DNA from: Actinomycetes bacterium
GTDB lineage: Bacteria > Actinomycetota > Actinomycetes > S36-B12 > UBA5976
NCBI GenBank assembly: GCA_037137575.1
Contig: JBAXKB010000002.1
Coordinates: 1,833-65,832, forward strand
Length of the DNA: 64,000 nucleotides
Reading direction: 5' to 3'
Made by a program: the position numbers and the translations under genes. Below the pieces are notes generated by a model. It did no database searches, was not told the DNA's origin, and saw only the letters and a program-made list of their open reading frames with translations. How positions within the stretch are numbered: the first letter of the stretch is position 1; each line of letters begins with the position of its first letter. This document shows positions 1 to 64,000 of the stretch, one piece after another.

Positions 1-2096
1 TCAAGAGTCGCCGCAACCTGAACCTTCGGGTAACGCTCAGCCAAGTCATTTACGATTTCGCCAAGCTTTGACTTCTTAACTTCAACATTCACGTATGGGT
101 AGTCTTCTGGCAATGCTTCGTTGAACAGTGCGCGACCCAATGTAGTTTCAAGAACGAGAGTATCTCCCGGTGTCCAACCAGCAGGTGTTTGATCAGCTGG
201 TGGCACAACATCGGTAAAGCGAATCTTTACCTTGCTCTGTAGGCCAACGCCATGCAAATCAAAAGCCATAACTGCTTCAGAAACAGAACTGTAGATTTGG
301 CCTTCGCCAATGCCGCCAGTTTGTTCACGAGTAAGGAAGTACAAACCAAGAACCATGTCCTGAGTCGGTGAAGTAACCGGGCGACCGTTTGCTGGCGACA
401 AAATGTTATTTGTCGAAAGCATCAAGACGCGCGCTTCAGCCTGAGCTTCAGCAGATAGTGGAACGTGCACAGCCATCTGGTCGCCGTCGAAGTCAGCGTT
501 GAACGCAGTACATACGAGTGGGTGAATCTGGATTGCCTTGCCTTCGATCAACTGTGGTTCGAAAGCCTGGATACCCAAACGGTGCAGCGTAGGTGCGCGG
601 TTAAGTAAAACTGGATGTTCAGTAATTACTTCTTCCAAAACATCCCAAACAACTGAACGCTGACGTTCAACCATGCGCTTTGCACTCTTAATGTTCTGTG
701 CATGATTTAGGTCAACTAGGCGTTTCATAACGAATGGCTTGAAAAGTTCAAGTGCCATCTGCTTTGGCAAACCACACTGATGCAGTTTGAGCTGTGGACC
801 AACAACGATTACGGAACGACCTGAGTAGTCAACGCGCTTTCCGAGCAAGTTCTGACGGAAACGACCTTGCTTACCCTTAAGCATGTCTGAAAGTGACTTA
901 AGTGGACGGTTACCCGGACCAGTTACTGGGCGACCACGACGACCGTTATCGAACAACGCATCTACAGATTCCTGAAGCATACGCTTTTCGTTGTTAACAA
1001 TAATTTCAGGAGCGCCAAGATCTAGAAGACGCTTCAAGCGGTTGTTGCGGTTGATAACGCGGCGGTACAAATCGTTCAGGTCTGAAGTAGCGAAACGGCC
1101 ACCATCTAGCTGAACCATTGGACGTAGATCTGGTGGAATAACCGGAACGGCGTCTAGCACCATAGCTGCCGGTGAACCACCGGTTGAAAGGAATGCATTG
1201 ACAACCTTGAGGCGCTTTAGCGCACGTGTCTTCTTTTGACCCTTACCGTGCTGAATTATGTCTTTAAGCTTTTCTGCTTCAGCAGCAAGATCGAAAGTTT
1301 GTAGGCGATGCTGGATTGCAGCTGCGCCCATTCCGCCCTTGAAGTAGCGACCGAAGTTCTCGCGCATTTCGCGGTAAAGAATTTCGTCACCTTCAAGATC
1401 CTGAACCTTTAGTGTGCGGAAGCGATCGAAGACGCGATCTAGGCGATCGATTTCCTGATCAGACTTTTTGCGAACACCGGCCACTTCACGCTCGCCTGAT
1501 TCGCGAACTTTACGCTTTACATCAGCCTTCGCGCCTTCAGCTTCTAGCTCGCCAAGATCTTCTTCCATCTTCTGCAAACGCTCGTTGATGATTACATCGC
1601 GCTTATTGGTTAGGTTCTTCTTCTTTTCGCTTAGTCGTGCTTCCAAAGTTGGCAGATCTTCACGACGACCTGCTTCATCAACTTCGGTGATCATGTAAGC
1701 GGCGAAGTAGATAACCTTTTCCAAGTCTTTTGGCGCAAGGTCAAGTAGGTAACCAAGACGACTTGGCACACCCTTGAAGTACCAAATGTGGGTTACTGGA
1801 GCAGCAAGTTCGATGTGACCCATGCGCTCGCGGCGAACCTTTGAGCGAGTTACTTCAACGCCACATCGTTCACAAACGATGCCCTTGAAACGCACGCGCT
1901 TGTACTTACCGCAGTAACATTCCCAGTCGCGAGTTGGACCGAAGATCTTTTCACAGAACAGGCCATCGCGCTCAGGCTTAAGTGTGCGGTAGTTGATGGT
2001 TTCAGGCTTCTTAACCTCACCATGTGACCAAGCTCGGATGTGTTCAGCACCAGCAAGACCAATTCGCAATTCGTCGAAGACATTTACGTCTAGCAC
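1..2096 (-). CDS. rpoC: DNA-directed RNA polymerase subunit beta-prime, N-terminal ~698 codons (3' end lies beyond window start)
   Basis: Reverse frame is open from the window edge to a GTG at 2096. The N-terminus [82 protein letters not shown] is the canonical beta-prime zinc-ribbon start. It lies 53 nt downstream of rpoB. It is missing from the ORF track because there is no stop inside the window. Confidence 0.97.
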
Positions 2097-2149
2097 TTTG
2101 TTTCCTCTATTTCTTTTAAAACTTTTTGGGACGGATACTTAAGCGAAGA

Positions 2150-5100
2150 TTAGATTTCTTCGACGCTGAGTGCCTCGCGGCGCGACAGATCGATACCTAG
2201 TTCTTCAGCAGTGCGGAAGACTTCTTCAGCGGTGTCGCGCAATTCGATTGCTTGACCATCGCTTGAAAGTACTTCGACGTTGAGACATAGTGACTGCATT
2301 TCTTTGATAAGCACCTTGAATGACTCTGGGATGCCTGGCTCAGGAATGTTTTCACCCTTAACAATTGCCTCGTATACCCGAACACGACCAAGTACATCGT
2401 CAGACTTGATGGTTAGGAGTTCCTGAAGTGCGTATGAAGCACCGTATGCCTCAAGCGCCCAAACTTCCATTTCACCAAAGCGCTGACCACCGAACTGTGC
2501 TTTACCACCGAGCGGCTGTTGCGTGATCATTGAGTAAGGACCGGTTGAACGTGCGTGGATCTTGTCGTCTACCAAGTGGAGAAGTTTCAAGATGTATGCG
2601 TAGCCAACTGAAATCTCGCCTGGGAATGGCTCACCGGAACGGCCGTCGAACAATTTAGCCTTTCCGTTTTCGCCAACCAAAGTTAGACCTTCACGAGTTT
2701 TCAAAGTTGATGACAACAAGCCGGTGATTTCTTCTTCGCGAGCACCATCGAAAACTGGAGTAGCAAGATTTGTGCGTGGCGGAATCGACTTGTGGCCGGA
2801 CTTAATCAAATGCTCTGCCCAAGCAGGCTCGCCTTCGATTTCCCAACCCTGTGACGCAATCCAGCCAAGGTGCAATTCAAGAATCTGACCAATGTTCATA
2901 CGACCAGGAACACCAAGTGGGTTCAAGATCACATCAACAGGGGTTCCATCTTCCAAAAATGGCATATCTTCCGGTGGAAGAATCTTGGCAATAACACCCT
3001 TGTTACCGTGACGGCCAGCAAGTTTGTCACCTGCCGTGATTTTGCGCTTCTGCGCGATGTAGACACGAACCATCTGGTTAACACCAGGAGCTAGTTCGTC
3101 ACCGTCTTCAGATGAGAAGACCTGAACGCCAATAACTTTTCCGGATTCACCATGTGGCACCTTAAGTGAGGTGTCGCGAACTTCACGCGCTTTCTCGCCG
3201 AAGATAGCACGAAGTAAACGCTCTTCTGGAGTTAGTTCGGTTTCACCCTTAGGAGTTACCTTGCCAACAAGAAGATCGCCTGGCACAACATCGGCGCCAA
3301 CGCGGATGATGCCACGCTCGTCGAGATCGGCTAGAACTTCATCTGAAAGATTCGGAAGATCACGAGTAATTTCTTCTGGACCAAGCTTGGTATCGCGAGC
3401 ATCGATTTCATGCTTTTCGATGTGGATCGATGAAAGAACATCGTCTTGTACCAAACGCTGATTCAAAATGATCGCGTCTTCGTAGTTGTGACCTTCCCAT
3501 GGCATGAATGCCACGAGTAGGTTACGACCAAGAGCCATTTCACCGTTGTCAGTACTTGGACCGTCAGCCAGAATTTGACCATCTTCAACACGGTCACCTT
3601 CGTTAACGATTGGCTTCTGGTTGTAGCAAGTGCCCTGGTTTGACCGGCTGAACTTACGAAGTGCGTAAGTAACATGCTTGCCAGCATCTTCTTCAACCGA
3701 GATTGAGTCAGCTGAGACTTCAGTGATGACGCCGCTACCAGTTGCAACGATTACATCGCCAGCATCTTTAGCTGCGCGGTATTCCATGCCGGTACCAACG
3801 AATGGTGATTCAGCGCGAAGTAACGGCACAGCCTGACGCTGCATGTTGGCACCCATGAGTGCGCGGTTTGCATCGTCGTGCTCAAGGAACGGAATCATTG
3901 CTGTTGCAACAGAAACCATCTGACGTGGTGAAACGTCCATGAAGTCAACTTCGTCGCCAGTTACGTAATCGACTTCGCCGCCCTTTGTGCGAACCAGCAC
4001 GCGCTGATCCTGGAAGGTGTTGTCTTCATTAAGTAGCGAGTTAGCCTGCGCGATAACGTGCAAGTCTTCTTCGTCGGCAGTTAAGTACTCAATCTTGTCG
4101 GTGACTTTACCCTTTGAAACCTTGCGGTAAGGAGTCTCGACGAAACCGAATGCGTTGATGCGAGCGAATGTTGAAAGCGCGCCGATAAGACCAATGTTTG
4201 GACCTTCAGGAGTTTCAATCGGACACATACGACCGTAGTGCGATGGGTGAACGTCGCGGACTTCGAAGCCTGCGCGCTCACGAGACAAACCACCGGGACC
4301 AAGCGCTGACAAACGACGCTTGTGGGTAAGGCCTGAAAGTGGGTTGGTCTGATCCATGAACTGTGACAACTGTGAAGTTCCGAAGAACTCCTTGATTGCT
4401 GCAATGACTGGACGAGTGTTGATCAAGGTAAGCGGAGTAATCGCTTCTGGATCCTGAGTAGTCATGCGTTCGCGAACTACGCGCTCCATACGAGAAAGAC
4501 CGGTACGAATCTGATTCTGGATTAGTTCGCCAACGGTACGCAGACGACGGTTACCAAAGTGATCGATGTCATCAACTTCAACACGAGTTGTGCCACGCTC
4601 TGACTGGAATTCAGTTTCGCCTGCATGCAAACGCACCAAGTATTCGATAGTTGCAAGAATGTCGCTTACTTCAAGAACGGTCTTGGTTGGATCTGTGGTT
4701 AGACCAAGCTTCTTATTGACCTTGTAACGACCGACCTTTGCCATGTCGTAACGCTTTGGATTGAAGTAGAAGTTGTTTAGCAAACTACGTGATGCTTCAA
4801 CGGTTGGTGGTTCACCTGGACGCAGCTTGCGGTAAATATCGAGCAACGCTTCATCTTGTGTAACGGTTGTGTCTTTGTCCAAGGTGCTCATCATTGATTC
4901 GTAAGCACCGAACTGGGTGCGAATGTCTTCGTTGGTTAGACCAAGTGACTTTAGGAAGGTAGTTACGTGCTGCTTACGCTTGCGATCGATACGGACTGAA
5001 ACGATGTCCTTTTTATCGATTTCAAATTCAAGCCAAGCGCCACGGCTAGGAATAATTTTTGTGGTGAAAACATCTTTGTCAGAAGACTTGTCGATTGAAC

Positions 5101-5614
5101 TTTCAAAGTAAACACCAGGTGAGCGAACAAGCTGCGAAACAACTACGCGCTCGGTGCCGTTGATTATGAAAGTGCCCATCTTGGTCATAAGTGGGAAGTC
5201 GCCCATGAATACGGTCTGGCTCTTGATTTCGCCAGTCTCGTTGTTCATGAATTCTGCATTCACATACAGTGGCTGCGAGTAAGTAATGTCTTTATCGCGA
5301 CATTCATCTTCGGTGTACTTCGGATCATCAAAGCCAGGCTCGGTGAAGGTCAACGACATCTGGCCGTTGTAATCCTCGATTGGGCTGATTTCAGAAAATA
5401 CATCTTCAAGACCAGGGGTCTGCGGAATTTCGCTGTTGCCGGATTCAAGTGCAGCAGCCACGCGGGCTTTCCACACATCGTTTCCAAGTAACCAATCGAA
5501 TGATTCCATCTGAAGCGCTAAAAGATTTGGAGCTTCTAGAGGCTCACGAATCTTTGCGAATGAGACCCTCTTTGGGCCAGTGGAACTGCGGGAAGTTGAG
5601 CGCGAGGATGCCAA
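2150..5614 (-). CDS. rpoB: DNA-directed RNA polymerase subunit beta
   Basis: 1154-aa ORF with hallmark RpoB motifs ([46 protein letters not shown]). TTG start at 5614 is preceded by GGAAGGA about 6 nt upstream. Confidence 0.98.
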
Positions 5615-5994
5615 GGGTGTTCCTTCCGAACTGCTAGTGAAGCCATAACAAAGTAGACATAGTCAAATGCACAAAGGCACAAGATTAGTCTGTTTTGGGG
5701 TATGGCGAAGTTACAGCATACCTAGAGGCGGTTGCCGCTGTCCAATGCAGGGAGTTTTTTGCGAAAAACCCTCGATTTTTCGGGCTTTTTCCCTGTGCTG
5801 GACAGCTGATCCAGGTGAAAAGGCCGATTATCATCGGTTTTGCGCAATTCCCGCGTGAGCGTTACCTACAATTCGGGCTAAAAACCCTTATTTTGCAGTG
5901 CTCGATGGGTCTTGCAGTTATCTTGCTTGCTCATCGTTGCCTACTTTCGGGCATCCGTCAAGCACCTAGGCAAGAAATGTTGAGAAGTGGGCAC

Positions 5995-6032
5995 AAAAAA
6001 GTGTGGGCAGATCCAATTGGATCTGCCCACAC
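5995..6032 (-). terminator. Rho-independent terminator/attenuator between rplL and rpoB
   Basis: Perfect 14-bp stem GTGTGGGCAGATCC / GGATCTGCCCACAC (6001-6014 / 6019-6032) with an AATT loop. It is followed on the minus strand by T6 (complement of A5995-6000), 16 nt after the rplL stop. Confidence 0.85.
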
Positions 6033-6047
6033 TTAAAAGTAAATAAA

Positions 6048-6434
6048 TTACTTAAGGGTTACCGTTGCGCCTGCGCCTTCAAGAGATGCCTTGGCTGCCT
6101 CAGCGGCATCCTTTTTGACCTTCTCAAGTACTGGCTGTGGTGCGGCTTCAACTAGGTCCTTTGCTTCTTTCAAACCTAGGTTTGTTAGAGCGCGAACTTC
6201 CTTGATAACGGCAATCTTCTGTGCGCCGCCATTTTCAAGGATGACATCGAATTCATCCTGTTCAGCAGCAGCAGCGCCATCGCCGCCACCGGCTGCAGGC
6301 GCAGCAGCGACAGCAACAGGTGCTGCAGCGGTTACGCCGAAGACTTCTTCGAACTGTGAAACAAATTCTGACAACTCAATGAGAGTCAGTTCTTTAAAGG
6401 CATCGATTAAATCGTCGGTGCTGAGCTTAGCCAT
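6048..6434 (-). CDS. rplL: 50S ribosomal protein L7/L12
   Basis: 128 aa with an Ala/Gly hinge and the C-terminal [24 protein letters not shown] motif. It sits downstream of rplJ. Confidence 0.97.
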
Positions 6435-6485
6435 GATGGCTTCCTTCCAGTCGGGGGCTAGTAGGCCCTTTGTTAGTTGAGGGGC

Positions 6486-7232
6486 CTAGCCCTCGGTCGT
6501 TTCTGCTTCAGCGGGCGCTTCAGCACTTTCTTCTGTTGCAACTTCGGCTACTACCTCATCGGCAGGTGCTTCAGTTGCGTCCGTTGTTACCTCAGCGGGT
6601 GCTTCGGCAACTGTTTCTGTCTCAACGGGTGCTGAGGCAGATTCAACGTTTTCGGTAGCTACATCAGATGCAGCTGGTTCGCTTGAATCAGCAGGTGCGC
6701 TTGCAACTGCTGGTGTTTCTGTTTCGACCTTGGCGCGCAGTGCGTCGACGGTACGAACAACCTGAGATAGCGGAGCCTGGAACAATGCAGCAGCTTTCGC
6801 CAATGCAGCATTCGCAGCGCCAGCCACCTTGGACAACAGAACTTCACGTGATTCAAGTTTGGCTAGCTTCTTGATATCGTCGGCAGTTAGGAATTTTCCA
6901 TCCAAAATGCCGCCCTTGATAACAAGTAGCGGGTTTTGTTTAGCGAAGGTGTCTAAGCCTTTGGCAGCAGCTACTGGGTCGCCTTTAATAAAAGCAATTG
7001 CAGTTGGGCCAACGAGTAAATCGTCGAAACCAACAACTCCAGCATCTTTTGCCGCAATCTTTGACAATGTGTTCTTCACAACGGCGTATGTGGTGTCAGA
7101 TCCAAGAGAACGACGAAGTTCCTTTAGTTGACCCACAGTTAAACCGCGGTACTCGGTCAACACTGCAGCAGATGAAGCACGGAATTCTTCCGTGATTTCT
7201 GCAACTGCAGCGGCCTTGTCAGCGCGTGCCAT
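6486..7232 (-). CDS. rplJ: 50S ribosomal protein L10 with ~78-aa acidic C-terminal extension
   Basis: [43 protein letters not shown] is a typical L10 N-terminus. I chose the ATG at 7232 (AAGGAG 5 nt upstream) rather than the ORF-track start at 7280. The tail is rich in E/A/P/T. Confidence 0.93.
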
Positions 7233-7262
7233 GATGCTCCTTGAATGTCGTGGCACCACAAT

Positions 7263-7292
7263 AAAAAAAGCCCCGCGCAAGTAAGGCGGGGC
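7263..7292 (-). promoter_or_regulatory. Terminator-like hairpin plus T7 inside the rplJ 5' leader (candidate L10-leader attenuator)
   Basis: GC-rich 7-bp stem GCCCCGC / GCGGGGC (7270-7276 / 7286-7292) is followed on the minus strand by TTTTTTT. It lies about 30 nt upstream of the rplJ ATG, and no upstream minus-strand gene exists for it to terminate. Confidence 0.55.
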
Positions 7293-7549
7293 AACACGCT
7301 AAAAGCGTTTCGCTCAATCTGACCTGCGCTGGCGCTCCAGTTGTGGAGCCTTAGCCTCAAGGTTCTTGGTTTCCCAAGTTCCCTTGATGACCGGCGGTCT
7401 TCGGTTTGTTAATAGAACTTTAGGGGGTTCGGGGGTAGCGAGTCAAAACGGCGAAGAAATAACCTGCTATTCGAACCTTTAAACTGAGGTTTCTTCTGGA
7501 TTTCATAAAAATACGCGAGTACAACACAAAATCCACAGGCAAAATCTAT

Positions 7550-7578
7550 TGACATTCCTTTGTCTGACGTTGTTTTAT
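7550..7578 (+). promoter_or_regulatory. Sigma70-like promoter for the 7605-8131 cassette
   Basis: Perfect -35 TTGACA (7550-7555), 17-nt spacer and -10 TTTTAT (7573-7578, 4/6 match). It lies about 27 nt upstream of the ATG at 7605 in an AT-rich intergenic stretch. Confidence 0.5.
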
Positions 7579-7604
7579 AGGTTTGTGCAATTTACTTTGC
7601 TGGA

Positions 7605-7838
7605 ATGCCCAGCAAAGGTATCCGAGTTTTAGCGTCAGCGTTACGCCACGGCATTGCAAAAGCCGACATCTTGCACGCCATTCGATTGCCTTTACGAATA
7701 TTTGATCAGGATGATGGCATTAAGTTCATCATCGGGCCAAGCAGATCCGGCGAACTACTTGAAGTCGCCTTTCGAATTCATGAAGGTGAATTAGTAACTT
7801 TCCACGCTATGCGTGCCCGAGATAAATACCTACGGTGA
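7605..7838 (+). CDS. Small hypothetical protein, candidate toxin of a type II TA-like pair (BrnT/RelE-fold-like by eye)
   Basis: 77-aa ORF. The pattern RHGIAKADILHAI...IIGPSRSGELLEVAF...GELVTFHAMRARDKY resembles small BrnT-type toxins (HGV..ee...; G....G.lL.V......iISAR.A...E...Y). Its stop overlaps the next ORF's start (GTGA). Confidence 0.45.
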   Translation: MPSKGIRVLASALRHGIAKADILHAIRLPLRIFDQDDGIKFIIGPSRSGELLEVAFRIHEGELVTFHAMRARDKYLR

Positions 7839-8131
7839 TAAACATGAAACCAGCAGAAAATGATGATTTTGATTACGAAGCGGCAAGTCAACTTGCATTC
7901 GAATACGAGCTTTCTGACGAAGCAAAGGACGCTATCCGCATATTCTCCACCCTCGAGCTAACTCGAAAAAACATGAAGAAAGCTCAGATTGAACTGGAAG
8001 TTGCTATCAAAGAAGCCTACGATTTCGATCAAGGATGGGGCGCAGTTGCTTCGATGCTTGGAATCGCCGAATCTGAAGCCGAAAATCAATACGGGTCACT
8101 TATAAAGAAGAAACCAAAGAAGTCCGCTTAA
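7835..8131 (+). CDS. Small hypothetical protein, candidate antitoxin partner
   Basis: 98-aa ORF with a GTG at 7835 overlapping the upstream stop (alternative ATG at 7844). It has an acidic N-terminus, a helical middle and a Lys-rich tail (LIKKKPKKSA). No family was recognised. Confidence 0.4.
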   Translation: MINMKPAENDDFDYEAASQLAFEYELSDEAKDAIRIFSTLELTRKNMKKAQIELEVAIKEAYDFDQGWGAVASMLGIAESEAENQYGSLIKKKPKKSA

Positions 8132-8154
8132 ATTTTCCAAAATTTTCACGCAAT

Positions 8155-8187
8155 AAAAAACTGGCCGACACTAAAAGTGCCGGCCAG
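8155..8187 (-). terminator. Rho-independent terminator after rplA
   Basis: Stem CTGGCCG.CAC / GTG.CGGCCAG (8161-8171 / 8177-8187) with one internal mismatch and a TAAAA loop. It is followed on the minus strand by TTTTTT, 14 nt after the rplA stop. It may also stop the convergent + strand cassette. Confidence 0.75.
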
Positions 8188-8200
8188 TTCAATGAAGTTA

Positions 8201-8920
8201 TTAGTTGTCTTCGTCTTCAGCAAGCAGGTTGCGAGTCAGGTTGGAATCAATCTGAATGCCAGGGCCCATCGTGCTGGAGATTACAGCCTTGCGGATGTAA
8301 CGACCCTTGGATGATGATGGCTTAATACGCAAAATTTCATCCAAAGCAGCAGCATAGTTTTCAACAAGCTGAACTTCGGTGAAAGATGCCTTACCGATGA
8401 TGAAGTGCAGGTTCGAGTGCTTATCAACACGGAACTCAATCTTTCCACCCATGATGTCAGATACTGCCTTGGCAACATCCATAGTGACTGTTCCAGTTTT
8501 TGGATTTGGCATCAAGTTTCTTGGGCCAAGAACTTTACCTAGTCGACCGACTTTACCCATCAAGTCTGGGGTTGCAACGACAGCATCAAAATCTGTCCAA
8601 CCGCCTGAAACTTTGTCGATGAGATCGTCAGAGCCAACAAAGTCAGCACCAGCCGCGCGTGCTTCGTCAGCCTTTTCACCGGTAGCAAAGACCAGGACGC
8701 GAGCGGTCTTGCCTGTGCCGTGTGGAAGGTTGACAGTGCTACGCACCATTTGATCTGCCTTACGCGGATCGACACCAAGCAACATCGCAATTTCAACAGT
8801 CTGATCGAACTTAGTTGAAGTAGCGCCGGCCTTAGCTAAACGCACTGCAGCCAATGGGCTATAAAGTGCATTTTTGTCGATAGTCGCGGCAGCTTTGTTA
8901 TAAGCCTTACCGTGCTTCAT
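8201..8920 (-). CDS. rplA: 50S ribosomal protein L1
   Basis: 239 aa with [35 protein letters not shown] and the position downstream of rplK. Confidence 0.97.
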
Positions 8921-8991
8921 TTCTTTCTCCTTTGATTGTTGTGGAGGTCGTGGTTAGAACCTGAAGCAGGTTCTCCCACTTGTCGTGATGA
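8921..8991 (-). promoter_or_regulatory. Structured rplK-rplA intergenic RNA (possible L1 autoregulatory site)
   Basis: The minus-strand RNA reads GUGG-GA-[GAACCUG CUU CAGGUUC]-UAA-CCAC and then AAAGGAG before the rplA ATG. A GGGAG-containing helix-loop-helix recalls L1-binding sites. This is inference only. Confidence 0.25.
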
Positions 8992-9420
8992 TTAACTGAC
9001 GGTTACACCCATAGAGCGAGCGGTACCTTCAATGATTAGCATTGCGGCATCAATGTCGTTTGCATTGAGATCAACAAGCTTTTGTGCAGCAATTTCGCGT
9101 ACCTGGTCTTTAGTGATGTTTGCGACCTTGTTGGTATGCGGAACTCCCGAACCTTTTTCGATGCCAGCAGCTTTAAGAATTAACTTTGCTGCCGGTGGGG
9201 TCTTGGTGACAAATGTGAAAGTACGATCTTCATAAACCGTAATTTCAACAGGAATCACCTGACCGCGCTGGCTTTCTGTCTCAGCGTTGTACGCCTTGCA
9301 GAAATCCATGATGTTTACACCATGCTGGCCAAGTGCTGGACCAACGGGCGGAGCAGGGTTTGCTTCGCCAGCTTTGATCTGTAGCTTGATCAGACCGGTG
9401 ACCTTTTTTGATGGGGCCAT
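8992..9420 (-). CDS. rplK: 50S ribosomal protein L11
   Basis: 142 aa with [35 protein letters not shown], the classic L11 N-terminal domain. Confidence 0.97.
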
Positions 9421-9441
9421 GTCTTTTGCGTCCTTTTTCTT

Positions 9442-10347
9442 TTAGTTCTTCTGGATCTGGTTGAAGCCCAGCTCCACGGGAGTCTCTCGGCCGAAAATTT
9501 CGACCAGACCCACGACTTTTTGTGCATCCAAGTTAATCTCTGAGATTGTTGCATGCAGGGTGGCAAATGGACCGTCCACAACCATGACGGAATCGCCAAT
9601 GTTGAGATCGATCTCAAATTTCGGTCCAGAATTACCCTTGGCGCGTGCCGCTGGTGCAGAATTACCTGCTGCAGCAACAGTTGCCAATGGCTTCTCAACC
9701 GGCGGACGAAGCATGCCAAAAGCTTCATCCAAAGTTAGTGGCGCAGGGTTGTGACCCTGCCCAACAAATCCAGTTACGCCTGGAGTGTGGCGAACCGCAC
9801 CCCAAGATTCGTCGGTTAGATCCATGCGCACAAGAACATATCCTGGGAACTTGTTGCGCTTAACAACCTGACGCTTGTCTTTCTTGATTTCAGTTACTTC
9901 TTCTGTTGGAACAGCAACTTCAAAAATGAAATCTTCCATCGATAGCGAAATAGTGCGGGTCTCGATGTTTTGCTTAACCCGATTTTCAAAACCTGCGTAG
10001 GAATGAAGTACATACCATTCACCAGGAAGAAGTGACAAGCGAGTGCGGAATGCCTCGGCTGGATCTTCCTCAAGTTCTGGCGCGGCTTCTTCAACGGCTT
10101 CGATAGTTGCTGCTTCTGCGTCTGCAGAGTCGCCAGCGATTTCAGCTTCGATTGCAGCGCTTAAGTCAAAGCTAACTGTTGCATCATCTGCTACTTCGCC
10201 AGCAACATCTACATCGGCAGAGCCGGTGTAATCGTTCTCGGTGATTTGCACAGCGTCATCGTTGGCAATCGGTTCTGCAATTTGCGCAGCATCTACTGAC
10301 ACTTCATCTTCTGATGAAGTTGCCTGCAAGAAAGTTGGGTCTGACAC
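9442..10347 (-). CDS. nusG: Transcription termination/antitermination factor NusG (with acidic N-terminal extension)
   Basis: 301 aa. An NGN domain ([21 protein letters not shown]) and a KOW domain ([21 protein letters not shown]) follow about 100 acidic residues. It lies between secE and rplK. Confidence 0.95.
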
Positions 10348-10362
10348 TCTGGGTTTCCTTAC

Positions 10363-10578
10363 TTATCCGAAAATCTTTAGTACGGCTTTGGTGAAGCCAA
10401 AGTCCATTGTTGCCACTATTAAAGCAAGTACAGTTACGAAAACTACAACAACAGTTGTGTAGGTGATTAGCTGTTCACGGGTCGGCCAAACAACTTTTTT
10501 AAGTTCAGCAACAACCTGACGCAGAAACAATGCAAAGCGCGCAAATGCATTTTGTCGCGCAGCGGTCTCAGTGCTCAT
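10363..10578 (-). CDS. secE: Preprotein translocase subunit SecE
   Basis: 71 aa with a single C-terminal TM segment and FLRQVVAELKKVVWPTREQLITYT. It has the conserved position between tRNA-Trp and nusG. Confidence 0.9.
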   Translation of the reverse strand: MSTETAARQNAFARFALFLRQVVAELKKVVWPTREQLITYTTVVVVFVTVLALIVATMDFGFTKAVLKIFG

Positions 10579-10639
10579 GATTTCCTCTCGTCTTGCTTTG
10601 TACTTAATTCCTACTTGCGTGAGTAGTTACTCACACGAG

Positions 10640-10712
10640 CAGGGCCGGAGGGACTCGAACCCCCAACCGCTGGTTTTGGAGACCAGTGCTCTACCAATTG
10701 AGCCACGACCCT
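10640..10712 (-). tRNA. tRNA-Trp (anticodon CCA)
   Basis: Reverse complement AGGGTCGTGGCTCAATTGGTAGAGCACTGGTCTCCAAAACCAGCGGTTGGGGGTTCGAGTCCCTCCGGCCCTG folds as a cloverleaf with anticodon loop CUCCAAA. No CCA is encoded. Confidence 0.95.
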
Positions 10713-10914
10713 CGGCCTATTCTTGCCCTGCCTAACAGCACCACTTTTGGGCATGCTTGCGCAGAATAAGAATTGTGTCGGAGTGTCAAGTGTAGCCCAG
10801 AATCGTCAAAGTAAAAACCGAGATAGTTGAGAATGGCTCACTCAGATATTTCTCATGCTTTGCAACGATTACCTCGAATTCGCAAGGGCATGCGCAAACT
10901 ACTAACCTTGCAGT

Positions 10915-12117
10915 ATGAGTAGCGAAAAACCTCGAATTTCTGCCCGAATTGGCGCGATTGCTGAATCTGCGACCCTTGCTGTTGATGCCAAAGCCAAAGC
11001 TTTAAAGGCCGCTGGTCGCCCGGTCATCGGATTCGGCGCAGGTGAACCAGACTTTCCAACACCGCACTACATTGTCAAAGCTGCAATCGATGCCTGTAGC
11101 GATCCAAAATGGCACCGTTACACGCCAGCAGGTGGACTTCCCGAATTGAAGGCCGCTGTTGCTGCCAAGACACTTCGTGATTCTGGGTATGCCGTTGATG
11201 CTAGCCAGGTTCTTATTACTAACGGTGGCAAGCAAGCTTTGTACAACGCCTTTGCAACTTTGCTCGATCCAGGGGACGAAGTGCTTTTGCCAGCTCCTTA
11301 CTGGACGACATATCCAGAATCAATTCGCTTAGCTGGTGGCGTGCCGGTTGAAATCATGACTGATGAATCAACTGGTTACCGAACTTCCGTTGCGCAACTT
11401 GATGCCGCGCTAACTCCTAATACAAAAGTATTGGTTTTTGTTTCACCGAGTAATCCAACCGGTGCGGTCTACTCGCCTGCCGAAGTAGAAGCAATCGGAC
11501 AGTGGGCAGTTGAAAAAGGTCTGTGGGTTGTAACTGACGAAATTTATGAACACTTGGTTTACGGTGATGCTGAATTCACATCCATGCCCGTTGTTGTTCC
11601 AGAACTTGCCAACAAGTGCATCGTCGTAAATGGTGTTGCTAAAACTTACGCCATGACCGGTTGGCGCGTTGGCTGGATGATTGGCCCAAACGATGTAATC
11701 AAGGCAGCAACAAACTTGCAGTCACATGCAACATCGAATGTTTCTAACGTGGCACAGATTGCAGCTCTTGCTGCAGTATCTGGCGATTTATCTGCAGTAG
11801 ATGAGATGAAGGTGGCATTTGACCGTCGTCGCAAGCTAATCACAGCAATGCTCAACGAAATTGATGGAGTGACCTGCCCAGAACCTGAAGGTGCTTTTTA
11901 TGTTTACCCATCAGTAAAAGGCGTCTTGGGCCGCGAGTTCAATGGCAAGGTAGCAAATACATCAGCCGAACTAGCTGCTTTGATTTTGGATGAAGTTGAA
12001 GTTGCCGTTGTGCCAGGCGAAGCTTTTGGAACGCCAGGTTACATTCGCTTGTCTTACGCACTGGGCGATGCTGACCTTATTGAAGGCATCACCCGAATTC
12101 AAAACTTCCTCAAGTAA
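10915..12117 (+). CDS. Pyridoxal-phosphate-dependent aminotransferase, class I (aspartate aminotransferase-like)
   Basis: 400 aa with [15 protein letters not shown] and [17 protein letters not shown] (the PLP-lysine region), typical of AspC-type enzymes. Confidence 0.9.
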
Positions 12118-13326
12118 TTAAGCTGCGGTTGCGCGCTGCAATCGTAGTTCTTGAATTTGGGTAAGTGGTTGGTGATTTTTCTTGAAAACCATTTGAGCTA
12201 GCTCGCTTAACTGTCGAGTTATTTCATGTTTTGGTTGAACTTTGGCTAGAAAATCGCAATTTAGTTCCGCGTGCTCCAAAGCATTGGAATCATCAGGCAG
12301 ACAGACAACCTGCTCGATTCCGGTATGCCTTGTAATCAAATGTGATAATTCTGTAGCCGATTTACCGTTACGACACCGATTCAAAACCACATAGATCTCT
12401 TGATTGCGCAGGGCATCTTGATTATCAATAACTCCGCGAATTAGCCGAGTAACCGAAACTGTATTCGCAATTGCACATAAGACAACAACTTTCGCATTTG
12501 AAATTGCTGATTGCGATACGGCGTCTCGATCCACCAAATTTACTTCGGGCTGCGAATTTTCGATTGGACAAAATAATGGCCCAACATCCACGATGACATT
12601 TCCGGAATTGATTAGCCGCTTCCACATTCGCTCGAGCGGTGCTCGGCGCAAAGCTGGCCAAAGCGAACTATGGGATATCCCCGGCACAATGACCAAGTTT
12701 TTTTCAACCACTGCAAGTTCATTTAACTCGTAATTATTTCGCTCTGGTGCAACTTTTAATTGACTCAGTTGCAGTAGGTCTGTACTGAGTGATGGCAAGT
12801 TGAGTTCTTGCTGAAGTGAAGCGCCATAGGTATCGCCCTCAACGATTAAAGTTTGTGAACCTTGCTTTGAACCCCACCAACCCAGTTCCTTAGCCACAAG
12901 TGAGCGTCCGACTCCGCCACCGAAACTAGCAACACAAATAAATGTGTGCTCCGTTGAAGCTTCTTGCTGTTGAGTTGATTCTGTTTGGGCGCCAATTTTA
13001 GATATTTGCAAGGCAATTGCGAATAAATCTGAGTGGTCAAATCCAACTACTTTTTGCACACCCAGATCGTTCCATCGATCTATCGAATTCGAAATTGCAA
13101 CAACAACGGCGTTTGCATCGTGAAGCTGCGCGAGCGCATTTTCATCTATCCGTAATGTTTCATCGGTTACGATTACCACGTCAATTTCATTAACTTGTAC
13201 GGCTGCTAATAAATCGATTCCATCAACACACCGGCGCACTACTTTTAGATTCAGCATCGGATGCGAAAGAACCGAAACAAAATCAGCCTCCCAGTCTGTG
13301 TTGCCTAATGCCAGTGCAACTTTCAT
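12118..13326 (-). CDS. Ssd/CpaE(TadZ)-like ParA/MinD-family protein with receiver-like N-domain and degenerate Walker A
   Basis: 402 aa. The N-terminal ~120 aa look like a CheY-type fold (MKVALALG...IDVVIVTDE). The P-loop region reads ICVASFGGGVGRSLVA, with Arg where the Walker lysine is expected. ATGA overlap with the upstream SAF gene. Confidence 0.6.
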   Translation of the reverse strand: MKVALALGNTDWEADFVSVLSHPMLNLKVVRRCVDGIDLLAAVQVNEIDVVIVTDETLRIDENALAQLHDANAVVVAISNSIDRWNDLGVQKVVGFDHSDLFAIALQISKIGAQTESTQQQEASTEHTFICVASFGGGVGRSLVAKELGWWGSKQGSQTLIVEGDTYGASLQQELNLPSLSTDLLQLSQLKVAPERNNYELNELAVVEKNLVIVPGISHSSLWPALRRAPLERMWKRLINSGNVIVDVGPLFCPIENSQPEVNLVDRDAVSQSAISNAKVVVLCAIANTVSVTRLIRGVIDNQDALRNQEIYVVLNRCRNGKSATELSHLITRHTGIEQVVCLPDDSNALEHAELNCDFLAKVQPKHEITRQLSELAQMVFKKNHQPLTQIQELRLQRATAA

Positions 13327-13985
13327 GGACTGTTACCTCCGCTTTGTTCGATAACAGCGATGTCAATCTGTCCAGCACGAAGCGCGGCAACTACTTTTGC
13401 GACTTGCTTTTTAGGCAGCAGGACACTTATGGCGGTGTCAGAATTTGGATCAAGCTCAGCGGGTACCTCAGCTATCGCTACTGCCTTGCTCAAAAGAACT
13501 GGTGGGCCAGGAAGCTGCAGCCCATCAGCACTTGGCGTGCTCCAGATATCCACTAAATCGCCAGAGTGCAGATTGGGTAGATGCCCCGCCTGAATCGGCA
13601 AACTAACGCTTCTTAAATTTGTCGAAGAACTAGTTGTCTGCAACGAAACTGGAATAAGTTCACCTGCAGACATGTTCCTATTGGTCCTGATGCCCTGCGC
13701 AAAATCAATGGAGTTCACATAGTTTCCAGCGCTAGGCAGTGCAACGTGCACAACTTCAAGATCATCGCGTGTCAGTTGCTCGCCAGCAAAAACATCATGT
13801 GTTAGCGCTACCGACTCAGTGCGAGCTCCAGCTGCGGAAACTAGATGGCTGATTGCCAGAATTGAAAGTAACAGTAAACCAATGCCCAGCCAGAGACGAA
13901 AATCTCGTTTCACTTTTCTACTCACATTTGGCACAAGAGCCGGATTTGAATTACCTTGGGCACGAATACGAAATGGAATTGCCAT
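13323..13985 (-). CDS. SAF-domain membrane protein (CpaB/RcpC-like)
   Basis: It has an N-terminal TM segment (LWLGIGLLLLSILAISHLV) followed by a SAF-type segment (VALTHDVFAGEQLTRDDLEVVHV). I prefer the ATG at 13985 (GGGGGAG 4-5 nt upstream). The ORF-track start at 14099 would leave only 3 nt to the divergent gene. Confidence 0.6.
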   Translation of the reverse strand: MAIPFRIRAQGNSNPALVPNVSRKVKRDFRLWLGIGLLLLSILAISHLVSAAGARTESVALTHDVFAGEQLTRDDLEVVHVALPSAGNYVNSIDFAQGIRTNRNMSAGELIPVSLQTTSSSTNLRSVSLPIQAGHLPNLHSGDLVDIWSTPSADGLQLPGPPVLLSKAVAIAEVPAELDPNSDTAISVLLPKKQVAKVVAALRAGQIDIAVIEQSGGNSP

Positions 13986-14102
13986 TGCTCCCCCTTGCAA
14001 CTTGTTTTGATGTTCACACACTCCTGCGAGTCGTCGCCAGACCAATTTCAAACCTGTGGAAAACCAGATGCCATCTTCTAATTGATAGGTAATCATCATT
14101 AA

Positions 14103-14312
14103 GTGACAACTAGGTTCATCACGCTTGCAGACGTTGCAAACATTCTTAACATTGCGCCCGCACAGGTCTACGCGTTAGTACGCTCGGGCGATTTGCCTGC
14201 GATAAAAATCGGGGTTCGGGGGCAGTGGCGCGTCGAAGCTACCGAACTTGAAAAATACATTTCAGATCAATATCAACGAACAGCAGAATTTTTGAAGAGC
14301 CACCCTAGGTAG
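14103..14312 (+). CDS. Excisionase/MerR-type helix-turn-helix DNA-binding protein
   Basis: 69 aa with a GTG start. ITLADVANILNIAPAQVYALVRSGDLPAIKIGVRGQWRV matches the excisionase-family HTH pattern (L..e.A..L.vs..tvy.l...G.lPa.kiG..wri). Confidence 0.7.
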   Translation: MTTRFITLADVANILNIAPAQVYALVRSGDLPAIKIGVRGQWRVEATELEKYISDQYQRTAEFLKSHPR

Positions 14313-14313
14313 T

Positions 14314-14907
14314 TCAGATCTTTGATCGCACAGCAACCACTTGATCAAGTTTTAGAGTTATTAAATTCCGATCAACACTTAGTTCAACCGAATCGCGGAA
14401 CATGCGCACGAGCCGCCCAGCAAAAGTCTTACCGCCATTAAGAAACCAAGTCTCGATGTTTTGTTGATCAACTAAATCTTGCAGCAGCAGATGTACGACA
14501 AATGGGTCAAGTGGATTCTGTTTTCCAGTGTGCACTTTCTCCTGCAGGCCAGATATCCAGACGATATGCAAATTTAGACAAATGATCCGATGCGTATCAG
14601 TTGCCAGAACGAGAGCTGCAGCATTCGCGGTCAATAGGCTGCCGCTTACTTGCTGACATTCCGGATGAACGGTTGCAACAGTGACATTTGCTCCGGAACT
14701 TGGTAGCCGATCTAGCCACGAGGCTGCAGAGTTTTCAAATCGAACGTTCTCTAAAACCTCAGCAGCCTGCTCGAGTTGTAGCTCACTTAGCAGTTTGTGA
14801 TTAGCCAACTGCAGCACTTGTCGGAATTCTGAAAGTAAACCACCATCAGATTTTTCGGGTTTATGGTTCAAGTTATCCACCGCTTCCCCACTAGGTATCT
14901 GCTTCAA
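14314..14907 (-). CDS. Hypothetical protein (no family recognised)
   Basis: 197-aa ORF from a TTG start. An alternative GTG at 14880 follows GGGGAAG. It fills the gap between the HTH gene and the Rv3235-family gene. Coding is supported only by length and tight packing. Confidence 0.45.
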   Translation of the reverse strand: MKQIPSGEAVDNLNHKPEKSDGGLLSEFRQVLQLANHKLLSELQLEQAAEVLENVRFENSAASWLDRLPSSGANVTVATVHPECQQVSGSLLTANAAALVLATDTHRIICLNLHIVWISGLQEKVHTGKQNPLDPFVVHLLLQDLVDQQNIETWFLNGGKTFAGRLVRMFRDSVELSVDRNLITLKLDQVVAVRSKI

Positions 14908-15107
14908 GTATCAGACTGATTTGTGACTATGTTGCGTTATCCACAGGAAATGCCCAGCAGGGAATATGACTATTGACAATTCAATTTTCCTGATTTAAAA
15001 AGTTAATTACAGGCAGCTCGGGAGTATAGAAAATACCTGTTACTTACGTAAGGCACGCACAAGCAACTGCATGCTACGCAACGTAATTGAAAGTTCCAGG
15101 GGGAATC

Positions 15108-15635
15108 ATGGTTGCTAGAAATAACGAAAGCGCAAACGCCGAACATCTACTTGCAGAGATCGCACAAGTTATTGATCTTGCAAAACACCGTAAACCGAAA
15201 GTTTTTGAAACACTGCCCCTTGAATGGGCTCCCATTAATGGCAGCAGCGCGTTAGCCTACGCACCACCAGTGCCGCATTTGGTCGCACTCGATGAAAGCG
15301 AACATCGACATACATCAAAATCTGAATTGCCATCGGCGCATCAGTGGTCCATTCGACTAGTCCACGGGCTAGTGGAAGTTATGAATGGCCTACGCCCAGC
15401 TACACAACTGACTCGCTGGTTAACTTTTGAAGTTTTGAATCAAGTGAAGAATCACATCTACGCAAACGATATGCGCCGATTGATTGTGCGTAGCGTCCAC
15501 GTATCAGAACCTGACGATGGAGTGGCAGAAGTGTGCGCCGTTTTCGGAACACCAAACAGGTCTTACGCACTGGCAATGCGCCTAGAAGGTATTGACGGCA
15601 GATGGCGAGCAACTCAACTCACCTGGGGAATGTAA
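15108..15635 (+). CDS. Rv3235-family protein (conserved actinobacterial, unknown function)
   Basis: The C-terminal pattern VHVSEPDDGVAEVCAVFGTPNRSYALAMRLEGIDGRWRATQL is as in Rv3235-like proteins. I chose the ATG at 15108 (AGGGGGA upstream) over the TTG at 15087. Confidence 0.65.
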   Translation: MVARNNESANAEHLLAEIAQVIDLAKHRKPKVFETLPLEWAPINGSSALAYAPPVPHLVALDESEHRHTSKSELPSAHQWSIRLVHGLVEVMNGLRPATQLTRWLTFEVLNQVKNHIYANDMRRLIVRSVHVSEPDDGVAEVCAVFGTPNRSYALAMRLEGIDGRWRATQLTWGM

Positions 15636-18356
15636 TTAGTTTTGGTTTGGATTCCCGTGACACTTCTTGTACTTCGAACCAGAACCACAAGGACATTCGT
15701 CATTACGACCAACGTTTGCATAGGCATCTGAGCCAGGCGCAGCTTTAGCTACAACTTCGCCGGTCTCACTCGGCGCTGAGTAAGTTAACGGCCTGCTTGC
15801 AGCCGGGGCTGGCGCACCCTTAAGCAAACTAACTGGTTCATCATTGTCATCCTTGGCAATTTCAACATCAACTTCTGCGTTGAAAACGAAGCCAACAGTT
15901 TCTTCCTTGATGGAATCCATCATGGCAACGAATAAGTCGTAACCTTCACGCTGATACTCCACGAGTGGATCGCGCTGAGCCATGGCTCGCAGACCAATAC
16001 CTTCTTGCAGGTAATCCATTTCATAAAGGTGCTCACGCCACTTGCGATCGAGCACGCTTAAGACAACATTGCGCTCAAGCTGTCGCATTGCTGGAGCTGA
16101 GAGTTCAGTTTCCCGATTTTCATATGCTTTGTGGACATCTTTTAAAACGGTTTCCAAAATGTACTGGCCATCTAACGAGGCAACATCGCCGCCAGGTCCA
16201 GCAATTAGATTTTCCAAGGAAATTCCAACTGGGTAAAGTGTGCCTAACGCAGTCCAAAGTGTTTCTAAGTCCCAATCTTCGGGATAGCCTTCAGCAGTTG
16301 CCTCTTTGATGTAGGCAGATACGGTGTCATCAACAAAGCTCAAGATTTGATCTTGAACATCGTCACCATCTAGTAACTGAGCTCGTTCTGCATAAACAAC
16401 TTTGCGTTGTAGGTTCATAACTTCGTCATACTTCAAAACATTTTTACGAATTTCAAAGTTCTGGGCCTCAAATTGTGTCTGCGCAGATAAAATCGCTTTG
16501 GTCACCATGCCAGCTTCAATGGGTACATCATCAGGAACATTGAAACGTTGTAAGAAGCCGTTAACGCGATCACCTTGGAACAGGCGCATCAAGTCATCTT
16601 CCAGAGATAGATAAAAGCGGGTTGCGCCCGGGTCACCTTGGCGTCCAGATCGGCCGCGTAACTGGTTATCAATTCGGCGAGACTCGTGACGCTCGGTACC
16701 TAGAACGTATAGGCCACCGGCAGCTACGACTTCTTCATGCTCTGAAGCAACTGCGCTCTTAGCAGCAGCAAGCGCACCAGGCCAGGCTGCTTCATATTCT
16801 TGCGCATTTTCAACCGGACTCAAACCTTGCTTTTCCAAAGCTGATGCAGCTCGGAACTCTGGGTTACCACCCAAAATAATGTCGGTACCTCGACCAGCCA
16901 TGTTGGTCGCAACTGTTACTGCACTCTTGCGCCCAGCTTCAGCCACAATGCTTGCTTCACGCGCATGTTGTTTGGCATTCAAAACTTCGTGCTTAATGCC
17001 AACGCGGGTAAGTAAACCCGAAATTAGCTCGCTCTTTTCAACACTCGTAGTACCAACTAGTACCGGTTGCCCGGCCTTATTGCGCTCGACGATGTCATCA
17101 ATTACGGCCGTGTATTTCGCTTGCTCGCTTCGGTACACCAGGTCGGACTGGTCCAGACGAAGCATTGGCTTGTTGGTTGGAATCGGTAAGACATTTAATT
17201 TATAAATCTGGTTGAATTCCGAAGCCTCGGTCATTGCTGTACCAGTCATGCCTGAAAGTTTTTCGTACATGCGGAAATAGTTCTGCAAAGTAACCGTCGC
17301 CAGGGTTTGATTCTCGTTTTGAATCACTACACCTTCTTTGGCTTCAATTGCTTGGTGCATTCCTTCGTTGTACCTACGCCCCGACAAGATACGACCCGTA
17401 TGCTCGTCAACAATTAGAACTTCACCTTGCATAACGACATAGTCGCGATCACGTTTGAAAAGATTTTCTGCCTTCAGTGCATTATTCAAGTATCCAACAA
17501 GGGGGGTGTTTGCAGATTCGTAAAGATTGTCGATGCCAAGCCAATTTTCGACTTTCTCAACCCCAGATTCGAGGATGCCAACAGTGCGCTTCTTCTCATC
17601 AACGTCATAATCCTGTTCGCGAACTAGACGGGGCACTAAGCGAGCAAAATCGGTGTACCACTTTGTCGGCAAATCTGCTGGGCCACTGATAATCAAGGGA
17701 GTACGAGCTTCATCAATCAAAATCGAGTCAACTTCATCGACCACAGCGAAGTTGTAGCCACGATGTACTCGTGATTCTGGATCCCAAGCCATGTTGTCCC
17801 GCAGATAATCAAAGCCAAATTCATTATTAGTGCCGTAAGTGATATCGGCCGCGTATGCGACTCGACGTTGTTGTGGTGTCATTTCTGCCAAGATGCAGCC
17901 AACTGTTAGCCCAAGAAATCTATGAACCCGGCCCATCCATTGCGAATCTCGCTCGGCGAGGTAGTCGTTCACTGTGACAACGTGCACGCCTTTACCAGAT
18001 AAAGCATTCAAATAGGCAGGCAAAGTTGAAACTAGAGTCTTACCTTCACCGGTTCGCATCTCGGCGATGTTTCCTAGATGAAGCGCTGCCCCACCCATTA
18101 GCTGAACGTCGTAATGGCGTTGCCCAAGTGTGCGCTTAGCCGCTTCACGAACTACCGCAAAAGCTTCAGCCATTAAATCATCTAACGACTCACCTTGTGC
18201 CAAGCGTTCTTTAAACTCGGTGGTCATGCCGCGCAGTTCATCATCAGTTAGGGAACTTATGTGCTCTTCAATCGCATTTACTTGCTTAGCCACAGACTCA
18301 AGTGTGCGTATCATTTTGCCTTCACCGGCACGCAATAACTTGTCTACTAATTTCAC
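15636..18356 (-). CDS. secA: Preprotein translocase ATPase SecA
   Basis: 906 aa with the motifs [28 protein letters not shown] and the C-terminal zinc motif [14 protein letters not shown]. Confidence 0.98.
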
Positions 18357-18589
18357 TTGCAGTCCTTTTGGTTGACGTTGCTTCGTAACGGTTCCACTGC
18401 CGCAGAATCCGAAGATCCGCTAACTGTTTCCCTATCTTTATCGTAGGTCACCAGTAAAGCACCCGAGAACCCGAACTCGGTAGTTAAGAAATTGATAAAC
18501 ATGGGGATTAGATAACCTAGAGTTCGGGTAAAAATGTGTTACTTTCAAGTGCGAGCAGTTCTTCCCTAACCACTGTCAGTAAAGGAATT

Positions 18590-20638
18590 ATGTCTAATTC
18601 ACGACGACTAATTGCGCTAATAATGGCGCTTTACTCGTTATGCGCAACGACTACTGCGCCGGCAGATGCGCAGGTAGTTCCAAATCAGATTCATGCCAAT
18701 TCTTCGGTTTCTCCTAGCCCCAGCCCCAGTATTAGCACTAAGCCAGTTCCAGCAGCTTTCGCTTTACATGGCGCGGGTTTTGGCCACGGTATTGGACTAA
18801 GTCAGTACGGGGCGCAGGGCATGGCCACCGAAGGCGCAACTGGCGAAGAAATAATCGAACACTATTTCCCTGGCTCATCGCTAACTCCAATGCCGATGCC
18901 AAGCAATCTTGTGGTCGGGCTTTTGCAAGATCGCACAGGCGAAGACCGCCGGTTCATCGCATTACGAAGTGAAAGCGTAGGCGGCAAGGGCAAGGGGCTA
19001 ACTGTGATGTTGGGGACTTCGAAAGTATCGGTAGCACCAAAAACCGTTATCACATTTGGCGTACTTAACAACCAAGTCGTCGCCTATGGACCTGACGGCA
19101 TTTATCAAGATACAAACAAGAAAATCATTAGCGCGCCAACAGTTAACATCACTTGGGGTAAACAAGTACTTGGCACAAAAATTTCTACAGTTGCCAATGT
19201 CGCGTCAGCAAATTCAAGTGCCACCGCAATTTCGAACTTAGGTGGGGATTGCACAATTGATAATTGCTCGCACAGGTTTAAGTACGGTTCACTGGCGATC
19301 TCAGCATATGCAAGTGGGACACTAAACATCACAAATACACTTCGTCTGACCGATGAATATTTGTATGGTCTTGGAGAGATGCCGTCATCTTGGAAACCTG
19401 CTGCGCTCCAGGCTCAAGCTATTGCTGGTCGCTCGTATGCCTACATTAAGTACCAGGCGAAACCCAAAGCTCCTTATCGAAGCCAATGTGCGTGCCAAAT
19501 TTATGCCACAACAGTTGATCAAAATTTTGTTGGCTTTGCAAAAGAGTATGCAACGGCAGGCAGTAATTGGGTAGCAGCCGTCGATGCAACAACAACTGAT
19601 GTCGCAGTATTTAACGGCAAAGTTATCGAAACCTTTTTCTCATCCTCAACTGGCGGCTACACCCAACCCCTTACTGAAGCCTGGGGAACCAGCGGTTATC
19701 CGTGGCTAACAAAAGTTGATGACCATTGGTCTAAGGCATCAACAAACCCGAACTCCAAGTGGACCTCAACAATTACGCAGGCCAACTTAGTTGGCAAACT
19801 TCGCGCAGCGGGGGTAAATGTAAAAGATGTAGCAACGTTTTCCGTAACCGATCATTATGCAAGCGGCGCAGTAAGTGAGCTCTCAGTGGTGGACTCAGCA
19901 GGCCGGGTCACGGTGATCAGTTCTATCCCCTCAACATTGCGACCAGCGGCGCCCAACATTAGCCCCTCTGGTCTGCGAAGCATATTTGGCTTGAAATCTA
20001 CCTACATCAGATACATTTCGGCTAGCGCCAAAAATATCTCGGGTGCCTCAGATAACCCTCCTGATGTTTTGCAAATTTTAAATGTTGGTAGATGGCCAGC
20101 TGCTGTTGGGTTACCGGGCAGTACCTTTGCCATGAGCGGGGACATCAAACCAGTTCAGATGGGTGTGACACTAACTCTTTCGGATCTTGTTGACGGAAAG
20201 TGGACCGCCATCGCCAGAACTGAAACTGACATCTCTGGGCAATGGCAACTCAACTACCCCGCAGTACCTGTTGGAGAACACCAATTAAGAATCATGGCAA
20301 AAAATTCAGTCAGCACGATACGGGCTTTTAGTCTGCCAATAAAACTCAGTAGCACGATCAGTTTGGCATCTAGAGTGCGGTTTAAAAAAGCTGGATCTAC
20401 TGCCAGACTTTCGGGCGGAATAACGCCAGCGACAAAGTCTATAAATGTTTACCTGCAACGCAAATATCCCAAGCGTGGTTGGGTGTTGATTGCTAAGACA
20501 ACAACTGACTACTTAGGACAGTTCAGTTTCCTAACAAAAGTCGGTGCCAAGAAATGGGATATTTTGTACCGAGTGAATGCCTCGAACTCATCCTTGGGTA
20601 GTGCAACAAGTGCGCCGGTTACTCTAACCGTTCGATAA
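18590..20638 (+). CDS. Secreted SpoIID/LytB-domain protein with C-terminal Ig-like repeats
   Basis: It has a signal peptide (MSNSRRLIALIMALYSLCATTTAPADA), the GFGHGIGLSQYGAQGMA SpoIID motif and FFSSSTGGYT. I prefer the ATG at 18590 over the ORF-track start at 18536. Confidence 0.85.
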   Translation: MSNSRRLIALIMALYSLCATTTAPADAQVVPNQIHANSSVSPSPSPSISTKPVPAAFALHGAGFGHGIGLSQYGAQGMATEGATGEEIIEHYFPGSSLTPMPMPSNLVVGLLQDRTGEDRRFIALRSESVGGKGKGLTVMLGTSKVSVAPKTVITFGVLNNQVVAYGPDGIYQDTNKKIISAPTVNITWGKQVLGTKISTVANVASANSSATAISNLGGDCTIDNCSHRFKYGSLAISAYASGTLNITNTLRLTDEYLYGLGEMPSSWKPAALQAQAIAGRSYAYIKYQAKPKAPYRSQCACQIYATTVDQNFVGFAKEYATAGSNWVAAVDATTTDVAVFNGKVIETFFSSSTGGYTQPLTEAWGTSGYPWLTKVDDHWSKASTNPNSKWTSTITQANLVGKLRAAGVNVKDVATFSVTDHYASGAVSELSVVDSAGRVTVISSIPSTLRPAAPNISPSGLRSIFGLKSTYIRYISASAKNISGASDNPPDVLQILNVGRWPAAVGLPGSTFAMSGDIKPVQMGVTLTLSDLVDGKWTAIARTETDISGQWQLNYPAVPVGEHQLRIMAKNSVSTIRAFSLPIKLSSTISLASRVRFKKAGSTARLSGGITPATKSINVYLQRKYPKRGWVLIAKTTTDYLGQFSFLTKVGAKKWDILYRVNASNSSLGSATSAPVTLTVR

Positions 20639-20644
20639 TTTTGG

Positions 20645-20998
20645 TTATTGGCTTTCTTTAGCTAGCCGCGCTTCAGCGATGAACGACATAAGTGGAACAG
20701 TGCCTGCCAACATCACTAAGAGCATCTTTGTTAACTTCCAATTGCGTTTTGTTGACAAATTGAAAGTTGCAATCAGGTAGACCATGTACAGGTAACCGTG
20801 CGCCATCCATAATTTTGCATACCAAGTGGCACTCGCAAATTCAGGGTTAGTGGTGTGCCGCAGAACCAAGGCAATCGTCGCGCTAACTAACGCAGCACCA
20901 ACAATGAAAGCCATGTACTTATAGAAAGTCCATGCGTTACCGAAAAATTTCTTAACTTGTGCGTCCGACATAATCCAAGTTTGCTGCATGTGCGGCAC
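20645..20998 (-). CDS. DUF3817-type integral membrane protein
   Basis: 117 aa with 3-4 TM helices. The YKYMAFIVG...HGYLYMVYL pattern is as in DUF3817 proteins. It overlaps the upstream gene by 1 nt, and the start is uncertain among several Met codons. Confidence 0.55.
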   Translation of the reverse strand: MPHMQQTWIMSDAQVKKFFGNAWTFYKYMAFIVGAALVSATIALVLRHTTNPEFASATWYAKLWMAHGYLYMVYLIATFNLSTKRNWKLTKMLLVMLAGTVPLMSFIAEARLAKESQ

Positions 20999-21720
20999 TA
21001 ATTCACGCTAGACACTTCATCGCGCACAATTCGAATCCAAATCAGCGAAATCAACAAGGCAAAGAAAATCCAATTAAACGTATAAAAGACGTTAAGAGTT
21101 CGTAACCCATCTTGCGTGAATGCTTGCCGCGATGGAATTACCTGCACCAGAGTCCCATTATCTTTCGTCTCCACTATGAAACCATCACGGATATCAGTGT
21201 CTATGTGGGTTAACAAAAATTTAGTGGTAACAAGTGGCGAAGCATTTATCGCTTCTAAATTTGGCGCATCTTCGCCAGACTGGACTACTCCGATAACGCT
21301 TGCTCGGCCAACTGCCGCTGGGAACCTACTCCCTGAACTCTGCCAGCCACGAACCACGGCCACGCTGGTTTCATCTCTTAGCTTGAGGAAATCTACTACC
21401 CAGCTTCCCAATTGCGTTTGCGTCGACGGTTTTGCGTTCGCAAGCAACTTGCGACCATCTACTGGACGATTGGGCAATCGAATACGACCATTTTGTTGCC
21501 ACGTGCCACTGACCTTCGTCAATTGTCCAACAGATGAGGGTGGCAAAAAATCTCTTGGCTTACTCAAGTTTTCAAAAGCTATCGGCTTTGAAACCGCTAT
21601 CGCTTGTCGAGAGTAATGTGCTCGTTCCCACTGCCAATGACTAAGCAACAAGCAAGCGGCTATAAGAAGTAGAGCAAGCGCATGGATCGCTAACAGGTTC
21701 GCCAGAAAATATTTGCGCAC
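20998..21720 (-). CDS. SURF1-family protein (cytochrome oxidase biogenesis-like)
   Basis: 240 aa. It has an N-terminal TM segment followed by LSHWQWERAHYSRQ (the SURF1 W-Q-l-.R motif) and a C-terminal TM segment. Confidence 0.65.
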   Translation of the reverse strand: MRKYFLANLLAIHALALLLIAACLLLSHWQWERAHYSRQAIAVSKPIAFENLSKPRDFLPPSSVGQLTKVSGTWQQNGRIRLPNRPVDGRKLLANAKPSTQTQLGSWVVDFLKLRDETSVAVVRGWQSSGSRFPAAVGRASVIGVVQSGEDAPNLEAINASPLVTTKFLLTHIDTDIRDGFIVETKDNGTLVQVIPSRQAFTQDGLRTLNVFYTFNWIFFALLISLIWIRIVRDEVSSVN

Positions 21721-21914
21721 TACTCATCAGTTTTTTCGAAATTAACGCGCTTGAGATGCCGGTTCAAACTAAAGAGTAGGACTACTAAGCCAACAATCAA
21801 GAAAGTTAAAATCACGCCATACCAAGCACCCGGTTGCACTCTTGAACTATCAAAGTCAGTAGGACTCGGATGAGGCGATGGGGAAATACCTAAAACTGGA
21901 AAAAATCGGTACAC
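21720..21914 (-). CDS. Small single-TM membrane protein (hypothetical)
   Basis: 64-aa ORF with TM segment WYGVILTFLIVGLVVLLF. It overlaps the downstream SURF1 gene by 1 nt. Confidence 0.4.
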   Translation of the reverse strand: MYRFFPVLGISPSPHPSPTDFDSSRVQPGAWYGVILTFLIVGLVVLLFSLNRHLKRVNFEKTDE

Positions 21915-21920
21915 GTTTAA

Positions 21921-22835
21921 CTATCCCCTTAGGCCGAAAAATAGATCTTGTTCAATTGCATCAGTTTCTGGTAAATCTAGTCGACTAATTGCTAGTTCGA
22001 AATCTTCAGTCGGCCAAAATTCGCGTTGGAGTTCTAGCGGCACCCCAAACCACATACCGTCAGGATCAATTTGTGTCTCATGAGCTAAGAGCGCCTGATC
22101 TCGTACTTCAAAATATTCGGCTACCGGGATGCGGGTAGTAACTCTGCCCCACATAACATCAACTTCATCCATCCGTTCAAGCCAATCGACATATGGCGAC
22201 TCGAGACCATTAGCTAAACATGCCTCGTGCAAAGTGCGGATTCGAGTCTGGGTGAATGTGAGATTGTAATAAAGTTTGGCAACTGCCCAGGGAGCTTTGT
22301 CTGAGAGGTAGCTTTCACTCGCTGCATGTTCGAAGGCATAAACAGCCACTTCGTGGGTGCGGATGTGATCTGGATGTGGGTAACCGCCGTTTTCGTCATA
22401 TGTCGTCATGACATGTGGGCGAAACTCCCGAATCAATTCAACAAGCGGAGCTGCTGCCACTTCAATTGACTGTGCTGCGAAACTATCTTCTGGTACTGGT
22501 GGTTTTGGATCACCATCAGGAAAACCCGAATCAATGAAGCCGAGCCACTGATGTTTGATACCGAGTATCTGCGCAGCACTGTGCATTTCATTCTTACGAA
22601 CTTCTGTTAGTTCACGATCACCTAGGTCAAAACTTGCATTGAGAATATCCCCGCGTTCACCACCTGTGCAGGTTGCCACCAGAACTTCAACACCTTGTGC
22701 GACGTACATAGCTGTTGTTGCTGCGCCCTTACTTGACTCGTCGTCAGGGTGCGCGTGTACTGCCAAGAGACGTAGCGGCTCATTGGCTTCTGGGAAGGTG
22801 ATTTCAGGTGCGGACATACCTATATTCTCTAACAC
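21921..22835 (-). CDS. mca: Mycothiol S-conjugate amidase (PIG-L/LmbE family)
   Basis: LRLLAVHAHPDDESSKGAATT, EFRPHVMTTYDENGGYPHPDHIRTHEV and WPTEDFELA closely follow Mca. It is adjacent to DUF4307 and greA as in mycobacteria. An alternative ATG start lies at 22817. Confidence 0.88.
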   Translation of the reverse strand: MLENIGMSAPEITFPEANEPLRLLAVHAHPDDESSKGAATTAMYVAQGVEVLVATCTGGERGDILNASFDLGDRELTEVRKNEMHSAAQILGIKHQWLGFIDSGFPDGDPKPPVPEDSFAAQSIEVAAAPLVELIREFRPHVMTTYDENGGYPHPDHIRTHEVAVYAFEHAASESYLSDKAPWAVAKLYYNLTFTQTRIRTLHEACLANGLESPYVDWLERMDEVDVMWGRVTTRIPVAEYFEVRDQALLAHETQIDPDGMWFGVPLELQREFWPTEDFELAISRLDLPETDAIEQDLFFGLRG

Positions 22836-22854
22836 CGCCTATTGTGGAATTACC

Positions 22855-23334
22855 ATGACCGAGCATGTCCAATTACCCGAACATCTGCACGCCAGATATG
22901 GGCTAACTATTTCCCGATGGCCACAGCGTGTGGCGAGCAGTTTGGTCGTGTTAGCAATCTTGGGGTTAATCGGATTTACCCAATATCGAGCCGCTAATCC
23001 AAGTATTGAAGGCGAACTTGTTGCATTCAAAGTGATTTCTTCAACCCAAATCGACGTGAGTTGGAAAGTTCAGCGCAAGCAAGGCCAGGAAATCTATTGT
23101 GCCATTCGGGCCCAAGATATCCACAAAACAGATGTTGGTTATGCGATTGTTCGCCTGGCCCCTGGCGAGAAGATTAGCCAAGCCCAATACTCAGTTACGA
23201 CAAACGGATCTGCAGTACTTGCTGAGGTGCTTGGTTGCGGTGCAACCAAACAATTACGAGTCCCGCCAGCTAATTTCCCACCAGGCGTGCAAATTCCCGA
23301 GCAAAAGTCGCCAGGGTTCACACCAAAGCCCTAA
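22855..23334 (+). CDS. DUF4307-type membrane protein
   Basis: 159 aa from the ATG at 22855, with one TM segment (VVLAILGLIGF) and then a beta-rich domain. It has the conserved position between mca and greA. The ORF-track start at 22555 is an antisense read-through of mca. Confidence 0.6.
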   Translation: MTEHVQLPEHLHARYGLTISRWPQRVASSLVVLAILGLIGFTQYRAANPSIEGELVAFKVISSTQIDVSWKVQRKQGQEIYCAIRAQDIHKTDVGYAIVRLAPGEKISQAQYSVTTNGSAVLAEVLGCGATKQLRVPPANFPPGVQIPEQKSPGFTPKP

Positions 23335-23353
23335 AAACTTGTACGCTTTTGCA

Positions 23354-23836
23354 ATGACTGAAACTTGGCTAACTCAAGAAGCCTTCGATCGCCTCAAAGG
23401 CGAACTTGAAAATCGAAGCGGATCGCTGCGCGAAGAAATCAAAAATCGCATTGCTGCAGCCCGTGAAGAAGGCGATCTAAAGGAAAATGGCGGTTACCAC
23501 GCAGCTCGCGAAGAGCAAGGAAAAAATGAAGCGCGTATTCGTCAGTTAGCCACAATGCTAGAGAGTGCAATTATTGGTGTTCCCGAAATCGAAGAAGGCA
23601 AAGTTTCACAAGGCATGATTGTGACTGTTAATTTTCCAGACTTGGACGATACCGAAACTTTCTTACTTGGCTCACGCGAAGAAGCGGCCCACACTGCAAT
23701 TGATGTTTACTCCCCAACTAGTCCCCTTGGCGCAGCTGTACTAGGTCAAGAAGTTGGTGCACAAATCAGTTATGAAACACCAAATGGCAAGTCACTAAAA
23801 ATTAGCATTGTCAGCGCTGAGTTGTACCTAGGTTAA
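23354..23836 (+). CDS. greA: Transcription elongation factor GreA
   Basis: MTETWLTQEAFDRLKGELENRSG...EEGDLKENGGYHAAREEQG is the canonical GreA coiled-coil N-terminus. The ATG is at 23354. Confidence 0.95.
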   Translation: MTETWLTQEAFDRLKGELENRSGSLREEIKNRIAAAREEGDLKENGGYHAAREEQGKNEARIRQLATMLESAIIGVPEIEEGKVSQGMIVTVNFPDLDDTETFLLGSREEAAHTAIDVYSPTSPLGAAVLGQEVGAQISYETPNGKSLKISIVSAELYLG

Positions 23837-24699
23837 GCCTTTAATCCACCGACGTTACGGGTCTTGAATGCCCGAACCGCAAGTGGCGCGAAAATTGCTA
23901 AAAATAACAAGGCATACGCAAATGCCATCTGCACAGCATGGACCTCTGGAAAAGAATGTCCGGAATTTTCAAAAACTGGAATTGGATTTCCAAACAACTT
24001 GCGGCATGCAAGTGCTAAACAAGACACTGGATTCCACAAGGCAATCGGCTGCAACCATGAGGGCATAGTGGCAATTGGTGTGAACACATTAGAGGCGAAT
24101 GTGAGTGGAAAAATCCAAGCCAACCCAGCGGTTCCAGCGACTTCTGGGCTTGGCATATGTAGCCCAATCCAGGCGCCGATCCAAGTCATGGCGTAAGCAA
24201 AAGTTGCTAAAAGCAAATAGCCAAGTAGCGCATCAGCAACCGAACTACGAATCCGCCACCCAACAAGTAGGCCGGTAATCGAAAGAATTATTAAAACCAA
24301 AGTGTTCTGAAATAACGAAGCAAGTGTGTGGCCACCTAGCACTGCACCTGGGCGCATCGGCAACGAGCGGAAACGATCCATAATCCCGCGATTAGCATCT
24401 TCAGTTATCCCGACTGTAATGCTTGCTACCGCGAACATGACCGTTTGAGCAAAGATTCCTGGAATTAGATACTCACGATAATCTGCGGCACTGCTCGCAC
24501 CATTTCCGCTAAGAGTGATTGCGCCACCAAAGACAAAAGCGAATAACAGCACAAACATTACCGGCTGGATCAAAGCGAAAAACAGTGATTCAGGGACGCG
24601 AGTGATTTTTAGAATGTGTCGTTTAGCTACGGCGATGGTGTCGCTGACTAGCCACCCGAATGTTGGTCGGTACTTCGTTTCGATCTCGGATGTTGTCAT
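23833..24699 (-). CDS. ABC-2 type transporter permease (DrrB-like exporter)
   Basis: 288 aa with 6 TM helices. It is ATGA-coupled to the upstream ABC ATPase. Confidence 0.8.
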   Translation of the reverse strand: MTTSEIETKYRPTFGWLVSDTIAVAKRHILKITRVPESLFFALIQPVMFVLLFAFVFGGAITLSGNGASSAADYREYLIPGIFAQTVMFAVASITVGITEDANRGIMDRFRSLPMRPGAVLGGHTLASLFQNTLVLIILSITGLLVGWRIRSSVADALLGYLLLATFAYAMTWIGAWIGLHMPSPEVAGTAGLAWIFPLTFASNVFTPIATMPSWLQPIALWNPVSCLALACRKLFGNPIPVFENSGHSFPEVHAVQMAFAYALLFLAIFAPLAVRAFKTRNVGGLKA

Positions 24700-25691
24700 G
24701 CTCGTGCTCCTCGTCGTGACCGCTGCTTTGGTTTGACTTCTGACTTTTCTTCTTCTGCTGACCGGCCAGTCAAACTCAAGAAAACATCATCCAGAGTTGG
24801 CCGACGAAGTGCGATGTCGGCGATTGAAATCTGTACTTCGTCCAATAATCGAACAGCTTCAACTACCGAACGTGAGCCGCCGGAAGTTGGAATTATCACT
24901 TTGTGTTGATCGTCATCGATGTTAATTTCACCTGATGCGATTGAGGCAAGGGCATCCTTGGCTTGCATTAGTTGGTTTGGAAGTTCCACCACAACTTCAA
25001 CACGATCGCCACCGACCTGTGATTTAAGCTCATCCGAAGTGCCCTGCGCGATAACTGAACCATGATCTAGTACAACGCTTCGAGATGCCAACTGATCAGC
25101 TTCTTCCAAATACTGAGTAGTCAGAAGCACAGTGGTTCCCTGTGCAACGAGCGACTCAATAACTTCCCACATCCCGAGTCGGCTGCGTGGATCCAAACCT
25201 GTGGTTGGCTCATCCAAGAAAAGCACAGAAGGACGGCCAATCAAACTTGCAGCTAAGTCAAGCCGACGGCGCATTCCACCCGAGTAACCTTTGATCCCTC
25301 GGTCGGCTGCGTCGGCTAAATCGAAACGCGTTAGTAACTCATCAGCACGCTGCGCTGCTTGTTTTTTCGACAAATGGAAAAGTTGCCCGAATAGTTGCAA
25401 ATTTTCGCGACCAGTTAAGTATTCATCGACCGCTGCATATTGTCCGGTCAAACCAATCATGGTTCGAACAAGATCGGGCGAACTGTTTACATCGATGCCA
25501 CTTACTTTGGCTATACCTGAGTCAGCCTTTAGCAGGGTGGCCAGAATTCGTACGGTGGTGGTTTTGCCTGAACCATTTGGACCAAGAAGTCCGACAACTG
25601 TTCCTTGCTCAACCGTGAAATCGATTCCGCGCAGTGCCTGAACTTCACCGAAGCTCTTCTTTAGCCCAGAAACTTCAATTGCTAACGTCAC
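24696..25691 (-). CDS. ABC transporter ATP-binding protein (DrrA-like)
   Basis: Walker A GPNGSGKTT, signature YSGGMRRRL and Walker B VLFLDEPT. A GTG at 25691 gives VTLAIEVSGLKKSFG, whereas the ORF-track start at 25796 adds an implausible leader. Confidence 0.92.
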   Translation of the reverse strand: MTLAIEVSGLKKSFGEVQALRGIDFTVEQGTVVGLLGPNGSGKTTTVRILATLLKADSGIAKVSGIDVNSSPDLVRTMIGLTGQYAAVDEYLTGRENLQLFGQLFHLSKKQAAQRADELLTRFDLADAADRGIKGYSGGMRRRLDLAASLIGRPSVLFLDEPTTGLDPRSRLGMWEVIESLVAQGTTVLLTTQYLEEADQLASRSVVLDHGSVIAQGTSDELKSQVGGDRVEVVVELPNQLMQAKDALASIASGEINIDDDQHKVIIPTSGGSRSVVEAVRLLDEVQISIADIALRRPTLDDVFLSLTGRSAEEEKSEVKPKQRSRRGARA

Positions 25692-25786
25692 AATTACTCT
25701 TCTCAATTCATGATTTAAAGTTAAACTAGCACGGCTTCGGCCGAGAACCCATGCAGGGCAAGCATTCCCCGTGTAGTTTTGAGACA

Positions 25787-27037
25787 ATGAACACAATCGC
25801 GCGTCGTTATTTTCAGGACTTGCCCCGTGAGGTCGCAGTCGTTACAGCAATAGCATTTTGTGTCGCACTTGGCTACGGAATTGTTGCTCCAGTTTTACCG
25901 CTATTTGCTGAATCTTTTGGGGTTTCAGCCTTAGCTGCCAGCGCCGTAATTAGTTTGTTTGCCTTCATGAGATTTATTAGTGCTACCCCTTCTGGTTGGC
26001 TCGTTAACAAACTTGGGGAACGTTGGGTTCTTGGAGTTGGACTGAGCATGGTTTCAGTTTCGAGTGCGCTAGCAGGAACCGCCCAAACATATTCTCAATT
26101 ACTTTTTCTACGCGCTGCCGGTGGACTAGGGTCAGCAATGTTCAGTGTTGCGGCAATGTCGCTTCTTTTACATTCAGTTGACCCACAACACCGAGGCCGT
26201 GCGGTCAGCATGTACCAAAGCGGATTCCTGTTTGGCGGCTTAGCAGGACCACTTGTTGGCGGACTAGTTGTGGGAATCAGTATCAGGGCCCCGTTTTTTG
26301 TTTATTCAGGAACTTTGATGCTTGCAGTTTGCACCGCCCTATTCACTCTGCCAAAAATGCCGAAAAAGGCAGAAGATGCGCAATCGCAAGAGTCTGAAGT
26401 TGTAGAAACTATGCAACTTCGGGAAGCACTTTCGTTCCGTGCCTACTGGACTGCAATGACTATCAATCTGGTAACTGGCATGACTAGTTTTGGGCTGCGC
26501 ATGACGTTGATCCCACTATTTGTTCTGGAAGTTCTGCACAAGAGCGCACAGACATCGAGCATTAGCTTTCTAATTTCTAGCGTGATGCAGGCACTGTTGC
26601 TACTGCCAGTTGGTCGAATGATTGATGTTCGAGGTCGTAAGCCAGCACTCGTTGTCGGTTGCACACTGCTGACATCTTCACTGTTGGTGTTAACCGCCTC
26701 ACATGGGCTAGGAACTTTCTACTTAAGCATGATGCTTATGGGAGCAGCTGGTTCATTCTTAGGTGCAACACCATCGGCAATGGTCGGCGACATAGTCAAG
26801 ACACGAAAGGGCGCACAAGTTGTCGGACTGTATCAAATGACCGGAGATCTCGGAATTATTGTTGGACCGATGGTTGCTGGATATTTGAAAGATTCAACGG
26901 GCGGGTACTTTGTGCCGTTTATGGTTTCCGTAGCAGTGTCTGCAGTTGCCTTAGTTATGAGCGCGACGGTGAATGAAACAAAACAGAAAAACTCGGAAGA
27001 GCAAAAGCGCGAGAGTTACGAAACAACATCCTCATAA
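25787..27037 (+). CDS. MFS transporter
   Basis: About 416 aa from the ATG at 25787 with 12 predicted TM helices and the loop motif GRMIDVRGRK. Its 3' end overlaps msrA by 22 nt. Confidence 0.85.
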   Translation: MNTIARRYFQDLPREVAVVTAIAFCVALGYGIVAPVLPLFAESFGVSALAASAVISLFAFMRFISATPSGWLVNKLGERWVLGVGLSMVSVSSALAGTAQTYSQLLFLRAAGGLGSAMFSVAAMSLLLHSVDPQHRGRAVSMYQSGFLFGGLAGPLVGGLVVGISIRAPFFVYSGTLMLAVCTALFTLPKMPKKAEDAQSQESEVVETMQLREALSFRAYWTAMTINLVTGMTSFGLRMTLIPLFVLEVLHKSAQTSSISFLISSVMQALLLLPVGRMIDVRGRKPALVVGCTLLTSSLLVLTASHGLGTFYLSMMLMGAAGSFLGATPSAMVGDIVKTRKGAQVVGLYQMTGDLGIIVGPMVAGYLKDSTGGYFVPFMVSVAVSAVALVMSATVNETKQKNSEEQKRESYETTSS

Positions 27038-27600
27038 GCCGGTAGCGGGTAGCCCGTGTTTGCATGGCAATCATAACCATTGGGATTCTTGATGAGGTAT
27101 TGCTGATGATAATCCTCGGCGTACCAAAACACTTTACCTTCGACGTTTGCAATCTCAGTTGTGATCGGATCTAGGCCACTTTGCACAAGCACTTTTTCGT
27201 AAGCACTCTTGGTTAAATTGACCAACTCAGTTTGCTCGTTTGTTGTCCAATAAACAGCGCTGCGATATTGAGTTCCGATATCGCCACCTTGGCGATTGCC
27301 TTGGGTAGGATCGTGATTTTCCCAAAAGACCTTTAACAAGTCATAAAAATTTACTTCACTTGGTTCGTAGACAACTAAAACAATTTCTGCATGCCCAGTT
27401 GAACCCGTACAAACCAATGGGTAGTTCGGATCTTCAGTAAGGCCACCCATGTAGCCCACCGCGGTTGTGACAACTCCAGGAATAGCCCAAAGTTTTTTCT
27501 CCGCACCCCAGAAACAACCCATGCCAAAATAAATGCGTTCAGATGTATCTGACCATGGACCATGGATGTCACTCGACAGAACTAAATGTTGAGTACTCAT
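27016..27600 (-). CDS. msrA: Peptide-methionine (S)-S-oxide reductase
   Basis: 194 aa with the active-site motif GMGCFWGAEK. AGGAGG lies 8 nt upstream of the ATG. Confidence 0.95.
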   Translation of the reverse strand: MSTQHLVLSSDIHGPWSDTSERIYFGMGCFWGAEKKLWAIPGVVTTAVGYMGGLTEDPNYPLVCTGSTGHAEIVLVVYEPSEVNFYDLLKVFWENHDPTQGNRQGGDIGTQYRSAVYWTTNEQTELVNLTKSAYEKVLVQSGLDPITTEIANVEGKVFWYAEDYHQQYLIKNPNGYDCHANTGYPLPAYEDVVS

Positions 27601-27619
27601 TGTGTTACCTCCTGGTGAG

Positions 27620-27694
27620 TACCCCCGGTGGGACTTGAACCCACACTGGCACGATTTTAAGTCGTGTGCCTCTAACCGATTGGGCTACGGGGGC
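27620..27694 (-). tRNA. Atypical tRNA, anticodon UAA (Leu by anticodon) with class-I-length variable loop
   Basis: Reverse complement GCCCCCGTAGCCCAATCGGTTAGAGGCACACGACTTAAAATCGTGCCAGTGTGGGTTCAAGTCCCACCGGGGGTA. Good cloverleaf with anticodon loop CUUAAAA, a 3-bp Leu-type D stem, T loop UUCAAGU and discriminator A. The variable loop is only CCAGU. Confidence 0.75.
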
Positions 27695-27752
27695 GAGCAT
27701 CTAATCCTGACACGAACCGCATCAACTTACCTAACTGGGGTGATTAGTAGGT

Positions 27753-28682
27753 TTAATCGCCCTGGACTAAGTCGAAAGCGATGCCGTCGAGAATGTCGTG
27801 TTCAGAAACAACAACTTCAGCTAAACCGGTTACCTGCATGATGCGATCAAGTACTAGTGCGCCGCCGCCAATTACATCCACACGTCCTTCGTGCATCGGA
27901 CCAAACTGCGCCCGCTGGGCTCGAGTCATACTAAGCAATTCTTGGGCTACCTGGTGCACTTTGGCCGCGCTGATTCGCGCGCCATGAATTTTTTCGCGAT
28001 CGTAACTGTCTAAGTTCAGAGCAAGAGCCGCAACCGTGGTTACAGAACCAGCTAGTCCGATCAGGCTATTCACTTCATCAATTGAGACAACCAATTTCGC
28101 CGAAGAAATAGCAGCGTCGATATCGCGCGTGGCATCAGCAATTTGTTGCGCAGTGGGTGGGTCGTCATGAAAATGTCTTTCGGTCATGCGAACACAGCCA
28201 ACGTCAGTGCTTATTGCTGCAACTGGCGCAAATTGCCCCACAACAAACTCAGTACTACCGCCACCAATATCAATAACCAAGTACGGCGGATTAGGCGCAT
28301 CCGGCAAATCTGCAAAGCCTGCTGTTGCGCCAAGGAAAGAAAGTCTTGCTTCTTCATCGCCACTAATAACAGTGGGTTCAAAACCAAGCCGATCTTTAAC
28401 CCCAGCAAAAAATTCCGCGCGATTTGAAACATCACGCGATGCACTTGTTGCCACAAATCGGACAAGATCAGGATTATGCTCGCTAATCAATTCGGCGTAA
28501 ACATCAACTGCTGCAAAAGTGCGAGAAAGTGCAGCCTGGGAAAACTCACGAGTTTGATCCACACCTTCACCAAGACGAACAATAATCATGGTACGAACCA
28601 CATCAACAAGTTTGTTGTCAACTACGTCTGCAATTAGGAGCCGAATCGAATTCGTACCGCAATCAATAGCTGCTACTCGCAC
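27753..28682 (-). CDS. Ppx/GppA-family exopolyphosphatase
   Basis: 309 aa. MRVAAIDCGTNSIRLLIADV and DIGGGSTEF are ASKHA-fold phosphatase motifs. It has the conserved position next to DUF501. Confidence 0.88.
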   Translation of the reverse strand: MRVAAIDCGTNSIRLLIADVVDNKLVDVVRTMIIVRLGEGVDQTREFSQAALSRTFAAVDVYAELISEHNPDLVRFVATSASRDVSNRAEFFAGVKDRLGFEPTVISGDEEARLSFLGATAGFADLPDAPNPPYLVIDIGGGSTEFVVGQFAPVAAISTDVGCVRMTERHFHDDPPTAQQIADATRDIDAAISSAKLVVSIDEVNSLIGLAGSVTTVAALALNLDSYDREKIHGARISAAKVHQVAQELLSMTRAQRAQFGPMHEGRVDVIGGGALVLDRIMQVTGLAEVVVSEHDILDGIAFDLVQGD

Positions 28683-29170
28683 TTAGCATCTCCAACACAG
28701 GTAGCGCCGCTGGTCGTATCGCCGAGCATCGCAAGCACTCGGTCCCCTAATGGATTTACCCCTGGCCCAGCAGCCAAAGAATGTCCGACCAAAACGTGCA
28801 GACACTTAACCCGATTAGGCATACCGCCGGCGCTAATTCCGTCGATTTCCGGAACGTCGCCAAGTGCTGTCCGAGTAGCTAAATAATGCTCATGCGCTTT
28901 TTGATATTGCGCTGCAACTTCTGGGTCGGCATCTAGTTCATCTTGCAACTCACGCATAACGCCATTGGCTTCTAATGTGCCAATCGCACCAGTTAGTTTT
29001 GGGCAAGTCAGGTAAAACGTTGTTGGGAAAGGAGTTCCATCTTCGAGCCGTGGCGCAGTAAGAACCACATCTGGTTGCCCACAAGAGCAGCGATGTGCAA
29101 CATCTAAGGCGCCGCGGATAGGCCGACCAAGTTGCGCTTCAATGGCAGCGCGATCCACAGGAGAAATCAC
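28673..29170 (-). CDS. DUF501-domain protein
   Basis: 165 aa with FPTTFYLTCPKL and VKCLHV motifs. It has the conserved eno-ftsB-DUF501-ppx arrangement of actinobacteria. Confidence 0.75.
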   Translation of the reverse strand: MISPVDRAAIEAQLGRPIRGALDVAHRCSCGQPDVVLTAPRLEDGTPFPTTFYLTCPKLTGAIGTLEANGVMRELQDELDADPEVAAQYQKAHEHYLATRTALGDVPEIDGISAGGMPNRVKCLHVLVGHSLAAGPGVNPLGDRVLAMLGDTTSGATCVGDAKCE

Positions 29171-29175
29171 AGAAA

Positions 29176-29607
29176 CTACTTTGACTCAGCTTTATCGTGA
29201 ATGACCAGTGGATCATTTTGCGAATGTGGTTTATCAGCTAACTCAGTACTGTGCCAAAGCTTGCTGTACCAGGGAGATGAATCATTTGGCACTAGCGCGC
29301 CAGGAACTGTTTCAATCGCTATTGAGGTGCCTTGATCAATTACAACTAATCCAATTTCGCCAGGAAAAACATAATTGAGGCGAGAACGGGCTAACGATTG
29401 CAGGTACGCACGGTTTTGCAATTGTTTGGCATCAGCTTTTAGCTGAGAAATCGACTTCTGCTTATCAACGACCTGCGATTTCAAGGTGGAAATGTCTCTG
29501 CGCTCTTTCACCAATGACCGCATTGGCACAGCAATGGTCATAATGATAAACACAGATGCAGTGAGCACTACGAGTGCCCGCCTAGTAGGTTTTAGCGAGG
29601 AAGCCAC
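29176..29607 (-). CDS. Septum formation initiator family protein (FtsB/DivIC-like)
   Basis: 143 aa with an N-terminal TM segment and then a coiled coil (ISTLKSQVVDKQKSISQLKADAKQLQN). It lies directly downstream of eno. Confidence 0.75.
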   Translation of the reverse strand: MASSLKPTRRALVVLTASVFIIMTIAVPMRSLVKERRDISTLKSQVVDKQKSISQLKADAKQLQNRAYLQSLARSRLNYVFPGEIGLVVIDQGTSIAIETVPGALVPNDSSPWYSKLWHSTELADKPHSQNDPLVIHDKAESK

Positions 29608-29625
29608 AACGCTAGTTTGCCTTGA

Positions 29626-30942
<1,317 letters not shown>

Positions 30943-31050
30943 CTAACGACTCTAAGCGTGCCTCATTGCACTGTGTCTAGCCTAGCGTATGCATGGTGAC
31001 TCACTTGGGAGCCGACACTTCGGCAAACGAAACCGCCTAACCGCAGCGAT

Positions 31051-31713
31051 TTAGACCTGATTTTCCAATTCGTGGGCAACGACCACTGATCGATACTCTC
31101 CCATAGCGGCCCGTAAGCAAGATTCAGCGTCTAGATCCTGTGTCCGAGCTAACTGAACTGCAGAAACGAGGAGTTCAGCTATTTTTTCTTGCGTTATCTC
31201 ACCAATTAGCTCGCCGAGCGCATCGGTAAGTGCTTTATTTTCATAAGCAACACCGAGTTTGCGTGAGCGATACAGCAGCTGAGTTGCCAATTGCAGTGCT
31301 GGTAGCGCTTTAGGAACTCCATCAGTTACAGATTCGCGATGTTTTTCTTCACGCTTAATTTGCGCCCAGTTATCTTCTAGCTGTTCCTGAGTTTGGACAT
31401 CCATCTCGGTGAAAACATGCGGATGACGGCGCTCAAGTTTGGCAACAACGTTCGCAGCAATCTCATCTAATGTGAAACTTGGATCTGACTCTTCTGCGAT
31501 GCGTGCATGGAAAACAACTTGCAGCAATAAATCTCCAAGTTCTTCGCGCAAGGCAGAAGTGTCTGCTTGGTCCATTGCTTCGAGAACTTCATAAGTTTCT
31601 TCCAGTAGATAGCGAGCTAGTGATTCGTGAGTCTGCTGCGCATCCCACAGACAACCGCCCGGGGACCTGAGTTGATCCATGACCGACACAAGTCGATCTA
31701 CCGACTCAGACAT
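31051..31713 (-). CDS. mazG: MazG-family nucleoside triphosphate pyrophosphohydrolase
   Basis: 220 aa with EETYEVLEA and EELGDLLLQVVFHARIAEE, the MazG EEXX(E/D) repeats. Confidence 0.85.
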   Translation of the reverse strand: MSESVDRLVSVMDQLRSPGGCLWDAQQTHESLARYLLEETYEVLEAMDQADTSALREELGDLLLQVVFHARIAEESDPSFTLDEIAANVVAKLERRHPHVFTEMDVQTQEQLEDNWAQIKREEKHRESVTDGVPKALPALQLATQLLYRSRKLGVAYENKALTDALGELIGEITQEKIAELLVSAVQLARTQDLDAESCLRAAMGEYRSVVVAHELENQV

Positions 31714-31716
31714 AAA

Positions 31717-32331
31717 CTACTGCGCGCTTTGCTGCGCAAACGAAAGTTTGTCGTCAACACCAACTGCTTGTAGCTGGGTTGGATCCCAAGTTCCATAACG
31801 CGGAGCTACTTCAATTTCTAAAGTGCTAGCAAACTGCAACAAGAACTGGCCAGTTGCATTGCTGCGCTCCTGGTCAGTGCCATTGGGCAGAGCTGCGGAG
31901 CCGATATATCCTTGGGCCAAAACAGTTCGGAAAAATGCATCAATCTGGCTAAGTGGGACTCCCTGCCCGGATGCAAGCTGCTGCTCTACAACATCTTGGC
32001 CGTATTGCTGGTAGACCGAGTACCGAAGTTTTTGCACTTCGGAATCAGTGACTTTCTGTCCCAGCTTTGCAAGTGCGCGATCGACAATTTCAGAAATTAG
32101 TAGACGGTTAACAATTTTTTGGCCGATAGTTCCGGCATCCGGTGCTTGCGCCGCACTCGGAGTCAATTGAATCTGCGCCATTGTTTCGGTTAGCTGCGAA
32201 GTTACCTCGGACTGCTTAATTAATGTGTCGCTAACGCGGGCGGCAGAACCAGCGTGTACGGGCTTGGATGAACAACCAGCGACTAGTAGCAAGACCGCGA
32301 TACCTGCGCCTAATTTTCCAAGTTTTGTCAC
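31717..32331 (-). CDS. Putative lipoprotein, SurA-N-terminal-like chaperone domain suspected
   Basis: 204 aa with a signal peptide and lipobox LLVAGC. The body is helical and Gln-rich. The family call is weak. Confidence 0.45.
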   Translation of the reverse strand: MTKLGKLGAGIAVLLLVAGCSSKPVHAGSAARVSDTLIKQSEVTSQLTETMAQIQLTPSAAQAPDAGTIGQKIVNRLLISEIVDRALAKLGQKVTDSEVQKLRYSVYQQYGQDVVEQQLASGQGVPLSQIDAFFRTVLAQGYIGSAALPNGTDQERSNATGQFLLQFASTLEIEVAPRYGTWDPTQLQAVGVDDKLSFAQQSAQ

Positions 32332-32347
32332 AACTAACCATCCCTCT

Positions 32348-35300
32348 TTACGAAGCTACTATCAAAGTGTTTACAGCCTGTGCTACCCAACTAACAAGGT
32401 CAAATTCTTCAACGTCCATTGTTGAAACACCCAACTTTTGCTGTTGTGGCAGCGGTAAGACAATCGTACGCGTTGCTGGTTGTATCCGACTGCCTGGGTA
32501 GAGCCGAGTTAGACGAAGTTGTTTGGATTCAGGCAATTCAACTGGTGAGATTTTCACAGTGGCTCCGGCAGTGATCACATCAGTTACGCCTACAGAGTGC
32601 AACAAAGCACGCAGACGTGCCACATCAAGCAAGCGCTGCACTTCTTTTGGCAGGGCTCCATAGCGATCTTTTAGTTCTTGCGAAATTTCGTTTACTGAGG
32701 CGTCGGATCGGGCATCAGCCAACCGCTGATACGCCTCAAGTCTCAAACGCTCTTGCGGTACATACTGATGAGGGATGTGTGCTTCTACCGGTAATTCAAC
32801 TCGGATTAAGGTTTCTGTTTCGGCAGTTACTCCATCACGAACTTCAGCTATTGCTTCGCCGACCAGGCGAACGTAAAGATCAAAACCAACTTCGGCGATG
32901 TGTCCACTTTGTTCGCCGCCTAAAAGATTTCCAGCACCGCGAATCTCTAAATCTTTCATGGCCACTGCCATGCCAGCACCTAAATCGGTATGCGATGCGA
33001 TAGTCGCCAATCTGTCGTGCGCTGTTTGCGAAAGTGGCCGCTCTGGCTGATATAGGAAATACGCATATCCACGTTCCCGGCTTCGACCAACACGACCACG
33101 AAGTTGATGTAATTGGGATAGGCCAAAAGTATCTGCTCGGTCAACTATCAACGTATTAGCATTTGGAATATCCAAACCGCTTTCAATGATTGTTGTACTA
33201 ACTAGAACGTCAAACTTATGTTCCCAGAAATCAACAATTATTCTTTCGAGTTCGTGTTCATTCATCTGACCATGTGCGATTGCAATTCGTGCATCGGGAA
33301 CAAGTTCAGCTAATTTACTAGCGACTCTATTAATGCTGGCAACTCGATTGTGGACAAAGTACACCTGACCATCTCGCAAAAGTTCGCGATGGATAGCGGC
33401 CGCTATGTATTTCTCATCGTATGGGCCAACTGAAGTCAAGACAGGCAAACGCTCTTCAGGCGGAGTTTGGATGGTCGACAATTCACGAATACCGGTTACA
33501 GCCATTTCTAAAGTTCTCGGAATTGGCGTTGCTGACATCGTCAACATATCAACATTGGTTCGAAGGGCTTTTAGATGCTCTTTATGTTCGACACCAAAGC
33601 GTTGTTCTTCATCGACGATGACTAGTCCCAGATCCTTAAAGCGCACATCAGCGCTGAATAACCGATGCGTTCCGATAACTACATCAACCGATCCGTCAGT
33701 TATCCCAGCAAGTGACTTCTTGATTTCTGATTCTGTTTGAAAACGCGACAGTGGCGCAATGGTTAACGGGAACTGCGCATAACGTCTGGAAAATGTTTCA
33801 AAATGTTGTTGAACCAATAGCGTTGTCGGTACCACAATCGCCACTTGCTTACCATCTTGCACTGCTTTAAATGCGGCTCGAACAGCAATCTCTGTTTTTC
33901 CATAACCCACATCGCCACAAATGACTCGGTCCATTGGAATCTCGCGCTCCATGTCAGCTTTTACATCATTAATGGTCGCTAACTGGTCGGGAGTCTCGAC
34001 AAAGTCGAAGGCATCTTCTAACTCGCGCTGCCAAGGGGTATCAGGACCAAAAGCAAATCCTCGACTTGCCATTCGAGCTGCGTACAGACGGATAAGTTCG
34101 CCAGCGATTTGTCGCACAGCTTTACGGGCTCGCGTTTTTGTAGCTGCCCAGTCTCCCCCGCCGAGTTTGTTCAAACTCGGGGCTTCGCCACCAATATATT
34201 TTGTTACGTGTTCGAGTTGATCCGTCGGCACAAAGAGTCGATCTGCTGGATGCCCGCGCTTACTTGATGCGTATTCCAAAACTAGATATTCGCGAACTGC
34301 GCCTTGCACTTCTCGTGAGATCAAGTCCACATATCTGCCAACTCCGTGCTGGTCATGAACGACGTAATCGCCAGCGGTAAGCGTTAGTGGATCAATCTGC
34401 GCTTTGCGCCGAGTTGGCATACTCCTATTCGCCCGACCTGTTTCGCGAGTACCAAAAATATCAAACTCGGTTAACACAGCCAAGTTGGCATCGCGCGCAA
34501 TCACACCATGCTGCTGGTGTCCTACGACTACTTGCACTACTCGTGAGTCAAAATCAAAGTTTGTTGAAACTCGGGCAGCAATATCCAATTCAGACAAAGT
34601 CTCAACAAGACGCGCAGCAGTGCCTGCGCCGTTCATCACAACAACAACATTGATTCGTTTGGACCAGAAAGAACGAATGTCACCAACAAGTTTGTTCATA
34701 TTGCCGTGATATTCAAACGGCGCAGCAAAATCTAGATCAATGTCATCAGGCGCCCGAAGACTGGAAAGTTCACACCAAGTAATTCGACTCGAACTGTTCT
34801 TAACCTCTGCATAATCGCGCAGTCCGGTGCCCGCCACAGATAGTGGTGAAACATTGCCTTGCGCCGCATTTTGCCAAGCGGCAGCCAAGAACTCGGCACT
34901 AGTGCTGATTATTTCATCTACTCGGGCTCTAATCCGCTCTGGCTGAACCTCGACGCCTACCCATTGACCTGCTAATAAATCTGTCACTAACTGCACGTCG
35001 TCTGTGAGTAATGGAATCAAACTCTCCATGCCCTCCACAGCGATTCCCTGCGAAATTTTTTCCAACATCTCTGAAATTTCAGGCATCTGTGATTTCAAAT
35101 TTTCAGCCCGAGCAACAACTGCGTCAGTAAAAAGCAACTCGCGGCAGGCGGTTGCAGACAAACTGGCAACTGTTCCTCCGATGGAACGTTGATCGGCGGC
35201 AGAGAACTCTCTGATGTCATCAACGGTGTCGCCCCAAAGCTCAAGGCGTAATGGGTGAGCGTCAGTTGGTACAAAAACATCAACGATGCCGCCACGCACC

Positions 35301-35830
35301 GCGAACTGGCCACGGCGATCAATTAGTTCTACCCGCTCAAAACCAAAATTGGCCAACTGAGTGCTTAGCTTGTCGATAGAAATTTCTTGACCAACTACTA
35401 CATTGATCGGTTCGAGTGTTGCCAACTCGCGCATCACAGGTGCAATGAGTGAGCGCACTGACATTACGAGCACTTTAAGCGCTGGATAGTCTGCGGGATT
35501 GGCTAAGCGATTCAACATAGCCACGCGCCGACCAACAATTTCACTACTTGGACTTAAGCGTTCGTGGGGCAAAGTTTCCCAAGCGGGGAAGAATGCAATC
35601 TGCGTTTGATCAACAAAATCGGAAAGGCTCTCAACTAGTTCTTGCGCACTTCGTTCACTTGGAGTTACGACTAAAAGTGGCTGCTGACCATTTAATAATG
35701 CTGCGATAGCAAATGCAGATGTTGTACTGGGCGCACTCAAACTAACATCATCAAGGGTTTCCAATGAAGACAAGATTGGTGCAAAAGTTGGCGCGTTACT
35801 AAAAAGGTGAGCTAAGGATTCGAAAGTCAT
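32348..35830 (-). CDS. mfd: Transcription-repair coupling factor
   Basis: 1160 aa with a UvrB-like N-terminal domain, an RNAP-interaction domain (GDYVVHDQHGVGRY), helicase motifs (CGDVGYGKTE, DEEQRFGV) and a TRG region. Confidence 0.97.
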   Translation of the reverse strand: MTFESLAHLFSNAPTFAPILSSLETLDDVSLSAPSTTSAFAIAALLNGQQPLLVVTPSERSAQELVESLSDFVDQTQIAFFPAWETLPHERLSPSSEIVGRRVAMLNRLANPADYPALKVLVMSVRSLIAPVMRELATLEPINVVVGQEISIDKLSTQLANFGFERVELIDRRGQFAVRGGIVDVFVPTDAHPLRLELWGDTVDDIREFSAADQRSIGGTVASLSATACRELLFTDAVVARAENLKSQMPEISEMLEKISQGIAVEGMESLIPLLTDDVQLVTDLLAGQWVGVEVQPERIRARVDEIISTSAEFLAAAWQNAAQGNVSPLSVAGTGLRDYAEVKNSSSRITWCELSSLRAPDDIDLDFAAPFEYHGNMNKLVGDIRSFWSKRINVVVVMNGAGTAARLVETLSELDIAARVSTNFDFDSRVVQVVVGHQQHGVIARDANLAVLTEFDIFGTRETGRANRSMPTRRKAQIDPLTLTAGDYVVHDQHGVGRYVDLISREVQGAVREYLVLEYASSKRGHPADRLFVPTDQLEHVTKYIGGEAPSLNKLGGGDWAATKTRARKAVRQIAGELIRLYAARMASRGFAFGPDTPWQRELEDAFDFVETPDQLATINDVKADMEREIPMDRVICGDVGYGKTEIAVRAAFKAVQDGKQVAIVVPTTLLVQQHFETFSRRYAQFPLTIAPLSRFQTESEIKKSLAGITDGSVDVVIGTHRLFSADVRFKDLGLVIVDEEQRFGVEHKEHLKALRTNVDMLTMSATPIPRTLEMAVTGIRELSTIQTPPEERLPVLTSVGPYDEKYIAAAIHRELLRDGQVYFVHNRVASINRVASKLAELVPDARIAIAHGQMNEHELERIIVDFWEHKFDVLVSTTIIESGLDIPNANTLIVDRADTFGLSQLHQLRGRVGRSRERGYAYFLYQPERPLSQTAHDRLATIASHTDLGAGMAVAMKDLEIRGAGNLLGGEQSGHIAEVGFDLYVRLVGEAIAEVRDGVTAETETLIRVELPVEAHIPHQYVPQERLRLEAYQRLADARSDASVNEISQELKDRYGALPKEVQRLLDVARLRALLHSVGVTDVITAGATVKISPVELPESKQLRLTRLYPGSRIQPATRTIVLPLPQQQKLGVSTMDVEEFDLVSWVAQAVNTLIVAS

Positions 35831-36678
35831 GACTTATCAGCTAGGACTCGCAAGATTGAATTTTTGTATTTTGCTCGGCAGATAATTGCGCCCGGGACTT
35901 CGACATTGTCCTGGTTGAAATCAAACTCAGAACCATCAGGCAAGACCGCGGCTAATCCATAATGATGTGCAACGGCTAAAGGCGCTGCTATGTCCCACTC
36001 ATTGAATCCCCAAGTGTTCACGTAGATGTCTGCATGCCCACGGATAATGTGCGCCATTTTGGCGCCAACCGATCCGTGACGCTCAATAGTTACATCCCGA
36101 TCAAAGTCACTGCGCAAAGAGTCACAAATTGCATCTAGTTGTATCGGTGGATTAGACGGCGAGGTCACAATACGAATGTCATCTCTTGCAGAAAGCGTCC
36201 AACCTACTGCTTGCAAATGCATGTTCCCGTGAACGCCCGAATCAAATTCTGCGACGAATTGAACCGGATCAGCCGTTGAGAGTGTGGTTTTTGTCACCGG
36301 AACGCTAACTGCTGCTGCTGTTATTTTCCCTGGGGTTGTTGCTTGTGCTTCCCACAGCGCAACATGTACGGCAAAGCCCGGGTAACCTCGCGAAAAACTT
36401 GCAGTCCCATCCAGCGGATCAATAATCCAAACTCGCTGTGCACTGTGGCGAGATTTAGGATCAAGACTTTCCTCGCTCAAAATAACATCATCAGGCCTAT
36501 GAAGCTCTAACTGGCTAATCAGGAATTCGTTGGCAGTGCGATCTCCCAAATCTCCAATCGCCTTGATTTCATCCGCATCTGGGTTTTCTGCGTCAAGCGG
36601 CTCATAGTCTGCCAAAACTTTTAGCAAAATTTCCCCAGCCTGCGTCGCAAGTTTTTTTGCTAGAGCGTGATCATTCAT
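35827..36678 (-). CDS. Inositol monophosphatase family protein (CysQ-like 3'(2'),5'-bisphosphate nucleotidase)
   Basis: 283 aa with the motifs ILSEES and WIIDPLDGTASF. It has 4-nt overlaps with both neighbouring genes. Confidence 0.7.
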   Translation of the reverse strand: MNDHALAKKLATQAGEILLKVLADYEPLDAENPDADEIKAIGDLGDRTANEFLISQLELHRPDDVILSEESLDPKSRHSAQRVWIIDPLDGTASFSRGYPGFAVHVALWEAQATTPGKITAAAVSVPVTKTTLSTADPVQFVAEFDSGVHGNMHLQAVGWTLSARDDIRIVTSPSNPPIQLDAICDSLRSDFDRDVTIERHGSVGAKMAHIIRGHADIYVNTWGFNEWDIAAPLAVAHHYGLAAVLPDGSEFDFNQDNVEVPGAIICRAKYKNSILRVLADKS

Positions 36679-37247
36679 GAATTGAAACGATTCTGTGTTT
36701 CTTCCAGCGAAGAAGTCACTAAATGTTCTATCACGTCAGCACCTCGATTAATTAGGTCGGTGACTTCCGTTTGCTCAGCGGATCCAAAATTCTTCAAAAC
36801 AAAATCAGCAGGATCTTGTTGGCCAGGAGGGCGACCAATTCCCAATCGAATTCGGTACCAATCGCCTGTGCCCAAAGATTTGCGAATCGACTTCAACCCA
36901 TTGTGCCCATTATCGCCGCCACCGAACTTGACCCGAATTACGGCTAAGTCGATATCTAGTTCATCGTGTAACACAATAATGTTTTGCGGATCAACTTTAT
37001 AAAAGTTGGCTAAGGCTTTCGTTGGACCACCTGATTCATTCATAAATGAAGTCGGCGTCGAAATAACTACGTGCTTTCCACCTAGTCGAATCTCGGCAAC
37101 CAGTGCCGGAGCTCGCTTGTGTTTACTAAGAGTTGCGCTTGCGTTTTTGGCCAACGCTTCAATAACCCGAGCACCAATGTTATGCCGAGTGAACGCGTAA
37201 GTGGGACCCGGATTTCCGAGTCCCACTACAAGCCATGTGTCTGTCAC
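36675..37247 (-). CDS. pth: Peptidyl-tRNA hydrolase
   Basis: 190 aa with VVGLGNPGPTYAFTRHNIG and GGGDNGHNGLKS, the canonical Pth motifs. Confidence 0.96.
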   Translation of the reverse strand: MTDTWLVVGLGNPGPTYAFTRHNIGARVIEALAKNASATLSKHKRAPALVAEIRLGGKHVVISTPTSFMNESGGPTKALANFYKVDPQNIIVLHDELDIDLAVIRVKFGGGDNGHNGLKSIRKSLGTGDWYRIRLGIGRPPGQQDPADFVLKNFGSAEQTEVTDLINRGADVIEHLVTSSLEETQNRFNS

Positions 37248-37250
37248 AGA

Positions 37251-37712
37251 TTATTGCGCTGACTCGTTAGCACCCTCTGTAGCTGCTGAATTATCTTCAC
37301 CAGTTGTGCCAGCTTCTTCCTGACGCGCTGCGCGAGTAGCTGCCTTTGCAGCGGCCGACTCAGCCGCGGCTGATGCTGATGCCTCGGCAGCAGCTGATGC
37401 CGCAGTTGCTTCGCGCTCAATCGTTGCTGCTTCAGCAGCAGTAACTACAACTAGGTCAACATGCTCAACGTAACGACGAACTGGTTCAATCTGGATGTCC
37501 CGTGGGGTGACAATTTGAGTTTTGCCATCTACCAAGATTTCGATTGAAGATGCACGCTTGCGTAGAGTCAAAATTAGTTCGTGTGAATCAAGACTCACGT
37601 GCACTGGCGCTTGCCCATGCCCATAAATAACAGCCGGTGTCTGACCTTCACGGCGAAGACGACGTGCTGCGCCTTTTCCAAAATCTGTGCGTACGTTTGT
37701 TGTTAATGCCAT
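37251..37712 (-). CDS. rplY: 50S ribosomal protein L25/general stress protein Ctc
   Basis: MALTTNVRTDFGKGAARRLRREGQTPAVIYGHG from the ATG at 37712, with an Ala-rich acidic tail. The ORF-track start at 37811 adds 33 unlikely residues. Confidence 0.9.
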   Translation of the reverse strand: MALTTNVRTDFGKGAARRLRREGQTPAVIYGHGQAPVHVSLDSHELILTLRKRASSIEILVDGKTQIVTPRDIQIEPVRRYVEHVDLVVVTAAEAATIEREATAASAAAEASASAAAESAAAKAATRAARQEEAGTTGEDNSAATEGANESAQ

Positions 37713-37854
37713 TTGATACTCCTCATGTCGGTTCGCGGAAATGCTCCGCAGGAGACCTTCGTCGATAACGGCTTTCGCATGAAGCAAAGCCCTCGCCGAG
37801 GAGCAACTCAAGGCTAAAGCGTAAGACAGGGCGAGGTCAAACTAGCCAGATGGT

Positions 37855-38835
37855 TTAGACGCCTACGTGGTCGAAAAGTCCAGCAACAGAGCCTTCGTCA
37901 AAGACTTCGCGGATTGCCCGGGCTAGTAGCGGCGCGATTGGCAAGACAGTTAATCCGGGGAAACGTTTCTCATCTGCAATTGGCAAAGTGTCGGTTACAA
38001 CGACTTCTTTGATACGTGAGTTCTGCAAACGTTCAATTGCAGGTGAAGACAAGATGGCGTGGGTAGCCGTCACAATCACATCTTCCGCACCGTTTTCAAA
38101 CAATGCTTCAGAAGCTTTTACAATAGTTCCACCGGTATCGATCATGTCATCAACAACGATGCAGATACGGCCCTTAACGTCACCAACAACTTCTAGCACC
38201 TTGGCTTCATTGGGCACATCTGGATCGCGACGTTTGTGAATGATTGCCAATGGAGAATCCAGAATGTCGGTCCAGCGCTCAGCTACTCGAACTCGACCGG
38301 CATCTGGCGAAATAACTGTGATCTTGCTGCGATCGACGGTGCGACCAATATGAGCCGCCAAAATCGGCAACGCAAACAAGTGATCTACTGGACCATCAAA
38401 GAAACCTTGAATCTGAGCTGTGTGCAAATCCACGCTCATTAGTCGATCTGCCCCAGCTGCCGTGAAAAGATCAGCCATTAGGCGGGCAGAGATCGGTTCG
38501 CGTCCAGCATGCTTTTTATCTTGACGCGCGTAACCGTAGAACGGAGCAACTACTGTGATGCGCTTTGCTGAAGCACGCTTAAGTGCGTCGACCATGAGCA
38601 ACTGCTCCATGATCCATTCGTTAACGGGTGCGGTGTGAGTTTGCAAAACGAATGCATCGCAGCCACGAATTGATTCATCAAATCGAACGAAGATTTCTCC
38701 ATTGGCAAAATTGTAAGCACGCGTTGGCACTAGATCTATGCCCAGTTCTGCAGAAACTGCCTGAGCTAATTCTGGGTGAGAGCGACCGGCAAGAAGTACC
38801 ATTCGCTTGGCATTGCTATTGGTGATACCGGCCAT
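37855..38835 (-). CDS. prs: Ribose-phosphate pyrophosphokinase
   Basis: 326 aa with the motifs YARQDKK, VDLHTAQIQGFF and DDMIDTGGT. Confidence 0.96.
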   Translation of the reverse strand: MAGITNSNAKRMVLLAGRSHPELAQAVSAELGIDLVPTRAYNFANGEIFVRFDESIRGCDAFVLQTHTAPVNEWIMEQLLMVDALKRASAKRITVVAPFYGYARQDKKHAGREPISARLMADLFTAAGADRLMSVDLHTAQIQGFFDGPVDHLFALPILAAHIGRTVDRSKITVISPDAGRVRVAERWTDILDSPLAIIHKRRDPDVPNEAKVLEVVGDVKGRICIVVDDMIDTGGTIVKASEALFENGAEDVIVTATHAILSSPAIERLQNSRIKEVVVTDTLPIADEKRFPGLTVLPIAPLLARAIREVFDEGSVAGLFDHVGV

Positions 38836-38868
38836 ACTTTTTGCCCTCCACTTAAGTGCTTGTTGTAC

Positions 38869-40293
38869 TCAGTCTGCCACTGCCGCTTTGGCAGAGTCAC
38901 TACCGGGTCGGCGCCTTAGCACCCAGTCCAAAATATTGCGCTGACGCGCACGGCCAACACCCATGGCCCCGGCTGGAACATCTTCAGTAATTACCGAACC
39001 TGCGGCGGTATAGGCGCCATCACCGATGGTTACTGGGGCAACAAGCATGGTGTCGCTACCAATGCGCACATGCTTGCCCACAACTATTTGATGTTTAGTA
39101 GTTCCGTCGTAATTTACAAATATTGTGGCTGCGCCAATATTGCTGCCTTCACCAATTACCGCATCTCCAACATAAGACAAATGTGGGACTTTAGCCCCAG
39201 CCCCTAGCTGTGCGTTCTTCATTTCAACGAACCCACCCGCTTTAGCACCAGCACCCAGAACTGTGCCGGGACGCAAGTAGGCGTACGGTCCAACCGAAGC
39301 TTCTTGCCCGATAATTGCACCATTTGATGTTGACTTAATTACAGTGGCATTTTCTAAGACGCGAGTATTTTCCAAAGAACAATCAGGGCCAATCACTGCG
39401 CCTGACTGCACTGATGTCTCTCCAGTTAGTCTTACGTTTGGCAACAAAGTGACATCTTGATCAAGGCAAACCATTGATTCAATCCAAGTTGATTCAGGGT
39501 CTTGAATCGTGACTCCCGCTAACATCCACTTGTCTAAAATTCGATGACGCAAAATTTTGCCAGCTTGCGCCAATTGCTTTCGGTCGTTTACCCCAAGAAT
39601 ATTTTCATCTGATGTCACATGCGCATGGATTACATGTCCATCGCGACGTAAGATTTCGATCACGTCAGTTAGATACATTTCGCCTTGCGAATTGTCAGTA
39701 CCAAGTCGCGAGAGCGCACTGCGCAATAATGCTAAATCGAAGCAATACACGCCGGAGTTAACTTCGGTAATTGTAAGTTCAACTTCAGATGCATCACGGT
39801 GTTCAACTATTTTTTCTACATCACCATTAGCGCCACGTACGATGCGGCCATAGCCCGATGCGTTCTCGAGATGCGCAGTCAGTACTGCTGCGGCTGCCCC
39901 GGCACTTGAACTAACTAATTCGGCGATGTCACCAGCAGTTAAGAGCGGGGTGTCTCCAGCAAGAATCAGAACCGAACCGGTGGTTGTCGCCGGTAAATTT
40001 TCAAGTGCCACGAAAACTGCGTGGCCAGTTCCATTTTGCTGTTCTTGAACCACTACTTCAGCCTGCGAATACTTGGCAGCAATGTGCGCCTCAACTTGTT
40101 CGCGCTGGTGGCCAACGACGATAAGAGTTGTCTCGGGATTAGCTGGCGCTGCCGCACTCAAAACGTGATCAATCAGTGGCAAACCTAAGACGGTGTGCAG
40201 GACTTTAGGAGTTGCTGAGCGCATTCTGCTGCCCTGGCCAGCGGCTAGCACTACTAGCGCAGCGAGGTCATTTGTGGCTTTATCCTTGGACAC
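38869..40293 (-). CDS. glmU: Bifunctional UDP-N-acetylglucosamine diphosphorylase / glucosamine-1-phosphate N-acetyltransferase
   Basis: LAAGQGSRMRS, and left-handed beta-helix hexapeptide repeats in the C-terminal half. The start is uncertain: I prefer the GTG at 40293, because the ORF-track TTG at 40314 would lie 1 nt from the tRNA-Gln 3' end. Confidence 0.93.
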   Translation of the reverse strand: MSKDKATNDLAALVVLAAGQGSRMRSATPKVLHTVLGLPLIDHVLSAAAPANPETTLIVVGHQREQVEAHIAAKYSQAEVVVQEQQNGTGHAVFVALENLPATTTGSVLILAGDTPLLTAGDIAELVSSSAGAAAAVLTAHLENASGYGRIVRGANGDVEKIVEHRDASEVELTITEVNSGVYCFDLALLRSALSRLGTDNSQGEMYLTDVIEILRRDGHVIHAHVTSDENILGVNDRKQLAQAGKILRHRILDKWMLAGVTIQDPESTWIESMVCLDQDVTLLPNVRLTGETSVQSGAVIGPDCSLENTRVLENATVIKSTSNGAIIGQEASVGPYAYLRPGTVLGAGAKAGGFVEMKNAQLGAGAKVPHLSYVGDAVIGEGSNIGAATIFVNYDGTTKHQIVVGKHVRIGSDTMLVAPVTIGDGAYTAAGSVITEDVPAGAMGVGRARQRNILDWVLRRRPGSDSAKAAVAD

Positions 40294-40315
40294 AAACACA
40301 ACCCTACTTAACAAT

Positions 40316-40389
40316 TGGCTCCCGGTAGAGGACTCGAACCTCTATTCAGTGCTCCAAAGGCACTTGTCCTGCCGTTAGACGAACCGGGA
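40316..40389 (-). tRNA. tRNA-Gln (anticodon UUG), CCA encoded
   Basis: Reverse complement TCCCGGTTCGTCTAACGGCAGGACAAGTGCCTTTGGAGCACTGAATAGAGGTTCGAGTCCTCTACCGGGAGCCA. It has U1:A72, G73 and anticodon loop CUUUGGA. Confidence 0.95.
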
Positions 40390-40529
40390 AAGTCCTTTGA
40401 AATCTTAGACTCTACGCCTACTTTTCCCAAACTGCGGTTCAGATTTGGCAGTATGACTAACAGATCTGTTTCGTACGCTAGCCTTAAGAAAACGACTTCC
40501 AAGCAGGAAAAGCAGGGTTTAGCGAACAA

Positions 40530-41204
40530 ATGGCAGTAACAATCGATCACGAAGATGACGGATTAGAAGCCGCACGTCCTCGCTTAGTTGATACTGACCG
40601 AGTTCGCATGACTGGCCACGAGCGTCGCGCCCAATTAATTGAAGTTGGCCGGGCACTTTTTGCCGAAAAAGGTTTTGAAGCCGTAACCATCGAGGAAATA
40701 GCCCTCACAGCTAAAGTTTCTAAACCAGTGGTTTATGAACACTTCGGTTCAAAAGATGGACTGTACGCGGTTGTTGTTGACCGCGAAATGAATTATCTAC
40801 TTAACTCCATCACACAAGCCTTGACCGCTGAACATCCGCGCGTATTACTTGAACAGGCATCGTTAGCCCTTTTTGATTACATCGAGACGCACACCGATGG
40901 CTTTCGGATTTTGGTGCGCAACTCACCCGTAGCAACAGCCACTGGCAATTTTGCAAGTCTGTTATCGGACGTGGCATCACAGGTTGAGGCCCGATTGGCT
41001 AAAGAGTTCGCTCATCGCGGTTTTCCAAAAAAAATGGCACCCATGTACGCACACATGTTCGTAGGCATGGTCGCACTTACTGGGCAGTGGTGGCTTGACG
41101 TTGGCGGCGCCAAGAAAGACGAAGTTATCGCTCACCTAGTGAACTTGGTCTGGAACGGCGCTGTCGGGCTGCAGCGCGAACCAAGATTAATTTCTCGTCA
41201 CTAA
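40530..41204 (+). CDS. TetR/AcrR-family transcriptional regulator
   Basis: 224 aa with the N-terminal HTH RRAQLIEVGRALFAEKGFEAVTIEEIALTAKVSKPVVYEHFGSKDGLY. Confidence 0.85.
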   Translation: MAVTIDHEDDGLEAARPRLVDTDRVRMTGHERRAQLIEVGRALFAEKGFEAVTIEEIALTAKVSKPVVYEHFGSKDGLYAVVVDREMNYLLNSITQALTAEHPRVLLEQASLALFDYIETHTDGFRILVRNSPVATATGNFASLLSDVASQVEARLAKEFAHRGFPKKMAPMYAHMFVGMVALTGQWWLDVGGAKKDEVIAHLVNLVWNGAVGLQREPRLISRH

Positions 41205-41719
41205 TCTTCATCGTGATGGGCAACATGTTGATCCAGCGGCAGAACAACTTTTCGTAGCGCATTTGCTAACTCGGCAAATTCTTGCCCAGCAATGTTTTTA
41301 AGAAGTTCACGTTCGCGCAGCAGTAAATCCTCAAGCGCTAAGTCAACTTTGGCGCTACCCACAGAAGTTAAAGCAACCAAAACGCCCCGTCCATCTGTTG
41401 GATCCGGTTCGCGCTTCACAAAATCTTTCACCGCAAGCCGGTCGACTCGGTTAGTCATTGTTCCGCTTGTAACCAAGGTCGCATTGACTAACTGCGATGG
41501 CGTTAAGGCATAAGGCGCGCCCGCACGACGCAAAGCAGCCAACACATCAAACTCGCCCGGCTCCAGATCGTGAAGCGCAAAAGCTTCTCTTCGAGCAATA
41601 TCTAGGTGTCGAGCTAAGCGGGTAACCCGCGACAACACCTGCAACGGACGAACATCTAAATCTGGGCGCTCGCGTTGCCAAGCTGCTATCAGCTGGTCTA
41701 CTTCATCGGATGCTGTCAC
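41201..41719 (-). CDS. MarR-family transcriptional regulator
   Basis: 172 aa with the winged-helix region FDVLAALRRAGAPYALTPSQLVNATLVTSGTMTNRVDRLAVKDFVKREPDPTDGRGVLV. Confidence 0.85.
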   Translation of the reverse strand: MTASDEVDQLIAAWQRERPDLDVRPLQVLSRVTRLARHLDIARREAFALHDLEPGEFDVLAALRRAGAPYALTPSQLVNATLVTSGTMTNRVDRLAVKDFVKREPDPTDGRGVLVALTSVGSAKVDLALEDLLLRERELLKNIAGQEFAELANALRKVVLPLDQHVAHHDED

Positions 41720-41765
41720 ACTCCAAAGTCTAAATGGTTACCGATTTCTATAGCGACTAAAAAGA

Positions 41766-42671
41766 TTAACGCGCTAAAGTTCTCGCTCCATGCACTGGTC
41801 CATGCGCTCGAACCGCTTGATCAACCAAGCCAGAACTCGAAAGAGCGACTACTAAATCAATGGCTGCTTTCTCGTCCTTAACCAGGAACGCGCAGGTCGG
41901 CCCACTTCCCGAGACAATTGCCCCCAAAGCACCAAGGTCTAACCCAAACTCGAGAGCAGACGTTATGACCGGCTTCATTGTGATGGCCGCCGTTTGCAAA
42001 TCATTACGAAGAAGTGCCCCCAGCGCTACCGCGTCCCCTTGGGTGATCGCGCTTAAAACTTCAACTGGAACATTCGGTACCTCGGCAAAATGGGGGCCAC
42101 GAAGATTGTCAGTTCGTTCATAGACTGCTGCAGTTGAGAGCCCCTCGTTGAACGTGCCAAAGACCCAATGAAATATTCCGCGAGTCATTACTGGAGCTAG
42201 AACATCGCCACGACTGGTCCCGATTGCGCAGCCGCCATGCAACATAAATGGCACATCTGAACCAAGCTCGCTAGCCATCGCATCTAATTGAGCTCGTGGA
42301 ATCTGCGCCCGCCACAAGGCATCACAAGCCAACAAAGTTGCCGCAGCATCTGCACTGCCACCTGCCATACCTGCAGCGATTGGTATTGATTTGTTAATTG
42401 TTATTTTCACTTTAGGGTCGCGGCCACAGGCCGCAGCTACTAATTTTGTCGCAGCCCAAACTAAGTTGGATTGATCGGTTGGTATTCGCTTGGCAAAACT
42501 TCCTTGCGCAACTATTTCGAAATCATCTGAATCTTCTACGGTTATTTCGTCGTAAATGTTTACCGATTGAAAGACGGTGGCTAAGTTGTGAAAGCCGCTA
42601 AATTCGCGCGCGCCAACACCAAGATAAACATTGACTTTGCCCGGAACGCGAACGGTAACTGAATGGTTCAC
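41766..42671 (-). CDS. ispE: 4-(cytidine 5'-diphospho)-2-C-methyl-D-erythritol kinase
   Basis: 301 aa of the GHMP kinase family with KVNVYLGVG and IPIAAGMAGGSADAAA. It lies downstream of rsmA, as in other actinobacteria. Confidence 0.92.
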   Translation of the reverse strand: MNHSVTVRVPGKVNVYLGVGAREFSGFHNLATVFQSVNIYDEITVEDSDDFEIVAQGSFAKRIPTDQSNLVWAATKLVAAACGRDPKVKITINKSIPIAAGMAGGSADAAATLLACDALWRAQIPRAQLDAMASELGSDVPFMLHGGCAIGTSRGDVLAPVMTRGIFHWVFGTFNEGLSTAAVYERTDNLRGPHFAEVPNVPVEVLSAITQGDAVALGALLRNDLQTAAITMKPVITSALEFGLDLGALGAIVSGSGPTCAFLVKDEKAAIDLVVALSSSGLVDQAVRAHGPVHGARTLAR

Positions 42672-42675
42672 AAAC

Positions 42676-43527
42676 TCATTTTACTTGCTGGGATGCCTTC
42701 GATATCGCTAAAAAAGCATCGATATCTAACTGTTCGCCGCGTAAACCTGAATCAATACCAGCGCGCGCCAACACTGCATCTACTTGCGCTGCTCCCCCTA
42801 GAAACGAACTAAGAGCTGAACGAAGTGTTTTGCGACGCTGACTAAACGCTGCATCGACTACTGAAAAAAGTTGCTGCTTGATGGCTAAGTCTGGCGATTC
42901 TTGATGGCGAACAATACGCACAAGCACCGAGTCAACATTTGGAACCGGCCAGAAAATTTGTCGACTGATAGTAGCAACCTGCGTTACCTCGCCGTAGAAG
43001 CGAGCTTTAACGCTCGGTATTCCATAAATTTTGGACCCTGGGCCGGCTGCCAACCGCTCGCCAACTTCTGCTTGAACCATAACGAGCACTTCGCGAATGC
43101 TTTGGAACTTTTCTAGGAAGTGCAGGATCACTGGTACTGAAATGTTGTACGGCAGGTTAGCGACCAACTTAGTTGCTTTAGTGGGAAGTTCAGCGAGCTT
43201 TAATGCATCAACATTTAGCACCACCAACTTTTGTGCCAATTGCTCATCAATTTTGGAAATGGTTTTCGGTAACTGAGTGGCTAACCTTTCATCAATTTCT
43301 ACCGCGACTACCGAATTTGCTGCAGCTAATAAACCGATGGTGAGCGAACCCAGGCCTGGACCAATCTCAGCTACATCATCTTGGGCAGTTACTCCGCTAA
43401 TTTCGATGATGCGCCGGACAGTATTTGGATCAATGACGAAGTTCTGGCCCCACTTTTTAGTGGGAGATAGCTCTAACGCACTTGCAAGTTGGCGGATCTG
43501 ACTAGCGCCAAGAAATTTTTCCGACAT
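42676..43527 (-). CDS. rsmA: 16S rRNA (adenine1518/1519-N6)-dimethyltransferase
   Basis: 283 aa with KKWGQNFVIDPN, EIGPGLGSLT and NLPYNIS motifs. Confidence 0.95.
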   Translation of the reverse strand: MSEKFLGASQIRQLASALELSPTKKWGQNFVIDPNTVRRIIEISGVTAQDDVAEIGPGLGSLTIGLLAAANSVVAVEIDERLATQLPKTISKIDEQLAQKLVVLNVDALKLAELPTKATKLVANLPYNISVPVILHFLEKFQSIREVLVMVQAEVGERLAAGPGSKIYGIPSVKARFYGEVTQVATISRQIFWPVPNVDSVLVRIVRHQESPDLAIKQQLFSVVDAAFSQRRKTLRSALSSFLGGAAQVDAVLARAGIDSGLRGEQLDIDAFLAISKASQQVK

Positions 43528-43536
43528 ACCAGTGGA

Positions 43537-44343
43537 TTAATACCAACCAGTTGAATTTGAGTGATCTAATGCGCCACAAGGCGTGCTGTAGCGACTAGAG
43601 ATGTAATGGGCTCCCCACTTAATTTGGGTAACTGGGTTGGTTTGCCAGTCGGCGCCAAACTGTGACATCTTGCTGCCCGGCATTGCTTGTGGGATTCCGT
43701 AAGCACCACTACCGCGATTACGCGCTGCGTGATTCCAATGACTTTCGCGATTCCAAAGTGAAACTAAGCAACCGAACTGAGTTTGATTCCAGTCGTACTT
43801 TTGCGCGATATAAACCTGGGCAAACTGCATATTGCCCTTAGGGGTTCCGGTCTGCCCAGCGGCATCAGTGGTATCAATATTTAACTTCACCGGCTCGCCC
43901 GTACCAATTATGTAAACCGCTGGCTTGGCCTTATTGACGATTTTCTTTGCAACTAAAGTCCGAGCAATTGTCTTGCCCTTTAGAACTTTTAATTGGTAAA
44001 CATAACGGACTGTTCCTTGAACACCCTTGCTGCGTAAAATTTTAGTGCCGCGTTCAATGTTGGCCGAGTGAATAATCGTGCTAGAAACTTTGAAATGCTT
44101 AACGCTCGAGACGGTCCGGATAGAACGAACTCCCGTTACAACTTTCAAATTGGTTGACTTAGTCACAGGCGCCTTAGTTTGCGAGCCTGATGCAACCAAT
44201 GAGGTAACTGACGCTGGGGTGCCTGTTGCTGCTGATCCGCCTAGTACCAGAACTGCGCCAACAGCAATTGGCCCCAGGAATCTAGATAGCGACTTGGGGC
44301 TGGCATGACGAGCTGGGGCGCGGCGACGTCCGCGTGAACTCAT
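43537..44343 (-). CDS. Secreted G5-domain protein with Apf/SLT-like lytic transglycosylase C-terminal domain (positional counterpart of rpfB)
   Basis: ATG at 44343 (GGAG upstream). It has a basic N-terminus plus TM segment and a G5-like stretch (RSKGVQGTVRYVYQLKVLKGK). The C-terminus LWNRESHWNHAARNRGSGAYGIPQAMPGSKM...NPVTQIKWGAHYISSRY...GWY is typical of aggregation-promoting-factor-type muramidase domains. Confidence 0.7.
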   Translation of the reverse strand: MSSRGRRRAPARHASPKSLSRFLGPIAVGAVLVLGGSAATGTPASVTSLVASGSQTKAPVTKSTNLKVVTGVRSIRTVSSVKHFKVSSTIIHSANIERGTKILRSKGVQGTVRYVYQLKVLKGKTIARTLVAKKIVNKAKPAVYIIGTGEPVKLNIDTTDAAGQTGTPKGNMQFAQVYIAQKYDWNQTQFGCLVSLWNRESHWNHAARNRGSGAYGIPQAMPGSKMSQFGADWQTNPVTQIKWGAHYISSRYSTPCGALDHSNSTGWY

Positions 44344-44439
44344 ACAGGTCTCCAGGACAATAGGCGGCAAAACATTCTTTTGGGGAGGTACCCCTCTACC
44401 GTAACGCGAACTAGGGGGGCAATAGCAAGTCGGAAAACC

Positions 44440-45261
44440 CTAAAAAGGACCAAAAACCCTTGCAGCATTTGAAAAAAGAGCCTCACAAATTTCTTGTTCC
44501 GACGCGCCCCGAGCCTGCGAAATAGCCCTAACCGTAAGCGGTAACAAGCTCGAGGAATTAGGCCGGCCACGCAAAGGAACGGGGGTTAAGAACGGTGAAT
44601 CGGTCTCGACAAGCAACAGTTCAAGTGGCATCACCTTGGCTGCCTCACGCAACTCTGGCGCATTTTTAAAGGTGACAGTTCCACTAAATGAGGTGTACCA
44701 ACCATGCTCAGCGCAGATATTTGCCAACTCGACCCCGCCAGAGAAGCAATGGAACACAACCGTTTGCGGAGCCTCGTTCTCGAGCAAGATCCGAACTACA
44801 TCATCGTGGGCATCTCGATCATGAATCACTAGGGCCTTGCCCGTCTCTTTAGCGATCTCGATGTGTCGTTTAAAAGATAGGTGCTGAGCGGCAATGCCGT
44901 CGGGGCCAGTACGGAAATAATCCAAGCCCGTCTCGCCAACGGCCCGAACTTGGGGCAATTTCGCTAATTCGGCAATAACTTCCAGGGATTTTTCCAGGTC
45001 CGGATCATGCGCGGCCGCATTTGGATGTAGCGCGACTGCAGCCCAAACATCAGGATGAGTCATGGCAATTTCACTTGCCCACTGTGAACTAGCCACATCA
45101 CAACCCACTTGGATTACTTTGGCTACCCCCACCCTTAGGGCATTGGCCATCGCCTCGGTAACACTAGGCAGCGAGTGTTCGTTGTCATACTGCACATCCA
45201 TGTGGCAGTGGGTATCTACCACTGGTGACATAAGAGGTTCGACTGACATAAGCGCATCCAC
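44440..45261 (-). CDS. TatD-family metal-dependent hydrolase/DNase
   Basis: 273 aa with VDTHCHMD near the N-terminus, plus HCFSG and ETDSPFL motifs. The start is ambiguous among three Met codons. Confidence 0.88.
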   Translation of the reverse strand: MDALMSVEPLMSPVVDTHCHMDVQYDNEHSLPSVTEAMANALRVGVAKVIQVGCDVASSQWASEIAMTHPDVWAAVALHPNAAAHDPDLEKSLEVIAELAKLPQVRAVGETGLDYFRTGPDGIAAQHLSFKRHIEIAKETGKALVIHDRDAHDDVVRILLENEAPQTVVFHCFSGGVELANICAEHGWYTSFSGTVTFKNAPELREAAKVMPLELLLVETDSPFLTPVPLRGRPNSSSLLPLTVRAISQARGASEQEICEALFSNAARVFGPF

Positions 45262-45336
45262 ACTCTAAGGCTAGCGGGCGTTTAAGTTAGCCTTAATGAA
45301 ACTCTCTAGCCGAGAACAGATTTTGTAGGAGCTCCA

Positions 45337-47169
45337 GTGCGCATGCGATTTAGCGGACTCGACGGGCTCCGTGGCATTGCAGTCATAGTCGTTGTGCTCT
45401 ACCACGGCGGAATTTGGCAGATACCTGGCGGATTTCTTGGTGTAGATATTTTCTTTGTCTTATCTGGATTTTTGATCACTTCACTTTTATTGGATGAAGT
45501 TACTCGCACCAAAACGTTAGATCGGGCAAATTTCTACTTACGCCGGTTACGACGAATCATGCCTGCGCTCATCAGTATTTTGGTTTTTGTAGTAATCGCT
45601 GCAGCAACATGGGCTCCCGATGCATCATATGGGGTACGTCGAGATCTTCCTTGGGCTCTGACTTCGGTGCTGAACTGGTCGTACCTATTTTTTCATCAGT
45701 CCTACTTTGTAAATATTTCCCGGCCCCCACTGATGCAACATTTATGGTCGCTATCAATTGAGGAGCAGTACTACGCAGTTTGGCCACTCGTAGTACTGGC
45801 ATGTGTTAAAGCTAAGTGGTTGCGCGGGCACTTCCGAAGTGCAATTTTTGTACTTGCTGGGCTTGGCGCCTTGGCAAGTACATTGTGGATGCGCTGGCTT
45901 TCGATAAAGCACGGCTTCCCTGTTCCGCACGATCCAAGTCGGGTCTATTTCGGCACTGACACCCATGCGATGGGTCTGCTAGTTGGTAGCGCACTAGCTG
46001 CCGCTGTCCGCCCCGATAAGTTCACCGTGAAAATCACGCCAGATAAAAAAACTGCGCTCAATGCCCTCGCCCTTTTTAGCATTTCGGGCCTTGCCTATTA
46101 CATAACGCAAATCGGTGAATTAGACGAGTCACTGTTCCGTAGTGGATTTCTCATTGTCTCTTTGCTCACAGCTGGACTCATTCTGGCTAGCATCCATCCC
46201 GGGCTGATTTGGGGTCGACTGCTCGATATTTCTGTACTGCGCTGGTTTGGCCGACGCTCATATGGAATTTATTTGTGGCACTGGCCAATATTCATGCTGT
46301 TGCGCCCAGGGGTTGATGTTAACTGGCCAGAACCTGTGGTTCTCGGCACCCGCATCGCGCTAGTGGTTTTAATCAGCGCGATTTCCTATAGGTATTTAGA
46401 AATTCCAATTCGTAATGGCGTGCTAAAGAAAACTTGGATTCGCTGGCGCGCACTCGGGGTGCCTCGGCCAAGCTCGTGGCGACTTCTTGTCATCTTGGGC
46501 GTTACAAGCAGTTTTATTTTTTGCCTAGCCAATGTCTACCAACAGCCCATGCCAACTGCAGCAAATGCCTCCGCTTTCGGTGGAATCACGACAGTTGATA
46601 CTGATCCATCGATACCGCCGACACCGCCCCACCGCCCAAAGCCATCCGGTCACCCAAAGCCAAATAAGAGCGCAAAACCGAGCACTGCGATGCCAGTTAA
46701 CCACGGCAAAGTCGGTGTGTTTGGCGACTCTGTAGTTCTTAGCGGAAGGTTTGCCTTACAAGCCACACTAAAAAGTTTGTCTATTGATGCAGCTGTTAGT
46801 CGACAACCTTGGGAAATTGCTCAGCGTATTAAGATTCGACGCTCTGAAGGTCGACTCTCAGATTACGTTGTGATCCATATGGGGACTAACGGTCTGGTCA
46901 CCCGAGAAAATCTAGAACCAATATTGAACCAACTAAAAGACCGTAAACGTGTGGTTGTAGTCGATGTTCAAGTGCCGCGAGTCTGGATGCACCAAACAAA
47001 CGAAATGATTTATGCGCTCGTGCCGAAATATAAGAATGTTCGCTTAGCTAGTTGGCGGGTGGCATCACATGGGCATAGCGGCTACTTCACCCCTGACGGA
47101 GTACACCTGACATATGCTGGCGCAAAAGTTTTTGCGAAGATAATTCAAGATGCGCTGCGGGCACCTTAA
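45337..47169 (+). CDS. Acyltransferase family 3 (OafA/YrhL-type) membrane protein with C-terminal SGNH-like domain
   Basis: 610 aa with GLDGLRGIAVIVVVLYH and about 10 TM helices. A Pro-rich linker precedes GVFGDSV (a GDS motif). An alternative ATG lies at 45343. Confidence 0.85.
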   Translation: MRMRFSGLDGLRGIAVIVVVLYHGGIWQIPGGFLGVDIFFVLSGFLITSLLLDEVTRTKTLDRANFYLRRLRRIMPALISILVFVVIAAATWAPDASYGVRRDLPWALTSVLNWSYLFFHQSYFVNISRPPLMQHLWSLSIEEQYYAVWPLVVLACVKAKWLRGHFRSAIFVLAGLGALASTLWMRWLSIKHGFPVPHDPSRVYFGTDTHAMGLLVGSALAAAVRPDKFTVKITPDKKTALNALALFSISGLAYYITQIGELDESLFRSGFLIVSLLTAGLILASIHPGLIWGRLLDISVLRWFGRRSYGIYLWHWPIFMLLRPGVDVNWPEPVVLGTRIALVVLISAISYRYLEIPIRNGVLKKTWIRWRALGVPRPSSWRLLVILGVTSSFIFCLANVYQQPMPTAANASAFGGITTVDTDPSIPPTPPHRPKPSGHPKPNKSAKPSTAMPVNHGKVGVFGDSVVLSGRFALQATLKSLSIDAAVSRQPWEIAQRIKIRRSEGRLSDYVVIHMGTNGLVTRENLEPILNQLKDRKRVVVVDVQVPRVWMHQTNEMIYALVPKYKNVRLASWRVASHGHSGYFTPDGVHLTYAGAKVFAKIIQDALRAP

Positions 47170-48755
47170 ATACTTTCGGGCTCTTCAATGCGCGGGAACA
47201 ACGATTCGCTCTTAGTAATAACAACGCCTGGCTCTAGTTGACCCCAGATTCCTGCAGTAGTTAACGATTGCGTTAATCCGGATTCAACAGCGCCAATATC
47301 ACGCCAAAGCGCATCCATTGCTTTTGGCATAAGTGAAGAATATAGAGTTGAAATTGCCCGAAGCGCATCACAAATAACATAAAGAATTGTGTGCAAGCGT
47401 TCAGTTTGTGAATCATCCTTGGCAACTACCCACGGCTGTTGCTCTGTCACGTACAAGTTAACTGCGTCAACAAATTCTTTGACCGCGATGATTCCACTCT
47501 GAAAATCAAAATCTCTAATGTCTTTATCCGCTTTAGCCACTGTTTTAGTGAGCAGTTCGACTACTAGGGTGTCGGCGGCAGTTAGTTCACCAGGCGCTGG
47601 CAATTTGCCTTCACAGTATTTACCCACCATTGCTTGTACGCGACTTGCCAAGTTTCCAAGCCCATTCGCCAATTCCGATGTGTACCGTGCCACCAAATCT
47701 TCCCAAGAAAATGAACCATCTTGGCCAAAGATAATTGCCCGCATAAAGTAGTAGCGGAAGGCGTCTGAACCGACTAGGTCAACAATACTTTCTGCTGAAA
47801 TACCCGTTAATTTGCTCTTACTCATTTTTTCGCCACCGACTAATAGCCAGCCATGGGCGTAAACACACTTTGGTAATTCAAGTCCAGCAGCGAGCAGCAT
47901 TGCTGGCCAAATAACGGCGTGGAAGCGCAGAATATCCTTGCCAACCAAATGAACATCAGCTGGCCAAGTGTTCGCAAACTTGGTTGCACCCTCAGTTCCA
48001 GCTTCATCGCCAAGCCCAACCGCAGTCGCGTAGTTAAGCAATGCATCAAACCAAACATAAACAACTTGACTTGTATCCCAAGGAACCGGAATTCCCCAGT
48101 CAAAGGTGGATCTAGAGATTGAGAGATCCTGTAAACCAGATCGTAAAAATGACATTACTTCGTTGTACGCCGAAGTTGGTCGGATAGCTTGTGGATTTGC
48201 CTCGTAGTGTGCAATTAACTGATCAGTGAATTTAGATAAGGAAAAGAACCAGTTGGTTTCACTTACTTGTTCGACTGGTTTGCTATGGATTGGGCAAATC
48301 AATTCGCCAGATTCGTTTTCTGCAAGATCAGCTGGGAGTTTAAATTCTTCACAGCCCACACAGTATGGACCTTCGTAATTTCCTTCAACTATGTGGCCGG
48401 CATCTTTTAGCTGAGTCAGAAATTTTTGCACCCGAATAATGTGACGCTCTTGTGTTGTGCGAATGAAATCGTCGTTCTTTACATCGATTACATCAAGTAC
48501 CGGAAGCCAAGATGACTCAACAAGCCGATCGGCCCACTCCTGTGGGGCAACGTCGTTTGCCTGCGCAGTGCGAAGAACTTTTTGCCCATGCTCATCAGTT
48601 CCAGTTAAAAACCAAACATCTTCCTGGGCCAACCGGTGCCAGCGAGTTATAAAATCAGCAGCGACTGTGGTGTACGCGTGCCCGATGTGTGGGGCATCAT
48701 TCACGTAATAAATAGGCGTTGTTAAATAAAACGCTTTATTTGCTGAAACTGTCAT
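47166..48755 (-). CDS. metG: Methionine--tRNA ligase
   Basis: 529 aa with the HIGH motif YVNDAPHIGHAYT and KMSKS (GEKMSKSK). Confidence 0.97.
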   Translation of the reverse strand: MTVSANKAFYLTTPIYYVNDAPHIGHAYTTVAADFITRWHRLAQEDVWFLTGTDEHGQKVLRTAQANDVAPQEWADRLVESSWLPVLDVIDVKNDDFIRTTQERHIIRVQKFLTQLKDAGHIVEGNYEGPYCVGCEEFKLPADLAENESGELICPIHSKPVEQVSETNWFFSLSKFTDQLIAHYEANPQAIRPTSAYNEVMSFLRSGLQDLSISRSTFDWGIPVPWDTSQVVYVWFDALLNYATAVGLGDEAGTEGATKFANTWPADVHLVGKDILRFHAVIWPAMLLAAGLELPKCVYAHGWLLVGGEKMSKSKLTGISAESIVDLVGSDAFRYYFMRAIIFGQDGSFSWEDLVARYTSELANGLGNLASRVQAMVGKYCEGKLPAPGELTAADTLVVELLTKTVAKADKDIRDFDFQSGIIAVKEFVDAVNLYVTEQQPWVVAKDDSQTERLHTILYVICDALRAISTLYSSLMPKAMDALWRDIGAVESGLTQSLTTAGIWGQLEPGVVITKSESLFPRIEEPESI

Positions 48756-48788
48756 GGCACTAATTCTAGAGCGAATAGCTTTAGTTAA

Positions 48789-49631
48789 TTAATCAGCCTT
48801 TTTTCGGTGACTAATAACAGCGTCATAGACCTCGCGCTTTGGCACATTTAGTTCAGTAGCAACATCTGCGACTGCGTCACGAACTGAAATCCCTAAGTCA
48901 ATGCGCATCTGAGTCATGGTTATCCACTGTTCTGGATCGCTGTTGTCGATAGGACTTGCCCCTGCAACGACCAATGTGATCTCGCCAAGAATTTCACCCG
49001 CACACCAAGACTCAAGCTCGCTTAATGAACCTCGAATAATTTCCTCGTGGGTCTTTGTTAATTCTCGGCAAATAACTGCCTGACGGTCTACGCCAAGAAC
49101 CGCGGCCATTTCACTTACGGTTTCAGCTAACCGATGCGGCGCTTCGAAGAAAACCATTGTGCGGGGTTCAAATTGCAATTCAGTCAGTTGACGTATGCGC
49201 GCACCAGATTTTCGGTTCAAAAACCCTTCGAATGTGAATCGGTCTGTTGCAAGGCCACTAATCGCCAGTGCGGCCAAGACCGCAGATGGGCCAGGCAATA
49301 CCCGAACGGTTACTCCGGCTTTGATTGCATGCTGCACTATGCGGTATCCAGGATCGCTTACTGTTGGCATCCCTGCGTCTGAAATGACTACCACGGTTTG
49401 GCCCGCTTGAACAGCAGCAACTAAATCGACAGACTTCGCCTCTTCAACAGCGTCGTAAAACGAAACAATTTTCCCTGGCGCAGTTATGTTTAAATCACGC
49501 AGTAGCCGCACAGCCCGACGAGAATCTTCAGCCGCAACAATATCTGCTGATTGCAAGATTTCCACCAACCGAGCGGAAGCATCAGCAGGATTGCCAATAG
49601 GTGTGGCAGCGAGAAAAAGAGTTCCAGACAC
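48789..49631 (-). CDS. rsmI: 16S rRNA (cytidine1402-2'-O)-methyltransferase
   Basis: VSGTLFLAATPIGNPADAS from the GTG at 49631 is a typical RsmI start, and SDAGMPTVSDPG is also present. The ORF-track start at 49844 is an antisense overlap of pmt upstream sequence. Confidence 0.88.
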   Translation of the reverse strand: MSGTLFLAATPIGNPADASARLVEILQSADIVAAEDSRRAVRLLRDLNITAPGKIVSFYDAVEEAKSVDLVAAVQAGQTVVVISDAGMPTVSDPGYRIVQHAIKAGVTVRVLPGPSAVLAALAISGLATDRFTFEGFLNRKSGARIRQLTELQFEPRTMVFFEAPHRLAETVSEMAAVLGVDRQAVICRELTKTHEEIIRGSLSELESWCAGEILGEITLVVAGASPIDNSDPEQWITMTQMRIDLGISVRDAVADVATELNVPKREVYDAVISHRKKAD

Positions 49632-49677
49632 GAGACCATCATTCCCTATTAGGGCTCTACCCTGTAACTTTGTTGCT

Positions 49678-51279
49678 ATGGCTACAAAACGTCGACCAGT
49701 ACAAGCTCCCATTAAATCTAAACCAGTTACAAAAAATGGTGCCGGGAATCTGCAAAATATTAAATCTAAGCAGCCTGTTGTTTTCGAGCGTACTGGCGAA
49801 CTCGTTGGTGGGTGGCTGGGCTGGCTCGGACCTTTACTTGCCACACTTATCGCGGCGATACTTCGACTGCCACGGCTTGGTACTCCACACGCACTTGTAT
49901 TTGACGAAACTTATTACGCCAAGGATTCACTCTCACTTCTCTACTACGGCTACGAGCGGGCAACTATCCCCACACCAGAACCATCAATTTTGGCTAATAC
50001 CGGTCGGGGACATTTAGATATTTTCACTGCAGACCCAGCATTCGTGGTTCACCCACCAGTTGGAAAGTGGCTAATCGCCTTTGGTGAAAACATCTTTGGC
50101 ATGACCCCATTCGGTTGGCGAATCATGGTGACCCTAGTCGCCATTTTGACGGTGCTGGTAACCGCTCGAGTTACCCGACGATTGCTCAACTCAAATGTTG
50201 CTGGCACTCTTGCTGGACTGTTCTTAGCGCTTGATGGCCTGCACATTGCAATGAGTAGAACCGCACTGCTCGATACGGTTCTGACTTTCTTTGTGGTTGG
50301 TGCTTTCGGATTCCTGCTCATCGATCGTGATTTACGCGCTAGCGAAAATTTTGATAAACGTAAGGCTTTATGGACCAGAGTCGGCTTCACTTTCGCCTCA
50401 GGACTTGCCTGTGCAACGAAATGGAGCGGTATCTACTTCACCGTTGCATTCTTGTTACTCATGATCGGCTGGGACATTGCTCGTCGAACCGAGTACGGTT
50501 TGCAAGCAAGAGTCATGGGCTGGCTCAAAGATGACTTGCTACGGATTACTCTAATTCCAATCGGCGTTGTCGCGATTTACCTCACTAGTTGGATCGGCTG
50601 GTTTAAGTCAACCAATGCTTGGGATCGCAACTGGGCAACCTCAGAGAGTTCGTTCAATTTCATTCCAGCGCCATTGCGCAGCTTGTGGCACTACCACGCT
50701 GAAATGTTGAACTTCCACACTAACTTGCGAGATGCGCACAATTACCGAGCTAACCCTTGGGGTTGGCCGCTCATGATTCGCCCAACAAGTTTCTTCTACG
50801 AAGGCCAACCAACTTGTGGGACGCCACCATGTTCACAGGAAGTAATTCCACTGGGCAATCCGCTCATTTGGTGGGGAGGCGCAATCGCGCTAATCGCACT
50901 GGTTGTATTCATAATTCTGCGTAAACACCGCGCAGCACTTCCAATTATTGTTGGGTTTGCCGCAGGCTGGGTTACTTGGCTTCCTTTCGCCTACCGAACT
51001 ACTTTTCAGTTCTACTCAGTTGTGTATCTTCCGTTCACAATTATGGCGCTGGTGTTATGCATTCAAATCCTTGATCGCAAATATGGATTTGTCAGAATCA
51101 CCAAGGACCGCAAATTTTTAACTTTCCACGATGAAACCCAGGATGGCTGGGGATTTTTCTCACTCGGTTCGTTAGTAATTGTTGGTCTTTTAACGTATTA
51201 CTTCTGGCCGCTATTAGTAGATGTCTCTATTACTTATCAGGACTGGATCAACCATATGTGGCTTAAGAGTTGGATTTAA
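49678..51279 (+). CDS. pmt: Dolichyl/polyprenyl-phosphate-mannose--protein mannosyltransferase
   Basis: About 533 aa from the ATG at 49678. LVFDETYYAKD is the PMT DE motif, with many TM helices. It is divergent from rsmI, as in mycobacteria. Confidence 0.88.
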   Translation: MATKRRPVQAPIKSKPVTKNGAGNLQNIKSKQPVVFERTGELVGGWLGWLGPLLATLIAAILRLPRLGTPHALVFDETYYAKDSLSLLYYGYERATIPTPEPSILANTGRGHLDIFTADPAFVVHPPVGKWLIAFGENIFGMTPFGWRIMVTLVAILTVLVTARVTRRLLNSNVAGTLAGLFLALDGLHIAMSRTALLDTVLTFFVVGAFGFLLIDRDLRASENFDKRKALWTRVGFTFASGLACATKWSGIYFTVAFLLLMIGWDIARRTEYGLQARVMGWLKDDLLRITLIPIGVVAIYLTSWIGWFKSTNAWDRNWATSESSFNFIPAPLRSLWHYHAEMLNFHTNLRDAHNYRANPWGWPLMIRPTSFFYEGQPTCGTPPCSQEVIPLGNPLIWWGGAIALIALVVFIILRKHRAALPIIVGFAAGWVTWLPFAYRTTFQFYSVVYLPFTIMALVLCIQILDRKYGFVRITKDRKFLTFHDETQDGWGFFSLGSLVIVGLLTYYFWPLLVDVSITYQDWINHMWLKSWI

Positions 51280-53456
51280 GGCGAGGCTGAAAAGCGGCGC
51301 AATCGAAGACTATTTGTCACAACAAACACACTAGAAAAAGCCATCGCGCCGGCTGCAAGCATTGGGTTTAAAAACCCAAACATCGCCAATGGGATTGCAG
51401 CAACGTTGTAACCAAAAGCCCAAACGAGATTTACTTTGATGGTGCGCATAGTTGCGCGGGAGAGCCGGATTGCATCTACCGCCGCTTGCATGTTTGAGCG
51501 AAGTAAAACTACATCAGCAGCACTAGCAGCCACATCAGTTCCATCACCCATCGCAATGCTCAGATGAGCGGCAGCTAACGCAGCGGCATCATTTACCCCA
51601 TCACCGACCATCGCAACACATTCTTTTGCCTCAATTGCAGCGCTAACTAATTGAAGTTTTTGTTCGGGCGTTACCTCTGCAAAGAACTTTTCGATACCGA
51701 GTGAATGCGCAACTCGCTCAACATTGGGCAGAGAGTCTCCAGAAATAATAATTGGGTTTATCTGCATTTGCTTTAATTGAGCCACCGATGACACAACATC
51801 GGTATTCACTTGATCACTGAGTCCAACGACACCAACGGCAATCGCATCTTGATAAACGACAACAACGCTAAGTTGCTCTGTGACAAAATCTTGCGCTGCA
51901 ACCAGGAGATCACCAGCAGGAAGGCCAAGCCATTGCAGCGAACCGATAGCGCAAGACTCGGCTAGTACTTCGCCCTGAACTCCGCGTCCCGTAACTGTAT
52001 GAACGTTAGTAGCTGGAGTAATTAAAATCCCAAGTTCTTCAACTTTTCGAACTAACCCCTGCGCCACTGGGTGCACCGTGTTGATTTCAAGCGCGCCAAT
52101 TATCGACCAAAATTTGGATTCAGGAATTTGTGCTGACCACTTAACAACAAGCATGTTCCCTGAAGTCAGGGTTCCGGTCTTATCTAAAAAGATGGTCTCA
52201 AGTTTTTCGCTTGCCTCAAGAGCGGCCGGACCCCGGAACAAGATGCCCAATTGCGCACCTCTGCCTGTGCCAACCAGTATCGCAGTGGGCGTAGCCAGCC
52301 CCAGTGCGCATGGGCAAGCAATTACCAAAACACTAATGCCAGCCGCAATTGATTGTGCGAAAGTATGACTCGATAACAGCCAACCGATAAAAGTTAGTCC
52401 AGCCAGCGCAAAAATTGTTGGGACAAAAATCGCTGAAACTCGATCAACAAGTTTCGTTACTTTGGCCTTGCCAGTTTGTGCCTGATGCACCAACCTCGAG
52501 ATGGCTGCCAAAACAGTATCTTGTCCAGTAGCTAATACTTCGGCAAATAACGACCCATCAACTAAAACTGTGCCACCAATAATCTTGTCACCTGCGCCAA
52601 CCGCGATTGGCCCTGATTCGCCGGTGATCAGTGCGGAATCAATAAGTCCCTGACCAGAAATAATCACTGAATCCAACGGCACTTGAGCGCCAGTGGGAAT
52701 AAAAATAGTTTCGCCAACAAGTATCTCTGCGACAGGCTTAACAACATGAAAAACACCATTAACTACTGTTGCTGATGTTGGATTCAGCGATGCCAACTGC
52801 GTTAATGCACTAGTAGATTTTTCGCGGGCTCGTAACTCCAATGTTTTACCCAGTAAAACCAAAGTTGTTACCGATGCCGCCACTTCAAAATATGTGCCAT
52901 GTGGGTCGCCTGCCAACAAAAGGTTCCAACCGGTACTCGCCATTTTCATTGAACTATCGCTTGTAGCGGCTAAATAAATTGACCAAGAGTATGAAATTAG
53001 AATTCCGATACTCACTAATGAATCCATTGTCACTGCGCGATGTCGGGCATTTATCAGCGCAGCCCGGTGAAGTGGGAATGCGGCCCAACTAACAACTGGT
53101 AGTGCCAAGAATCCGACAAAAAAGTGCCAACCAAAGAATTGCACTGTGCTGAACATCGAGATGGCCATAATTGGAATTGTTAAGGCCAAAGCAACCCAGA
53201 ATCTAATTTTGTACTCAGCCAAACCAAACAACTCGAGCGCTTGGCCACTTACAACGGCGGAGTATCCGGTTTTTTCAATTGCCTGAACTAACCGTGCATC
53301 GCTAATTTGTGCCGGCACTGTTGCAGTCGCTTCGCCCGTTGCATAATTAACAGTTGCACTGACACCTGGAATTTCGGAAAGTGCTTTTTCAACACGATTA
53401 GAACATGAGGTGCAGGTCATTCCGCCAACACCGAGTTCAACAATGCGCGTACTCAT
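51276..53456 (-). CDS. Heavy-metal (copper-type) translocating P-type ATPase
   Basis: 726 aa with an N-terminal HMA domain (GMTCTSCSNRVEKAL), a TM CPC motif (ACPCALGLATP), DKTGTLT and GDGVNDAAAL. Confidence 0.93.
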   Translation of the reverse strand: MSTRIVELGVGGMTCTSCSNRVEKALSEIPGVSATVNYATGEATATVPAQISDARLVQAIEKTGYSAVVSGQALELFGLAEYKIRFWVALALTIPIMAISMFSTVQFFGWHFFVGFLALPVVSWAAFPLHRAALINARHRAVTMDSLVSIGILISYSWSIYLAATSDSSMKMASTGWNLLLAGDPHGTYFEVAASVTTLVLLGKTLELRAREKSTSALTQLASLNPTSATVVNGVFHVVKPVAEILVGETIFIPTGAQVPLDSVIISGQGLIDSALITGESGPIAVGAGDKIIGGTVLVDGSLFAEVLATGQDTVLAAISRLVHQAQTGKAKVTKLVDRVSAIFVPTIFALAGLTFIGWLLSSHTFAQSIAAGISVLVIACPCALGLATPTAILVGTGRGAQLGILFRGPAALEASEKLETIFLDKTGTLTSGNMLVVKWSAQIPESKFWSIIGALEINTVHPVAQGLVRKVEELGILITPATNVHTVTGRGVQGEVLAESCAIGSLQWLGLPAGDLLVAAQDFVTEQLSVVVVYQDAIAVGVVGLSDQVNTDVVSSVAQLKQMQINPIIISGDSLPNVERVAHSLGIEKFFAEVTPEQKLQLVSAAIEAKECVAMVGDGVNDAAALAAAHLSIAMGDGTDVAASAADVVLLRSNMQAAVDAIRLSRATMRTIKVNLVWAFGYNVAAIPLAMFGFLNPMLAAGAMAFSSVFVVTNSLRLRRFSASP

Positions 53457-53606
53457 AGTTCAATCATCTCGCAAAATTATAGGTCAATTGAAATTACTGA
53501 GTTAAAGGCTAGAAATGGCGGAAAACTGGTCTCTTCTCGCCTGACTTGAAGTTCGAGGCACTAGCTTTCCAAGGAAGGTGAACTTGTGACTGATCTAATC
53601 AACGAC

Positions 53607-54341
53607 TTACTGGTTTGCTGCCCGATCTTGTTGGGCTACTACTTCAACCGGGCGCACAGATAGAGCAGCGCGGCGAGCCTTTTCCATAGAAAGCGCACGT
53701 GCCTCTTCTAGACGCTTATGGGCTTCTTTGATGCGCTCGGCATGTTGCTGCCTTAGGCGAGCTGCATGTTCAACCATGTCTTGACCAGTCCATGGCTTTT
53801 CGGCATCAATGGCCCGAGGTACCGCAGTTGCGCGCCCAGCTCGAACATAAGCTGGCATTGGCGGTTCGACCGGTTGCCATGTTTTTGTTTGGACAGCAGA
53901 CTCAGCTTGCACAACTGGAGCCGCTAACTCAATTGCCACAGTTGCCTGATTCGCCAATTTAGCTGGAACCGCGGCTATTGAGGTACGAACGGGTGTGTCA
54001 GGGATGGCAATGATTTTGTTGCCATTTTTAACGGCTGCGCCAACGAACGTGACCAAAAGAATTAATGGGACAAACATCCAGACCAGAGAAATAATCCCGG
54101 ATAATCCGGCCAAAACAAGGGCAACAGTGGCAGTTAGCAGAGTCATCAATGTCCGGCGCCGGCGAATAAATGCCTGTTGGCGAGGCGTCGGGGTAACCCG
54201 CTTTTGCCAATGCAATGCGGTTAGCTGACGTTTTATGCCCACTGATTTATGTAGTTGCGCTTGATCGTGCTTCTTGAGAAAAATTGGAAAGAGTACGGCT
54301 GCCCACATCACGATAACGATTAAGTAGAGCAACCCGGTCAT
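53607..54341 (-). CDS. Membrane protein, likely divisome protein SepX/GlpR homologue
   Basis: 244 aa with an N-terminal TM segment (LLYLIVIVMWAAVLFPIFL), a second TM pair and a charged cytoplasmic C-terminal domain. It occupies the position of the conserved membrane protein next to rimJ-moeA-galU in other actinobacteria. Confidence 0.55.
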   Translation of the reverse strand: MTGLLYLIVIVMWAAVLFPIFLKKHDQAQLHKSVGIKRQLTALHWQKRVTPTPRQQAFIRRRRTLMTLLTATVALVLAGLSGIISLVWMFVPLILLVTFVGAAVKNGNKIIAIPDTPVRTSIAAVPAKLANQATVAIELAAPVVQAESAVQTKTWQPVEPPMPAYVRAGRATAVPRAIDAEKPWTGQDMVEHAARLRQQHAERIKEAHKRLEEARALSMEKARRAALSVRPVEVVAQQDRAANQ

Positions 54342-54403
54342 GACTCAATACGGTACGCCGAAAAACTTAAAAACCTTGGCACATAGGTTCGTGTCGCGCA
54401 AAA

Positions 54404-54994
54404 TTAGTGTCGCTTAATTCGGGTGATCATGCTTTGCGAAACTTCATCTTGCATCAGCACATAGATATTGTGATCGCACCAATTGCCATCGATATGTAAA
54501 AATGACTTTCGAAGTCCTTCATATCTGAAACCCAATCGCTGAACGAGACGATTGCTCGGCTCGTTTTCTGGGCGGATCGCAATCTCAATACGATGGAGTT
54601 GCTTAGTGAAAAATAGGTGGTCACAAACTAAAGCTAGAGCTGTGGTCATCAGACCACGATTGGCTACTTTTTCATCAATCCAATAACCGATATGGCAAGA
54701 CCACAGCGACCCGGTCACAATGTCTGAAACATTTATCTGACCGACGAAATTCCCTTGATATTCAAGAACAAAAGGCATGGCATGACCAGTTTTAGCAGCC
54801 TGCAAAATCTTGCGAGTGCTCTGGCGAAATGTGGGAGCCGGTTCCAAATTTGGCGCAGGTGAAGTGGCGTCCCATTTGCGTAACCAATCTTGATTTCGCC
54901 TGCGAACTTCTCGCCAAGATGCGTAGTCGCGCACCTTCAAGGGCCGAAGTACTAAATCTCCATGTGCTAGCCGAACTGGCCAGCCGCTTGTCAT
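54404..54994 (-). CDS. GNAT-family N-acetyltransferase (RimJ/RimL-like)
   Basis: 196 aa with the acetyl-CoA-binding region NRGLMTTALALVCDHLF and IRPENEPSNRLVQRLGFRYEG. ATGA overlap with the upstream gene. Confidence 0.82.
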   Translation of the reverse strand: MTSGWPVRLAHGDLVLRPLKVRDYASWREVRRRNQDWLRKWDATSPAPNLEPAPTFRQSTRKILQAAKTGHAMPFVLEYQGNFVGQINVSDIVTGSLWSCHIGYWIDEKVANRGLMTTALALVCDHLFFTKQLHRIEIAIRPENEPSNRLVQRLGFRYEGLRKSFLHIDGNWCDHNIYVLMQDEVSQSMITRIKRH

Positions 54995-55914
54995 TGATTT
55001 GCCTGCGGATCAAGAAGCATCACTGCCACTGTTTGGCCGGCTTCAACTTTTTGGATTCCACTCGGAACAATGATCAAAGCATCTGCAGTGCCGAGCCCCG
55101 CTAGCGGATGTGTCTCACTGTTTTCTAAAGTGCGAACACGTGTCGTTCCAACATTAGAAGTAATTTGTGCACGGATGTAATGCGTATCGTCGGTACTACT
55201 ATCAATGGTTTCATCCAAAATTGCTTCGACGACCCGGTGGTGTAGCGAGGTCTGCCCCATCATCCTTCGGATTAGCGGGCGGACAAAAACATCAAATGAA
55301 AGTAGCGCTCCAACAGGGTTGCCCGGCAAAACAAAAACAGGTGTTTCGTCTGGCCCAATAGTGCCAAACCCCTGAGCACCGCCCGGCTGCATAGAAACTC
55401 GGACAAACTCCATTCGTCCGATACTTTGCAACACGGTAGTTAAAAGTTCATAATCATCACTAGACATCCCACAGGCAGTCAAAATAACATCTGCTCGAAC
55501 TAACTGATCTTCAAGTGCGCTGCGCAGTGTCTCTTCGTCACTGCGTAACGGGCCTACCCGAAAAGCCATCGCGCCTGCAGCAGTTGCAGCGCTGGTTAGC
55601 GCAACTCCATTAATGTCTGGGATGAGCTCATCATCCGAACCTGGATCGCTTAGATCGTTGCCAACAGTTAGTACAACAACGCGGGGCATCGGATGCACGA
55701 GTACTCGGCCAAGTCCAGCAGCAGCGAGCAGGGCAACATGTCGCGCTGCGATTTGGGTACCGCTACTTAATAGTGTGTATTGCGAATCTTCGTCTGTAAC
55801 AGTCACATCTTGGGCAAGAACCAGGCCAACACTGCCTAACAGTCCGACTTCAAGTGGTTCAATCGCGCGAACATTGGACAAGACAATATCTAAATGCTCA
55901 GGCGCTGATCGCAT
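54991..55914 (-). CDS. Truncated MoeA/gephyrin-like protein (Glp-like); lacks the domain carrying the usual MoeA catalytic motifs
   Basis: 307 aa. The MoeA N-terminus, MoCF-binding domain (VVVLTVGNDL...ADVILTACGMS...MQPGGAQGFG...VFVLPGNPVGAL) and C-terminal beta domain are present. The segment normally containing ..DGYAV.. and ..TGAP.P.. is absent. Confidence 0.7.
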   Translation of the reverse strand: MRSAPEHLDIVLSNVRAIEPLEVGLLGSVGLVLAQDVTVTDEDSQYTLLSSGTQIAARHVALLAAAGLGRVLVHPMPRVVVLTVGNDLSDPGSDDELIPDINGVALTSAATAAGAMAFRVGPLRSDEETLRSALEDQLVRADVILTACGMSSDDYELLTTVLQSIGRMEFVRVSMQPGGAQGFGTIGPDETPVFVLPGNPVGALLSFDVFVRPLIRRMMGQTSLHHRVVEAILDETIDSSTDDTHYIRAQITSNVGTTRVRTLENSETHPLAGLGTADALIIVPSGIQKVEAGQTVAVMLLDPQANQ

Positions 55915-56816
55915 TACTTATCGCCAGCCAAGTGCTGTTCAATCCAAGTGCGTAATTGTGGACCGAATTCTTCTCTGCCCAGTGCAAGTGAGATAACACT
56001 CTTTAAGTAAGAAAGTTTGTCGCCAGTGTCATATCGCTTACCACGGAAAATGACTGCGTGAATGCCTCCGCCGTCTTCGACGGGATGATTAATTAACTGC
56101 GCAAGCGCATCAGTTAATTGAATTTCGCCACCGGCGCCTTTGCCTAAGTTAGCCAAAATTGGAAAAACCTGTGGCTGCAAAATGTAACGACCGATTACTG
56201 CATAGTTACTAGGAGCGTGACCGCTTTGTGGCTTCTCAACAAGGCCAGTTACCCGCACGACATCGTCGATATTTGTTTCAACGATCTCTGCACATCCATA
56301 AAGGTGGATTTCTTCTGGCGCTACTTCCATCAGACATAGAACGCTGCCGCCAAATTGTGCTAAAACTTCGAGCATTTTCGGCAAAATTGGATTGCTGGCA
56401 TCTATCAAATCGTCGCCAAGCATTACCGCGAATGGTTCGTTACCCACATGCCCTTTGGCGACATGGACCGCGTGCCCTAGGCCTAATGGTTCGCCCTGTC
56501 TTACGTAGTGAATTGAGGCGAGGTCGGCCAAATCCGTAAGTGCCCGACTTAATTCGTTAGTTCCGCGTTCTGCAAGTTTCTGTTCCAGATGAGGCGCACG
56601 ATCAAAATGGTCTTCCAACGAAGTCTTGTTGCGCCCAGTGATAAAAAGTACATCCGCTAGCCCAGCTGCTACTGCTTCTTCAACCACATACTGAATTGCT
56701 GGCTTATCAACAACAGGAAGCATTTCTTTTGGGGTGGCTTTAGTAGCTGGCAGGAATCGAGTTCCCAAGCCCGCAACTGGCATTACTACTTTTGTAACCG
56801 AAGCACGTTTTTCCAT
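55914..56816 (-). CDS. galU: UTP--glucose-1-phosphate uridylyltransferase
   Basis: 300 aa with VMPVAGLGTRFLPATKATPKEMLPVVDKPAIQY, the canonical GalU N-terminus. Confidence 0.95.
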   Translation of the reverse strand: MEKRASVTKVVMPVAGLGTRFLPATKATPKEMLPVVDKPAIQYVVEEAVAAGLADVLFITGRNKTSLEDHFDRAPHLEQKLAERGTNELSRALTDLADLASIHYVRQGEPLGLGHAVHVAKGHVGNEPFAVMLGDDLIDASNPILPKMLEVLAQFGGSVLCLMEVAPEEIHLYGCAEIVETNIDDVVRVTGLVEKPQSGHAPSNYAVIGRYILQPQVFPILANLGKGAGGEIQLTDALAQLINHPVEDGGGIHAVIFRGKRYDTGDKLSYLKSVISLALGREEFGPQLRTWIEQHLAGDK

Positions 56817-56891
56817 ACCTTGACTTTATTCCATTGGGTGCAAATACCTAGCCACGTACCCTTTTTGGCCCGCAGAATCTAGAGTGGAAGA

Positions 56892-57461
56892 GTGAGCGCA
56901 CAGGCTAAACAAAATTTACGAGTTCAAATTCAAGGACAGCGCGCGAAAATCTCTGAACCAGAACGCTTAAGTGCTGGACTAGGCATTGCGACTCAAGACT
57001 GGGCCAACCTAATCATTGGCAAAACAGTGGCCTGCTACTCGTCGTGGGGTGCTGAACCCGGCACCGTTGAATTGCGTAAAAAACTACTTGAAATTGGCAA
57101 ACAAGTTTTTCTACCCATAATCACTCCAGGTAATCAGATGCGTTGGGGAATTGACCAGCCGCCATTTACAGAGAATAGATTTGGTATCAGCGAGCCAGAA
57201 GTTTCAAACTTTGAGTTAAGTTCAGCTGATGCGATTATTCTTCCAGCACTTTGCGCTGATGAATCCGGCACCAGGCTCGGTCGAGGTGCTGGATATTTTG
57301 ATCGCGCATTAGCGGGCATTGTGCCACTTCAAAATGGTGGCCCGATCAGAATTGCGCTACTTTTTGACGACGAGGTTGTGGAGTCTGTCCCAAGCGATGA
57401 ACATGATGAGCCAATTAATTTAATCGTTACCCCAACACAAACGATCTGGTGCAAAAAATAG
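56892..57461 (+). CDS. 5-formyltetrahydrofolate cyclo-ligase
   Basis: 189 aa with the motifs GAEPGT, LPALCADESGTRLGRGAGYFDR and EHDEPI. Confidence 0.85.
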   Translation: MSAQAKQNLRVQIQGQRAKISEPERLSAGLGIATQDWANLIIGKTVACYSSWGAEPGTVELRKKLLEIGKQVFLPIITPGNQMRWGIDQPPFTENRFGISEPEVSNFELSSADAIILPALCADESGTRLGRGAGYFDRALAGIVPLQNGGPIRIALLFDDEVVESVPSDEHDEPINLIVTPTQTIWCKK

Positions 57462-57467
57462 CGAGGG

Positions 57468-57776
57468 TTAATTACTTGCAGTAGGTGTGCTTGGACTAGC
57501 AGAAGGTGAACTGGGCGAACTTGAAGGCGTGGACTTATCTGCACTAGGAGCAACGGTCGCAGGAGAGCTTGCAACTGGAGTTGCAGAAGTCGATGCACTA
57601 CGCGAGTCAGTGCGATAGAAGCCCGATCCTTTAAAAACCACCCCGACTGAACCATAAACTTTTCGCAATTCGTGCGCTGCGCATGCTGGACACTCAACAA
57701 GCGCGTCATCAGAAAATGACTGCACGATTTCAAGTGGCGCCTCACAGGCCCCACAAACGTACTGATAAGTCGGCAT
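57468..57776 (-). CDS. FmdB-family zinc-ribbon protein with Ser/Pro/Thr-rich tail
   Basis: MPTYQYVCGACEAPLEIVQSFSDDALVECPACAAHELRKVY is the CxxC...CxxC FmdB signature. Confidence 0.85.
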   Translation of the reverse strand: MPTYQYVCGACEAPLEIVQSFSDDALVECPACAAHELRKVYGSVGVVFKGSGFYRTDSRSASTSATPVASSPATVAPSADKSTPSSSPSSPSASPSTPTASN

Positions 57777-57850
57777 AACTTCCTTTCAACTATTCATATG
57801 TTACCTGTGGATAGCGAAACGCCGTCAAATGGAATTTTCCTTATCTTAAA

Positions 57851-58444
57851 GTGATGAATCTCAATCAGGTCCGCCCATTTTTGATCGCTTACCGACGGTG
57901 GATTGCTGCTGGTTTGGTTGCATTCTCGGTTTCACTACTAATAAGTGTTGGGCAGTCTTCCCAATCCTTTCGTGTTGTAAGCACAACGCACCCCATCAAA
58001 GCTGGTGCAATCTTTAGAGCCAACGATATTCAACTAATCTCGATAAATCTCATCTGGAAAGGTGCGATCCTTGAAACAAAATCAATAATTGGCACCCGAG
58101 CATCTCGCAGTCTGGAAAAGAATGAGCCAATTAGCCAATCGGATGTCGCGACTAAGAAAATTTTTGATCCATTGAATCCACATGCCTTAGCAATTACACT
58201 TCCAAAAAATTTCAGCGCCTCAGATTTACAGGCGGGCGACCGAGTCGACGTGTACGCATGTGCGCAAACTGGCACAGTCAAGCGAGTGGCCAGAAATGCA
58301 CTGGTGTTGAGTCAGAACAATCACAGTAACTTAATGGATGGGGGTGCAACTGTGTCACTAGCAGTTGGCTCAGACCAGGTAGAAAAAATTGCCTCTTATA
58401 CCGATACGGTCCAGTTCACATTTGTCACATTGTCTGGCAGGTAA
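57851..58444 (+). CDS. SAF-domain membrane protein (second CpaB-like paralogue)
   Basis: 197 aa with an N-terminal TM segment (IAAGLVAFSVSLLISVG) and a SAF-type segment (VVSTTHPIKAGAIFRANDIQL). The start is the GTG at 57851 or the ATG at 57854. Confidence 0.6.
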   Translation: MMNLNQVRPFLIAYRRWIAAGLVAFSVSLLISVGQSSQSFRVVSTTHPIKAGAIFRANDIQLISINLIWKGAILETKSIIGTRASRSLEKNEPISQSDVATKKIFDPLNPHALAITLPKNFSASDLQAGDRVDVYACAQTGTVKRVARNALVLSQNNHSNLMDGGATVSLAVGSDQVEKIASYTDTVQFTFVTLSGR

Positions 58445-58457
58445 TTAGTTGCGCAGA

Positions 58458-58685
58458 TTAACCATGGTGGGGCGGAACATCGTCTAAAAATTCTTGATCA
58501 CGCGAACTATGCACAACTACATCGTCGCGAGTTTGTTCTGGGGTTAGCTCCAAGTCGGTCAAGAGCTTACGCAAGCGTTCCTGCGGATCTGGGCCCAAAT
58601 CAGTTTCTGTTTCAGTATTCGAGGTAGCCGTAGGTTTCTGCTCGGGCATTTCACTGTTGTCACTCACCTTCATATGGTGTAACAC
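58458..58685 (-). CDS. Small acidic hypothetical protein
   Basis: 75-aa ORF (or 71 aa from MKVSDN) with no TM segment, ending in DDVPPHHG. Coding status is supported only by ORF length and tight packing. Confidence 0.35.
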   Translation of the reverse strand: MLHHMKVSDNSEMPEQKPTATSNTETETDLGPDPQERLRKLLTDLELTPEQTRDDVVVHSSRDQEFLDDVPPHHG

Positions 58686-58715
58686 TTAATCTAAATAATC
58701 CAACCGGGAGTCACT

Positions 58716-59579
58716 GTGCATTACCTACCGCAGGACAAATGGCAACTAGCACAGGCCCAACACCACCTAGTCGTTACTGATTGGGTTAATCCACGCTTGA
58801 ATCGCAGGGCGCTGGGCCAAAAGCATCCAGTTGATGACTTTATGTTTGAGTACTACCCAATTAGTGCTAAAAAACTTAGAACTTGGCATCCTGGATTTCA
58901 ATATCGCCTTGACGCGTTTGGAGTTTCTGATGATGATTTTGCTGAGAACATTTACTCAGTTGCTGCTGAAATCTCAGTGAGCCACGAGTGGTTGTCCAGC
59001 CAACAAGATGCCGTAATTGCTCAACTGGACTTTCTAGTTGCCACCAGTAATCGACCAGCTCGCACTGGTTGCTTTGGATTGCACGAATGGGCAATGGTTT
59101 TGGGTCAAAACGAACTTAGGCATAACGACTGGGCGCTGCGAATTGAACAACAGCAAATTGCAGAAACAATCGATGAGGTTGGTTTGCGGTGCACACATTT
59201 TGATGCATTTAGGTTTTTTACCGACGAGGCAAAACCACTCAACCCGTTGCAATTGACGCGCAGCGACCAATCTAATGTTGAACAACCTGGCTGTTTGCAC
59301 GCAAACATGGACTTGTACAAAATTGCAATGCGTTGGGTACCTATATTTGGTTCCCTTTTTGCTAGGAAATGTTTTCGCCTCGCTCGCGATATCCGCACAG
59401 TTGACATGCAAAGTGCTCCATACGATTTGATCGAACTTGGCGTGCAACCTATCAAGATTGAAACTGCACAAGGACGTGCGGAATTTACGCAGAGGCAAAA
59501 AATGTTTAGTGAGCGAGCGCAAAAGTTGCGAGGGAAAATGATTCAACATTTAGAGAGTGCGATTTCAGTTACCAGATGA
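58716..59579 (+). CDS. Conserved actinobacterial protein of unclear function (family that I recall being labelled 3-methyladenine DNA glycosylase in databases)
   Basis: 287 aa. The N-terminal pattern W..P.L.RR..G.KHPV.DF.F.YY...P..LR.WHPG matches my memory of that family. No catalytic motif could be verified by eye. Confidence 0.4.
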   Translation: MHYLPQDKWQLAQAQHHLVVTDWVNPRLNRRALGQKHPVDDFMFEYYPISAKKLRTWHPGFQYRLDAFGVSDDDFAENIYSVAAEISVSHEWLSSQQDAVIAQLDFLVATSNRPARTGCFGLHEWAMVLGQNELRHNDWALRIEQQQIAETIDEVGLRCTHFDAFRFFTDEAKPLNPLQLTRSDQSNVEQPGCLHANMDLYKIAMRWVPIFGSLFARKCFRLARDIRTVDMQSAPYDLIELGVQPIKIETAQGRAEFTQRQKMFSERAQKLRGKMIQHLESAISVTR

Positions 59580-59623
59580 GTCCTAGAAGCGCTGTTTTCG
59601 GCTAATTCGGTAGACTTCAAAAC

Positions 59624-60811
59624 ATGAGTGAACCAACAAATCTGCCAGAGAATCGGCGCGGTCGCCGTTCGTCCAGCCCAGTAATAACTCCAACTGCTCC
59701 GCTAACCCAGAAAGCTGGAAACGTACTTTCCCGTCGAGATCGTCGATTAATCGTTATCACAGTAGGTTCAACGATTGCAGCCGGCATTTTTCATAGCTCG
59801 GGCGGCAATCAGATCATTTCATTTGTTGTTACTGCTTTCGCGCTAGCCGTAATGGCTAGCCTTGTTGGTCGCAGCGTGGAAGCGCTTGGAGATCGACTCG
59901 GACCCGGGCCAACTGGCCTCTTGCAATCATTTTTGGGAAATGTCCCAGAACTTTTCGTTGTGTTATTTAGTTTGAAAGCAGGCCTTTACACAGTTGCAAA
60001 AGCAACCATTGTTGGATCAATACTGGCAAATGTGTTGCTTATTCTCGGCGCAGCATTTATTGTCGGCGGCCTAAAAAATGGACGTCAGTACTTTAACCAA
60101 GTTGCAAGTCGCCAGTTAGCTGTCCTACTTGCGCTCAGTGTTTTTGCGCTGGCGATTCCTACTCTAACTTTTGCGCTTGATACTCCCGCCGCAACACATG
60201 AGCGCGGAATCACAATTGGCGTGTCAATACTTCTACTGCTTCTGTTTGCGAGCTCCTTGCCTGATACATTGCGCAAAGATAATCCAGACAATGTGGTATC
60301 TGGCTCCGACGCGGCTTTAGCTGCCAAGAGCGATGCTCATATTCACGGCGATTGGCCACTTGGCTTGGCGATTGGGATGTTGGCTCTTACTGGTGTTGGC
60401 GCGGCATTTGTCTCAGAATGGTTTGTCTCAGCACTTAGCCCAGCAATAACTGCGCTACACATAAGTGAAGCTTTTGCTGGCTTAATTATTGTCGCCATCG
60501 CCGGCAACGCTGTTGAAAACGTGGTTGGAATTAAGCTAGCTGCTCGTGGACAGGCCGATTACGCCTTGCAGATTATTTTGCAGTCGCCTGTTCAGGTAGC
60601 AATGACTATCGCCCCAATCGTGGCACTTGCAGCGCCACTAGTTGGAGCCGGTACTTTCACACTAGTTCTAAGTCCCCTGCTGCTCGCTGTGTTATTCATG
60701 GCAACACTAACCACGATAATTATCGTGGTTGATGGAGATTACACCTGGTTTGAAGGCGTCGCCCTTATTGCTCTGTATTTAGCAATCGCACTTGCATTCT
60801 GGTGGGGTTAA
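59624..60811 (+). CDS. Calcium/proton exchanger (CaCA/CAX family)
   Basis: 395 aa with about 11 TM helices and two alpha-repeat signatures, GNVPELFV and GNAVENVV. Confidence 0.8.
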   Translation: MSEPTNLPENRRGRRSSSPVITPTAPLTQKAGNVLSRRDRRLIVITVGSTIAAGIFHSSGGNQIISFVVTAFALAVMASLVGRSVEALGDRLGPGPTGLLQSFLGNVPELFVVLFSLKAGLYTVAKATIVGSILANVLLILGAAFIVGGLKNGRQYFNQVASRQLAVLLALSVFALAIPTLTFALDTPAATHERGITIGVSILLLLLFASSLPDTLRKDNPDNVVSGSDAALAAKSDAHIHGDWPLGLAIGMLALTGVGAAFVSEWFVSALSPAITALHISEAFAGLIIVAIAGNAVENVVGIKLAARGQADYALQIILQSPVQVAMTIAPIVALAAPLVGAGTFTLVLSPLLLAVLFMATLTTIIIVVDGDYTWFEGVALIALYLAIALAFWWG

Positions 60812-60817
60812 TCAAGG

Positions 60818-61792
60818 GTGAGTGTGCTCATCGAAAACATAGATGTTGCCGTAACGGCAATTTCTGCTGGACATCTTTGCGCAATCCCAACTGAAACCGT
60901 TTACGGGCTTGCCGCCGATGCACATAATCCGCAGGCGATTTCACGAATTTTCGCAGCAAAAAATCGGCCGCAGGATCACCCACTAATTATTCACGTGAGC
61001 GACATGGCGTGCGCGCTTGAATGGATGAGTGATTTACCAGCGTGGGCGAAGGAGTTAGCTCATGCGTGCTGGCCGGGTCCGTTAACTTTGGTGGCAAAGC
61101 GAACATCGCTTGCAACTGACCAAATCACTGGTGGGCAAAACACTGTCGCAGTGCGAGTACCGAATCACTTAACTGCATTGAAATTGTTGGAATTGCTAAA
61201 AATGCAAGGAATTCTTGGGTTAGTTGCGCCAAGTGCAAACCGTTTCGGCCATGTTTCGCCAACAAATGCCCAACATGTGAATGCAGATTTAGGTGAATAT
61301 CTATTTGCAAATGGTGATTTGATTCTTGATGGTGGCGAGTGTGGAGTTGGAATTGAATCAACAATTGTTTTAGCCACTGATGAGCACCCCGTAATTTTGC
61401 GACCCGGCGCGATCTCAGCAGAACAAATCGAGTCAATAACTGGTCGAAGGGTGCAACAGAACCAAGATGGCGAGCCAAGAGTCTCTGGCGCATTAGCTTC
61501 GCATTACGCACCGCGAGCCAAAGTCGTCGTAATCTCAAATTTAGCCAACCAAAATTTTGAGCAAGGATCTGGATTTATTGCCTTGGTAGAGGTGCAGACC
61601 CCGGTCGGTTTAGTTCGACTAGCCCAACCAGAAACATCTGTTGGTTTTGCCACCGAGCTGTACAAAGCATTTCGCCGAGGTGACGAGTTGGAACTCGCAA
61701 ACATTTACATATGGCTGCCGCCTGAATCTGGTATCGGACTAGCAATTGCCGATCGAGTACATAAGGCAGCTCATCCGGATAAGGAGATTTAA
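60818..61792 (+). CDS. L-threonylcarbamoyladenylate synthase (Sua5/YwlC type, with C-terminal Sua5 domain)
   Basis: 324 aa with IPTETVYGLAADAHN, KNRPQDHPLIIHV and SANRFGHVSPT motifs. Confidence 0.88.
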   Translation: MSVLIENIDVAVTAISAGHLCAIPTETVYGLAADAHNPQAISRIFAAKNRPQDHPLIIHVSDMACALEWMSDLPAWAKELAHACWPGPLTLVAKRTSLATDQITGGQNTVAVRVPNHLTALKLLELLKMQGILGLVAPSANRFGHVSPTNAQHVNADLGEYLFANGDLILDGGECGVGIESTIVLATDEHPVILRPGAISAEQIESITGRRVQQNQDGEPRVSGALASHYAPRAKVVVISNLANQNFEQGSGFIALVEVQTPVGLVRLAQPETSVGFATELYKAFRRGDELELANIYIWLPPESGIGLAIADRVHKAAHPDKEI

Positions 61793-61794
61793 CC

Positions 61795-62280
61795 ATGAGC
61801 CCTATCGGTGAAGTCCTAATTGGCCTAATGATGGCAATTGGAATTGTAGGCACACTAATTCCAGTTTTGCCCGGATTAGTCCTAGTGTGGCTAGCAGCAC
61901 TCGCGTGGACGATTCTTGACGGAGCAGACGCAACTCATTGGGTTATTTTTGCGCTTATGACGGTGATTTTTATTATTGGAATTGGGCTCTCGTTTTATAT
62001 TCCAGCCAAGAGCGCCAAGAGCGAGACTTCGCCGCGCTGGACTTACCTTGTGGCATCACTTTTCGCCCTGATTGGCTTCTTCGTAATCCCGATTGTTGGT
62101 TTACCGCTTGGCTTCGCTTTCGGAGTTTTCATTTGCCACTTGATTTCCAGTCGAGAATTTCATCGCGCCTTGCGGGCGACTGGAACGAGTTTGAAAGCGA
62201 TGGGGATTGTTAGTTTGGTGCAATGCGTTTGTGGAATCGCGATGGCAACTGCTTGGGCACTGGCGCTTTTGATTGTTTAA
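61795..62280 (+). CDS. DUF456-type membrane protein
   Basis: 161 aa with 4 TM helices and IPVLPGLVLVW near the N-terminus. It starts 2 nt after the upstream stop. Confidence 0.5.
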   Translation: MSPIGEVLIGLMMAIGIVGTLIPVLPGLVLVWLAALAWTILDGADATHWVIFALMTVIFIIGIGLSFYIPAKSAKSETSPRWTYLVASLFALIGFFVIPIVGLPLGFAFGVFICHLISSREFHRALRATGTSLKAMGIVSLVQCVCGIAMATAWALALLIV

Positions 62281-62342
62281 AAGCGGGTCTGCCAAGTAAC
62301 AAACTGCCTCGACCGACCCACTTAAAAACCAAAACTAACTAA

Positions 62343-62888
62343 CTACGCCTGTTTAATTGCTGAAATATCCAGTTGCAGTTTGATACTGTCGCTAACGAGT
62401 AGCCCACCAGTTTCAAGAGCTACATTCCAAACCAGTCCGAAATCTTTACGACTCAGTTCGCCTGTGCCTTCGAATCCTGCTCGCAGATTTGCGAATGGAT
62501 CAGTTGCAGTTCCAGTAAGTTCAACTGCAAGATCGATATTCTTAGTAACTCCATTGATTGATAGATCGCCAGAAACCACAAAGGAATCACCAGAGCCACT
62601 GAACTTTGTTGCAACAAAAGTTAGTTCTGGGTTTTTCTCAATGTCAAAAAAGTCAGCGCTGCGAAGATGGCCATCACGGTCGGCATTGCCCGTATCGATT
62701 GATGTGATCTGTGCAGCCACGGTTGCCGATGAACCAGATACATCAGTTGGGTCAACCACGATTGTTCCAGTGAAATCTGCGAAATGTCCACGAACTTTCG
62801 TAATTACCGCGTGGCGTGCTTCGAAGCCAAGACGGCTATGTGTTGGGTCAATTACCCATGTTCCGGCGTAGGCGGTTAAGTCCGTCAT
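62343..62888 (-). CDS. YceI-family protein
   Basis: 181 aa with WVIDPTHSRLGFEARHAVITKVRGHF and GDLSINGVTK, typical YceI lipocalin-like motifs. Confidence 0.85.
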   Translation of the reverse strand: MTDLTAYAGTWVIDPTHSRLGFEARHAVITKVRGHFADFTGTIVVDPTDVSGSSATVAAQITSIDTGNADRDGHLRSADFFDIEKNPELTFVATKFSGSGDSFVVSGDLSINGVTKNIDLAVELTGTATDPFANLRAGFEGTGELSRKDFGLVWNVALETGGLLVSDSIKLQLDISAIKQA

Positions 62889-63025
62889 TTTTTCTCCTAA
62901 ATAGTTGAAAGTTCAATTAAGTCCTAGTTTAGGGTTCAACTAAAAAGGTGTCAATTACTACTGGCCAAGATGCAACACTGCTGGCCAAACTGCAATGGAT
63001 TTAGAACAGCTAGTTAAATTACAAC

Positions 63026-64000
63026 CTAGTGCGGGGCACTGGCCACAGATTGAACAGCCGCTGCAACTGCCGGCGCGACTTGTGGATCAAAAACACTCGG
63101 CACAATAAAACTGCTGTTCAGCTGTGTACTTGACACGCAATCTGCAATTGCGCGAGCCGCTGCAACTAAAACATTTTCGGTAATCTGCTTTGCGCCAGCA
63201 TCCAATAACCCACGGAAGATTCCGGGGAATGCCAAAACATTATTAATTTGGTTTGGATAGTCACTGCGCCCAGTTGCAACAATCGCGGCATGTTTACTTG
63301 CTAAAACAGGATCAATCTCCGGGTCAGGGTTCGCTAAGGCAAAGACAATTGCGTTAGGTGCCATTTGTGCAACTTCGTTTTCCGAAATCAAATTTGGCGC
63401 ACTAACACCGATGAACACATCTGTTTGCGCAAAACCTTCAACTAATGTTCCGGTGACTCTGCGGGGATTTGTGTTCTCCAACATCCACTGGCTGGTTTGC
63501 TCACTGTCGGGACGATCTGAATAAATCGCGCCTCTACTGTCATACGCAACGATGTCGGTAGCACCACTTGCCTTCAACAGTTGGGCAATAGCGGTTCCAG
63601 CGGCGCCCGCTCCGCTCATGATGATGCGAAGATCTTTCATCGATTTCTTGACCAGTTTCAATGAGTTAGTCAACGCAGCCAGCACAACAATGGCAGTTCC
63701 GTGTTGGTCATCGTGAAATACCGGTATGTCTAAAAGTTCGCGCAGACGACGTTCAACTTCAAAACATCGAGGTGCTGAGATGTCCTCAAGATTAATTCCG
63801 CCATAAACCGGTGCGAGAATCTGGACGGTTCGCACAATTTCGTCAACATCCTGTGTATCCAGGCAGACCGGCCATGCATCGATATTTGCAAAACGTTTAA
63901 ATAACGCCGCCTTACCTTCCATTACTGGCATCGCAGCCAGCGCGCCAATGTTACCTAAGCCAAGAACCGCTGAGCCATCTGTAACAACAGCGACGGTGTT
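63026..64000 (-). CDS. NAD(P)-dependent malic enzyme, C-terminal ~324 codons (5' end beyond window end)
   Basis: The frame is open to the window edge. MEGKAALFKRFANIDAWPVCLDT, FHDDQHGTAIV and the Rossmann motif SGAGAAG are malic-enzyme hallmarks. Confidence 0.9.
   Translation of the reverse strand, partial: NTVAVVTDGSAVLGLGNIGALAAMPVMEGKAALFKRFANIDAWPVCLDTQDVDEIVRTVQILAPVYGGINLEDISAPRCFEVERRLRELLDIPVFHDDQHGTAIVVLAALTNSLKLVKKSMKDLRIIMSGAGAAGTAIAQLLKASGATDIVAYDSRGAIYSDRPDSEQTSQWMLENTNPRRVTGTLVEGFAQTDVFIGVSAPNLISENEVAQMAPNAIVFALANPDPEIDPVLASKHAAIVATGRSDYPNQINNVLAFPGIFRGLLDAGAKQITENVLVAAARAIADCVSSTQLNSSFIVPSVFDPQVAPAVAAAVQSVASAPH

Follow-up and report, generated by a model that had tools for sequence, protein, structure and literature searches.

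A probable RelS-RelI-family toxin-antitoxin operon, present in divergent versions at one site between ribosomal protein operons of freshwater actinomycetes

The two small genes located between the rplKA and rplJL operons of the analysed DNA (a contig stretch of 64,000 nucleotides, hereafter called the window) very probably form a functional chromosomal type II toxin-antitoxin (TA) operon of the RelS-RelI family, in which the toxin gene precedes the antitoxin gene, as judged from homology and structure modelling. Such a system is of an ordinary kind, but its place is not: in related freshwater actinomycetes, a pair of this type is always found at the same spot, in very different versions. RelS-RelI corresponds to Rv2663-Rv2664 of Mycobacterium tuberculosis, whose complex is available as PDB 9SDC (PMC13284704, June 2026). 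The two window proteins are homologous to the two chains of this complex, which supports the type II TA operon proposed in an initial annotation of this DNA.

The rplJ gene (6486-7232, minus strand, taking the ATG at 7232 as its start) and the rplA gene (8201-8920, minus strand, followed by rplK, nusG, secE and tRNA-Trp) are separated by 968 bp, with two plus-strand ORFs inside; rplL is located at 6048-6434 on the minus strand. This ORF layout bears out the opposite-strand two-gene cassette that the initial annotation had placed between the two operons. The same annotation regarded the locus as otherwise invariant, which proved incorrect: 54 of 69 sampled Actinomycetota species have an rplA-rplJ gap of more than 500 bp with varied cargo, the ORF calls being approximate in those high-GC genomes. 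The idea that Actinomycetota usually have a TA module in this gap was also rejected, the cargo elsewhere consisting of lipoproteins, ATPases, transporters and enzymes. In a presence/absence comparison, the TA cassette was missing from the nearest reference genomes. The closest reference RplA is 79% identical and belongs to Candidatus Nanopelagicales MAGs. In the literature searched, no paper describing a TA at the rplA-rplJ junction was found, and Rfam revealed no known RNA in the rplJ/rplA spacer or in the rplJ leader.

Neither an integrase nor a tRNA gene is present at the cassette insertion site. Two candidate edges of a mobile element, a 12-nt direct repeat (7434/8227) and a 10-nt inverted repeat (7488/8106), were discarded as both are at chance level, and the second is not kept in locus L090. 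On the rplJ side, a consensus scan called an rplJL promoter-like site at 7417-7446 on the minus strand (TTGACT, 18 nt, TAAAGT). This site is directed away from the cassette and its -35 element forms the left edge of the conserved flank. The sequence GAGTCAAAA is kept in three of four aligned sequences (the window, L090 and L086), the fourth (L094) having CTAGTCAAAA.

The relS-like toxin gene (7605-7838, plus strand, 77 aa) was identified by homology, modelling and dN/dS. Its product matches RelS (9sdc_C) with an E value of 1.5e-4 as a single sequence and of 2.3e-12 (50 bits) as a profile, and PHROG 17063, described as 'toxin', with an E value of 1e-10. The AF2 model (pLDDT 92.5, pTM 0.81) adopts a RelE/BrnT-like (RNase T1-like) fold. 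With Foldseek, the top match of this model was BrnT 3u97 (TM 0.65, probability 1.0), and 7vd7_A was also matched; the PDB library used here for both the toxin and the antitoxin models predates 9SDC, so that RelS-RelI is absent from it. The confident model, the BrnT match and the RelS homology together agree with the initial reading of the first protein as a small BrnT/RelE-fold toxin. The check suggested at that time against the Pfam families BrnT_toxin (PF04365) and DUF4258 was negative, the window toxin having no Pfam match at E values up to 10. Among 56 toxin homologues, none matched BrnT_toxin and six matched DUF4258 faintly.

RelS cuts 16S rRNA within the CCUCC of the anti-Shine-Dalgarno core, after C1520 and before U1521, and its toxicity needs K9, H10, H64 and R69, with a contribution of R4 (PMC13284704). 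At the four essential positions, the window toxin has R14 (K replaced conservatively by R), H15, H67 and R72, which are putative catalytic or RNA-binding residues; H15, H67 and R72 are invariant in the 56 homologues. It is possible, although unlikely, that the toxin is active on an RNA target unlike that of RelS, such as mRNA on or off the ribosome (as for BrnT and RelE) or another rRNA or tRNA site. The toxin is indeed only about 35% identical to RelS in the aligned region, has L9 at the position of RelS R4, ends with a shorter C-terminus and finds in BrnT its best available structural match. However, all four essential residues of RelS are retained and no other sequence matches nearly as well as RelS (E 2.3e-12 vs. 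0.57 for BrnT).

The relI-like antitoxin gene (7844-8131, plus strand) encodes 95 aa from an ATG at 7844, or 98 aa from an alternative GTG at 7835. The ATG is probably the start, because gene callers chose it on P0003-P0005 and on 100%-identical contigs, because other alleles begin with MP(R/K)S at the aligned position, and because a putative Shine-Dalgarno-like GGTGAT (7834-7839, plus strand) is found 4 nt upstream. This motif overlaps the toxin stop codon TGA (7836-7838). The GTGA described as a start/stop overlap is present at 7835-7838 but is likely not the true junction, the ATG being favoured. With a toxin stop at 7836-7838 and an antitoxin ATG at 7844, the two genes are tightly coupled, toxin first; in other alleles, the two ORFs overlap by 4-8 nt.

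Profile searches link the antitoxin to RelI (9sdc_A), with E values of 7.3e-8 and 2.5e-11. RelI was also the top PDB match of a profile restricted to window-type sequences, with a marginal E value of 0.026, and the window antitoxin searched against the PDB as a single sequence gave no match. The partner of the toxin is thus a divergent RelI homologue and not, as had been suggested, the representative of an undescribed antitoxin family. Its AF2 model (pLDDT 77) contains helices at residues 11-20, 25-58, 66-72 and 76-86, i.e. an N-terminal helix of acidic character, then a long central one and, at the C-terminus, a pair resembling a helix-turn-helix. This pattern agrees with the published description of RelI (N-terminal helix, loop, long dimerising helix, two short C-terminal helices). 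Foldseek against the library predating 9SDC gave only weak helix-turn-helix matches for this model, and neither an N-terminal strand nor a match to a ribbon-helix-helix family was found.

The antitoxin gene ends with codons for a basic C-terminal tail, KKKPKKSA (8105-8128, plus strand). This peptide does not vary between alleles whose antitoxins share, in the remainder of their sequence, 13-28% identity with that of the window. Against a profile from which window-type sequences had been left out, the window antitoxin reaches 38.5 bits, falling to 19.6 bits once the tail is removed; the tail therefore accounts for about half of the score that links this antitoxin to the other family members. 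The tail is limited to antitoxins at the ribosomal locus and is missing in family members located elsewhere. Its conservation merely as flanking DNA was rejected, because its codons differ synonymously in distant loci (L093, L092, L084 and L001) and because L095 has a K/R-swapped tail, KRKTKRTA. Among 1.84 billion representatives, an exhaustive search with the antitoxin profile retrieved only three clusters (50% identity), and the tailed subfamily is therefore tiny.

Against same-allele relatives, the dN/dS is 0.05-0.07 for the toxin gene (dS 0.40) and 0.16-0.23 for the antitoxin gene, and the dS of both ORFs equals that of the flanking genes. The homologues contain no stop or frameshift. These ratios, far below 1, confirm that both ORFs are coding and, at the level of sequence comparison, that both genes are under purifying selection. 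Scans of the two proteins against Pfam (E up to 10), NCBIfam and PADLOC (PADLOC-DB 2.0) provided no usable match, the matches to Prok-E2_E and MamA being at chance level. Both proteins lie outside the Pfam and NCBIfam models, which fits their naming as hypothetical proteins in public records. The NCBI record for the toxin bears this name. Early word-indexed searches retrieved only near-identical metagenome proteins.

Upstream of the toxin gene, a promoter-like element is present at 7549-7578 on the plus strand (TTGACA at 7549-7554, an 18-nt spacer and TTTTAT at 7573-7578). Both hexamers had been reported and do exist, but with TTGACA at 7550-7555 and a 17-nt spacer; as TTGACA in fact occupies 7549-7554, the spacer is 18 nt. 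The -35 element is invariant across four same-allele relatives and the -10 region is variable. The consensus scan did not call this site, because its -10 lacks an A at position 2, and it found 2 promoter-like sites in the region vs. 1.8 in shuffles. A promoter belonging to the cassette is thus plausible from its sequence and its invariant -35, but with its weak -10 it does not exceed chance when taken alone.

A perfect 9-bp inverted repeat, CTTTGCTGG / CCAGCAAAG (7595-7617, plus strand), surrounds the toxin start. In the RNA, its 5-nt loop would hold the toxin AUG (7605-7607), upstream of which no Shine-Dalgarno sequence was found. This hairpin is present in the MFE structure, but the z-score of the whole segment is only -0.8, no better than shuffles; it is identical in same-allele relatives, without covariation support. 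At the other end, the hairpin said to close the unit (8161-8187) is real, at 8159-8189, but is mainly the intrinsic terminator of rplKA: the scan called it for the minus strand, where a U-run follows rplA, and it folds at -26 kcal/mol on this strand vs. -19.9 kcal/mol on the plus strand, where there is no U-run. It belongs to the conserved flank, outside the variable body of the cassette, and is possibly used in both directions.

From these elements, and by analogy with RelS-RelI, the following functioning can be proposed. Homology and modelling predict the first protein to be a 77-aa RelE/BrnT-fold ribonuclease with RelS-type residues, and the second a RelI-type four-helix antitoxin. As in the structure and experiments on RelS-RelI (PMC13284704), the antitoxin would dimerise via its long central helix, and its acidic N-terminal helix would cover and block the basic active face of the toxin. 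Free toxin would halt translation by RNA cleavage, as proposed from a homologue about 35% identical; the likely target is 16S rRNA, cut at its 3' end within the anti-Shine-Dalgarno region, and the exact target may differ in this divergent member. The operon anatomy suggests that toxin translation is held low, because its AUG lacks a Shine-Dalgarno sequence and would sit in a hairpin loop, and that antitoxin translation is higher, because of the GGTGAT site and of a start 5 nt past the toxin stop. Transcription would stop at the hairpin common to the cassette and rplA.

The metagenomic comparison shows that, in this freshwater actinomycete lineage, the spacer bounded by the rplKA terminator and the rplJL promoter is a fixed slot for TA pairs. 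In 16 out of 16 distinct metagenomic contexts, the TA site lies between rplJ and rplA (L092 being without the toxin); L001-3 and L084-94 were found via the antitoxin, and L095-96 via a 79-aa toxin (P0043). Identity is only 33-45% between the alleles, against 89-95% in the flanks. No DNA similarity to other alleles at the site could be detected in the variable body of the cassette (7451-8088, plus strand), which has sharp breakpoints at about 7450 and 8089. BLAST thus aligned L094 to the window at 2959-7450 (95.1%) and 8089-13119 (89.0%), with nothing between, and the alignments of L086, L095 and L084 end at 7449-7459. The toxin and antitoxin of L094 are 40% and 33% identical to those of the window, with a saturated dS. 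The flanks of L090 are only 87.3% identical, yet it carries the same allele as the window. In L092, the promoter, palindromes and antitoxin are kept and the toxin is lost by a clean deletion, which is exactly what a TA pair would tolerate. L001 has a second TA pair (PIN + PhdYeFM) inserted at the same slot. Because whole cassettes differ between close relatives, these data indicate either replacement via flank recombination or long-lived alleles.

Such diversity could also result from an arms race with phages, the same TA proteins being selected for anti-phage abortive infection. The very divergent alleles with sharp breakpoints and near-identical flanks would fit this role, as would the PIN + PhdYeFM pair added in L001; the toxin match to PHROG 17063, the presence of RelS/RelI-like pairs on IMG/VR viral contigs and a family member (L103) adjoining HEPN and DUF499 genes point in the same direction. 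We nevertheless consider this role unlikely: no PADLOC model was matched (PADLOC-DB 2.0, E up to 10), the site contains no further defence genes in the window, the analysis revealed no link between the window pair and any phage, and RelS-RelI has no reported defence phenotype.

Most alleles at the site, and many family members, present twin perfect 12-bp CAAGTTAACTTG palindromes over the promoter, the two copies being 27-28 bp apart in the other alleles. The twin CAAGTTAACTTG co-occurs with an antitoxin helix, GEAARQRYG, and is absent where this helix differs, which fits autorepression by DNA binding. In the first report on RelS-RelI, inverted repeats were not found ahead of relS, nor was there any sign that RelI binds DNA, a question left open (PMC13284704); the twin palindrome and its matching helix make it testable. 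The window allele has lost both the twin palindromes and the GEAARQRYG helix, and is therefore probably not regulated through this operator. A degenerate remnant, GCAATTTACTTTGC, of the palindrome GCAAGTTAACTTGC (7587-7600, plus strand; three mismatches to CAAGTTAACTTG) occupies the same position ahead of the toxin start as the palindrome of the family. A near-perfect copy, CAAGTCAACTTG (7884-7895, plus strand; one mismatch), is found inside the antitoxin ORF; it is the sole match to the family palindrome with at most one mismatch in the window and is kept in all five window-type loci.

It is conceivable, albeit doubtful, that the slot is dedicated and recombination-swapped, the divergent RelS/RelI alleles being under balancing selection from phages or strain incompatibility. 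If this were true, RelI-type antitoxins would be sequence-specific repressors of the twin CAAGTTAACTTG operator via GEAARQRYG, contrary to the first report, and KKKPKKSA would be a functional add-on of a locus-specific subfamily, as a degradation signal or a nucleic-acid anchor. The window allele would be free of operator control, with a GGUGAU that pairs only with the AUCACC part of 16S rRNA; as AUCACC would stay intact after a RelS-type cut, antitoxin synthesis could continue on cleaved ribosomes. The many deeply divergent TA alleles of this slot, together with an orphan antitoxin and a second, stacked TA, form a natural allele series between highly conserved ribosomal genes, in which TA turnover, cross-neutralisation and selection could be studied for streamlined planktonic bacteria.

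The pair may also have been domesticated as a regulator of ribosome synthesis, either with the antitoxin acting through its helix-turn-helix and basic tail on the adjacent control regions of rplJL or rplKA, or with growth-rate coupling via back-to-back promoters. The pair stands beside the rplJ promoter-like site in all loci found, the basic tail is exclusive to the locus-specific subfamily and under protein-level selection, and the DNA upstream of the toxin gene is 96% conserved among same-allele relatives despite a dS of 0.4. This role is very unlikely, however, as the family behaves as plain TA in unrelated contexts, and as the cassette and its promoter are swapped between close relatives while the rplJ leader is unchanged, unlike what is expected of a tuned regulator; moreover, in the window the family palindrome is absent from the control regions of both rplJ and rplA. 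Family members at other genomic places and on viral contigs have genes of the same order and size, so the module, by this comparison, does not need ribosomal neighbours. Finally, that the ORFs are chance or decaying frames, as their hypothetical names and the lack of Pfam, NCBIfam or PADLOC matches might suggest, is refuted by significant homologues with a solved complex structure, a dN/dS of 0.05-0.23 with a dS equal to that of the ribosomal flanks, a confidently predicted toxin fold, and frames intact at all loci examined except for the toxin deletion in L092.

Among the known systems, RelI is reported to be similar to ClpC2 (PMC13284704). The broad antitoxin profile matches the N-terminal helix-turn-helix region of ClpC2 (Rv2667; 8ada_A) with a non-significant E value of 0.13, and ClpC2 is not itself an antitoxin. 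HigBA and MqsRA, which are toxin-first RelE-superfamily systems, share with the window pair the gene order and the need for more antitoxin than toxin per operon, but their antitoxin folds are unrelated. BrnT-BrnA of Brucella abortus (3U97) also has the toxin gene first, with a KHG-type motif, and is the best structural match in the library predating 9SDC (TM 0.65); however, the window toxin has no PF04365 match, its sequence similarity to BrnT is not significant (E 0.57) and its partner is all-helical, of the RelI type. BrnA is a ribbon-helix-helix antitoxin.

RelS-RelI is closest to the window pair: toxin first (77 + 95 aa vs. 78 + 85 aa), four essential toxin residues kept, the same acidic N-terminal helix, long helix and helix-turn-helix-like pair in the antitoxin, and a family limited to Actinomycetes. 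The window pair differs by its divergence (about 35% identity for the toxin, less for the antitoxin), by L9 in place of R4 and a shorter toxin C-terminus, and by the extra tail KKKPKKSA. No upstream repeats were reported for RelS-RelI, whereas most relatives of the window pair, although not the window allele, have twin CAAGTTAACTTG; in addition, the pair occupies a fixed site between ribosomal operons. The range of RelS-RelI is thereby extended from mycobacteria to uncultured freshwater actinomycetes.

A 968-bp spacer lies between rplJ (6486-7232) and rplA (8201-8920) in the window. Two ORFs are found inside it on the plus strand, while rplL (6048-6434), rplJ, rplA, rplK, nusG, secE and tRNA-Trp are all on the minus strand. 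Judging from its sequence, this pair is a type II toxin-antitoxin operon, genuine and under selection, that adds a divergent member to the RelS-RelI family. The central idea of the initial annotation, a toxin-antitoxin cassette, stands, and all the features it listed were found in the sequence, with corrections of detail. ORF1 (7605-7838) encodes 77 aa and ORF2 (7835-8131) encodes 98 aa from a GTG or 95 aa from an ATG at 7844. This ATG is more likely to be the antitoxin start than GTG 7835: it was picked by gene callers for the homologous proteins P0003-P0005 and for identical contigs, it aligns with the MP(R/K)S N-terminus of the other antitoxin alleles, and GGTGAT (7834-7839) is located 4 nt upstream. 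The promoter-like elements TTGACA and TTTTAT are indeed present on the plus strand, but at 7549-7554 and 7573-7578, with a spacer of 18 nt rather than 17. This promoter was not called by a consensus scan because its -10 element has no A at position 2, and promoter-like sites were no more frequent in the scan than in shuffled sequences. The hairpin at 8159-8189, first taken for a private terminator of the cassette, is called as a terminator of the minus strand, following rplA; its folding energy is -26 kcal/mol there versus -19.9 kcal/mol on the plus strand, and only the minus strand has the U-run after it. The GC content of the cassette (0.43-0.45; window 7300-8200) is slightly lower than in the ribosomal genes on either side (0.46-0.55).

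The rplJ flank has features of its own. The 5' leader of rplJ (7233-7415, minus strand) is highly conserved in relatives, with a stable fold (-72.6 kcal/mol, z -3.9). Its terminator-like hairpin with a U-run (7270-7287) lies shortly before the start codon, and the leader matched no Rfam family, even at E up to 1. The C-terminus of RplJ (248 aa) is extended by about 75 residues, with a high proportion of Ala, Glu, Thr and Val; this extension matches Pfam RL10_C weakly, or faintly in relatives, and is less conserved than the rest of the flank.

The RelS-RelI complex of Mycobacterium tuberculosis (Rv2663-Rv2664; PDB 9SDC) was published in June 2026. The RelE/BrnT-like RNase RelS cleaves 16S rRNA in its anti-Shine-Dalgarno core, between C1520 and U1521, and RelI is a new helical antitoxin, with a remarked likeness to ClpC2, whose N-terminal helix lies over RelS residues K9, H10, H64 and R69 (PMC13284704). 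Neither ORF product had a match in Pfam, NCBIfam or PADLOC. As a single sequence, the ORF1 protein matched PHROG 17063 'toxin' (E 1e-10) and the RelS chain 9sdc_C 'Toxin' (E 1.5e-4). A profile of seven toxin alleles of this locus reached RelS at E 2.3e-12, versus only E 0.57 for BrnT. The four essential RelS residues align with R14, H15, H67 and R72 of ORF1, the last three being unchanged throughout 56 homologues. BrnT was the top structural match (TM 0.65) of the ORF1 AlphaFold model (pLDDT 92.5) in a PDB library older than 9SDC. The assignment to a BrnT/RelE-type fold is borne out by the sequence matches and the predicted structure. The antitoxin had been suggested to represent an undescribed family. 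Although ORF2 as a single sequence had no match in the PDB, the RelI chain 9sdc_A was matched by a profile of ORF2 and two distant relatives (E 7.3e-8) and by a broader family profile (E 2.5e-11), which rules out this suggestion. The broader profile also matched Rv2667/ClpC2 weakly, in agreement with the published likeness. With an antitoxin profile restricted to the window type (the window allele and its same-allele relatives), RelI was still the top PDB match, at a marginal E of 0.026. Conversely, a profile without window-type sequences scored the window antitoxin at 38.5 bits with its tail and 19.6 bits without it. The ORF2 model (pLDDT 77) predicts helices at 11-20, 25-58, 66-72 and 76-86, the same arrangement as in the published RelI. 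These matches and predicted models place both proteins in the RelS-RelI family, the window antitoxin being a very divergent member.

Compared with the same-allele relatives (L090, L002, L003 and L001), the toxin shows a dS of 0.40-0.43 and a dN/dS of 0.05-0.07, and the antitoxin a dN/dS of 0.16-0.23; dS in the adjoining ribosomal genes is 0.10-0.43. No stop or frameshift was found in the pair at any locus, and these ratios confirm that both ORFs are conserved as coding. The same strain as in the window was found in nine metagenome contigs (99.8-100% identity). At one locus (L092, 1177-1529), the toxin is cleanly deleted and the promoter is kept with an orphan antitoxin: twin palindromes and a GTG come right before the antitoxin gene and its good Shine-Dalgarno sequence. 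This is exactly the loss that a toxin-antitoxin pair would tolerate.

The cassette and its flanks have different histories. Contig L094 is 95.1% identical to the window over 2959-7450 and 89.0% over 8089-13119, with no alignment in between; its toxin and antitoxin are only 40% and 33% identical to those of the window, with saturated dS. The flanks of L090 are more distant (87.3%), yet it has the window's allele and the alignment runs straight through. In all cross-allele comparisons, the left breakpoint falls at 7449-7459, just past the promoter-like -35 of rplJ (TTGACT, 7441-7446, minus strand), and the right one within or past the last codons of the antitoxin. The window toxin shares 36-43% identity with the other alleles of this locus versus 45-49% with family members elsewhere. 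The histories of flanks and cassette are therefore uncoupled: either whole cassettes were swapped by recombination in conserved flanks, or old alleles have persisted across species. In L001 (400-1052), a PIN toxin and PhdYeFM antitoxin pair lies on the minus strand between the stop of the RelI-like gene and the rplA terminator (equivalents of window positions 8131 and 8151), so this slot can hold more than one toxin-antitoxin system.

We then considered the rplA-rplJ gap across 69 Actinomycetota species in which both genes could be reached (in 11 more, rplJ is beyond 6 kb). The gap is <500 bp in 15 species and ranges from 544 bp to 5.7 kb in the other 54; in this phylum, the view that the locus is otherwise invariant does not hold. 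Gap cargo elsewhere includes lipoproteins, KaiC/DnaB-like ATPases, transporters and enzymes. The junction is a common insertion point, with gaps from 217 bp to >5.7 kb and recurrent LppX/LprAFG lipoproteins and KaiC/DnaB-like ATPases (L004-L083). Among reference genomes, the closest are Candidatus Nanopelagicales MAGs (RplA 76-79% identical); three out of four lack the cassette (L004, L006, L040; gap 217-298 bp), and in the fourth (L005) rplJ is outside the flank covered. In 16 out of 16 distinct metagenomic contexts, reached via the antitoxin (L001-L003, L084-L094) or the 79-aa toxin P0043 (L095-L096), the pair occupied the rplJ-rplA gap and was encoded on the strand opposite to these genes. 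The cassette is fixed in its own lineage.

An exhaustive profile search of 1.84 billion representatives returned only three 50%-identity clusters for this antitoxin. This tailed subfamily is small and was at the rplJ-rplA locus in all cases found. RelS-like toxins at large are numerous (577 at E ≤1e-3), and at the loci elsewhere a RelI-like gene of 84-99 aa is always next: in a glycosyltransferase region of a Nanopelagicales MAG (L097), beside cutA in Mobilicoccus (L099), in Tamaricihabitans (L104), beside HEPN and DUF499 genes (L103) and on high-GC viral or prophage contigs from IMG/VR (L115-L118), in agreement with the PHROG match of ORF1. RelI-like proteins elsewhere end just past the RYG motif. 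The antitoxins of the rplJ-rplA locus end in KKKPKKSA, with the variants PKKPKKSA (P0006/L084) and KRKTKRTA (L095). The tail codons show synonymous differences in L093, L092, L084 and L001, so the peptide is the target of selection; as a guess, it might act as a protease signal or a nucleic-acid contact.

With the exception of the window type, all alleles of the locus have the palindrome CAAGTTAACTTG in two perfect copies 27-28 bp apart, the second ending about 5 nt upstream of the toxin start. These twin 12-bp copies lie over the promoter in L084, L086-L089 and L091-L095. Elsewhere, L104 has two one-mismatch copies at the same spacing (2957-2995), and L099 (3984) and L097 (3136) a single copy each, at -17 and -16. 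In all palindrome-bearing loci, which come from several genera, the antitoxin helix reads GEAARQRYG or closely resembles it; palindromes are absent from the window type (helix SEAENQYG) and from L103 (AEAAAAEYG). Because palindrome and helix co-occur, RelI-type antitoxins may be able to act as operator-binding repressors. The window allele has a degenerate copy only (7587-7600) upstream. Within its antitoxin ORF lies a copy with one mismatch (7884-7895), kept across the allele group; nowhere else in the 64-kb window is there a match with fewer than two mismatches. In this allele, the toxin AUG would also sit in the loop of a hairpin formed by a perfect 9-bp inverted repeat. A Shine-Dalgarno sequence precedes most antitoxin genes and no toxin allele, which would fit the lower translation of toxin than antitoxin proposed for toxin-first operons (PMC13284704). 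The antitoxin site GGUGAU (7834-7839) is complementary to AUCACC, which a RelS-type cut (CC|UCC) would leave in place at the 16S rRNA 3' end (the host 16S gene is outside the window); other alleles have GGAG-type ribosome-binding sites, and the pairing may be a coincidence.

Beyond adding another toxin-antitoxin system, this locus is of interest for its fixed ribosomal slot with swapped alleles and for the basic tail specific to the subfamily. The M. tuberculosis pair has no upstream inverted repeat, no such palindrome was reported for it, and operator repression by RelI was not demonstrable there (PMC13284704). Unlike it, the relatives found here pair a putative operator with a particular antitoxin helix, which makes DNA binding by RelI testable.

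Follow-up and report, generated by a model that had tools for sequence, protein, structure and literature searches.

A 75-nt gene on the minus strand of the 64,000-nt stretch of actinobacterial DNA analysed here (the window) is very probably a normal, vertically inherited tRNA-Leu(UAA), the UUA/UUG decoder of its host, made with the short variable loop of a class I tRNA. Genes of this kind are known already, being annotated in all mycobacterial genomes, and the family includes a biochemically characterised member with anticodon CAA. A preliminary description of the locus had taken every bacterial tRNA-Leu to be class II and a short arm to be unusual outside organelles, and it had set three options side by side, namely a functional short-arm tRNA-Leu, a decaying tRNA gene and a tRNA-like element with another role. 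Both generalisations fail in Actinomycetota, where the short UAA form occurs in most of the orders sampled and is the sole UAA form of mycobacteria, and where the CAA form of Streptomyces coelicolor has been studied in vitro. Since the short form is normal for this phylum, Mycobacterium tuberculosis included, the window gene is an ordinary one. Of the three options the first held up, and we infer the function of the gene from a phylum-wide family, from covariation and from a family-specific covariance score. The positions of the gene, its defining parts and its neighbours are collected in Table 1.

Table 1. The tRNA gene of the window, its diagnostic parts and the genes around it.
Feature	Position	Strand	Basis or remark
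Class I tRNA-Leu(UAA) gene, short variable loop	27620..27694	-	ARAGORN, Rfam RF00005, covariance model R1, relatives' copies
Anticodon UAA, tRNA positions 34-36, in loop CUUAAAA	27657..27659	-	ARAGORN (anticodon at sequence position 36) and direct read
Variable loop CCAGU, 5 nt, positions 44-48; class I-defining	27645..27649	-	Sequence
Spacer, 58 nt, ppx stop codon to tRNA 5′ end	27695..27752	-	Alignment of window, L001, L005 and L009
ppx, exopolyphosphatase family, last gene of eno-divIC-DUF501-ppx block	27753..28682	-	NCBIfam TIGR03706, 5.3e-69, below curated cut-off
DUF501	28673-29170	-	Upstream of tRNA
divIC-like	29176-29607	-	Upstream of tRNA
eno	29626-30918	-	Upstream of tRNA
msrA	27016..27600	-	NCBIfam TIGR00401, 3e-58

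Direct reading of the minus strand at 27620-27694 gives GCCCCCGUAGCCCAAUCGGUUAGAGGCACACGACUUAAAAUCGUGCCAGUGUGGGUUCAAGUCCCACCGGGGGUA, which runs over 75 nt from position 1 to the discriminator A73. The stems, loops and anticodon that the preliminary description had listed are those found in the sequence: an acceptor stem GCCCCCG/CGGGGGU that includes a G1:U72 pair, then U8 A9 and a 3-bp D stem (GCC/GGC), an anticodon stem CACGA/UCGUG closed by a 7-nt loop with U33, A37 and a YAA anticodon of the Leu type, and the T arm GUGGG-UUCAAGU-CCCAC. ARAGORN, one of the checks proposed for the locus, called a tRNA-Leu(taa) at 27619-27694. The Rfam model RF00005 was fully matched (model positions 1-71) at 60.2 bits (E 1.5e-10), the gathering score being 29. 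This alignment carried no insertion in the variable region, and its single non-standard pair was 13:22 in the D stem. Because the variable region consists of 5 nt, the gene specifies a class I tRNA bearing a leucine anticodon, and it falls short of canonical class II in both variable arm (>10 nt) and total length (about 85-89 nt). Single-sequence folding gave -31.5 kcal/mol with z = -3.35, and none of 200 shuffles folded equally well. The minimum-free-energy fold retains the acceptor and T stems and differs from the cloverleaf, so that the cloverleaf is taken from ARAGORN, Rfam and the family covariation described below, not from that fold. The tRNA also has U8:A14, G18G19 with U55C56, U54:A58 and A73, and A15 is able to pair with U48, the last nucleotide of the variable loop. 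The window locus is a real tRNA, far beyond chance.

Membership of the family was analysed with a covariance model, R1, for which 30 class I tRNA-Leu sequences were taken from actinobacterial orders other than that of the window, whose lineage was excluded. The model scored the window tRNA at 87.6 bits (E 1.7e-21), the tRNA-Trp of the window at 53.9 bits and its tRNA-Gln at 42 bits. Pairwise identities were 80% to the tRNA-Leu(UAA) of M. tuberculosis and of M. smegmatis, 71-78% to class I tRNA-Leu(CAA) genes (74% for those of Streptomyces), 54-58% to class II tRNA-Leu from M. tuberculosis, and 53-62% to its tRNA-Ile, tRNA-Lys and tRNA-His. Covariation was then scored on the window cloverleaf in an alignment of 98 distinct class I tRNA-Leu family sequences, in which the variable region is gap-free between the window tRNA and the 97 others. 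Paired nucleotides occupied 98.6% of the pair cells versus 76.3% in shuffles, and both-sided changes were present in 16 of 20 pairs, the two T-stem pairs fixed by the search pattern (see below) being uninformative on covariation. The covariation score was 0.578, versus 0.150 for shuffles (0 of 500 reached 0.578) and at most 0.098 when the partners were slid. In the family alignments U8 and A14 were invariant and A15, G18, G19, U48 and A73 invariant or nearly so; the search pattern itself imposed CAG at 45-47 and U54, U55, C56 and A58, so that these positions are no evidence of conservation. The window copy departs from the family consensus in G1:U72 (a pair found in 17 of the 98 sequences), in an extra D-loop U and in A57, which replaces G57. 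These data place the window tRNA under strong structural selection, and the gene shows every testable feature of the actinobacterial class I tRNA-Leu family.

Close relatives of the window were represented by the loci around Ppx orthologs of 89%, 75% and 71% identity, the best Ppx matches being uncultured metagenomic proteins, of which one carries the label 'MAG: Actinobacteria bacterium'. All of the relatives' loci long enough to span the site have a tRNA-Leu(taa) of 76-78 nt directly after ppx. The tRNA itself is identical in L001, L003 and L005, where Ppx identity is 75-89%. Alignment of the orthologous loci, which had been suggested as a way to find compensatory changes, revealed two of them in L009, C6:G67 to U:A and G51:C63 to C:G; this ortholog encodes its CCA, unlike the window gene. 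The same tRNA as in L009 is present in L120, a 'Candidatus Nanopelagicales' MAG, Nanopelagicales being an order of Actinomycetes. The mycothiol gene of the window and its protein matches indicate Actinomycetota, and the host is most likely an uncultured freshwater actinobacterium of the Nanopelagicales type.

These comparisons bear directly on the option of a decaying gene, in which the locus would be either an assembly artefact or a once long-armed tRNA-Leu(UAA) whose arm disappeared recently, with no function in either case. The length below that of the textbook bacterial tRNA-Leu, the G1:U72 wobble and the non-standard 13:22 pair could be read in this way, yet the probability of decay is practically negligible when set against an identical short gene in independent metagenome assemblies of different samples, a short form common to the whole phylum, stems maintained by compensatory changes, and high scores with both the generic and the family-specific model. 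None of the relatives examined has a long-arm gene at the site, and there is no trace of the recent deletion that the preliminary description had considered. A recent deletion or artefact is ruled out by the recurrence of the same short gene in independent assemblies and across the phylum, and a tRNA pseudogene by the intact stems, by the scores of 60.2 and 87.6 bits and by purifying selection among the relatives.

Within mycobacteria, tRNAscan-SE assigns as tRNA-Leu(UAA) the M. tuberculosis gene trna12 (1177396-1177469, 74 bp, score 63.13) and the M. smegmatis mc2 155 gene trna34 (74 bp, 63.84). Like the window gene, they have a 5-nt variable loop, a CUUAAAA anticodon loop, an acceptor strand GCCCCC(G/A), a 3-bp D stem and A73. 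They differ from it by a G1:C72 pair in place of G1:U72, a D loop GGCAGA that is one U shorter than the GGUUAGA of the window, a T loop UUCGAGU instead of UUCAAGU, and a variable loop CAAGU instead of CCAGU. The genome of the window gene also sets it apart from the mycobacterial genes, with a GC content of about 48% and frequent use of UUA. The window gene is orthologous to the short tRNA-Leu(UAA) of other Actinomycetota.

The meaning of the codons was addressed with six housekeeping genes of the window, whose 240 Leu codons comprise 41 TTA and 59 TTG. In alignments with orthologs drawn from 48 further loci, leucine stood opposite 72% of the TTA sites, 75% of the TTG sites and 76.5% of the CTN sites, and the ortholog leucines facing TTA or TTG were mostly encoded by CTC, CTT or CTG. 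Since TTA and TTG align with leucine as CTN does, UUA and UUG mean leucine in the window genome and a tRNA-Leu with a UAA anticodon is needed. No sign of UUA recoding was found in this codon comparison of six window genes across 48 loci.

A class I tRNA of non-leucine identity that carries a Leu anticodon, and so recodes or mistranslates UUA/UUG, would fit the class I architecture that most non-Leu tRNAs have in common. Its D loop GGUUAGAG and T loop UUCAAGU resemble those of some tRNA-Ile genes such as the tRNA-Ile of Escherichia coli, and Streptomyces provides an analogy in its anticodon-mismatched tRNA-Pro variants. However, TTA and TTG align with leucine in orthologs as often as CTN, the identity of 53-62% to the Ile, Lys and His tRNAs of M. 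tuberculosis compares with 80% to its tRNA-Leu(UAA), the mycobacterial orthologs are typed Leu by tRNAscan-SE, and LeuRS leucylates the type I relative of Streptomyces; a non-leucine identity is extremely unlikely.

The S. coelicolor tRNA-Leu(CAA) is the sole family member for which we found charging data. This type I tRNA, whose 5-nt variable loop is ACAGC, is leucylated in vitro by S. coelicolor LeuRS with a kcat/Km of 6.25 s-1 µM-1, good charging needs at least five variable-loop nucleotides, and attempts to delete its gene were unsuccessful (Fan, Huang, Ji and Wang, Nucleic Acids Res 2019, PMC6614811). E. coli LeuRS is unable to charge the Streptomyces type I tRNA, so that charging requires a compatible enzyme; human mitochondrial LeuRS charges both tRNA-Leu types of S. 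coelicolor, and the human mitochondrial tRNA-Leu(UUR) is not charged by S. coelicolor LeuRS (PMC6614811). The elements U8:A14, A15:U48, G18G19/U55C56, U54:A58 and A73 were described in the same work as those of tRNA-Leu that are important for LeuRS (PMC6614811). The S. coelicolor tRNA shares with that of the window the CAG at 45-47, the cloverleaf, the acceptor-stem type and a host from Actinomycetota. It reads only UUG with its anticodon CAA and is encoded at a different genomic position, and the charging precedent therefore comes from a CAA isoacceptor, whereas the window gene is a UAA isoacceptor.

By analogy with the S. coelicolor enzymology, the host LeuRS would leucylate the window tRNA without a long variable arm, and recognition would depend on U8:A14, A15:U48, the G18G19/U55C56 elbow, U54:A58, the 5-nt variable loop and A73-CCA; leucine facing UUA and UUG in orthologs supports such leucylation indirectly. 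Before this step the gene would be transcribed and the ends of the transcript processed, as both established tRNA biology and PMC6614811 lead one to expect. The CCA would be added enzymatically because it is absent from the gene, whose 3′ trailer is CUC. Once charged, the tRNA would read UUA and, through U34 wobble, UUG as leucine, and it is presumably the only UAA isoacceptor of the source genome.

Two other types of tRNA-Leu with the same anticodon delimit the window tRNA. Canonical class II tRNA-Leu(UAA), represented by the E. coli tRNA employed in PMC6614811 or by the bldA tRNA, has in common with it the anticodon, the decoding role, A73, U8:A14, A15:U48, G18G19 and the 3-bp D stem, but carries a variable stem-loop of 13-17 nt and measures about 85-87 nt. 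The UAA isoacceptor of Streptomyces, bldA, is of this long-arm class, and the two classes share the work differently there. The human mitochondrial tRNA-Leu(UUR) resembles the window tRNA in being class I and in reading UUR through a UAA anticodon; it differs in being organellar and structurally relaxed.

Downstream of the tRNA, the window contains msrA, a convergent MFS transporter gene, a DrrA/DrrB-like ABC-2 exporter, greA and mca (mycothiol amidase). The preliminary description had seen a synteny break at the tRNA. In the lineage of the window this does not apply: the order ppx-tRNA-msrA-MFS-ABC-greA-DUF4307-mca is the same in the window and in its close relatives (71-89% Ppx identity), and since it is kept there is no break. 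Only at the scale of the phylum does the tRNA mark a boundary, in that the conserved eno-ppx-tRNA block stops there and the genes 3′ of it vary between orders. An island boundary at the tRNA is likewise ruled out for the lineage, as the order of msrA, MFS, ABC-2, greA and mca is kept and GC content is flat, at 46-51% across the window.

The ATG of msrA, at 27600, begins 19 nt past the tRNA on the same strand with an AGGAGG ahead of it, exactly as had been noted, and the tRNA and msrA are possibly co-transcribed. L001 and L005 likewise have msrA directly after the tRNA. A BaxI-family gene intervenes between the two in L009 (as does a PALP-family gene between the MFS and ABC-transporter genes); because another gene splits the tRNA from msrA in both L009 and L120, the linkage with msrA is not conserved. 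On the other side of the tRNA, the 58-nt spacer retains two blocks in close relatives, CCCCAGTTAGG and CGTGTCAGGATTAGATGCTC, and is a possible promoter or processing region. A simple consensus scan found neither a sigma-70 consensus promoter nor an intrinsic terminator beside the tRNA gene, and no integrase gene is present among its neighbours.

The close spacing to msrA is one of two observations that could be explained by a tRNA-like element with a non-translational role, be it an att-site remnant, a signal that directs msrA mRNA processing or a non-ribosomal aminoacyl donor; the other is that isolated 3′ halves of tRNA-Leu(UAA) exist in other Actinomycetota, one of them beside an integrase gene. 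Such an element is nevertheless very unlikely here. The window copy is full length, with four stems and the conserved tertiary positions, it has no integrase nearby and lies in DNA of flat composition, the genes downstream are conserved in relatives while the msrA linkage is broken in L009 and L120, and UUA, a frequent Leu codon, needs a decoder. An att-site fragment in particular is ruled out, given that the window copy, with no neighbouring integrase, is unlike true 3′-half fragments. The gene may have a secondary role besides decoding, although nothing requires one.

We then turned to the occurrence of short-arm tRNA-Leu in other bacteria. In M. tuberculosis H37Rv the tRNAscan-SE lengths are 74 nt for tRNA-Leu(CAA), 74 for UAA, 86 for CAG and 89 for GAG, and 84 bp for UAG (87 with CCA); in M. 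smegmatis the same five anticodons have 74 (CAA), 74 (UAA), 83 (CAG), 86 (GAG) and 87 (UAG) (PMC11541572 supplement). Long variable loops are limited to tRNA-Leu-2, -3 and -5 in the account given there (PMC11541572 main text). As each of the two mycobacteria has one UAA gene, of 74 nt, the sole UAA isoacceptor of M. tuberculosis and of M. smegmatis is short-armed. A wider view was obtained by scanning one genome per species, for 185,579 species, with a pattern that required CAG at 45-47 within a variable loop of 5 nt, together with a YAA anticodon loop and the T arm GGTTCRANTCC; the resulting counts describe a sample, not a census, and the CAG requirement misses the M. tuberculosis and M. smegmatis genes, whose loop is CAAGU. 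At least 114 of at least 120 matched loci hold a tRNA-Leu of 73-79 nt (at least 86 UAA and at least 28 CAA), and at least 98 of these 114 or more come from Actinomycetota, across most of its orders.

Among the matches listed, the UAA form was present in Mycobacterium, Mycolicibacterium, Nocardia, Rhodococcus, Gordonia, Williamsia, Tsukamurella, Dietzia and Corynebacterium, as well as in Arthrobacter, Microbacterium, Herbiconiux, Leucobacter, Nocardioides, Actinomyces, Arcanobacterium, Oerskovia, Acidimicrobiia and Nanopelagicales; the CAA form, among the same matches, was present in Streptomyces, Streptacidiphilus, Nonomuraea, Streptosporangium, Bifidobacterium and others. The UUR-reading leucine tRNAs of Actinomycetota are a short-arm (class I/type I) lineage. 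Beyond this phylum, the matches listed include short-arm tRNA-Leu(UAA) in at least five Planctomycetota MAGs (Phycisphaerae among them), at least three MAGs of the Rokubacteria/Methylomirabilia type and at least two of Chloroflexota, in single MAGs of Flavobacteriaceae, Christensenellaceae, Magnetococcales and Parvularcula, and a CAA form in at least one further Chloroflexota MAG. We lean slightly towards the view that the short-arm tRNA-Leu(UAA/CAA) family is much broader than the literature says, extending throughout Actinomycetota and into several other phyla. Should the cases outside Actinomycetota prove real, with binning errors excluded, arm-independent recognition by LeuRS would be an ancient trait found widely among Bacteria.

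The breadth of the family seems under-reported. The S. coelicolor study called the coexistence of type I and type II a first, gave type II as the form of nearly all prokaryotic tRNA-Leu and described the recognition mechanism as "rare" (PMC6614811). The short-loop tRNA-Leu(TAG) reported in a mycobacterial comparative paper belongs to an accessory tRNA cluster and is distinct from the type found in the window. Our literature search for a phylum-wide account of short-arm tRNA-Leu returned just the S. coelicolor study and implicit tables, and two large reviews, on tRNA identity and on non-canonical tRNAs, do not mention the short form. In reviews, bacterial tRNA-Leu is still said to have a long arm universally, while the published M. 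tuberculosis tables show two short-arm genes. The window locus itself matters little, and routine pipelines annotate its gene as tRNA-Leu. What follows from the survey is that the rule "bacterial tRNA-Leu always class II" is unfit as an anomaly filter in Actinomycetota, and perhaps also in Planctomycetota, Methylomirabilota and Chloroflexota, groups in which a UUR-reading tRNA-Leu normally has 73-78 nt and a 5-nt variable loop.

The scanned loci were also compared for gene order. Among the matches listed, 71 UAA loci are actinobacterial, and 37 of them have one or more of eno, DUF501 and ppx upstream of the tRNA on its own strand, with ppx itself in 27; the loci are fixed 8-kb blocks, and the UAA loci without any of the three genes are mostly uninformative. 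Proximity to eno-ppx was seen in 0 CAA loci among the matches listed. The tRNA-Leu(UAA) follows eno-DUF501-ppx, as in the window, in the Mycobacteriaceae MAGs L051 and L062, and the arrangement eno-divIC-DUF501-ppx-tRNA was also observed in Corynebacterium, Rhodococcus, Dietzia, Nocardia, Nakamurella, Actinomyces, Nocardioides and others. The presence of eno, DUF501 and ppx upstream across orders indicates that ppx and the tRNA were already adjacent in the ancestor of the class Actinomycetes, and by position too the window gene is the ortholog. Separately, isolated duplicates of the tRNA-Leu(UAA) 3′ half were seen in five loci of other Actinomycetota (L038, L053, L056, L081 and L111), with an integrase gene directly adjacent in L111 alone.

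An identical 74-nt class I tRNA-Leu(CAA) was common to four low-GC freshwater actinobacterial MAGs (L019, L035, L043 and L045), one of which, L043, is labelled Nanopelagicales. Therefore, the lineage of the window probably has both UUR-reading tRNA-Leu genes as short-arm forms, the two having been seen in separate MAGs, and would in this be like M. tuberculosis, in which both UUR-reading genes are short-arm. The tRNA-Leu(UAA) loci of M. tuberculosis (1177396-1177469) and M. smegmatis (5458911-5458984; PMC11541572 supplement) were missed by the pattern scan because their variable loop is CAAGU and the pattern demanded CAG at positions 45-47. The scan, which gave at least 120 matching loci and passed over members without CAG, thus undercounts the short-arm family.

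Among the scan loci listed, MAGs labelled as phyla other than Actinomycetota also carry a short-arm tRNA-Leu (see the table), with anticodon UAA in all but one Chloroflexota-labelled locus. These genes have acceptor-stem sequences of their own, such as GCUGGUG in three Rokubacteria-type MAGs. One further locus, L113 (labelled Prochlorococcaceae, GC 71%), is probably mis-binned. No description of this breadth across phyla was found in the literature searched.

In five scan loci, the 3′ half of the short-arm tRNA-Leu(UAA) stands alone, without a 5′ half; it begins at the anticodon loop and extends to the 3′ end. When an element integrates into the tRNA-Leu(UAA) gene, the att-site duplication that it leaves behind has this signature. 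In the Nocardioides locus L111, a tyrosine-recombinase ORF (5558-6814; PF00589, 2.9e-17) directly adjoins the fragment, and the fragments of the other four loci adjoin metabolic genes resembling the cargo of an island.

Features of the tRNA-Leu loci (MAG groups as labelled)
Feature	Locus and position	Strand	Remark
tRNA-Leu(UAA) 3′ half	L038 3818-3847 and 7010-7039	-
tRNA-Leu(UAA) 3′ half	L053 3581-3610	-
tRNA-Leu(UAA) 3′ half	L056 5070-5099	+
tRNA-Leu(UAA) 3′ half	L081 1516-1545	+
tRNA-Leu(UAA) 3′ half	L111 5471-5500	-
ppx-tRNA spacer	window 27695-27752		blocks CCCCAGTTAGG and CGTGTCAGGATTAGATGCTC conserved in L001 and L005
Short-arm tRNA-Leu(UAA)	L017, L037, L048, L064, L067		Planctomycetota/Phycisphaerae
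Short-arm tRNA-Leu(UAA)	L041, L122, L060		Rokubacteria/Methylomirabilia type
Short-arm tRNA-Leu	L030 (CAA), L112 (UAA), L124 (UAA)		Chloroflexota
Short-arm tRNA-Leu(UAA)	L085, L022, L108, L087		further MAGs outside Actinomycetota

The 3′ CCA is absent from the tRNA gene of the window (trailer at 27617-27619) and from those of the close relatives L001 and L005, where the trailer is CUC or CAG, but is encoded (ACCA) in the relative L009 (7136-7139) and in the 'Candidatus Nanopelagicales' MAG locus L120; CCA encoding therefore varies within the lineage. On the 5′ side, block CGTGTCAGGATTAGATGCTC of the ppx-tRNA spacer ends where the tRNA gene starts. A search of this spacer for a sigma-70 consensus promoter gave no hit. 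Its conserved blocks might be a signal for processing or an actinobacterial promoter that departs from the consensus.

L009 has two inserted genes. One (7222-7980) encodes a BaxI/Bax1-I family membrane protein and separates the tRNA from msrA; the other, of the PALP family, separates the MFS gene from the ABC-transporter genes. Given the first insertion and the arrangement in L120, where msrA is likewise ~0.9 kb away from the tRNA with another gene in between, the short distance from the tRNA to msrA in the window is not a conserved feature. At their 3′ ends, msrA (-) and the MFS transporter ORF (+) share 22 nt (window 27016-27037), as they do in L001 and L005, and an overlap of 10 nt (window 28673-28682) joins the ORFs of DUF501 and ppx. 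Such close packing of genes is typical of streamlined genomes.

What the first reader, a model, noticed from the sequence alone, without database searches (positions are those of the whole stretch)
53607..56816. galU-glp-rimJ-glpR division-type locus with a MoeA/gephyrin-like protein missing its catalytic-motif domain
The order galU, MoeA-like, RimJ-like GNAT, membrane protein matches the conserved actinobacterial locus (galU-moeA1-rimJ-membrane protein in M. tuberculosis, as I recall). In Corynebacterium, the MoeA paralogue (Glp) and the membrane protein (GlpR; SepX in Streptomyces) in this locus were described as cell-division factors. Here the three upstream genes are translationally coupled (TAATG at 55912-55916, ATGA at 54991-54994). 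The MoeA-like protein is only 307 aa. Compared by eye with E. coli MoeA and mycobacterial MoeA1 (about 410-425 aa), about 115 residues are missing between ...LAQDVTV and LLSSGTQIAARHVALLAAAGLGRVLVHP. This is the segment that normally holds the ..DGYAV.. and ..TGAP.P.. motifs. No other molybdenum-cofactor genes are in the window. This looks like a natural minimised gephyrin-like scaffold that has shed molybdenum-insertase chemistry while keeping the GlpR-linked function.
Basis: partly seen in the sequence, partly recalled or inferred. Interest (0 to 1): 0.55.

Follow-up and report, generated by a model that had tools for sequence, protein, structure and literature searches.

The report
Gephyrin-like division protein missing domain II
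A freshwater actinobacterium carries a well-conserved copy of the cell-division scaffold Glp (a relative of the enzyme MoeA and of gephyrin) from which one whole domain, holding half of the old active site, has been cleanly removed. Similar removals appear to have happened in other actinobacterial lineages too, which suggests that this domain is not needed for the scaffold role.

Summary
On the minus strand, galU (55914-56816), a 307-aa Glp-like gene (54991-55914) and a RimJ-like GNAT (54404-54994) overlap by TAATG and ATGA. A SepX/GlpR-like membrane protein follows (53607-54341).

The 307-aa protein matches C. glutamicum Glp at residues 1-39 and 49-301. About 100-108 residues, essentially structural domain II with the DGYAV and TGAP motifs, are replaced by a 9-residue hairpin. 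This is not an artefact:
- 86 protein clusters of 299-318 aa share the deletion.
- dN/dS is 0.03 against a 95%-identical orthologue.
- The AlphaFold model is confident (pLDDT 91) and matches Glp, MoeA and gephyrin structures minus domain II.

The remaining catalytic positions have also drifted, whereas the nearest full-length Glp homologues keep all of them and sit beside moaC and mog. Ten to twelve other divergent families also lack domain II, at the same locus, with different junctions. One is 60-63% identical to full-length Arachnia Glp, so the loss is recurrent.

Best reading: a non-catalytic three-domain Glp scaffold that still works with GlpR. Partner binding, division function and the genome's Moco status are untested. 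GenBank already names the protein Glp. The missing domain was not mentioned in the two Glp papers read.

The parts
55914..56816 (-). galU (UTP-glucose-1-phosphate uridylyltransferase), 300 aa. First gene of the cluster. Its stop overlaps the glp start (TAATG).
   Evidence: TIGR01099 scores 321.9 bits (cutoff 326.8) and Pfam NTP_transferase matches. The overlap was checked.
54991..55914 (-). glp lacking domain II: 307-aa gephyrin/MoeA-like protein with three domains (I, III, IV).
   Evidence: GenBank MEI7442057.1 is named 'gephyrin-like molybdotransferase Glp'.
55798..55914 (-). Glp residues 1-39: the N-terminal strand/helix and the first half of domain I. Aligns to C. glutamicum Glp 1-39 (MRS..EHL..VL...PLE...LLG.VG.VLAQDV).
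55771..55797 (-). Junction, residues 40-48 (TDEDSQYTL): a short beta-hairpin turn that replaces the roughly 100-108 residues of domain II. It is one of the two least conserved parts of the protein within the clade.
   Evidence: The model has strands 37-41 and 44-49 with pLDDT about 91-94. Conservation is 0.51.
55693..55770 (-). Residues 49-74: second half of domain I.
55681..55695 (-). Residues 74-78, HPMPR: proline-rich hinge 2 between domains I and III, a Glp signature. E. coli MoeA has IRKVR here.
   Evidence: The signature is defined in PMC10522489.
55249..55692 (-). Residues 75-222: domain III (MogA-like, MoCF_biosynth). It is the most conserved part, with 51 invariant positions. Catalytic positions are altered: E188 to D, D228 to S, G251 to C.
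55009..55248 (-). Residues 223-302: domain IV (MoeA_C). It includes the beta-hairpin (residues 244-262, window 55129-55185) that corresponds to the FtsZ/GlpR-binding hairpin of C. glutamicum Glp. The tip sequence is variable and M361/Y369 are not conserved.
   Evidence: PMC10522489.
54404..54994 (-). RimJ-like GNAT acetyltransferase, 196 aa. Its start overlaps the glp stop (ATGA).
   Evidence: Pfam Acetyltransf_3 matches. NCBIfam PRK10809 scores 92.9 bits, below the cutoff of 190.
53607..54341 (-). Divergent SepX/GlpR-like membrane protein, 244 aa. TM1 is at residues 4-22, and a 38-residue hydrophobic block at 66-103 probably forms two TM helices. It has a short basic loop and a cytoplasmic C-terminal tail.
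   Evidence: NF050099 SepX_GlpR_2 scores 48.5 bits, E 1e-12, below the cutoff of 150. Hydropathy. Alignment with GlpR of related loci.
53847..53879 (-). GlpR tail motif W155..P163.Y165 (WQPVEPPMPAY). These positions are invariant across all eight GlpR-like proteins aligned, including L007's, which scores 136 bits (just under the cutoff of 150). The two that pass the cutoff (L018, L019) were not in that alignment. This is a candidate partner-binding motif, by inference only.
56892..57461 (+). 5-formyltetrahydrofolate cyclo-ligase: the conserved divergent flank of the locus in all related loci.

Best explanation
The 307-aa gene encodes an orthologue of the actinobacterial divisome scaffold Glp, a repurposed MoeA/gephyrin-type protein. 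Structural domain II has been excised in frame, leaving domains I, III and IV joined by a short hairpin.

Domain II supplies one wall of the Mo-insertase active-site cleft (D59, T100, R137, D142 in E. coli numbering). Several remaining catalytic positions have also changed. The protein therefore cannot act as a conventional molybdenum insertase.

It is kept under strong purifying selection, translationally coupled to galU and a GNAT, and always one gene upstream of a SepX/GlpR-type membrane protein. It most likely acts as a dimeric cytoplasmic adaptor that docks on the GlpR tail at the membrane, and probably on FtsZ, through domain IV and the central dimer face, as in Corynebacterium.

Shown: the anatomy, the conservation, the fold, the loss of catalytic residues, the synteny and the recurrence. 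Inferred: dimerisation, GlpR or FtsZ binding, and a role in division.
For: - Deletion mapped to domain II. Domain limits come from PMC10522489.
- The Glp model scores 290.6 bits and the MoeA_actino model 187.1.
- 86 short clusters exist. dN/dS is 0.03, and amino-acid conservation equals that of galU.
- AF2 model has pLDDT 91.2 and pTM 0.88.
- Foldseek's top hits are 8BVF/8BVE, Cnx1E, gephyrin E and MoeA, with TM-score 0.80-0.88 on the query and about 0.65 on the targets. Two chains in which only about 320 residues are modelled fit best by target-normalised TM-score (2nqm_A, rmsd 2.8 A; 9gw9_B).
- Catalytic positions are deleted or drifted in the short clade but invariant in 84 full-length neighbours.
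- Hinge-2 PxPR is kept.
- A GlpR-like gene lies downstream in every short-form locus in which the downstream gene could be read (window, L003-L006, L009/L010, L012-L014). L001 was not inspected and in L011 the downstream ORF is cut by the contig end.
- An independent in-place deletion is seen in an Arachnia-like lineage with identical synteny.
Against: - The Corynebacteriales FtsZ-loop markers (M361, Y369) are not conserved, and the hairpin is two residues shorter than in C. glutamicum Glp, with a variable tip.
- The monomer model resembles closed MoeA/Cnx1E slightly more than open C. glutamicum Glp.
- The GlpR-like protein scores below the NCBIfam cutoff. Its first loop is short and basic rather than long and acidic (PMC10522489).
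- Domain III, not domain IV, is the most conserved part. This could point to a ligand or partner other than FtsZ/GlpR.
- No binding, localisation or genome-wide Moco data are available.
Confidence: 0.65

Rival explanations
1. It is a non-catalytic remnant kept for a role unrelated to the divisome. Examples: a small-molecule (pterin or nucleotide) binding protein using the MogA-like domain III, or a partner of the co-translated GalU or GNAT enzymes.
For: Domain III is the most conserved region, with 51 invariant positions including a clade-specific ACGM motif. The gene is tightly translationally coupled to galU and the GNAT. The FtsZ-loop signature is not conserved.
Against: The gene stays next to glpR in every lineage examined, even where galU or the GNAT is absent from the locus (L012, L020). 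The MPT-binding glycine motif is altered: G251 is Cys in 86 of 86.
Confidence: 0.2
2. It is a GlpR-only adaptor. The short Glp still binds its membrane receptor but has lost the direct FtsZ contact, so recruitment to the septum runs through GlpR or other proteins.
For: The hairpin is shorter than in C. glutamicum Glp, its tip is variable, and the M361/Y369 equivalents are missing. The invariant W..P..P.Y motif in the GlpR tails suggests a conserved Glp-GlpR contact.
Against: In C. glutamicum the FtsZ peptide is held largely by main-chain beta-strand hydrogen bonds (PMC10522489), which tolerate sequence change. The same loop is needed for GlpR binding there.
Confidence: 0.2
3. It is still a working molybdenum insertase with a rearranged or trans-complemented active site.
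For: R350, N300, H372 and D259 (as D or E) are largely kept, and LPGNP is conserved.
Against: The whole MoeA_N domain II region is absent, with D59, T100, R137 and D142. E188, D228, G251 and S371 are changed or variable. No separate domain-II coding piece is in the window or in related loci. moaC and mog, present in the operon of full-length relatives, are absent here.
Confidence: 0.04
4. It is a pseudogene, an assembly error or a mis-called ORF.
For: None beyond the short length.
Against: The same 299-318 aa form is found in 86 clusters from independent assemblies (JGI, ENA, NCBI, Logan). dN/dS is 0.03. The structure model is confident. The gene abuts galU and the GNAT with no spare DNA.
Confidence: 0.01

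Closest known systems
Glp of Corynebacterium glutamicum (Cgl0883; PDB 8BVE/8BVF; Martinez et al. 2023, PMC10522489)
   Same: Best sequence and structure match. The locus with a GNAT and GlpR downstream is the same. The PxPR hinge 2 is kept. Domains I, III and IV and the domain IV hairpin are present. The active site is degenerate.
   Different: Domain II (Cg residues 46-145) is absent. Identity over shared columns is 31%. The hairpin is two residues shorter and lacks M361/Y369. The partner GlpR has a short basic first loop instead of a 190-residue acidic one.
MoeA molybdopterin molybdotransferase (E. coli b0827; PDB 1G8L, 2NQx series) and plant Cnx1E
   Same: The fold of domains I, III and IV is shared (TM-score 0.86-0.88 on the query). 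The LPGNP motif and R350 are kept.
   Different: No MoeA_N domain II. Catalytic residues D59, T100, R137 and D142 are deleted, and E188, D228 and G251 are replaced. Identity is 26%. No Moco genes lie nearby.
Gephyrin E domain (PDB 2FTS, 4PD1, 9GW9)
   Same: A MoeA-derived scaffold that links a membrane receptor to a tubulin-type cytoskeleton. The cryo-EM filament chain 9gw9_B, in which only 322 residues are modelled, superposes well (TM-score 0.80 on the target).
   Different: Gephyrin keeps all four subdomains and its catalytic activity. It uses a different receptor-binding site and is fused to a MogA-like G domain.
Full-length Glp of high-GC actinobacterial MAGs (P0097, P0117, P0115; loci L007, L018, L019)
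   Same: These are the nearest full-length homologues (45-48% identity). The locus frame with the 5-FTHF cyclo-ligase, GNAT and GlpR is the same. They pass the NCBIfam Glp cutoff.
   Different: They keep domain II and every catalytic residue. moaC and a mog/moaB-like gene sit between glp and the GNAT.
SepX (Streptomyces, PMC8748795) / GlpR (Corynebacterium)
   Same: Three-TM membrane protein encoded two genes downstream of glp. Weak but specific NCBIfam SepX_GlpR hits. A shared tail motif.
   Different: Scores well below the curated cutoff (48.5 against 150 bits). It is much shorter, with compact loops.

Membership tests
Glp (molybdotransferase-like divisome protein; NCBIfam NF045515; Martinez 2023) | Sequence is closer to the Glp clade than to other actinobacterial MoeA paralogues | tested here: met
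   Glp_gephyrin scores 290.6 bits and MoeA_actino 187.1. The margin is similar (about 65-110 bits) for six other short forms.
Glp (molybdotransferase-like divisome protein; NCBIfam NF045515; Martinez 2023) | Reaches the curated equivalog cutoff (475 bits) over the full 403-position profile | tested here: not met
   The score is 290.6 bits and only profile positions 145-403 are matched. The shortfall is due to the missing domain.
Glp (molybdotransferase-like divisome protein; NCBIfam NF045515; Martinez 2023) | Four-domain MoeA architecture (domains I-IV) | tested here: not met
   No MoeA_N is detected. CgGlp 40-147 is absent. The model has three domains.
Glp (molybdotransferase-like divisome protein; NCBIfam NF045515; Martinez 2023) | Proline-rich hinge regions between domains I and III | tested here: met
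   Hinge 2 reads HP(K/M)PRVV, with both prolines near-invariant in 86 sequences. E. coli has IRKVR there. Hinge 1 is only partial: IEPLE in the window, PLEPLE in the clade.
Glp (molybdotransferase-like divisome protein; NCBIfam NF045515; Martinez 2023) | FtsZ-binding loop delimited by M361 and Y369 (Corynebacteriales signature) | tested here: not met
   A hairpin is present in the model (strands 244-254 and 257-262). It is two residues shorter, its tip is variable, and the M/Y equivalents are absent. The signature was defined only for Corynebacteriales.
Glp (molybdotransferase-like divisome protein; NCBIfam NF045515; Martinez 2023) | Co-localisation and co-occurrence with glpR | tested here: met
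   A GlpR-like gene lies downstream in the window and in every short-form locus in which the downstream gene could be read.
Glp (molybdotransferase-like divisome protein; NCBIfam NF045515; Martinez 2023) | Open homodimer that binds the FtsZ C-terminal peptide and GlpR; mid-cell localisation | not testable with these tools
   Only a monomer model could be made. It is slightly closer to closed MoeA than to open Glp, which is not decisive.
MoeA (molybdopterin molybdotransferase) | MoeA_N region with active-site residues D59, T100, R137, D142 | tested here: not met
   These are deleted in 86 of 86 short-clade proteins and present in 83-84 of 84 full-length neighbours.
MoeA (molybdopterin molybdotransferase) | Domain III/IV active-site residues (E188, D228, G251-G252, S254, D259, R350, S371) | tested here: not met
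   E188 is D/E/N/A/T, D228 is S in 75 of 86, G251 is C in 86 of 86, and S371 is variable. R350 and D259 (as D or E) are kept.
MoeA (molybdopterin molybdotransferase) | Occurs with the rest of the Moco pathway and with molybdoenzymes | tested here: inconclusive
   None is found in the 64-kb window or in the short-form loci by tblastn. The rest of the genome could not be read. Moco content varies among freshwater Nanopelagicales (PMC12817590).
SepX/GlpR (divisome membrane receptor) | Sequence match to the NCBIfam SepX_GlpR models at the curated cutoff | tested here: not met
   NF050099 scores 48.5 bits (E 1e-12) against a cutoff of 150. Relatives range from 47.7 to 170 bits, and L018 and L019 pass.
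SepX/GlpR (divisome membrane receptor) | Three TM segments with cytoplasmic loop and tail; encoded next to glp | tested here: met
   TM at residues 4-22 plus a 38-residue hydrophobic block at 66-103. Synteny as above. W155, P163 and Y165 are invariant across the eight loci aligned.
GalU | TIGR01099 equivalog score | tested here: inconclusive
   The score is 321.9 bits against a cutoff of 326.8, with full-length coverage. It is GalU-type in all but the last few bits.

The most novel reading that the evidence does not exclude
Loss of domain II is a recurrent, convergent end-point of Glp evolution. It defines the minimal three-domain divisome scaffold.

The ancestral actinobacterial Glp would have been a true moonlighting enzyme. 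It still looks like one in lineages where an intact-active-site glp sits in a galU-glp-moaC-mog-GNAT-glpR operon. Lineages then drop the catalytic residues and finally the whole domain, once Mo insertion is lost or handed to a paralogue.

This would qualify the published view that Glp in general has lost its enzymatic role. It would also give a natural separation-of-function series.
Probability: 0.45. Interest if true: 0.7.

Novelty: new variant of a known kind. Interest (0 to 1): 0.55.

Why it matters
Glp/GlpR is a recently described actinobacterial division module, and it is the only bacterial parallel to the gephyrin-receptor system. Whether Glp needs any of its enzyme heritage is open. The argument so far rests on poor conservation of the active site.

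Here nature has done the deletion experiment. A whole domain carrying half of the active site is removed, and the protein stays as conserved as GalU and stays linked to GlpR. This happened in a large freshwater clade and, independently, in at least one Propionibacteriaceae-like lineage and probably several more.

Consequences:
- It marks domains I, III and IV as the likely functional core.
- It tells experimenters which truncation of C. glutamicum or M. tuberculosis Glp to try.
- It warns that pipelines which name these proteins 'molybdopterin molybdotransferase' (as JGI does for members of this cluster) may credit them as MoeA when reconstructing Moco pathways.
- The contrasting full-length Glps inside moaC-mog operons suggest that some Glps still moonlight.

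Tried and rejected
- The profile search with all short forms was dominated by the same clade and by full-length Glps. It gave no taxonomy.
- Cluster look-ups gave only 'Actinomycetes/Actinobacteria bacterium' names, so the lineage stays unresolved. A freshwater streamlined actinobacterium is likely, given 48% GC and a related contig of 1.02 Mb. Nanopelagicales is a guess, not a result.
- The window has no rRNA for placement.
- The local Pfam copy lacks PF28211 (GlpR), so that scan was uninformative.
- The promoter and terminator scan gave no more hits than shuffles.
- A weak MobB hit at 63416-63583 turned out to be the malic-enzyme NAD-binding domain.
- The NJ tree has no support values and short deep branches. 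I use it only together with the pairwise identities and junction differences.
- A fused-chain AlphaFold run to test Glp-GlpR contact was not attempted.
- An ancestral short form was rejected. Domain II is universal in MoeA, and P0218 appears derived from full-length Arachnia/Tessaracoccus-type Glp: it is 60-63% identical to them, against 33-39% to other short forms, and shares their locus.


Full report
**Observation**

- galU, 55914-56816
- a 307-aa MoeA-like gene, 54991-55914
- a GNAT, 54404-54994
- a 244-aa membrane protein, 53607-54341

The overlaps TAATG (55912-55916) and ATGA (54991-54994) are real. A 62-nt gap precedes the membrane-protein gene.

Family scans give these results:
- galU: TIGR01099 scores 321.9 bits against a cutoff of 326.8.
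- The 307-aa protein: Pfam MoCF_biosynth at residues 81-216 and MoeA_C at 231-301, but no MoeA_N.
- The GNAT: RimJ-like, PRK10809 92.9 bits, below its cutoff.
- The membrane protein: NCBIfam SepX_GlpR_2, 48.5 bits, E 1e-12, cutoff 150.

The flanks resemble, as far as I recall it, the M. tuberculosis Rv0992c-Rv1007c region. They hold 5-FTHF cyclo-ligase, an FmdB zinc ribbon, a SAF protein, a P-type ATPase, PMT, RsmI and MetS.

**What is missing**

The best NCBIfam model is Glp_gephyrin at 290.6 bits, against 187.1 for MoeA_actino. Only profile positions 145-403 are matched.

Against solved structures the best hit is C. glutamicum Glp (8BVE). Residues 1-39 align to Glp 1-39 and residues 49-301 align to Glp 156-415.

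A multiple alignment with E. coli MoeA, C. glutamicum Glp and database homologues puts the gap at CgGlp 40-147. That is 108 residues in C. glutamicum, 100 in the nearest full-length homologue and 95 in E. coli. Nine residues, TDEDSQYTL, bridge the gap.

Martinez et al. define Glp domain II as residues 46-145, inserted between the two halves of domain I (PMC10522489). The deletion is therefore essentially a clean excision of domain II, extended by about six residues on its N-terminal side. The excised block carries the DGYAV and TGAP.P motifs.

The gene abuts its neighbours, so there is no room for a frameshifted remnant. tblastn with four domain II sequences finds nothing in the window or in related loci.

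**Not an artefact**

- The homologue search returns 86 clusters (at 90% identity) of 299-318 aa, 56-95% identical to the query, from JGI, ENA, NCBI and Logan assemblies. Full-length proteins of about 405 aa appear only at 48% identity and below.
- Loci L003 to L006 carry the same gene order.
- Against the 95%-identical orthologue in L001, dN/dS is 0.03. Against L003 and L005, synonymous sites are saturated while amino-acid identity (82% and 66%) equals that of galU (80% and 67%).
- An AlphaFold2 model built on 74 homologues has mean pLDDT 91.2 and pTM 0.88. The junction forms a beta-hairpin (strands 37-41 and 44-49) with pLDDT above 90.
- Foldseek against the PDB returns Glp (8BVF/8BVE), Cnx1E, gephyrin E and MoeA. 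TM-scores are 0.80-0.88 normalised on the query and about 0.65 on the targets. Two chains in which only about 320 residues are modelled fit best by target-normalised TM-score: 2nqm_A (0.84, rmsd 2.8 A) and 9gw9_B (0.80).

**Loss of chemistry**

The E. coli MoeA residues probed by the 2NQx mutant structures are T100, R137, D142, E188, D228, K279, R350 and S371, as named. I mapped these, plus D59 and the glycine motif.

| Group | Result |
|---|---|
| 84 nearest full-length homologues | D59, G60, Y61, T100, G101, R137, D142, E188, D228, G251, G252, S254, D259, N300, R350, S371 and H372 are present in 83-84 of 84 |
| 86 short-clade proteins | The domain II residues are deleted. E188 is D/E/N/A/T. 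D228 is Ser in 75. G251 is Cys in all 86. S371 is variable. R350 and D259 (as D or E) remain |

The full-length homologues pass the curated Glp cutoff, at 552-597 bits against 475. In three loci they sit in [galU]-glp-moaC-mog/moaB-like-GNAT-glpR operons; galU is missing from L007. In L007 an Oxidored_molyb gene lies nearby. They come from organisms with 70-75% GC, so they are protein-level neighbours, not sister organisms.

In the window and the short-clade loci, moaC and mog are absent from the operon. No MoaA/B/C/D, MobA/B, Mog, MoeB or Oxidored_molyb-type (L007) homologue is found. The rest of the genome could not be examined.

**Retained Glp features**

- Hinge 2 between domains I and III reads HP(K/M)PRVV, with both prolines near-invariant. 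E. coli has IRKVR. This is one of the Glp signatures of Martinez et al..
- Hinge 1 is partial.
- The domain IV hairpin that binds the FtsZ C-terminal peptide, and that is required for GlpR binding in C. glutamicum, is present in the model. It is two residues shorter, its tip is among the least conserved stretches (0.47), and the M361/Y369 markers are absent. That signature was defined only within Corynebacteriales. The FtsZ contact there is largely through main-chain hydrogen bonds. The test is therefore 'not met' for membership but not decisive for mechanism.
- Domain III is the most conserved region, with 51 invariant positions.

**The partner**

The downstream membrane protein has a TM helix at residues 4-22, a 38-residue hydrophobic block at 66-103 that probably forms two helices, a short basic loop and a cytoplasmic tail.

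The proteins in the same position in L003, L005, L007, L009, L012, L013 and L014 align with it. They share invariant W155, P163 and Y165 within a W.P...P.P.Y motif. Their SepX_GlpR_2 scores run from 47.7 to 136 bits. Those of L018 and L019 pass the cutoff but were not part of that alignment.

The window protein is thus a divergent, compact SepX/GlpR relative.

**Recurrence**

An exhaustive search of 1.84 billion representatives shows that, among the best 150 Glp-like representatives, 10-12 further families lack domain II while keeping the N-terminus. They are 31-44% identical to the query.

- Their junctions differ in length (0-14 residues) and in sequence.
- Their hosts range from 36% to 68% GC.
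- The five I could look up lie at the same locus (L009, L011, L012, L013, L014).
- Several are closer to full-length proteins than to any other short form. The identities to the best full-length protein and to the best other short form are: P0218 60% and 39%, P0214 52% and 40%, P0232 51% and 39%, P0167 53% and 44%.
- A crude NJ tree scatters them.

The clearest case is P0218. Its nearest relatives are full-length Glp/MoeA-annotated proteins of Arachnia and Tessaracoccus at 62-63% identity. Its locus L012 matches the Arachnia locus L020 from the UDPGP gene through the GlpR-like gene. The pairwise alignment shows the same N-terminal extension and a clean gap of about 90 residues at domain II.

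In that lineage the full-length protein already has a degenerate active site, with TGAP changed to AGE/AGD.

So domain II has been lost at least twice, and probably five or more times.

**Comparison with the literature**

Glp and GlpR were described in 2023 (PMC10522489). [quoted passage not shown] It states that the four domains are highly similar in all MoeA proteins and that Glp-carrying bacteria have at least two moeA copies (PMC11733289).

Neither paper mentions a form without domain II. A search for 'truncat' finds nothing in either. 'Domain II' occurs only in the 2023 structure description. A library search found nothing further.

GenBank's pipeline already names this very protein 'gephyrin-like molybdotransferase Glp' (MEI7442057.1). 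JGI calls cluster members 'molybdopterin molybdotransferase'.

The finding is therefore a new structural variant of a known family, not a new kind of system.

**Mechanism and limits**

I conclude with high confidence that this is a three-domain, non-catalytic Glp orthologue under purifying selection.

That it dimerises, binds the GlpR tail and probably FtsZ, and acts in division is inferred from orthology, synteny and co-conservation, at about 0.6 confidence.

Unresolved:
- the organism, known only as 'Actinomycetes bacterium'. It is probably a streamlined freshwater lineage, given 48% GC and a related contig of 1.02 Mb.
- the genome-wide Moco status. Moco biosynthesis is patchy even within Nanopelagicales (PMC12817590).
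- whether FtsZ binding survives.

Noticed in passing
L007:6001-9995, L018:5060-9702, L019:5015-9923: The nearest full-length Glp homologues pass the NCBIfam Glp cutoff and keep all MoeA catalytic residues (83-84 of 84). They sit in [galU]-glp-moaC-mog-like-GNAT-glpR operons. This looks like a moonlighting enzyme-plus-divisome Glp, at odds with the published generalisation that Glp has lost catalysis.
   Followed up: partly
L012:5001-6086 compared with L020:6001-7308: An Arachnia-like (Propionibacteriaceae) lineage has an independent, in-place deletion of Glp domain II (about 90 residues) in an otherwise matching locus from the UDPGP gene to the GlpR-like gene. The full-length relatives there already have a degenerate TGAP motif.
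   Followed up: yes
window 53847-53879 (-): The GlpR-like tail motif W155..P163.Y165 is invariant across eight divergent loci. It is a candidate Glp-binding peptide and is untested.
   Followed up: partly
window 58716-59579 (+): A 287-aa ORF has no Pfam match. A gene of the same size with no Pfam family on record sits in the same neighbourhood in L003 (2670-3542) and L005 (543-1412). Function unknown; the sequences were not compared.
   Followed up: no
window 57468-57776 (-): An FmdB-type zinc-ribbon protein has a Ser/Pro/Thr/Ala-rich low-complexity C-terminal tail. An FmdB ribbon recurs near the glp locus in most related loci.
   Followed up: no
window 49486-51279 (+) and 48789-49844 (-): The mechanical ORFs for the PMT mannosyltransferase (597 aa) and RsmI (351 aa) overlap head-to-head by about 360 nt. 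The orthologues called in L003 and L005 are shorter (PMT 533 and 501 aa), so the true starts are probably further in.
   Followed up: no
window 54991-55914 (-): JGI names members of this protein's cluster 'molybdopterin molybdotransferase'. Such labels could lead pathway reconstructions to credit Moco biosynthesis with a MoeA step that this protein cannot perform.
   Followed up: no
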